This document shows positions 1 through 20,000 of a stretch of DNA of 20,000 bases, piece by piece. The position numbers and the translations under genes are program-made. The notes below the pieces were generated by a model, which saw nothing but the letters and a program-made list of their open reading frames with translations, did not search any database and was not told where the DNA came from. The stretch lies in IMG/VR virus record IMGVR_UViG_3300031993_000054; one strand, written 5' to 3'. Origin of the DNA: an uncultured virus (IMG/VR IMGVR_UViG_3300031993_000054) (lineage: Duplodnaviria; Heunggongvirae; Uroviricota; Caudoviricetes). How positions within the stretch are numbered: position 1 is the stretch's first letter; every line of letters begins with the position of its first letter.

Positions 1-236
1 TTGGTGGCGGTGGAGGTGATGACGTCTCCCTGTTCATCCAGGAGGTTGTTGAAGGAGACCTGCTCACCATCCCAGGAAGTAGAGTCCTGAACTACCTGGC
101 CAAGGCTGGCGCCGTTGGTCAGAAGCTGGGCGATGGTGGTATCGTTGGTGATACCAGCGGCGGGCATGGAGAAGACGATGATGTCACCCTGCCCGGCGAT
201 GAGCTGCTGAGAGCTACCAAGATTCTTTACAGACAT
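1..236 (-). CDS. Probable major tail tube protein (N-terminal part; runs off window)
   Basis: ATG at 236, open to the window edge (MSVKNLGSSQQLIAGQGDIIVFSM...SLGQVVQDSTSWDGEQVSFNNLLDEQGDVITS). Lies directly after the tail-terminator-like gene, the usual siphovirus order. Confidence 0.6.
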   Translation of the reverse strand, partial: MSVKNLGSSQQLIAGQGDIIVFSMPAAGITNDTTIAQLLTNGASLGQVVQDSTSWDGEQVSFNNLLDEQGDVITSTAT

Positions 237-262
237 AGTTTATTGCGAGATTAAAGATTTCG

Positions 263-754
263 TTATGCGCCTTCCCCGGAGCCAGAGCCGGAGCCTGGCT
301 CAGGTTGGGCATTGAAATTGCTGTTCGTATGCCACAGGAGGTTGAGCGTGGTGATGCTGTAACCGGAAGCCTGATTCGGTGTGGTAGGTGTAATGTAACG
401 TTCGTCCTCGAAGTAGAAGAAGAAGTTCTGAGTGTTCCGCTTGTGAACCAGGGTCTCGAATTGCTCCAGGATCCTGTCTATCCTCTGGCCCTTGATGGAA
501 CCATCATTGTTCATCTTGCAGTAGAGACTCACTGCGACGGCGCCTTCCGCGTAATTGGCCTTGGGGCCAGGTCCGCTGATGTTGCCATTGATGTAGATGA
601 CGATGAAATCCGTAGGCAGACCATTGGTGGGGCGCTCCCAGTCGCTGTAAACAACGACCTTCTCAGTGCCGCCATCGGCCTTACCAACTACGACCTTCCC
701 GTCGAGGAAGTCACGCAGTTCCCTATCGGGATGTATGGAAGACATCTTTATCAT
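263..754 (-). CDS. Probable tail terminator / tail completion protein, C-terminal GSGSGSGEGA
   Basis: 163 aa; ATGA overlap with upstream gene; size and position between neck gene and tail tube; VYSDWERP...FIVIYING pattern resembles gpU/gp17-like proteins. Confidence 0.55.
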   Translation of the reverse strand: MIKMSSIHPDRELRDFLDGKVVVGKADGGTEKVVVYSDWERPTNGLPTDFIVIYINGNISGPGPKANYAEGAVAVSLYCKMNNDGSIKGQRIDRILEQFETLVHKRNTQNFFFYFEDERYITPTTPNQASGYSITTLNLLWHTNSNFNAQPEPGSGSGSGEGA

Positions 755-1296
755 TTGAATCTCCTCATTGCTGCCGGAGCGGGTTTCGCTCCAGGGTGAA
801 CTTTGATGTACTTAAGAACCTGGACGCTGGTCTGCATCTGGTTCGCAAAGTGGCCTTCAAGGGTTTCAAGGTAGCCACGATGAGTCGGTTTCTCATTGAC
901 ACCTTCTGCATAGGGGACTGCCACGAACAAGGTGCCTGACACCCCGGTCTTCGGATAACTGTTCTTACGGACGGCCCGGATGGCTTCGTCCATACCCCAG
1001 ATTTTCTTTCTGTCCGGAGCGTTCTGCGGCCTTGTCGCTTCTTGAGGCATGTAGAGAGCACGCACAACTCGACCACTCTGAGCAACGGCCACGGCGATAC
1101 TGTCATGGAGGTTGGCCGTGTAGTAAGGGAGCACATCCTTGTTGGCCTGGACGAAATCGAGGAAACTGTTCCCCGCGTTCGTGAAGACCTGCTGGGCGGC
1201 CTTGTTCACGCCATCGGCGCAAGAGAGCAACTCGATCTCGAACTGCCTTCTTGCGTTTTTCCATCCTTGCAGATGTCTGCCGTGACTGTAAGCCAT
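751..1296 (-). CDS. Neck / tail-completion protein (HK97 gp10-like)
   Basis: ATG at 1296 (MAYSHGRH), 2 nt after the upstream stop; motifs PYYTANLHDSI and VAVPYAEGVNE resemble gp10 'TG.L..SI' and 'YA.yVE'. Confidence 0.55.
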   Translation of the reverse strand: MAYSHGRHLQGWKNARRQFEIELLSCADGVNKAAQQVFTNAGNSFLDFVQANKDVLPYYTANLHDSIAVAVAQSGRVVRALYMPQEATRPQNAPDRKKIWGMDEAIRAVRKNSYPKTGVSGTLFVAVPYAEGVNEKPTHRGYLETLEGHFANQMQTSVQVLKYIKVHPGAKPAPAAMRRFK

Positions 1297-1298
1297 TG

Positions 1299-1637
1299 TT
1301 AGTCTCCTTGTGCTTGCTTTAACTCGATTCTCGTGCACTTGATGTTCGCCTGCCAGGGCAGGTTGATGTCGCGGACAATCTCGGCGATGGCCTTTATCTC
1401 GCGACCCTGCTCCGTGGTCACGGCGATGGCATCGTTGATTGCGACCATGACATCATTACCGGGCAGATAGACAGTGGGATTACGGGTGATTATGCTCCTG
1501 GAGTACCCGGTGCCACCTTCCTCGTAGAGGCAGGGGCCGGAGTAGATCTCCTGGGGCGCAATCTCGTTGTCCCATTTGTCGCGTCCACCGTTGTCCCTGG
1601 TGATGACGCAAGTGTCACGAAAGTCAATGATCTTCAT
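1299..1637 (-). CDS. Probable head closure protein (SPP1 gp16-like)
   Basis: 112 aa, beta-rich, N-terminal 'RDKWDNE' hairpin pattern; TAATG coupling to adaptor gene; synteny. Confidence 0.5.
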   Translation of the reverse strand: MKIIDFRDTCVITRDNGGRDKWDNEIAPQEIYSGPCLYEEGGTGYSRSIITRNPTVYLPGNDVMVAINDAIAVTTEQGREIKAIAEIVRDINLPWQANIKCTRIELKQAQGD

Positions 1638-2095
1638 TACCTCATCCTCAATGCTGTGGCGTCATACATTTCGCAGGCGGTAGAGTCGTCCTCAGGGACT
1701 TCCCATCCCCACTTGCGGCGGAGGTCGTCGCCAAGCGCCTTAAACCGTGCGCGGTCGGCCATCGTGATGGTGTAACCGCCCCGGGAAGCGCGGACGTCTC
1801 CAACCTGTTCGGAGTATCCGCCTCCTGCAAAAACACCGCACACCGAATAGTAAACTGTCGAAGATGCGTAGTCAAGACGCATATCGAAATCGGTGTCATC
1901 GGTCCTCTCGCGGCGCTCGGTGTGAGTTCCAGAGCCTTCCTCGTCAGGAACTTCTACGTCAACATAATCGACGTCCTCATTCAGGTCGAGTCGGGCCAGA
2001 CCGACCTCCTTGGGGCTACGTGCGGCGCGAGCCACAACGTTCTCTTGGAGGTCAAGTCCGGGGACCAGACTACGCAGGTATTCTTCGACAGTCAT
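1637..2095 (-). CDS. Probable head-tail adaptor/connector protein
   Basis: 152 aa directly after the capsid gene; MTVEEYLRSL start and SEQVGDVRASRGGY pattern fit adaptor proteins. Confidence 0.5.
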   Translation of the reverse strand: MTVEEYLRSLVPGLDLQENVVARAARSPKEVGLARLDLNEDVDYVDVEVPDEEGSGTHTERRERTDDTDFDMRLDYASSTVYYSVCGVFAGGGYSEQVGDVRASRGGYTITMADRARFKALGDDLRRKWGWEVPEDDSTACEMYDATALRMR

Positions 2096-2114
2096 ACTTC
2101 TTCGGATTTATTGG

Positions 2115-3383
2115 TTACGCTCCTTCGCCAGAGCCACTGCCGGAACCGGAACCACTTCCACTGCCGCTGCCGGCGGTGTAGGTGATCACGTACCACATCT
2201 CCTTCGGGCGGGTGGGCACGCAGAGGCCGTAGAACTCGGACCACCAGTCCTGAGTCTTGGACTTAACGTCGTACTCGTACTGGATGATGCCACGACCCTC
2301 GAAGAAGGTTGCGTAGATGGCGTCGCCATCGGGCAGGAGGGCCATTGCGGTCTTGATGGTGCCCAGAGGACCTGCGGGATACAGGACGTAGGTGTTGGCG
2401 TTGAAGGTGCGGAAAGCCTTGGTGACAAGTTTGGCGTTGACACCCTTGCCTTCCAGGCGCTCGGTGGCGGTGAGGCCCTGCTTGAACTTGATGTTCTTGA
2501 GGGGCAGGCCGATGAGTGCGGCGAAGGCGGACTTCACCTCGTCATCGTCGGCGTTGTTACCCACGATAAGGGCGTTGGCGTCGTTCGCAGGGGTCATGAG
2601 CAGGTCACGACGGATGCGATAGCCAATCTGCTTGCGCACGACAGGGTGCTCCATGTCGTCGAGGAAGGACAGTTCGTCAACTTCCATGATGATGGAACTC
2701 TTGTCGTAGCCCTTACGCATCATGTTACGGACGGTCTTGCGCAGAACGGCGATGAGGTCAACGTTCATGTTGGCCGTCTCGGCGGTCTTGTTCTCAGGAT
2801 CGCTGAACATGTTCGGGGTACGAGTGATGTTCTCGTCCGGAACATTGGACATGAACACGAGGCCCTTGATGCCGCGAGGGTTGTTGTTGGCATCGAGGAT
2901 GAGGCCACGGTTGGACACCATCTGGTCGCGCTGATACAGCATGGACAGATAGTGGGCGTTCTTGATGTCGGTGAGACCGTTGAACAGCAGGTCCAGAGCA
3001 TACTCGCGTGCGGTCTGGTTCTGGAACTGAATCTTGGACAGAGCGTCCAGGTAGTTGCGGTAGTCGTCCGCATCCCAGAAGAAACGGGCCTTCTGGCAAG
3101 GGATGACGCCTTCCGTCATCTCGAATCCCTTGGTTCCCAGAGGGATGACCTCGGAATCCTTGTCGGCGTAGGTTGCCATCACCTTGAGTTTGTTCGACAT
3201 CAGCAGCTGCTTGAAGTCGAAGGTGATGGAGGAGTACGGATCCCACTCGAACCCATCCAGGTCGAGATCCTGGGAATTACCGAAACCGATAACATCGGTT
3301 ACATAGAGGTCGAAACTTTCGGCGGAAAGAATACCGGCCTCTCCCATGAGGGTGCGGAAACCCTGATTGTACTTGTGAGCCAT
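2115..3383 (-). CDS. Major capsid protein (HK97 fold, lambda gpE-like), C-terminal (GS)7GEGA tail
   Basis: 422 aa; VMATYADKDSEVIP and GLCVPT motifs; strong codon bias; follows scaffold and decoration genes. Confidence 0.8.
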   Translation of the reverse strand: MAHKYNQGFRTLMGEAGILSAESFDLYVTDVIGFGNSQDLDLDGFEWDPYSSITFDFKQLLMSNKLKVMATYADKDSEVIPLGTKGFEMTEGVIPCQKARFFWDADDYRNYLDALSKIQFQNQTAREYALDLLFNGLTDIKNAHYLSMLYQRDQMVSNRGLILDANNNPRGIKGLVFMSNVPDENITRTPNMFSDPENKTAETANMNVDLIAVLRKTVRNMMRKGYDKSSIIMEVDELSFLDDMEHPVVRKQIGYRIRRDLLMTPANDANALIVGNNADDDEVKSAFAALIGLPLKNIKFKQGLTATERLEGKGVNAKLVTKAFRTFNANTYVLYPAGPLGTIKTAMALLPDGDAIYATFFEGRGIIQYEYDVKSKTQDWWSEFYGLCVPTRPKEMWYVITYTAGSGSGSGSGSGSGSGEGA

Positions 3384-3398
3384 AATTCTTTTCTCCTA

Positions 3399-4031
3399 TT
3401 ATTCGTTTTCGTACTCGAAGGTGATACCGGGCAGGTTGTCCTTGTAGAAGTCCAGCATCTCGGGGATGCGGTCGCCAAGGATCTGGCCCTTGGTCACAAC
3501 GGCCACAGTGCCGGCGTAGGCACCGTCGTTGCTGACGTAGATTTCGCGCCAGGAGAGACCCGACGGCTTCTGGAGAGCGACATCGCTGCCGGCCTCTTTG
3601 GCCACATACAGTTTGTCACCCTTGGCGAGAGCGCCGAGAGAATTGGCGGTGATAGCGAAGGAACCAGTCTCGGGGTCATAGGCGCCGAGGGCAGCAGCCT
3701 TGGTAAGACCATTCTTGGCGGAGTTGAGGACACCCAGAATGAAGCCTTCCTCGGGGACTGCGTTGTTGGTTCCTTTCAGTTTGATGGAGGTGGAGCCGCT
3801 GGTTACAGCCTCCTGGACCTCATAGGAGTCCAGAAGAATGGCCTTACCACCCATCACAGGGAGGTAAACCGGAAGTGCGAGAGGAATCTGCGTGCCCTTG
3901 GGAAGACCGACAAGACTGACGGTGCCACCGACAAGTTTACGCTCTTTCACCTCGATCCACACGGGCATCCGTTCGGCAGGATACGCGGTTACGACCGGCT
4001 TGAAATGGACGTTTCCTAAATTGTTTCCCAT
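3399..4031 (-). CDS. Probable head decoration/cement protein
   Basis: 210 aa, small-residue and beta-rich, ends GDRIP...LPGITFE; sits between scaffold and capsid genes. Confidence 0.6.
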   Translation of the reverse strand: MGNNLGNVHFKPVVTAYPAERMPVWIEVKERKLVGGTVSLVGLPKGTQIPLALPVYLPVMGGKAILLDSYEVQEAVTSGSTSIKLKGTNNAVPEEGFILGVLNSAKNGLTKAAALGAYDPETGSFAITANSLGALAKGDKLYVAKEAGSDVALQKPSGLSWREIYVSNDGAYAGTVAVVTKGQILGDRIPEMLDFYKDNLPGITFEYENE

Positions 4032-4059
4032 TTTGTTGTGAAAGGTTACTGGTTAAAAA

Positions 4060-4791
4060 CTACTGTTGCTCGGCAGGCTTGATGCCGTGACGAGCGTCCT
4101 GGCGGGCTTTCTCGGCCTTCCAGTCGGTCACGCCCTTCTCGGTGTTGTTCGGATCGGCCTCGAAAGGCTTGCTCGTATCAACGCCCAATTTGGACACGGC
4201 CTTGTTGAAATAGCCTTCTGCCTTCTGGGACAGTTCGTCGGCAGACATCTTACTGCCAGTCGCCTCGTTCAGTTCAGTCGCCCGTTCCCATGCCTCGTCG
4301 GCCTGATCTTTGTAATGCTTGGCGTAATCGCCACCAAAGAACTTGGCCCTGGCGGTTTCAAGAGCGTTCTTCGCTGCCTGATTCGACTCGAACCCATCAA
4401 TCTTGTCCTGGAGAGGTTTGACGGCTGCTGCTACTGCGGCCTGGACGATGGAGGCGATGTCGCCTTTTCCAGAACCGCTGTCGCCGTGGCCGGAGCCACT
4501 GCCGCTGCCAGAACCGTCGCCGGAACCAGATTCCGGGTGTGCTGCCTTGTAAGCATCAAAAGCACTCTGCGTGGAGGTCCTCTTGGTGATTTCCTGGTCG
4601 CGATGCTTCATCAACTCGTCGGCAACGAGCCTCATGGTTTCGGCGTCCGTAAGGGCGGCTTCCACCTGGGACTCTTCGGTGATCGTCTTTTCTCTCGCTG
4701 AGGCAATCCGGTCAATAGCCTCGTTACTCAGCCCGAAACGCTTGATTTCAGATTTCGCCCTGAGTCCTTCTACGATTTTTTCTTTGAACAT
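4060..4791 (-). CDS. Probable capsid scaffolding protein with internal Gly-Ser linker
   Basis: True start taken as ATG 4791 (MFKEKIVEGL), just downstream of a promoter; 243 aa, helical/charged; the longer ORF to 5841 is antisense shadow of terL. Confidence 0.65.
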   Translation of the reverse strand: MFKEKIVEGLRAKSEIKRFGLSNEAIDRIASAREKTITEESQVEAALTDAETMRLVADELMKHRDQEITKRTSTQSAFDAYKAAHPESGSGDGSGSGSGSGHGDSGSGKGDIASIVQAAVAAAVKPLQDKIDGFESNQAAKNALETARAKFFGGDYAKHYKDQADEAWERATELNEATGSKMSADELSQKAEGYFNKAVSKLGVDTSKPFEADPNNTEKGVTDWKAEKARQDARHGIKPAEQQ

Positions 4792-4822
4792 ATATGTGTG
4801 ATTTAGAAATGATATTCCGGTG

Positions 4823-4854
4823 CAAAAATAGGAGATTTTTTTGAAATCCACAAA
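4823..4854 (-). promoter_or_regulatory. Bacteroidota housekeeping-type promoter for the head/tail operon
   Basis: Minus strand TTTG (4854-4851), 20 nt, TATTTTTG (4830-4823). Confidence 0.75.
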
Positions 4855-4867
4855 GTTTGGCCCACTT

Positions 4868-4900
4868 TTTGCAAATAATCGCCCCTTTTTCGTATCTTTG
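4868..4900 (+). promoter_or_regulatory. Bacteroidota housekeeping-type promoter for terL-portal
   Basis: TTTG (4868-4871), 21 nt, TATCTTTG (4893-4900). Confidence 0.75.
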
Positions 4901-4905
4901 CGGTG

Positions 4906-6645
4906 ATGTTCCGACTTCTCCATACTGATGTGCCCTTTCCCGCTCGATATGAACATGTTGAGCGGAAGAAGGCTACTGTCAGTGATAAAGGATGGGACAA
5001 AGTAGGCGATTTTATGCTTCGCGATGGCATCGACCTGATACCTCAGGAGGGTCTCCAAGAGAACCTGTGCCATTGCGAGGCAAACCTTGTATTTATATGC
5101 GGGCAGGCGACTTCCGGCAAGACATTCGGCATGATGCTCAAGGGCCTCAACGGTGTCGGAAAGTACGGATATACCGGCCGTCTTATCAACGTTCGTAAAC
5201 TGGACTCCGCCAAGGGTACGTCCATGCACCGTGACGCATCCTTCGTCTGGGGCGAGTTCTCTGGGTGCGAAATCACTACTGGAGAACTTCCCACCTTCGC
5301 GTGGCCTCGCTGGAACAACGCTATCCAGATGATCCACGCAAACTTCAACCCGGATAATCCAAAGGAGTGGGACGAGTTCCAGGAGTACATCAAGAAGCAG
5401 CAGGCGGCCTATATCGCGATCGACGAAGCCACGGCCATCGAGCAGTTCAGAATGTTCGCCTACATGTTCTCCCGTAACCGTGACGCATCCGGAGTTGAGC
5501 CGATGATGGTTCTTTCCTTCAACCCGAAGTATGCGCACTGGACAACGGACTTCCTTATCACTGGCGGTTACATCAATCCAGAGACCTGGTACATTCGCCC
5601 GGAAATGGACGGCAAGAAGCGCTACTTCTATATCAAAGGTAACGATGCCACTAAGGTCGTCTGGGGAGACACGAAGGAAGAGGTTGTCCAAGCGGCTCAC
5701 ATCAAGATCAGCGACGAAGACCGCGCTGCTGGCCTCACCGAAATGGATATGGTCAAGTCCTTCATCCTCTTCACAGGTTCGGCTGCTGGAAACCGCAAAC
5801 TCGTGGCGGCCACCAAGGGCCAGTCCGTTGCGAACCTTCACAACGTCGGCGCCGAGCAGCGTGCCGTTCTGGCTGAGGCTTACTTCGGCCCGACAGAAGA
5901 CGAAGACGTAGGCGTCGCCGATGCAGACTTCCGCGCCATGTCGTCCAACCCCAGGAACGATGACGAGAACATGTATGCCACGATGGATGTATCCGGCGGT
6001 AAACTCAAGAGCGATGATAACCTCATGCTCATCTTTAGAGGAAACTGCTGGGTCGGCGTTGAGGCGTTCCGTGGAGATCCGAAGGAACTTTTGGACTGGA
6101 TTGACGAGAAGTTAGAGCACTGGGGCGTTCCGAAGCAGAACTTCGCCTTCGACGCTACCGGCATCGGTTATTACCTCACAGCCTTCAAGGAGGGTATTCC
6201 TATCACCCCGAACAAGACGCCGATGCAGGAGTACGATGAGCAGGGAAATGCCGTGACCATCGAGCAGTATTTCAACCTTCGCTCGCAACTCCTGGCAAAG
6301 ACCGAAGTCCTGTTCAAGACCGGATTCTATTGCACCACCCTGGACCTCAACATGCAGATTCCTTACGGAAAGAAGGGTGGCAAGCGCCGCATCATTGATA
6401 TCCTCTACAACGAGAAAAATGTGTTCATCAAGGGCCAGAAGAACAAGAAGATTCTCTATCGGAGCAAGGATGAGTACATCGCACGCTTCCACGAATCACC
6501 TGGCCTCATGGACCCGTTCACATACCGCGCTGTCTTTGAACTGGACGCAAGACCAAAGAAGCAGCCAGAGAGGGAGATCGGCGAATCTGCATACACTGGA
6601 CTATTTCAAGATTATGGCGGAGGACGCTCCGTCGTATGGCTTTAA
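4906..6645 (+). CDS. terL: Terminase large subunit
   Basis: Q-motif (PQEGLQE), Walker A GQATSGKT, Walker B YIAIDEA, motif III SFNP, nuclease MDVSGG and FDATGIG; upstream of portal. Confidence 0.9.
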   Translation: MFRLLHTDVPFPARYEHVERKKATVSDKGWDKVGDFMLRDGIDLIPQEGLQENLCHCEANLVFICGQATSGKTFGMMLKGLNGVGKYGYTGRLINVRKLDSAKGTSMHRDASFVWGEFSGCEITTGELPTFAWPRWNNAIQMIHANFNPDNPKEWDEFQEYIKKQQAAYIAIDEATAIEQFRMFAYMFSRNRDASGVEPMMVLSFNPKYAHWTTDFLITGGYINPETWYIRPEMDGKKRYFYIKGNDATKVVWGDTKEEVVQAAHIKISDEDRAAGLTEMDMVKSFILFTGSAAGNRKLVAATKGQSVANLHNVGAEQRAVLAEAYFGPTEDEDVGVADADFRAMSSNPRNDDENMYATMDVSGGKLKSDDNLMLIFRGNCWVGVEAFRGDPKELLDWIDEKLEHWGVPKQNFAFDATGIGYYLTAFKEGIPITPNKTPMQEYDEQGNAVTIEQYFNLRSQLLAKTEVLFKTGFYCTTLDLNMQIPYGKKGGKRRIIDILYNEKNVFIKGQKNKKILYRSKDEYIARFHESPGLMDPFTYRAVFELDARPKKQPEREIGESAYTGLFQDYGGGRSVVWL

Positions 6646-6657
6646 TTCTTCATAGCT

Positions 6658-8283
6658 ATGAAAGTATCTGATTACATCAACGATTCAAAGAAGCGGCTCT
6701 GGACTCGCCGCGTACTTCCGTCGATGGTTCAGGCCCCCAATCAGAAGGGAAGCAACAAACGCCGCAGGGTGGCGCCCCCCGCAGGGTCGTACATCTACCT
6801 GCGGCAGGAAGACTTCCTCAATGAGTTGACGCCTGGCGCCCACGACATCAACTCGAAGTACATGTCCAAGCGCCCGATCTACAAGGACTCGGGCGAAAAA
6901 AACGCCAAAGGCCAGACCAAATGGGTGCTGGTCGGATACGATGACGTGGAGACGGTCGCTCTCGGCATCCAGGAGTGCATCATCGGAAAGAAGATTTCAC
7001 ACTTCGCCGGCGATGGGTTCTGGATTTCCAACGAGACGGAAGACAAGGCCAGGTACGACAAACTCATATCCTGGATGGATATGGCTGGCATCAGCCATGC
7101 CGCATGGCTCCAGTTGGTCCGTTCCGTTTTCCGCACCGGCGATGGCGCCATCTACCTCTATCGCACGGAAGAAGGTATCGAGTACAAGGTGTTCGGCTAC
7201 GAGGAAGGTTCCGTCCTGTACCCCAAGACCGATATCAACGGGAAGACAACTGTCGCCCGCAAGTACACCTTCGACGGCCACGCCACTGTTGACATCTTCA
7301 CCGGTGACGGCTCTGAGACCTGGATGATGATCGACGAAAAGGATGATGACTTCCGCGATTATGTCAAGGAAGACACCACCAAGAGCGAAGACGGATGGTA
7401 TCTGGTCAAGAAGTCCGAGCCGCAGGCAGGAAAGGGACGCTGCCAGTGCATCTACTTCCGCATCGACGACATCCCCACCGGCCCTGCCCAGTTGTCCATT
7501 GAGGCCCTGGAAGATGCCTGCTCCTACATGTCTGAGGAGATGAAGAACACTGCTTTCCCGATTCTGTTCCTCAAGTCCGAAAAACTGGTCAGCCTCCCTC
7601 CGTCCGAGATGAACGGAAAGACCATCGGCGTGAAGGGCAGTTCCGACGCTCTCGCTCACAGCGACGCGAAGTTCCTCGCACCGCCGGATGCCAGCAACAC
7701 CGCAACCATCCACTTGAAGAACCTGTGGGACAACATCGTCCGCACCTGCATGTCTGTGTTCGTTGAGCCGGACGTACTCAAGCAGGGAGCAGACTCCAGC
7801 ACGACCATCAAGATTATGTTCGCGCCCGAGATTCAGTGGTGCCAGAACATCTGGCCTCAGTTCTTCAAGGGCGTCCGTGATATCATGACCATCATGAAGG
7901 CCCTGGTCGGAGCAATGGAAAACGATGTCAAGGGATACGAAGCACTCCGCACTTCCGTCGGCCCGAACGTCTGGATGCCTCAGAACATCGCAGAGCAGGT
8001 CAAGAATGAGTGCGACCAGGTGTATGCCCGCATCAAGTCCCGCGAGGCCGCAATGGAAGACCTCGGCTCCCAGCATGTCGGAGACTACGGAAAGATCAAG
8101 GAGGAATGGGAATACGAGATTCGCATCAAGTCCGAGATTCCTGCCGAAGTCAAGGCGAAGTACGGAGTATCCGGGGATGGATCAGGCGATTCGGAATCAG
8201 GGTCTGGACGTGGTTCAGGCTCCGGCTCCGGAAAGACTGGAGTCACCAAGCAAGCAGCAGGGAAATCAATCCAGGGCGCATAA
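6658..8283 (+). CDS. Portal protein (SPP1 gp6-like) with Gly-Ser-rich C-terminal tail
   Basis: 541 aa after terL; GDGAIYLY, AFPILFLK, DAKFL and SSTTIKIMF patterns typical of SPP1-type portals. Confidence 0.8.
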   Translation: MKVSDYINDSKKRLWTRRVLPSMVQAPNQKGSNKRRRVAPPAGSYIYLRQEDFLNELTPGAHDINSKYMSKRPIYKDSGEKNAKGQTKWVLVGYDDVETVALGIQECIIGKKISHFAGDGFWISNETEDKARYDKLISWMDMAGISHAAWLQLVRSVFRTGDGAIYLYRTEEGIEYKVFGYEEGSVLYPKTDINGKTTVARKYTFDGHATVDIFTGDGSETWMMIDEKDDDFRDYVKEDTTKSEDGWYLVKKSEPQAGKGRCQCIYFRIDDIPTGPAQLSIEALEDACSYMSEEMKNTAFPILFLKSEKLVSLPPSEMNGKTIGVKGSSDALAHSDAKFLAPPDASNTATIHLKNLWDNIVRTCMSVFVEPDVLKQGADSSTTIKIMFAPEIQWCQNIWPQFFKGVRDIMTIMKALVGAMENDVKGYEALRTSVGPNVWMPQNIAEQVKNECDQVYARIKSREAAMEDLGSQHVGDYGKIKEEWEYEIRIKSEIPAEVKAKYGVSGDGSGDSESGSGRGSGSGSGKTGVTKQAAGKSIQGA

Positions 8284-8318
8284 AAGAAAAGGGGTTCGCT
8301 TCACAGCGGACCCTTTTC
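8284..8318. terminator. Bidirectional intrinsic terminator after portal
   Basis: GAAAAGGGGTTCGCT-TCAC-AGCGGACCCTTTTC hairpin with A- and T-tracts on both sides. Confidence 0.8.
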
Positions 8319-8353
8319 ATTCCAACTTTTATGAAATTCTTTTCAGTAAACTC

Positions 8354-8389
8354 GATGCAAATATAAGGATTATTTCTTACCTTTGCAAC
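8354..8389. promoter_or_regulatory. Overlapping divergent Bacteroidota -7 promoter elements
   Basis: TACCTTTG on + (8378-8385) and TATATTTG on - (8365-8358); -33 boxes imperfect (GATG, GTTG). Confidence 0.55.
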
Positions 8390-8462
8390 ACACCTTTTTC
8401 CCACACACCTGATTCTGCCCATAGGCAGGAAATCCACCCCGCAAGAGGTGGATTTCTTTTTT
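8390..8462 (+). ncRNA. Candidate ~70-nt small RNA
   Basis: Lies between the + strand -7 box and a + oriented terminator; ACACACCT twice, hairpin TTCTGCC-CATA-GGCAGGA; no + strand ORF. Confidence 0.4.
8427..8462 (+). terminator. Intrinsic terminator
   Basis: GAAATCCACC-CCGCAAGA-GGTGGATTTC followed by TTTTTT on + strand. Confidence 0.75.
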
Positions 8463-8473
8463 ATTGTGGTTGG

Positions 8474-8821
8474 TTAGAACGGGTCAGGACCTTCCGCAGC
8501 AGGTGCCGGGGCAGATGCTGCCGGAGCGGGGGCGGCCGCCTGGGCGCCTTCGATGGCCCAGTCGAAGCAATTCACGTTGTGATACCACTTGCCGTTGTAC
8601 TCACGGCTGGTCACGTCATAGTAGAACGTGCCCTTCTGGCCGGCGCGGAGTTTGGCAAACTCCTCGGCGCGGTTGCTGCGACACTCCAGCATCAGCGTGC
8701 TGTTGTACCGGCCGTTCTCGTACTCAATGACAATTTTCGCCGTGGCCCAAGGACCACGCTGCCCCGTTCCCCGTTCTATCGGGAGGACTTGGGTGATGCG
8801 TCCTACTACTTCATTTTTCAT
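8474..8821 (-). CDS. DUF3127-family OB-fold / SSB-like protein
   Basis: GRITQVLP...G...W, and YDVTSREYNGKWYHNVNCF motifs; Ala/Pro linker and acidic C-terminus EGPDPF. Confidence 0.8.
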   Translation of the reverse strand: MKNEVVGRITQVLPIERGTGQRGPWATAKIVIEYENGRYNSTLMLECRSNRAEEFAKLRAGQKGTFYYDVTSREYNGKWYHNVNCFDWAIEGAQAAAPAPAASAPAPAAEGPDPF

Positions 8822-9437
8822 CTTCGGTATTAAATTGAATGTCTAACATCTCTTCCTTTGCAAAATGTATGCCATGCTTCTCACATTCCTGGAGATATTT
8901 GCAATGAGGGCAGGCGTCTTCTGCATTTTCCTCGCAGAACTGACGGTAAGCGCACTGGCCGCACTGAACAGGCAGATACCGGCGAGGCTCCTCAGGGGCG
9001 TTCTCGTCCATATCCAGGAGACCGATCTTGTCGGCCAACTTCATGACCATCTCAGGATCCTTCGCCTGCTCAATGTTCTGGATTAGCGACATAGAGAACT
9101 CCGTGAGTTTCTCCTTGGACTTTGCCTTCCTTTCCTCCAGAGTGAGTTCCGGGGCGAAAGGCTTCAACTCCTTGCTCGGATCCAGGAACTTCTCCAGGGT
9201 GGCCTGATATGCAACAAGGTACTCCTTCACCTCCTTGCGGGCAAAGAACTGCCGGACGTACTCGTCGATAGCAGCCTGGGCACGGGAATTGAGCATGTCT
9301 GGACGAGCGAAGGCGATGTAGGCGTCCCGTCTGGGACAACCAGACAGGACGTGCCATGTGAGCGCGTTCTGTTCGTCCTGAGTTAGAGCGGAGACGGCGT
9401 AGCCGTCGGGCCGCATTGGAATCATTGATTTGGCCAT
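8811..9437 (-). CDS. Hypothetical protein with N-terminal HTH-like region and C-terminal Cys cluster (possible terminase small subunit)
   Basis: 208 aa; 'RRDAYIAF...RKEVKEYL' helical pattern, coiled middle, CGQC-x4-C-x7-CPHC-x5-C. Confidence 0.45.
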   Translation of the reverse strand: MAKSMIPMRPDGYAVSALTQDEQNALTWHVLSGCPRRDAYIAFARPDMLNSRAQAAIDEYVRQFFARKEVKEYLVAYQATLEKFLDPSKELKPFAPELTLEERKAKSKEKLTEFSMSLIQNIEQAKDPEMVMKLADKIGLLDMDENAPEEPRRYLPVQCGQCAYRQFCEENAEDACPHCKYLQECEKHGIHFAKEEMLDIQFNTEDEK

Positions 9438-9451
9438 AGGTTACAAATATA

Positions 9452-9856
9452 CTACTTTTTGCTGAGATAATCCTTCAATACTGCGCGAAATTCCTCTTCC
9501 GACCTAACAACGACATACATGTACCCCTGTGCTTTAACGGCAGCCTCCCAAGCCTTTTGGTATGGTGACTGATAGCCGGTCTCTGTCTTTAATTCAATGC
9601 AGAGTCCATGATATCCACCACGAGGAATGAGCAGGATAAGATCCGACACTCCACGGACGATGCCTTCTGCACGACGCCTGGCGCCAAGGTAGCCACTCCC
9701 TCCATCGTCCATCTCATTTGCAACGTGAAACAGGAGGTTCCTGGTCTCGGGAAAATCATTCCAAGCCGCCTTGACGCAAGCGGCCTGGATTATCATTTCA
9801 GGCGCCTGCCGGTGCCTCTTATTGTATGGATTCGGCGGTGTTGGGGTCGTTGCCAT
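9452..9856 (-). CDS. VRR-NUC domain nuclease
   Basis: E..IQ, LFHVANE, GVSDLILL, IELK, QSPYQK motifs. Confidence 0.9.
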   Translation of the reverse strand: MATTPTPPNPYNKRHRQAPEMIIQAACVKAAWNDFPETRNLLFHVANEMDDGGSGYLGARRRAEGIVRGVSDLILLIPRGGYHGLCIELKTETGYQSPYQKAWEAAVKAQGYMYVVVRSEEEFRAVLKDYLSKK

Positions 9857-10185
9857 TACCTTATGATTTTGTACATAAGAATCAAGTCATCCTGCTCGCG
9901 AATCCTCGTGAAGCCATGCTTTTCGTAGAACGACACAACGAAAGGCTCCGTGACCGAGTTGAGGTCTATCCGAAAAATTCCACGACTTTTACACTCATCC
10001 TCGCAATGTTTCAAAAGCCTCGTGGCGATGCCGTTCTTTCTGTACTGCGGAATCACGCTAAGACCAGAAATATACGCAACTCCAGGATTCGATTTTTCAA
10101 ACGATACTGATACACAGCCATGTCCACCATCGGCTATGAAATCAAGACTTTGGCCCCACGGCCATGTATTTTCATGAACTATCAT
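9856..10185 (-). CDS. GNAT-family N-acetyltransferase
   Basis: LSVIPQYRKNGIATRLL (acetyl-CoA binding motif A) and FYEKHGF. Confidence 0.9.
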   Translation of the reverse strand: MIVHENTWPWGQSLDFIADGGHGCVSVSFEKSNPGVAYISGLSVIPQYRKNGIATRLLKHCEDECKSRGIFRIDLNSVTEPFVVSFYEKHGFTRIREQDDLILMYKIIR

Positions 10186-10186
10186 A

Positions 10187-11674
10187 TTACAATAATTTTG
10201 GATCTGAGTCTTCGGTGATTTTCACCTTGCTTAATATATTCTTGCTGAAAAAGTAGTAGTATTTTGGATTCAATCCCAGTACCTTTGCGGCCCTCTGGAA
10301 AGCGGCCTTTTTCTCCTTGCTGTTCATTATGCAAACCTGCACAAGAATCCAGTTCGTATTCTTCCCAAGCAACTTCATCTCGGCCACATACTCTTCCACG
10401 GTCTGCTTCCGTTCGTAATTCCTCTTGTCAACAATCTCCTGCAACTCAGCCCGGAATGTTTCCTGCTTCGTAGGAAAGTGGTAGCCGCAGAATGGGCAGT
10501 CCGAATACTGAACCGCAATCATCTTCTGGCACTGAGGGCATATCTTCGTGGGTGCCACTCCGCCACCGGCACCGGTCTTATGCCACACGCCCCACTCCCT
10601 GTCATCCTCGTATCGGCCAAGGCGCTCGAAATTCAAGCCGAAGTCCATGCAGATAAACTCACCGTTCTTCCCAGGAGCAGGACGGCTGGCACGGCCAAGG
10701 CACTGGAGGTACTTGACGAGAGATGTGGTGGAGAACATGAGCATCACGACCTTGATATCCGGGATATCGAGGCCGGTGGTGAAGAGTCCGAAATTGACCA
10801 GCACCGGGAAGTCTCCCCGGGCAAACCCCTCCACAACATCCCGGCGCTCTCCGCTGTATTCCTCATCCTCATCGAAGTCTCCAGACAGGCAATACCTGGC
10901 ATCTACGCCGGCCTCACAGAAAGCCTTCGTTACTTGGATAGTCTGCTCGGACGAGCAGCAGAACACAAGGCACTTCTCGCCCGGACAGATGCGCTGGTAG
11001 TTTTCCACGGCACCGACATACCTGGCCTGCGATTTGAACTTGTCAGCCATCTGGCCCAGGTTGTAGTCACCACGGGAAGCACTCCACTCAACGTCATCCA
11101 TTCTCGGAGCATCCAAAGAGAATAGGCGGCATCTGCATAGGAACCCAAGGTCGATAAGGTCCTTGACGGAAGGGCCGGTGACTACGGCTCCGTAGTCGAG
11201 GCCCAACTGGCGCTGCTGACCATACCTGGCCGGCGAAGCAGACAGGCCAACCACGAAGGGCTTCTCCGGCAAGACGTCGAACACGAAGTCAAACTCTGCC
11301 CTGTGGCACTCGTCCAGGATCAGCATCGTGAAACCCTGGAACCACTTCATCCAATCCTCCTTCTTCACGCGCTGTCGGGCCGTCTGGGCCATCATACAAA
11401 CACAAGGCTCCTGCGGTATCTTCCGCGTCTTCGAGAGCACCGTAGCCACGTTTGCGCCCCATTTGGCGCAGTGTCCGGCATCCTGCTTGATAATCTCCTC
11501 GCTGTGGGCCAATATCAGAACAGTGTTGCCCTTGCTAAGGCTCATGGTGGCGATGGCTCCAAGGATTACACCCTTGCCGCCGCCAGTAGGTAACTGGTAT
11601 ATCACCCTGTGGTAGTTCCGCAAGGCAACTCTCAGTTCATCGACACTTTCCTTCTGATATGGTCTCAGTTCCAT
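10187..11674 (-). CDS. SF2 DEAD/DEAH-like helicase with C-terminal zinc ribbon
   Basis: LRPYQ, LPTGGGKG, DECH, LSASP, TGLDIP, QCLGRASR, CPQC-x10-CPFC. Confidence 0.92.
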   Translation of the reverse strand: MELRPYQKESVDELRVALRNYHRVIYQLPTGGGKGVILGAIATMSLSKGNTVLILAHSEEIIKQDAGHCAKWGANVATVLSKTRKIPQEPCVCMMAQTARQRVKKEDWMKWFQGFTMLILDECHRAEFDFVFDVLPEKPFVVGLSASPARYGQQRQLGLDYGAVVTGPSVKDLIDLGFLCRCRLFSLDAPRMDDVEWSASRGDYNLGQMADKFKSQARYVGAVENYQRICPGEKCLVFCCSSEQTIQVTKAFCEAGVDARYCLSGDFDEDEEYSGERRDVVEGFARGDFPVLVNFGLFTTGLDIPDIKVVMLMFSTTSLVKYLQCLGRASRPAPGKNGEFICMDFGLNFERLGRYEDDREWGVWHKTGAGGGVAPTKICPQCQKMIAVQYSDCPFCGYHFPTKQETFRAELQEIVDKRNYERKQTVEEYVAEMKLLGKNTNWILVQVCIMNSKEKKAAFQRAAKVLGLNPKYYYFFSKNILSKVKITEDSDPKLL

Positions 11675-12033
11675 TATTCTTCAATCTCAAGTTTCACCCA
11701 ATGCCAATAGTAATCGCAATATCCAAGCCGGCTGTTCCACATCGACTGGAGATTGACGAAGGGGATGCCGAACTTGCGCTGGCAGAAGTCGTCGAAACGT
11801 TCCGTGTAGGATCCGTCACGATTGTTGGTTGTGCTCTGAAAGACCGGTATGCACTTCTTCCCATCCAGAGTCTCAAATCGGATTCCTTCCATCGACCAAC
11901 CTGGCCGTTTCCAGAATGATTCATCAACGGCGTTGGACGGGAAGAAGACGTCTGGGGCGTACTTCGCCTGGATGCGATAGTACACCTTCTGCACAACTGG
12001 TGCCGGCGCCTTCTCCTTTACTTTCCTCGGCAT
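11674..12033 (-). CDS. Hypothetical protein
   Basis: 119 aa, TAATG coupling to helicase, co-oriented in operon. Confidence 0.7.
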   Translation of the reverse strand: MPRKVKEKAPAPVVQKVYYRIQAKYAPDVFFPSNAVDESFWKRPGWSMEGIRFETLDGKKCIPVFQSTTNNRDGSYTERFDDFCQRKFGIPFVNLQSMWNSRLGYCDYYWHWVKLEIEE

Positions 12034-12263
12034 AGTGCTATCAGGTTTTCGAGTCCACGGCCACCGCCACCGATACCCTTTCCGTCATACCACCCTGTAA
12101 ACGGATAGTACGTGACGTTGTGGCACCTGACTCGGACCACAAGGCTCAAATCGGTCTCCTGGACCAGAGGAATACCTTCCTCAGCGAAGCGTTTCTTCGC
12201 ATAATCCAACCGCCCGGGTAACACCTCGGCGCGGCGTCTTTTCCATTCAGCGCTCTTTGCCAT
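12018..12263 (-). CDS. Hypothetical protein (small phage protein, YYPFTGWY.GKG..GRG motif)
   Basis: ATG 12263, 81 aa, short overlaps with both neighbours. Confidence 0.7.
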   Translation of the reverse strand: MAKSAEWKRRRAEVLPGRLDYAKKRFAEEGIPLVQETDLSLVVRVRCHNVTYYPFTGWYDGKGIGGGGRGLENLIALCRGK

Positions 12264-12621
12264 ACACAACCATTATACATTTGTCTGGCACCAAAATATC
12301 CCTTCCGTGCCCCTCAATCCTCGCGTAACTCATCCACCTCTTGAAGGCGGCCGCCCACTTCACACCGTAGCGGATCCTGCTCAGGATATCACACATGCGT
12401 TCCCCATCTATGAGAGTGACTGAATCAATCTCAACCTCAAGTCCGTCCATGAACTGCATCTTATCGCCCTTCTTGGCGTCCAGGAATATCCTGGTCTTCT
12501 CATAGAAGGCGCCATAGGGCAAAAGGATGTAGTCATACCAGGTATCTCCAGGGGCGTCATGCTGAGGCTTAAAAATCTTCCTCTGCGAGTTCCTTGATTC
12601 GTAGTTTCTTGCGCGTGTCAT
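12247..12621 (-). CDS. Hypothetical protein
   Basis: 124 aa, co-oriented, fills operon. Confidence 0.65.
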   Translation of the reverse strand: MTRARNYESRNSQRKIFKPQHDAPGDTWYDYILLPYGAFYEKTRIFLDAKKGDKMQFMDGLEVEIDSVTLIDGERMCDILSRIRYGVKWAAAFKRWMSYARIEGHGRDILVPDKCIMVVYGKER

Positions 12622-13189
12622 ACTTTCTGGTCAAATCATGTATGGCCTGGCAGAAGGCGTCCAGGGCTGCTGGACTCATCACACGGTCTTCACCCTCGGA
12701 GCGAGGGTTGCGACGGAAGGCATAGCAGAACTCCTGCATGTACGAGATGTAGTCATTGACAGTCATCTTATGCAGGTGTTTCTCAACCGGCTTCCAGTGC
12801 ACCTTGCTCTCGCCTTTGAAGATCTCCAACTTGACGGGATTCGGGTACTCCAGCCACTCCTCGATTCCGAGGAGGTAGAACTGCATACAGAAGGGGAGGA
12901 AGTACCAGAGATAATTCTTCTTGATAATCCGGTAGATGAAGTCCTGGGAGAACTTCGTGAACCGATTGCGGCGTGCCCACCGGTACAGCGTGAAACGCCA
13001 CATCTCCCAGTCGAAATCATCCGGTTCGCCCAGGACCCCAAAGTCCCAGGCTTCACGATGCTGTTTCAGAAACTCCTTTGCCCCATAGTCGTCACCGAAG
13101 TTGTACGCATCAATAACTCCCTGCTTGAAGCAGAGGTCAAAGAACCGCACCACGGTAGGGGCGGAGGATCTGTTCAGCAAGCACCTCAT
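12569..13189 (-). CDS. Hypothetical aromatic-rich protein
   Basis: Start ATG 13189 gives ATGA overlap with upstream stop; 206 aa. Confidence 0.7.
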   Translation of the reverse strand: MRCLLNRSSAPTVVRFFDLCFKQGVIDAYNFGDDYGAKEFLKQHREAWDFGVLGEPDDFDWEMWRFTLYRWARRNRFTKFSQDFIYRIIKKNYLWYFLPFCMQFYLLGIEEWLEYPNPVKLEIFKGESKVHWKPVEKHLHKMTVNDYISYMQEFCYAFRRNPRSEGEDRVMSPAALDAFCQAIHDLTRKYDTRKKLRIKELAEEDF

Positions 13190-13374
13190 TTCACAACAAT
13201 GTCTTTGTCCAGCAGCCACGAAAGCACCATGAAGTAATCTCCCAGGCTGCATCCGGGCATCCGGTAAGCCCGGCACGTTCCCGGGCGGATTTCACTCAAC
13301 TTGACGGCATGGCGGCCGTTGACCGAAACCATACGGCCGTCCATGTCCTCAAGAATTTGATAAAAGGTAAGCAT
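13186..13374 (-). CDS. Hypothetical small protein
   Basis: ATG 13374 (MLTFYQILED), 62 aa, coupled to the downstream gene. Confidence 0.55.
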   Translation of the reverse strand: MLTFYQILEDMDGRMVSVNGRHAVKLSEIRPGTCRAYRMPGCSLGDYFMVLSWLLDKDIVVK

Positions 13375-13378
13375 ACTA

Positions 13379-14155
13379 CTACTTTTTCGCCTTTTCCTTC
13401 TCCACAATCGTCTGCTTCAACTTTCCGTTCACGACGGACCAGTCACCGACCTTGAAGTCGGCCGGGTTGTGGTCGGAGTCGATGAAGGCGTCGAAGAGGA
13501 TGACGCGCTTGCACATCGAGGCGATAGATTCCAGATAGTCCTTCCGGTCGAATCGGAAGACGATGCCGCGCCACTCGGCGTCCGGTGAGTCCATGTCCTG
13601 AATCACGTCGTCCATCTGAGTGGCATACTTGATCAGGAAGATGGTCTGCACGGTCGGGTTCGAGAGGAACTGGCCGATGAGTTGGTCTCCGTGCTCTTTC
13701 CAGACGGCGGCCTTCTTCTCCTCGTAGGATGTGCGCTCGTCCATGAAGAAGCACTTGGTGTCATTGCCAACCAGTGTCTTGAACTCCAGCACGATGTCCT
13801 CATCCTCTGAGAAGGCATCCGGGCTGGCGCCGAAGCGGTCGAAGCCTTCCGGCACCCAGAACGGCAGCACTTCCTGGTCCTGAGAGTAGATGAAGTTCAC
13901 GCCGGCCAACTCCGGGTAGAGTTTCGGCATGTTCACCACTGCCCAGTGGAAGATGTACGGCTCATTCTCGTGACCGATGTCGAACTGCTTCGCGTTCACC
14001 GGTAGGGCGAATCCGTGGCGGCGCTCCCAGCGCTTCTGACGGATGTACGAGAGGTTGCCATCAATGATCTTTCCGGAAGCCGACGTGAGGCTTCCCAGTT
14101 CGCTCGCGGTAATCCTGCCGCAGCGATTCTCCATCCATTGTTCCTGCTTGTCCAT
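13379..14155 (-). CDS. YqaJ / lambda-exonuclease-family nuclease
   Basis: W...R.GRITAS, GHENE, GASPD, LEFK and Q motifs. Confidence 0.88.
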   Translation of the reverse strand: MDKQEQWMENRCGRITASELGSLTSASGKIIDGNLSYIRQKRWERRHGFALPVNAKQFDIGHENEPYIFHWAVVNMPKLYPELAGVNFIYSQDQEVLPFWVPEGFDRFGASPDAFSEDEDIVLEFKTLVGNDTKCFFMDERTSYEEKKAAVWKEHGDQLIGQFLSNPTVQTIFLIKYATQMDDVIQDMDSPDAEWRGIVFRFDRKDYLESIASMCKRVILFDAFIDSDHNPADFKVGDWSVVNGKLKQTIVEKEKAKK

Positions 14156-14158
14156 AGC

Positions 14159-14788
14159 CTATTCGGGTAAATCGTTGGGGTCAATACCTTCGGCCGGAGC
14201 AGCAGCGGGAGCAGCCGCAGGCGCCGGTTCGGGCATCAGCGCGTCGATGATGGCGTCCTCGACTTCCTGGCTGGCGATATCGAAGCGTTCCTTGATCTGC
14301 TCGATACCGAAACCGTGTTCCTTGGCCCACTTCACAGTGGCCTCAATCTTGTCCTCGGTGACAACCTTCTTCTTGGCCGGCGACGGCGCAGCCGGAGCCG
14401 GATCGGGGTCGTATTTCGAGACACGAAGACCGATAGTCATCTCACCATCGCTGGGGTCGCGGCAAGGCTCAGAGTCCAGGCGGATAGCCAGGCCCAGGCC
14501 AGTGAGAAGGTTGAGACGTCCGTGGCAAGGCGTTCCGTCGGCCACAGGCGTGTCCCAGAAGCGCTTCGCGAGGCGCTTCTTGTTGGTAGAGTTCAGGAGC
14601 ATCGGCTTCTCGATCCCCTGGAGTTTACAGGTCCAGCGCTCGCGCTCGGTCTTACCCTGCACCTTCAAGGTCTCGTGGAAGGCAATCTCCTCGATGATCA
14701 CCCTCGGCAACACCATCGCGTCGCCCAGGATCTCCACGCCGGCGAAATCCGACTTGGAGCCTCTCTTGTAATAGATTCCCTGTTCCAT
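14159..14788 (-). CDS. Putative ssDNA-binding/annealing partner of the exonuclease
   Basis: 209 aa directly upstream of YqaJ; KPMLLNSTNKKRL motif; Ala/Pro linkers and acidic tail DPNDLPE. Confidence 0.5.
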   Translation of the reverse strand: MEQGIYYKRGSKSDFAGVEILGDAMVLPRVIIEEIAFHETLKVQGKTERERWTCKLQGIEKPMLLNSTNKKRLAKRFWDTPVADGTPCHGRLNLLTGLGLAIRLDSEPCRDPSDGEMTIGLRVSKYDPDPAPAAPSPAKKKVVTEDKIEATVKWAKEHGFGIEQIKERFDIASQEVEDAIIDALMPEPAPAAAPAAAPAEGIDPNDLPE

Positions 14789-14800
14789 GATTCTGATAGT

Positions 14801-15322
14801 TTATTTACTCTCTTGCAAATTCTGTGCCTTAACGGCCTTCTTGAACCGGCCATTGGTCTCGCGGTCCATCTTTCTGCGCTCCTTCGGGGACGCATCGACG
14901 TATTCCTGGACGGCCTTCACCTCAGCAATCGCCTGCTCCTCCTCTTCCTCTGGCTCAAGTTCGGTCTTCGACAGACGGGCCTCATACTTTCTGAGCGCCT
15001 TCTGCACATCGTTGACCAGGCCCTGATCGCGAGTCAGCAGCGCGTTCAGTTCGTACAGCGTCAAAGCGAAGCCGTACAGGTTGTCCTCGTGGCCATTGTG
15101 GACGGAAGAGAGCAGGTAAGCGAAGGGATGCTCGTCCGCCATCGCACGCATACTCCAGTTGCCGGACTGCGTGGTGATATCGAGCCAGAAACTACGGAAC
15201 ACGAACTTGAAGCCGTGACCTTCACCTTTCCAGATGACAGGATTTTTGAAGTGGAACAACCACCACTTCTGTACTTTTTGCCAAAACTTTTCCATAACTA
15301 TTTGGTGTTTAATTGTTTCCAT
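14801..15322 (-). CDS. Hypothetical protein
   Basis: 173 aa, co-oriented, phage-like codon usage. Confidence 0.7.
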   Translation of the reverse strand: METIKHQIVMEKFWQKVQKWWLFHFKNPVIWKGEGHGFKFVFRSFWLDITTQSGNWSMRAMADEHPFAYLLSSVHNGHEDNLYGFALTLYELNALLTRDQGLVNDVQKALRKYEARLSKTELEPEEEEEQAIAEVKAVQEYVDASPKERRKMDRETNGRFKKAVKAQNLQESK

Positions 15323-16227
15323 ACAATCATATCCCCGATGTCCGCGTGATCCGGGATCTGCTCAATCGGAAGGCCCCACTTCTCCCACCAGGGCCAGACT
15401 TCTCCCTTCTCCTCCCATGAAATCCTGGCGTCCATATCCGGAAGTAGAAGCACGTTGGTGTCCACCTCCCTAATGTTGGATTTTCCGCCGGTGGCCAGAA
15501 ATCGCCTGCCGTAGAAGAGGCGCCCGAGGAGCGCGGTCTTCTCTGATTCGCAGATGAAGGCCCTCTTTCCATCGTCAGGCAAGCAGGCCCCGAAGAAGCA
15601 GTGCTCCGAGTATCCGTCACGCACCCGGTACTGGCGCCCAGGGAAGAAGGTCTTGTCACGATGCCCATCCTCCTTGTAGAAGATGCGCTTGTCAAAAAGG
15701 ACCTTGTTCTGCTGGTTTACATACCAATATACCACGTTTCCGTGAGAATCTGTCGTCACATTGTACTCTTTCCATACCTCACGCACCTTTTCCTCCGGGA
15801 ACAGAGTACACATCCACCGGAACAGCGAGCATTTGTTGAGGTCGTAGTTGGCGGCCCCACGGATAGCCTCCCAGGGCACATACTTCACCACTTCCTCGGC
15901 CTTCTGCCGGAACTCGCGGTCGTACTTGATGGTCTGGGACTGGCCGTTGATCATCTTGATGGCCTCCTTGTAGTCAGCAGCGCCACCATAGTTGATGAGC
16001 CACGTCTGGAGGCTCATGGACGGACCGCCCTCCTCGGAAAGCCAGACGGTGCCCTGGCTGATGAAGATCTTGAGTTTGTCCCGGCGCCACTGATGCTTGT
16101 CACCGTTCAGGTAGTATCCGCCCTCCAGTTTCTGCCCACGCTGAGTCAGTTCCATCCCAAGCAACTTGGGACAGTTTTTCAGCGCGGCCACCGGGTCGTA
16201 CTCAAAGCGAAATCTCTCCTTTCCCAT
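15298..16227 (-). CDS. Toprim-domain primase-like protein (DUF6371-like)
   Basis: CFFG, FICESEKTA, FLATGG, LLPDMD Toprim motifs; next to D5 helicase. Confidence 0.75.
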   Translation of the reverse strand: MGKERFRFEYDPVAALKNCPKLLGMELTQRGQKLEGGYYLNGDKHQWRRDKLKIFISQGTVWLSEEGGPSMSLQTWLINYGGAADYKEAIKMINGQSQTIKYDREFRQKAEEVVKYVPWEAIRGAANYDLNKCSLFRWMCTLFPEEKVREVWKEYNVTTDSHGNVVYWYVNQQNKVLFDKRIFYKEDGHRDKTFFPGRQYRVRDGYSEHCFFGACLPDDGKRAFICESEKTALLGRLFYGRRFLATGGKSNIREVDTNVLLLPDMDARISWEEKGEVWPWWEKWGLPIEQIPDHADIGDMIVWKQLNTK

Positions 16228-16229
16228 GA

Positions 16230-17702
16230 TTAGAACGGTAAATCGGGTTCATTGTCTGCCGGCAGATCTCCGACAGTATCCTGCGGCGGTTCCACCTCCG
16301 CCTGGATCTTCTGCTCCAGGTAGTACCAGATGCCATCTGCCCTCCGGTGGGAGGCCACGCCCATCTTCTTGAACAGGTCGATGAGGCTCTTCTGGTTCTT
16401 CGGTGTCTCGTTCCAGTCGTTGCAGTAACGGACGTATTCCTGGACCCATTCCTTCTTCGGCTTCCAGCCGATGCCCGTGGTGGCCGTAGGAGTGGCTGCA
16501 ACGTAGCCCTGGGAGTCAATCCAGCGGCGCAGTGAGTTGGCATTGGCCCTCATCTCCTCGACAACCTCCTTCACGGATCCTGCGATATCAATCTTTCCGC
16601 CGTTGGCTATGAAAGCCTTGTAGCCTTCCAGCACCCAGTTGAAAATCGCCGACTTCACTTCCGGCGCCTGGAGTTTCATTTCCAGCATCGGGTCCTTGTC
16701 GCGGTCGTCGATATGGTTCGGCGCCAGGATGATCAGGAACCGGCGGAAGTAACCCTCGGTGTCGTCGGTGGTCGGCGGGATGGTGTTGGCGCAGCAGAGC
16801 ATCAGGGGAATCTTATCCACCTTTGTCGGCCGCTTAGAATAAGGATGACGCCCCGTAAAGGCGCCTCCCGATACGAACTGCTTGAAGTCTCCTCCTGAGA
16901 AGTCCTTGTTGGATACCTCATCGCAGTAATTGACAATCTTTCCGTTGACATCGGCCAGGTGATATTCCATCTGGCTGCTCTTGAATAACTGCTCCGGGGA
17001 GTAACTGCTGGCCACATTTGGCCCGAGCATGTTCACAACGGCCTTGCAGATGATACTCTTTCCGTTCTGGCCTTCGCCAACTACGAAAAGGATGTACTCG
17101 ATCTTGTACTCTGTCCTGCTGGCCAAGAAGCAGCCGCAATACTGATGGAAGGTCTCGCGCATGTTCTCGTCCGGGACGGTCATGCCGAGGACCTTATCCC
17201 AGAGTGCGGACTTGGCGTCTGCAACATAGTCGAAGTCCAGGATGATGTCGGTCTTGTATTTGAGGTCGAACTGGTTCAATTTCATGGTGCCCAGGTCGAA
17301 CACTCCATTCTTGAAGCAAATGTACTGCCGATTCGGGACGAACTTGCAGCGCTCGTCACCTTTCAGACGGTTCAGGCAGTAGTCGCGGACGATCTTGGCG
17401 CTTCCAGTCTGGTAAACAATGCCAACATTCTTCTTCTCCATCACCTCGATGATGAGTTCCAGAAGCGTCTCCTCCAGCATCAACTCATAATACTGGCCGT
17501 TGAAGACGTACAGCATCCCTTCTTCGTCCACCTTGAAGTAATCACAATCCTCATCGCCTTCCACTCCGCAGATATAGCGGCGGAAGGACTTGCAGAGGCC
17601 CGCTTCTGTGCGCTTATTGACTCTCTCGTCTGACAGGCCGGCATCCTCAATGGAGGGTCCGGCGGTCTGGATGAGATAGTCAATTATGTGTTGATACTTC
17701 AT
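16230..17702 (-). CDS. D5/P4-family SF3 replicative helicase (D5_N + ATPase)
   Basis: ICFKNGVFDL, Walker A GEGQNGKS, Walker B NYCDE, motif C CCAN, Arg finger FRRF. Start ATG 17702 (MKYQH) follows a structured leader; ends EPDLPF. Confidence 0.9.
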   Translation of the reverse strand: MKYQHIIDYLIQTAGPSIEDAGLSDERVNKRTEAGLCKSFRRYICGVEGDEDCDYFKVDEEGMLYVFNGQYYELMLEETLLELIIEVMEKKNVGIVYQTGSAKIVRDYCLNRLKGDERCKFVPNRQYICFKNGVFDLGTMKLNQFDLKYKTDIILDFDYVADAKSALWDKVLGMTVPDENMRETFHQYCGCFLASRTEYKIEYILFVVGEGQNGKSIICKAVVNMLGPNVASSYSPEQLFKSSQMEYHLADVNGKIVNYCDEVSNKDFSGGDFKQFVSGGAFTGRHPYSKRPTKVDKIPLMLCCANTIPPTTDDTEGYFRRFLIILAPNHIDDRDKDPMLEMKLQAPEVKSAIFNWVLEGYKAFIANGGKIDIAGSVKEVVEEMRANANSLRRWIDSQGYVAATPTATTGIGWKPKKEWVQEYVRYCNDWNETPKNQKSLIDLFKKMGVASHRRADGIWYYLEQKIQAEVEPPQDTVGDLPADNEPDLPF

Positions 17703-17816
17703 TTGCGGTTTGTAAAAAACCCCACATCCAGAGAGCACCCCTATACGGGGCGTTGGCACATCTCTCTTTCAGTGGGGTAAATTTCTGCGCTCAGTGTGCC
17801 AAAACTGAGGTTGCGG
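17703..17816 (-). promoter_or_regulatory. Structured 5' leader / attenuator candidate
   Basis: Hairpin CTCAGT-TTTGGCAC-ACTGAG, then a long bulged hairpin (ACCCCAC/GTGGGGT, AGAGAG/CTCTCT, CGCCCC/GGGGTG) ending in a T-tract; loop TTGGCAC complements bulge GTGCCAA. Confidence 0.65.
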
Positions 17817-17821
17817 GACAG

Positions 17822-17852
17822 CAAAGATACGTATTATTTTTGATTAAACAAA
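17822..17852 (-). promoter_or_regulatory. Bacteroidota housekeeping-type promoter for replication genes
   Basis: TTTG (17852-17849), 19 nt, TATCTTTG (17829-17822). Confidence 0.75.
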
Positions 17853-18769
17853 TTTTCTCCCAAATTGAATATCCTCCGCTCTGCCATGTCCCTATATTCC
17901 GGATTCAATTCAATTCCTACGAAATTCCTATGCAAATTCCGTGCCACAATGCCCGTAGTTCCGCTCCCCATGAAGCAATCGAGCACAATTCCTCCCTCCG
18001 GACACCCCGCGAGCACGCACGGCTCGATGAGTTTCGGCGGATATGTGGCAAAATGCGCTTCCTTGTTGGAATACGTTGCGACCGTCCACACGTCCCTCTT
18101 GTTCCGGACGAACCGGCCGTCCTCCTCCTTCGGCACCCACGGATTTCCGGAATAAGTACCACCACCCACGATAGAATCTCCATACTTGGATCCGCCGAAG
18201 CGAATCCCGGGATTCCAATCTTCCTGGGTGACGGCCTCTTCCATGATGGCCTTGTAGTCGAAATAGTACCTGGGACTCTTGCTCAGCAACAGGATATGCT
18301 CGTGGCTGCTGATGCACCTGTCCTTCATCGGCGCCGGCATCGGATTTGCTTTCGCCCAGATGATGTCCTGGCGCAAGTACCAGCCGGCATCACGGAGCGC
18401 GAAGGCCAGCATCCAGGGGATGCCCAGCAGATCCTTCTCCTTGGCGCCCTTCCGGACGGTATGGAGGTTCTTCCGATCTCCAAAGCCGCACCGGCCCTTA
18501 CTGATCACTCCGCATCGGCCAGCGTAGGAATCACCAATCACTATCCAGCAGGTGCCATCCTTCCTCAGTACCCGGTACACCTCAGAGAACACGTCAACGA
18601 GGCGGGCGATGTACTCGCTCGCGTCTTCCTCCTGGCCAATCTGGCCGGGAACGTTGTAGTCTCTCAGGGAGAAGTATGGAGGGGAAGTGACGCAGCAGTG
18701 GACACTCTCATCCTCGAACGTGCGAAGGACGGAGGCTGCATCCCCCAGATAACAGTGATTCAATTCCAT
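17834..18769 (-). CDS. Orphan N4-cytosine/N6-adenine DNA methyltransferase (beta class)
   Basis: Catalytic TSPPY near the N-terminus, IIWAK, HFATYP, SAM-binding DCFMGSGTT, GIELN. Confidence 0.93.
   Translation of the reverse strand: MELNHCYLGDAASVLRTFEDESVHCCVTSPPYFSLRDYNVPGQIGQEEDASEYIARLVDVFSEVYRVLRKDGTCWIVIGDSYAGRCGVISKGRCGFGDRKNLHTVRKGAKEKDLLGIPWMLAFALRDAGWYLRQDIIWAKANPMPAPMKDRCISSHEHILLLSKSPRYYFDYKAIMEEAVTQEDWNPGIRFGGSKYGDSIVGGGTYSGNPWVPKEEDGRFVRNKRDVWTVATYSNKEAHFATYPPKLIEPCVLAGCPEGGIVLDCFMGSGTTGIVARNLHRNFVGIELNPEYRDMAERRIFNLGENLFNQK
17932..17946 (-). promoter_or_regulatory. Sigma54 (RpoN)-type -24/-12 motif inside MTase gene
   Basis: TGGCACG-GAAT-TTGC(A); identical 15-mer at 19636-19650. 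Confidence 0.5.
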
Positions 18770-18788
18770 AGTGTGCCAATACTATTTG

Positions 18789-18871
18789 TGCCCGGCACAG
18801 GATTCGGACCTGCGACCCCACGGTACTTGCTGGATGCCTCCCGTGCGCTCTACCAACTGAGCTAACCAGGC
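18789..18871 (-). tRNA. tRNA-like gene with 17-nt expanded anticodon loop (no assignable anticodon)
   Basis: GCCTGGT/GCCGGGC acceptor, GCTC-AGTTGGTA-GAGC D arm, CACGG-GAGGCATCCAGCAAGTA-CCGTG, T arm GCAGG-TCCGAAT-CCTGT, A73; no encoded CCA. Confidence 0.75.
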
Positions 18872-18875
18872 TTTG

Positions 18876-18949
18876 TTGCGGGGGCGGGACTCGAACCCGC
18901 GACTGTCCTGGTTATGAGCCAGGCGTGCTACCAACTGCTCTACCCCGCT
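18876..18949 (-). tRNA. tRNA-Met(CAT), initiator-like
   Basis: AGCGGGG/CCCCGCA acceptor with 1:72 mismatch, anticodon arm CCTGG-CTCATAA-CCAGG, T arm GCGGG-TTCGAGT-CCCGC, A73. Confidence 0.9.
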
Positions 18950-19001
18950 ATGTCAATTACTGTCTTTCCAGCGTCACCATTGCCCGTAATTGAGCCATGA
19001 A

Positions 19002-19150
19002 CATTATACCGGCAACCCTTTCATCCGACGCACCCGGCATCTAACAGACTTAGAGTGGCATTACCGGGTTGAGGGACCTGGTGCGTCATATTACGGACCT
19101 ATCCAAGACGGTGTGCCTGGTTCGCACCCCCGCATTATAGCCGGAAACCT
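19002..19150 (-). ncRNA. Candidate structured RNA in tRNA spacer
   Basis: Helices GACGCACC/GGTGCGTC, CAACCC/GGGTTG, GGTA/TGCC, TCTAA/TTAGA, GTGC/GCAC; flanked by imperfect 18-nt direct repeats. Confidence 0.4.
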
Positions 19151-19152
19151 CG

Positions 19153-19223
19153 AAGTCCTGACGAGAATCGAACTCGTGCCCGGCAGTTTTCCACCACCCC
19201 CTCTCCCACTGAGGTACAGGACT
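19153..19223 (-). tRNA. tRNA-like gene with degenerate anticodon arm (nominal GAA, G33)
   Basis: AGTCCTG/CAGGACT acceptor, CCTC-AGTGGGA-GAGG D arm, GGTGG-TGGAAAA-CTGCC (two G.U pairs, no U33), T arm ACGAG-TTCGATT-CTCGT, U73. Confidence 0.7.
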
Positions 19224-19270
19224 TACAAATACACAAAAACTTACAAAATCACCGCATCACTGCGGAACTG

Positions 19271-19345
19271 CTCCCGGTAGAGGAATCGAACCCCTATTGC
19301 CATGTGCGATACCGCTAAGCGTCCTGACCGTTAGACGAACCGGGA
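19271..19345 (-). tRNA. tRNA-like gene (Glu/Gln-type D arm) lacking a canonical anticodon loop
   Basis: TCCCGGT/ACCGGGA acceptor, GTCTAACGGTCAGGAC D arm, middle GCTTA-GCG-GTAT-CGC-ACATGGC, T arm AGGGG-TTCGATT-CCTCT, G73. Confidence 0.75.
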
Positions 19346-19354
19346 AAAAGCCTT

Positions 19355-19609
19355 CTACATGGCCGCGAAGAGTTCCTTGTAGTGCTTGGTGCACTCCTCC
19401 TCGGAGGCAAACAGGGTGTTCTCGGGCGTGTTGATGCCATTCTTGAGGGTGTAGATGGCCACGCACTCATCCAGAACGTCCACGCCCTCTTCGTTGGCGT
19501 GCACATTGGTGGCGATGATCTTGATTCCCTGGACGGTGCTGCTCTCAACCTTCTGAGAGGCGTCATTGAAGTACGATACCTGATCGCAAATGTCGAATTT
19601 TGTCTTCAT
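19355..19609 (-). CDS. Hypothetical protein (KTKFDI.D.V, SH3-like small phage protein)
   Basis: ATG 19609 after an A/T-rich leader; 84 aa; LFASEEE C-terminal pattern. Confidence 0.7.
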   Translation of the reverse strand: MKTKFDICDQVSYFNDASQKVESSTVQGIKIIATNVHANEEGVDVLDECVAIYTLKNGINTPENTLFASEEECTKHYKELFAAM

Positions 19610-19635
19610 ATTGTTAAAAATTTGGTTTTCTACTG

Positions 19636-19651
19636 GCAAATTCCGTGCCAA
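19636..19651 (-). promoter_or_regulatory. Sigma54 (RpoN)-type -24/-12 motif, intergenic
   Basis: TTGGCACG-GAAT-TTGC; predicted start ~19624, 15 nt before ATG 19609, upstream of the tRNA cluster. Confidence 0.6.
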
Positions 19652-19653
19652 AC

Positions 19654-19995
19654 TTATCGTTCGTCACCCTCTCCGCCGATTTTTCCACGCTCAGCACGGG
19701 AATGGAGTTTGTCATAGTTCATCTGGGCAATATCCTCAAGGGTAAACCCAAGTTCCTTTGCGCCCATAGCCACATACCAAAGCACGTCGCCGAGTTCGTG
19801 GGCCAGGTCCATCCGGCGTTTCTCGGTTATGACCTTGTGGTCATCACGCTTAACCTTCTTAAACTTATTGGCCACCTCGCCGCTTTCGCCACACAGGCCA
19901 CCAACGCAATAATTTACATCATCCCACTGGGTGTCTCCTTCCTCGTGGTAGTTGGCCGTCTCTGCGGCCTTCATCTGATACTCATTCAGTGTCAT
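19654..19995 (-). CDS. mazG: MazG-like nucleoside triphosphate pyrophosphohydrolase
   Basis: MTLNEYQ, GLCGESGEVANKFKK, HELGDVLWYVA, NYDKL...R motifs. Confidence 0.9.
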   Translation of the reverse strand: MTLNEYQMKAAETANYHEEGDTQWDDVNYCVGGLCGESGEVANKFKKVKRDDHKVITEKRRMDLAHELGDVLWYVAMGAKELGFTLEDIAQMNYDKLHSRAERGKIGGEGDER

Positions 19996-20000
19996 TCAGT

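What the first reader, a model, noticed from the sequence alone, without database searches (positions are those of the whole stretch)
18789..19345. Array of tRNA mimics: intact acceptor/D/T arms, destroyed anticodon arms
Seen: three of four tRNA-shaped genes keep fully paired acceptor, D and T stems with D-loop GG and T-loop CGA, yet each has a differently remodelled anticodon arm (17-nt loop; G33 with two G.U pairs; tetraloop with internal loop). Random pseudogene decay should hit all arms. None encodes CCA. Inference: selection keeps the elbow and acceptor shape but not decoding. Possible roles are decoys or inhibitors of tRNA-targeting defences (anticodon nucleases such as PrrC/RloC, PARIS, tRNA-modifying toxins), modulators of synthetases or the stringent response (mazG is adjacent), or RNase P/Z processing signals that release the spacer RNAs. 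This is the best candidate for an undescribed system in the window.
Basis: partly seen in the sequence, partly recalled or inferred. Interest (0 to 1): 0.82.

Follow-up and report, generated by a model that had tools for sequence, protein, structure and literature searches.

The report
Non-decoding tRNA look-alikes in phage RNA hub
A cattle-gut phage keeps three well-preserved tRNA-shaped genes that cannot read codons, next to a previously uncatalogued folded small RNA, and they most likely act as handles that tell host tRNA-trimming enzymes where to cut.

Summary
On the minus strand, 19345-18789 carries four tRNA-shaped genes. One is an initiator-like tRNA-Met. Three have intact acceptor, D and T arms but non-decoding anticodon arms:
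- D has a mini-hairpin.
- C has a 6-bp stem with a GGAAA loop (G33).
- A has a 7-bp stem with a 13-nt loop.

They are not decaying pseudogenes. In relatives the stems, anticodon stems included, change by compensatory pairs. For family A, 11 of 23 pairs change on both sides and 0 of 500 shuffles reach this.

"Destroyed" overstates it. The arms are remodelled into closed hairpins.

The habit runs through the phage clade: 29 of 44 tabulated tRNA-shaped genes have non-canonical anticodon arms.

The 200-nt "spacer" is a structured RNA family absent from Rfam 15. Fifteen of its 22 pairs covary. Two metatranscriptome runs hold it as a discrete contig. A tRNA or tRNA look-alike follows it at fixed spacing in 10 of 13 hubs.

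Best reading (0.42): the tRNA bodies are kept as RNase P/Z processing and stability modules of a phage small-RNA hub. Decoy and scaffold roles remain open, and no cleavage has been shown.

This scan has noted similar anticodon-less phage tRNA mimics on other DNA. I found no description in the papers I searched.

The parts
19271..19345 (-). tRNA look-alike D. It has a Glu-type D arm (U11-A24, U13.G22). The anticodon arm is replaced by a 3-bp helix, an internal loop, the 3-bp helix GCG/CGC and a tetraloop. It starts 9 nt after the stop of the 84-aa ORF.
   Evidence: ARAGORN; parse and fold. Four distinct orthologs are 100% paired in 22 pairs, but with little variation. The ortholog in G003 scores 35.9 bits on RF00005.
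19242..19265 (-). Terminator-like hairpin (CCGCA-GUGA-UGCGG) and U-rich tail directly after D.
   Evidence: The segment is conserved in L007/L008 (alignment) and at 93% identity in L005/L006.
19153..19223 (-). tRNA look-alike C ('Phe GAA' with G33). Its anticodon arm is really a 6-bp stem with a GGAAA pentaloop.
   Evidence: Rfam 46.3 bits. Window versus L007 shows compensatory changes at 6-67, 49-65, 31-39 and 32-38.
18950..19152 (-). Hub sRNA, a structured RNA of about 190-200 nt with no Rfam match. It ends in a covarying hairpin with a GAAAGA/GAGAGA loop.
   Evidence: No Rfam hit at E<=10. 13 distinct homologs. 15 of 22 pairs are compensatory, 93.6% of cells are paired and 0 of 500 shuffles reach this. 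RNA-run contigs lie on 18965-19138 and 18960-19131.
18875..18949 (-). tRNA-Met(CAU) with a canonical anticodon loop and an initiator-like 1:72 mismatch. It occupies the slot right after the sRNA.
   Evidence: The 1:72 mismatch is kept as A.A, C.U, C.U and U.U in 4 of 5 orthologs.
18789..18871 (-). tRNA look-alike A. It has a 7-bp extended anticodon stem and a 13-nt loop holding CCA. Its T loop is UCCGAAU. It ends 19 nt before the methylase start codon.
   Evidence: Rfam 43.8 bits. Family of 6 distinct sequences: 94.9% of cells paired, 11 of 23 pairs compensatory, 0 of 500 shuffles.
19355..19609 (-). 84-aa ORF (p98) of unknown function. It precedes the RNA hub in most relatives.
   Evidence: tblastn on relatives. 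No Pfam, NCBIfam or PHROG family.
17834..18769 (-). N6/N4 DNA methylase gene directly after the hub. Most relatives lack it, and there the hub abuts the primase gene.
   Evidence: Pfam PF01555, E 2.6e-51; layout in relatives.

Best explanation
The region is a small-RNA hub of a roughly 70-77 kb tailed phage of cattle-gut bacteria, probably Bacteroidota. Its conserved core is a structured sRNA of about 190 nt. tRNA-shaped genes are placed around the sRNA.

Some of these genes are working tRNAs: the initiator-like Met here, and Leu, Ser, Lys and Asn in relatives. Many others, including D, C and A of this window, have lost decoding and keep only the tRNA body.

Proposed mechanism (inferred, not shown): the body, made of the acceptor/T minihelix and the D/T elbow, is what RNase P, RNase Z and the CCA-adding enzyme recognise. 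Each tRNA-shaped module would therefore give the hub transcript defined cuts. These cuts would release the sRNA and separate it from the flanking mRNAs, leaving compact, nuclease-resistant RNAs. Because no codon has to be read, the anticodon arm is free to be rebuilt. It must still close as a hairpin so that the body folds.

Shown here: the folds, their selection, the sRNA family, the fixed sRNA-tRNA tandem, and presence of the sRNA in RNA libraries.

Inferred: cleavage by RNase P/Z, and that this is the reason the bodies are kept.
For: (1) Selection on structure.
- Family A, 6 distinct sequences: 94.9% of cells paired, 11 of 23 pairs changed on both sides, 0 of 500 shuffles as high, and 40-59% paired in the slid controls.
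- C, window versus L007: four compensatory pair changes.
- D: all three stem substitutions among 4 orthologs keep pairing.

(2) The anticodon arm varies without limit while the bodies stay canonical. In the 44-row table of the clade, 29 rows have non-canonical arms. These range from a 3-nt loop, through 8-, 10-, 12- and 14-17-nt loops and non-U33 loops, to inserts of about 35-56 nt. Acceptor, D and T stems are nearly all fully paired (records).

(3) The sRNA is real. 13 distinct homologs, 15 of 22 pairs compensatory, 0 of 500 shuffles.

(4) Slot equivalence. The sRNA is followed by a tRNA-shaped gene 21-25 nt after its GGUGA motif in 10 of 13 hubs. The occupant is a canonical tRNA (Met, Leu, Ser) in 7 of these 10 and a look-alike in 3. 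A canonical tRNA has to be cut out, so the look-alikes sit where RNase P must act.

(5) Two metatranscriptome runs hold a 173-176-nt contig that covers only the sRNA, at depth 20-35. The neighbouring ORF contig has depth 7.

(6) Canonical and non-canonical genes share one 3' signature, a C after N73, in 43 of 44 rows. This suggests the same 3' maturation.

(7) Precedent. Plant-mitochondrial t-elements are tRNA-like folds proposed as RNase P/Z signals (PMC1920247, abstract). GOLLD and ROOL RNAs lie near tRNAs in phages, possibly co-transcribed (PMC5737381, passages).
Against: - No RNA end, cleavage, CCA addition or charging state has been observed. Contigs cannot show ends. The two sRNA-bearing runs come from one study.
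- No RNA contig covers C, Met or A. Only one touches D.
- In this window D and A do not flank the sRNA. D follows an ORF and precedes a terminator-like hairpin. A follows Met and precedes the methylase gene.
- RNase P and RNase Z do not need an anticodon arm. Even so, the anticodon stems are kept by compensatory change, and all 6 family-A loops hold CCA. This hints at a function of the arm itself.
- Closely related phages (primase 88-91% identical) have swapped modules: C for an A33 Asn-like gene, and A for tRNA-Leu. That turnover is more typical of an arms-race locus than of a housekeeping signal.
- tRNA-shaped genes are confined to the hub and do not punctuate the genome.
Confidence: 0.42

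Rival explanations
1. Decoys or sponges. The look-alikes accumulate as stable tRNA-shaped RNAs. They bind host or rival-phage factors that recognise the tRNA body, such as tRNA-cleaving defence nucleases, and cannot be cut or used. This would protect the real tRNA pool.
For: The bodies, elbow nucleotides included, are conserved while the usual nuclease target, the anticodon loop, is replaced. Modules turn over quickly and anticodon arms are hypervariable among close relatives, as expected in a conflict locus. Phage tRNAs that counter tRNA-targeting defences are established (titles and abstracts in the listing: eLife 2023 PMC10264068, PARIS PMC11464382, retron PMC11555353).
Against: The known cases are working replacement tRNAs, not decoys. 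A decoy for an anticodon nuclease would be expected to keep a target-like loop, and A and D do not. No defence or nuclease partner is identified. No binding or expression evidence for the look-alikes themselves was obtained.
Confidence: 0.2
2. Natural tRNA scaffolds. The tRNA body is a carrier for processing and stability, and the rebuilt anticodon arm is the active part. This would be a small aptamer or pairing loop such as the CCA-bearing loop of A or the GGAAA loop of C.
For: CCA is present in all 6 family-A loops although loop length and the rest of the loop vary. C keeps GGAAA while the closing pairs covary. Relatives carry 35-56-nt folded inserts at the same place. Three orthologs of the 'GUAUAA' family share a U-rich segment within their inserts.
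Against: Inserts are poorly conserved within families. Searching the window for a site complementary to A's loop found only the loop's own locus and a 3-mismatch site that has the same sense as the loop rather than being complementary to it. The six A sequences are related, so shared CCA is weak evidence.
Confidence: 0.15
3. C, and the non-U33 tRNAs of relatives, are working tRNAs made resistant to anticodon nucleases by changing position 33.
For: G33-GAA-A37 is identical in the window and L007. Relatives carry an A33 Asn(GUU)-like gene and a C33 Ser(GCU) gene. Colicin E5 absolutely requires a pyrimidine before G34-U35, and changing that U to A or G abolishes cleavage (PMC1635277, abstract and passages).
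Against: In L007 positions 32 and 38 changed together from U-A to C-G. This gives a Watson-Crick pair that closes the loop to 5 nt. From general knowledge, such a loop is not compatible with normal decoding. N73 is U, whereas from recall tRNA-Phe has A73. Only two distinct C sequences exist. This reading cannot apply to A or D.
Confidence: 0.1
4. They are intron-bearing or otherwise matured tRNAs. The extra loop nucleotides would be removed to give a normal anticodon loop.
For: The extra nucleotides lie in the anticodon loop, where tRNA introns usually sit. Insert sizes in relatives range from 3 to about 56 nt.
Against: For A, none of the 8 ways of removing 10 contiguous loop nucleotides leaves U33 (read from the sequence). 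A relative has a 3-nt loop, so nothing could be removed there (G008a). Pfam finds no RNA ligase, RtcB, kinase-phosphatase or splicing endonuclease among 122 ORFs of complete relative G003. No joint was seen in the RNA runs, but no RNA contig covers A either.
Confidence: 0.04
5. They are decaying tRNA pseudogenes with no function.
For: Anticodon regions change faster than bodies. In D, 3 of 25 positions differ against 1 of 50. In C, 4 of 17 differ against 5 of 54 (window versus L007).
Against: Compensatory changes occur in all stems of family A and of C. Orthologs are retained across phages whose spacers have diverged to about 50-60% identity. Decay would also hit the acceptor, D and T arms.
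Confidence: 0.05

Closest known systems
t-elements of plant mitochondria, within the tRNA-punctuation idea (Forner et al. 2007, PMC1920247; abstract read)
   Same: tRNA-like folds that do not decode. They sit at the ends of other transcripts and are proposed as cis-signals for RNase P and/or RNase Z.
   Different: They are organellar, not phage. Here the folds are complete cloverleaves with covarying anticodon stems, clustered in one hub beside real tRNAs and an sRNA. No ends have been mapped here.
YrlA, the bacterial and phage Y RNA with a tRNA-like domain (Rfam RF02553; Chen et al. 2014, PMC4201824; passages read)
   Same: A non-decoding RNA that copies the tRNA D arm, T arm and acceptor-like stem. 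It is recognised by tRNA enzymes (TruB, DusA; RNase P and CCA addition in M. smegmatis) and also occurs in phages.
   Different: In YrlA the acceptor-like stem is a closed stem-loop, the RNA's ends lie elsewhere, and the gene sits next to Ro60. Here the ends are at the acceptor stem as in a tRNA. RF02553 scores 30.4 bits against a cut-off of 69. No TROVE/Ro60 family was found among 122 ORFs of relative G003.
Phage tRNAs with anticodon-loop changes that evade host tRNA nucleases (van den Berg et al. 2023, PMC10264068; abstract seen; a term search of the text for U33, position 33, insertion and similar gave 0 hits)
   Same: Phage-encoded tRNA genes whose anticodon loops depart from the host's. 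This is a possible reading for C and for the non-U33 genes of relatives.
   Different: Those are decoding tRNAs with point changes in a 7-nt loop. A and D have no usable loop, and C's loop is closed to 5 nt.
GOLLD and ROOL large ncRNAs (Weinberg et al. 2017, PMC5737381; passages read)
   Same: Structured ncRNAs of unknown function, often in phages or prophages and often next to tRNA genes, possibly co-transcribed. ROOL was first seen in cow rumen data.
   Different: They are about 580-800 nt. The hub sRNA is about 190 nt and matches neither family nor any other Rfam 15 family at E<=10.
tRNA-like vtRNAs of murine gammaherpesvirus 68 (recalled, not read here); the engineered tRNA scaffold for RNA expression (recalled; PMC3753655 seen only in the listing); B. 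cereus pseudo-tRNA 'tRNA-Other' (PMC3399842, listing abstract only)
   Same: tRNA-shaped, non-translating RNAs used as processing or stability handles, or as regulators.
   Different: Different hosts and machinery. None is a family of phage genes with hypervariable anticodon arms.

Membership tests
Canonical tRNA (Rfam RF00005) | Score at or above the family's gathering score (29 bits) | tested here: inconclusive
   A scores 43.8 and C 46.3, so both are met. D has no RF00005 hit in the window, but its ortholog in G003 scores 35.9.
Canonical tRNA (Rfam RF00005) | 7-bp acceptor stem, 4-bp D stem and 5-bp T stem, with GG in the D loop and UUCGA-type T loop | tested here: met
   All stems of D, C and A are fully paired. 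A's T loop is UCCGAAU (C55).
Canonical tRNA (Rfam RF00005) | 5-bp anticodon stem with a 7-nt loop, U33 and a purine at position 37 | tested here: not met
   A has a 17-nt loop (or 7 bp plus 13 nt). C has G33 and a covarying 32-38 pair. D has a tri- or tetraloop hairpin.
Canonical tRNA (Rfam RF00005) | 3' CCA present or added, and aminoacylation | not testable with these tools
   CCA is not encoded in the window. It is encoded after the D orthologs of L005 and L075. There are no data on charging.
YrlA / Y RNA (RF02553) | Rfam gathering score of 69 bits | tested here: not met
   30.4 bits, on a stretch spanning the T arm of Met and the D arm of A.
YrlA / Y RNA (RF02553) | Encoded next to a Ro60 (TROVE) gene | tested here: not met
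   No such family in the window's ORFs (15 scanned) or in 122 ORFs of complete relative G003.
tmRNA (RF00023) | Rfam match with a tag reading frame | tested here: not met
   No hit in the window. Relaxed ARAGORN 'tmRNA' calls merely bridge neighbouring tRNAs. Relatives L076, L083 and L090 carry a separate true tmRNA gene at 59-68 bits.
t-element / processing-signal tRNA mimic | tRNA-like fold without decoding capacity, located at the boundaries of other RNAs | tested here: met
   C ends at the start of the sRNA. D starts 9 nt after an ORF. A ends 19 nt before an ORF. In relatives, look-alikes occupy the slot after the sRNA.
t-element / processing-signal tRNA mimic | Mapped RNase P/Z cleavage at the mimic | not testable with these tools
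   Only contigs of RNA runs were available. They stop 11-21 nt inside the sRNA's boundaries, which cannot define ends.
Intron-bearing tRNA | Removing one contiguous insert restores a canonical anticodon loop, and a splicing route exists | tested here: not met
   No 10-nt deletion in A's loop leaves U33 (sequence). No splicing or ligation enzymes by Pfam in relative G003. No joints in RNA runs, though coverage of A is lacking.
Nuclease-resistant decoding phage tRNA | Decoding-competent 7-nt loop with point substitutions | tested here: not met
   A and D have no such loop. In C, 32-38 covaries as a Watson-Crick pair (U-A to C-G), giving a 5-nt loop.
GOLLD / ROOL (for the sRNA) | Rfam match | tested here: not met
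   No family matches the spacer at E<=10.

The most novel reading that the evidence does not exclude
The hub is a conflict locus. The phage makes a set of exchangeable, anticodon-less tRNA bodies whose rebuilt arms are the business end. They would act either as uncleavable baits for tRNA-targeting immune nucleases or as displayed loops that dock onto the co-transcribed 190-nt structured RNA to build an RNA-only or RNA-protein particle. Together with the similar mimics this scan has noted in other uncultured phages, this would define a widespread, undescribed class of phage tRNA-scaffold RNAs.
Probability: 0.2. Interest if true: 0.85.

Novelty: new variant of a known kind. Interest (0 to 1): 0.64.

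Why it matters
Phage tRNA genes are normally read as codon supplements or as nuclease-proof replacements. In this clade most tRNA-shaped genes cannot decode, yet they are kept by selection. They stand in fixed register with a new structured RNA that is present in rumen RNA libraries.

If the bodies are processing handles, this would be a tRNA-punctuation-like system in a phage of bacteria, which I did not find described in the papers searched. It would also be a natural counterpart of the engineered tRNA scaffold. If they are decoys, they would be a new kind of anti-defence RNA.

In both cases annotation pipelines that call them 'tRNA-Phe', 'tRNA-Ala' or 'pseudo' mislead. The hub sRNA is a ready candidate for a new RNA family.

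Tried and rejected
Searches that led nowhere or gave only known records:
- GenBank phages hold nothing like A, C or D alone at E<=1e-3. The whole array matched only generic tRNA parts.
- The window's assembly is not held, and the nearest record, G001, lacks the region.
- L001, L004 and L021 are the same phage at 99.98% identity, so they add no comparison.
- Methylase-based loci L002 and L003 carry no array.
- A strict pattern for family A in IMG/VR gave 9 loci: 3 were already-known contigs (including the window's near-identical twin), 1 was a new member (L065), 1 was a different odd tRNA (L058), and 4 were ordinary tRNA-Ile caught by accident.
- The D pattern found only the 5 known contigs.
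- The sRNA pattern found 5 known viral contigs. In 185,579 species genomes it found one hit, in a Saprospiraceae MAG, which looks like a chance match: AT-rich, no wider similarity, no tRNA nearby.

Analyses that gave nothing usable:
- The single-sequence fold of the spacer is no better than shuffles (z 0.44). Only the comparative analysis shows structure.
- The search for a target complementary to A's loop in the window found only its own locus and a 3-mismatch site that has the same sense as the loop, not complementary to it.
- RNA runs: no joints, and no RNA contig over C, Met or A, so nothing can be said about their expression or splicing. X15 is probably DNA. The short 'joint' rows at 18903/18847 are other organisms' tRNAs.
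I replaced it with RF00005 searches of whole records and a smaller Rfam call.

Readings considered and dropped:
- An archaeal host with bulge-helix-bulge introns. Against it: the Met tRNA's 1:72 mismatch is a bacterial initiator trait (recalled), and the Bacteroidota-type promoter motif occurs 3 times against 0.14 expected.
- attP-type partial tRNA copies. Against it: both halves of each cloverleaf are present and pair.
- A link to the stringent response through MazG (see the interpretation verdict).

Literature: I found no description of anticodon-less tRNA-shaped genes in phages of bacteria in searches. The library lacks most subscription journals, so this is not proof of absence. No supplements were read.
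Full report
**What is there.**

The window is part of a tailed phage. Pfam finds the following:
- major capsid protein E;
- a VRR-NUC nuclease;
- a helicase;
- a D5-type primase at 17759-16230;
- an N6/N4 methylase at 18769-17834;
- MazG at 19995-19654.

All genes near the finding are on the minus strand. Read in that direction, the order is:
- MazG;
- an 84-aa ORF (19609-19355);
- tRNA look-alike D (19345-19271);
- a terminator-like hairpin (19265-19252 plus a U tract);
- look-alike C (19223-19153);
- a 200-nt spacer (19152-18950);
- tRNA-Met (18949-18875);
- look-alike A (18871-18789);
- the methylase start codon 19 nt later.

**Check of the observation.**

Rfam's tRNA model hits A at 43.8 bits, C at 46.3 and Met at 53.9, against a cut-off of 29. 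It does not hit D. ARAGORN calls D as an 'Ala' with the anticodon at position 38. D's ortholog in a relative reaches 35.9 bits.

My parse confirms fully paired acceptor, D and T stems in all three look-alikes, GG in the D loops and CGA in the T loops. Two details should be added:
- A's T loop reads UCCGAAU (C55).
- The 'normal' tRNA-Met has mismatches at 1:72 and 11:24.

**Relatives.**

The window's own assembly is not held. A near-identical contig (99.98%) adds nothing.

Searching with the primase gave 17 IMG/VR loci (69-100% identity) and 24 metagenome loci, many on the same contigs. tblastn shows a conserved layout: mazG, the small ORF, an RNA hub, sometimes a methylase, then primase and a DUF6371 gene. 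Records judged complete are 66-77 kb.

Runs that hold the stretch are bovine or sheep gut metagenomes by their records. The Bacteroidota-type promoter motif TTTG-N17-23-TAnnTTTG occurs 3 times in the window against 0.14 expected. The ORFs I looked at lack Shine-Dalgarno sequences (read). A Bacteroidota host is therefore my inference.

**Are the look-alikes under selection?**

*Family A* has six distinct members: the window, L012, L083, L082, L013 and L065. On the cloverleaf with a 7-bp anticodon helix:
- 94.9% of 138 cells pair;
- 11 of 23 pairs show changes on both sides;
- 0 of 500 shuffles reach any of four of the five measures (13 of 500 reach the fifth, further pair types);
- sliding the partners drops pairing to 40-59%.

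The compensatory pairs lie in the acceptor stem (5), the T stem (3) and the anticodon helix (3). The D stem is invariant. The loop is 10-13 nt, differs widely and always contains CCA.

*C* has only two distinct sequences, the window and L007/L008. They differ by paired changes at 6-67 (U-A to C-G), 49-65 (A-U to G-C), 31-39 (G-C to U-A) and 32-38 (U-A to C-G), while GGAAA stays. The last change makes a Watson-Crick 32-38 pair, so the arm is a 6-bp stem with a pentaloop. It is not a 7-nt anticodon loop with an odd base.

*D* has four distinct sequences at 97% column identity. All 22 pairs of my model pair in all four. The three stem substitutions keep pairing (G-C to G-U, U-G to U-A, G-U to U-A). 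There is too little variation for a test, since 117 of 500 shuffles do as well. Changes in D concentrate in the small hairpin loop (GUAU, AUAU, AUU).

The anticodon arms, however, are rebuilt hairpins under their own pairing constraint. They are not wrecks.

**A habit of the whole clade.**

RF00005 searches of 15 whole records, an Rfam scan of further loci and ARAGORN gave the 44-row table. The table includes two duplicate rows and two genes of a more distant phage.

Fifteen rows have a canonical loop: Met x5, Leu x3, Lys x2, Asn x2, Ser, and the two genes of the distant phage. Twenty-nine rows do not. These include:
- a 3-nt loop (G008a);
- an 8-nt loop (G010c);
- 10-nt loops (G007a, G005_32854);
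- a 12-nt loop (G004b);
- family A;
- G33, A33 and C33 loops;
- folded inserts of about 35-56 nt (G010b, G009a, G007b, G008b, G015a, G006_119).

The bodies are almost all perfectly paired. In 43 of the 44 rows the base after N73 is C, in canonical and non-canonical genes alike. One family that follows the sRNA in several relatives keeps an invariant D arm and variable-region motif, while its insert ranges from about 13 to 45 nt.

Close relatives have exchanged modules. L005, L006 and L075 carry an A33 Asn-like gene where the window has C. L007 and L008 carry a normal tRNA-Leu(AAG) where the window has A.

**The spacer is an RNA gene.**

BLAST first showed that part of the spacer is conserved in relatives that lack C or A. 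A 7-sequence alignment gave 30 predicted pairs, 9 of them compensatory. A profile search of all loci found more distant copies.

For the 13-sequence alignment:
- 22 consensus pairs and 93.6% of cells paired;
- 15 pairs with changes on both sides;
- 0 of 500 shuffles as high on all five measures;
- slid controls at 30-46%.

By eye, a terminal hairpin with a GAAAGA or GAGAGA loop also covaries. No Rfam 15 family matches the spacer at E<=10. A motif scan found it only in this phage group in IMG/VR. In 185,579 species genomes the scan found one match that looks like chance.

Two metatranscriptome runs of one study each hold a contig of 173-176 nt lying only on 18960-19138, at depth 20-35. The neighbouring ORF contig has depth 7. 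Contigs cannot show ends or strand, so this is presence in RNA libraries and a weak hint of a discrete molecule.

**The sRNA-tRNA tandem.**

In 10 of 13 distinct hubs a tRNA-shaped gene starts 21-25 nt after the sRNA's GGUGA motif. That is 5-10 nt after the terminal hairpin.

One search gives these distances. For the window its regular expression caught a later motif and printed 18. Read from the sequence, the distance is 24.

The three exceptions are:
- L010, with 53 nt;
- L011, with no terminal hairpin and 0 nt;
- L005, where an HNH-type ORF is inserted.

In the 10 fixed-spacing hubs the occupant of the slot is:
- tRNA-Met (window, L007, L075, L090);
- tRNA-Leu (L013, L083);
- tRNA-Ser (L014);
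- a family-A look-alike (L065);
- a 'GUAUAA'-family look-alike (L009, L089).

L010 and L011 also carry a 'GUAUAA'-family look-alike there.

A working tRNA in that slot must be cut out by RNase P (established biology). The look-alikes therefore sit exactly where such a cut is made. Upstream of the sRNA the occupant is C, the A33 Asn-like gene, a canonical tRNA-Asn, or simply the end of the small ORF.

**How it most likely works.**

I commit, at about 0.4, to the body-as-handle reading. The tRNA bodies are kept because host tRNA-maturation enzymes recognise them. Each module then sets cuts in the hub transcript, freeing the sRNA and separating it from the mRNAs, and itself ends up as a compact stable RNA. 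Where the phage does not need the codon-reading function, the anticodon arm is free to change as long as it closes.

This accounts for:
- the conserved bodies;
- the unlimited variety of arms;
- the shared 3' signature;
- the interchangeability of real tRNAs and look-alikes;
- the fixed tandem.

Steps shown: the folds, the selection, the sRNA family, the tandem, and RNA presence. Steps inferred: the cleavages, and that they are the selected function.

Several points count against it:
- No ends were seen.
- D and A do not flank the sRNA in this window.
- The anticodon stems are better kept than RNase P/Z would require.
- CCA is invariant in A's loops.
- Module turnover looks like an arms race.

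These points keep two readings alive. One is the decoy reading (0.2). The other is the scaffold reading (0.15), in which the rebuilt arm is the active part.

For C alone, a nuclease-resistant decoder is conceivable. Colicin E5 needs a pyrimidine at position 33 (PMC1635277), and relatives have A33 and C33 genes. The covarying 32-38 pair argues against it (0.1).

Splicing is unlikely for four reasons:
- No deletion in A's loop restores U33.
- A relative has a 3-nt loop.
- Pfam finds no ligase or endonuclease among 122 ORFs of a complete relative.
- No joints were seen, with the caveat that coverage is lacking.

Neutral decay is contradicted by the covariation.

**Comparison with what is known.**

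- *Plant-mitochondrial t-elements* work most like this (PMC1920247, abstract). From recall, so do the tRNA-like RNAs of murine gammaherpesvirus 68 and the engineered tRNA scaffold.
- *YrlA* is structurally the nearest described bacterial or phage tRNA mimic (PMC4201824, passages). Membership fails on score (30.4 against 69 bits), on topology and on the missing Ro60 neighbour.
- *The sRNA* shares with GOLLD and ROOL a phage context, proximity to tRNAs and, for ROOL, a rumen origin (PMC5737381, passages). It is much smaller and matches neither.

A survey of candidate structured RNAs in viruses mentions 'tRNA or tRNA-like structures' without this anatomy (PMC10690425, passages). I found no paper describing anticodon-less tRNA-shaped genes in phages of bacteria. 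The library is incomplete, and I read no supplements.

**Earlier notes of this scan.**

A word search returned eight AI notes on other genomes. They describe anticodon-less or insert-bearing tRNA mimics in uncultured phages:
- one 'before primase' in a pig-gut phage;
- one 'fused to a conserved RNA';
- one set built on tRNA-Glu bodies in a Bacteroidota-type phage.

Three of the eight are marked 'part of it fell'. They are not evidence, and none shares sequence with this window. They do show that the scan has met this kind of thing before, and that the processing-signal and YrlA comparisons were also reached there. My reading was formed before I saw them (note).

**Verdict.**

I class it as a new variant of a known kind (tRNA mimics and processing handles). 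It comes with a bonus: a new structured phage sRNA in fixed tandem with tRNA-shaped genes. Function remains unproven. The decisive data are RNA end maps and RNase P/Z assays.

Noticed in passing
window 18875-18949 (-); orthologs L007 1805-1878, L016 32-105, L005 1946-2018, L075 3821-3893: The phage tRNA-Met keeps a mismatch at 1:72 in 4 of 5 orthologs (A.A, C.U, U.U, C.U). L075 has A-U there. Four of the five also have a mismatched pair in the D stem: A11.A24 in the window, L007 and L016, and A10.G25 in L005. From recall, a 1:72 mismatch is the bacterial initiator hallmark, but only two G-C pairs close the anticodon stem. This may be a phage initiator tRNA.
   Followed up: partly
L083 3425-3827, L076 520-931, L090 3350-3761 (and L016 206-615 by ARAGORN): Some relatives carry a full tmRNA gene (Rfam 59-68 bits) in the same hub, beside the sRNA and tRNAs.
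   Followed up: no
window 19654-19995 (-) MazG; relative G003 20139-21206 (L097 1139-2206, -): A complete relative encodes a 355-aa adenylosuccinate-synthetase-like protein that matches phrog_1211, '2-aminooxy adenylosuccinate synthetase' (PurZ type, E 7e-37). Together with MazG this suggests a 2-aminoadenine (Z-base) genome. It is not known whether the window's own phage has this gene.
   Followed up: partly
L005 about 1500-1940: An HNH-type endonuclease ORF is inserted between the sRNA and tRNA-Met in one relative. This is a possible driver of module exchange in the hub.
   Followed up: no
window 4823-4854 (-), 4868-4900 (+), 17822-17852 (-): Three exact matches to the Bacteroidota-type promoter motif TTTG-N17-23-TAnnTTTG, against 0.14 expected. 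One lies just upstream of the primase gene. This hints at the host phylum.
   Followed up: partly
all tRNA-shaped genes of the clade (table): In 43 of 44 rows the base after the discriminator is C, most often followed by A (CAA or CAG). Full CCA is encoded in only 3 rows: L005_D, L075_D and G005_Leu. The meaning for 3' maturation is unknown.
   Followed up: no
L005 1206-1278 (and its L075 ortholog); L030 (G005 24951-25035): Relatives carry an Asn(GUU)-like gene with A33 and a Ser(GCU) gene with C33. With G33 in C, that makes three different non-U33 loops in one phage group.
   Followed up: partly
L007 1884-1967, L013 5070-5154: The canonical tRNA-Leu of relatives has anticodon AAG (A34). From recall this is unusual for bacteria. 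L083 has UAG at the same gene.
   Followed up: no
window 18789-18871 (-) and G006 22486-22604 (L028): Two otherwise different look-alikes share the T loop UCCGAAU (C55 in place of the near-universal U55).
   Followed up: no
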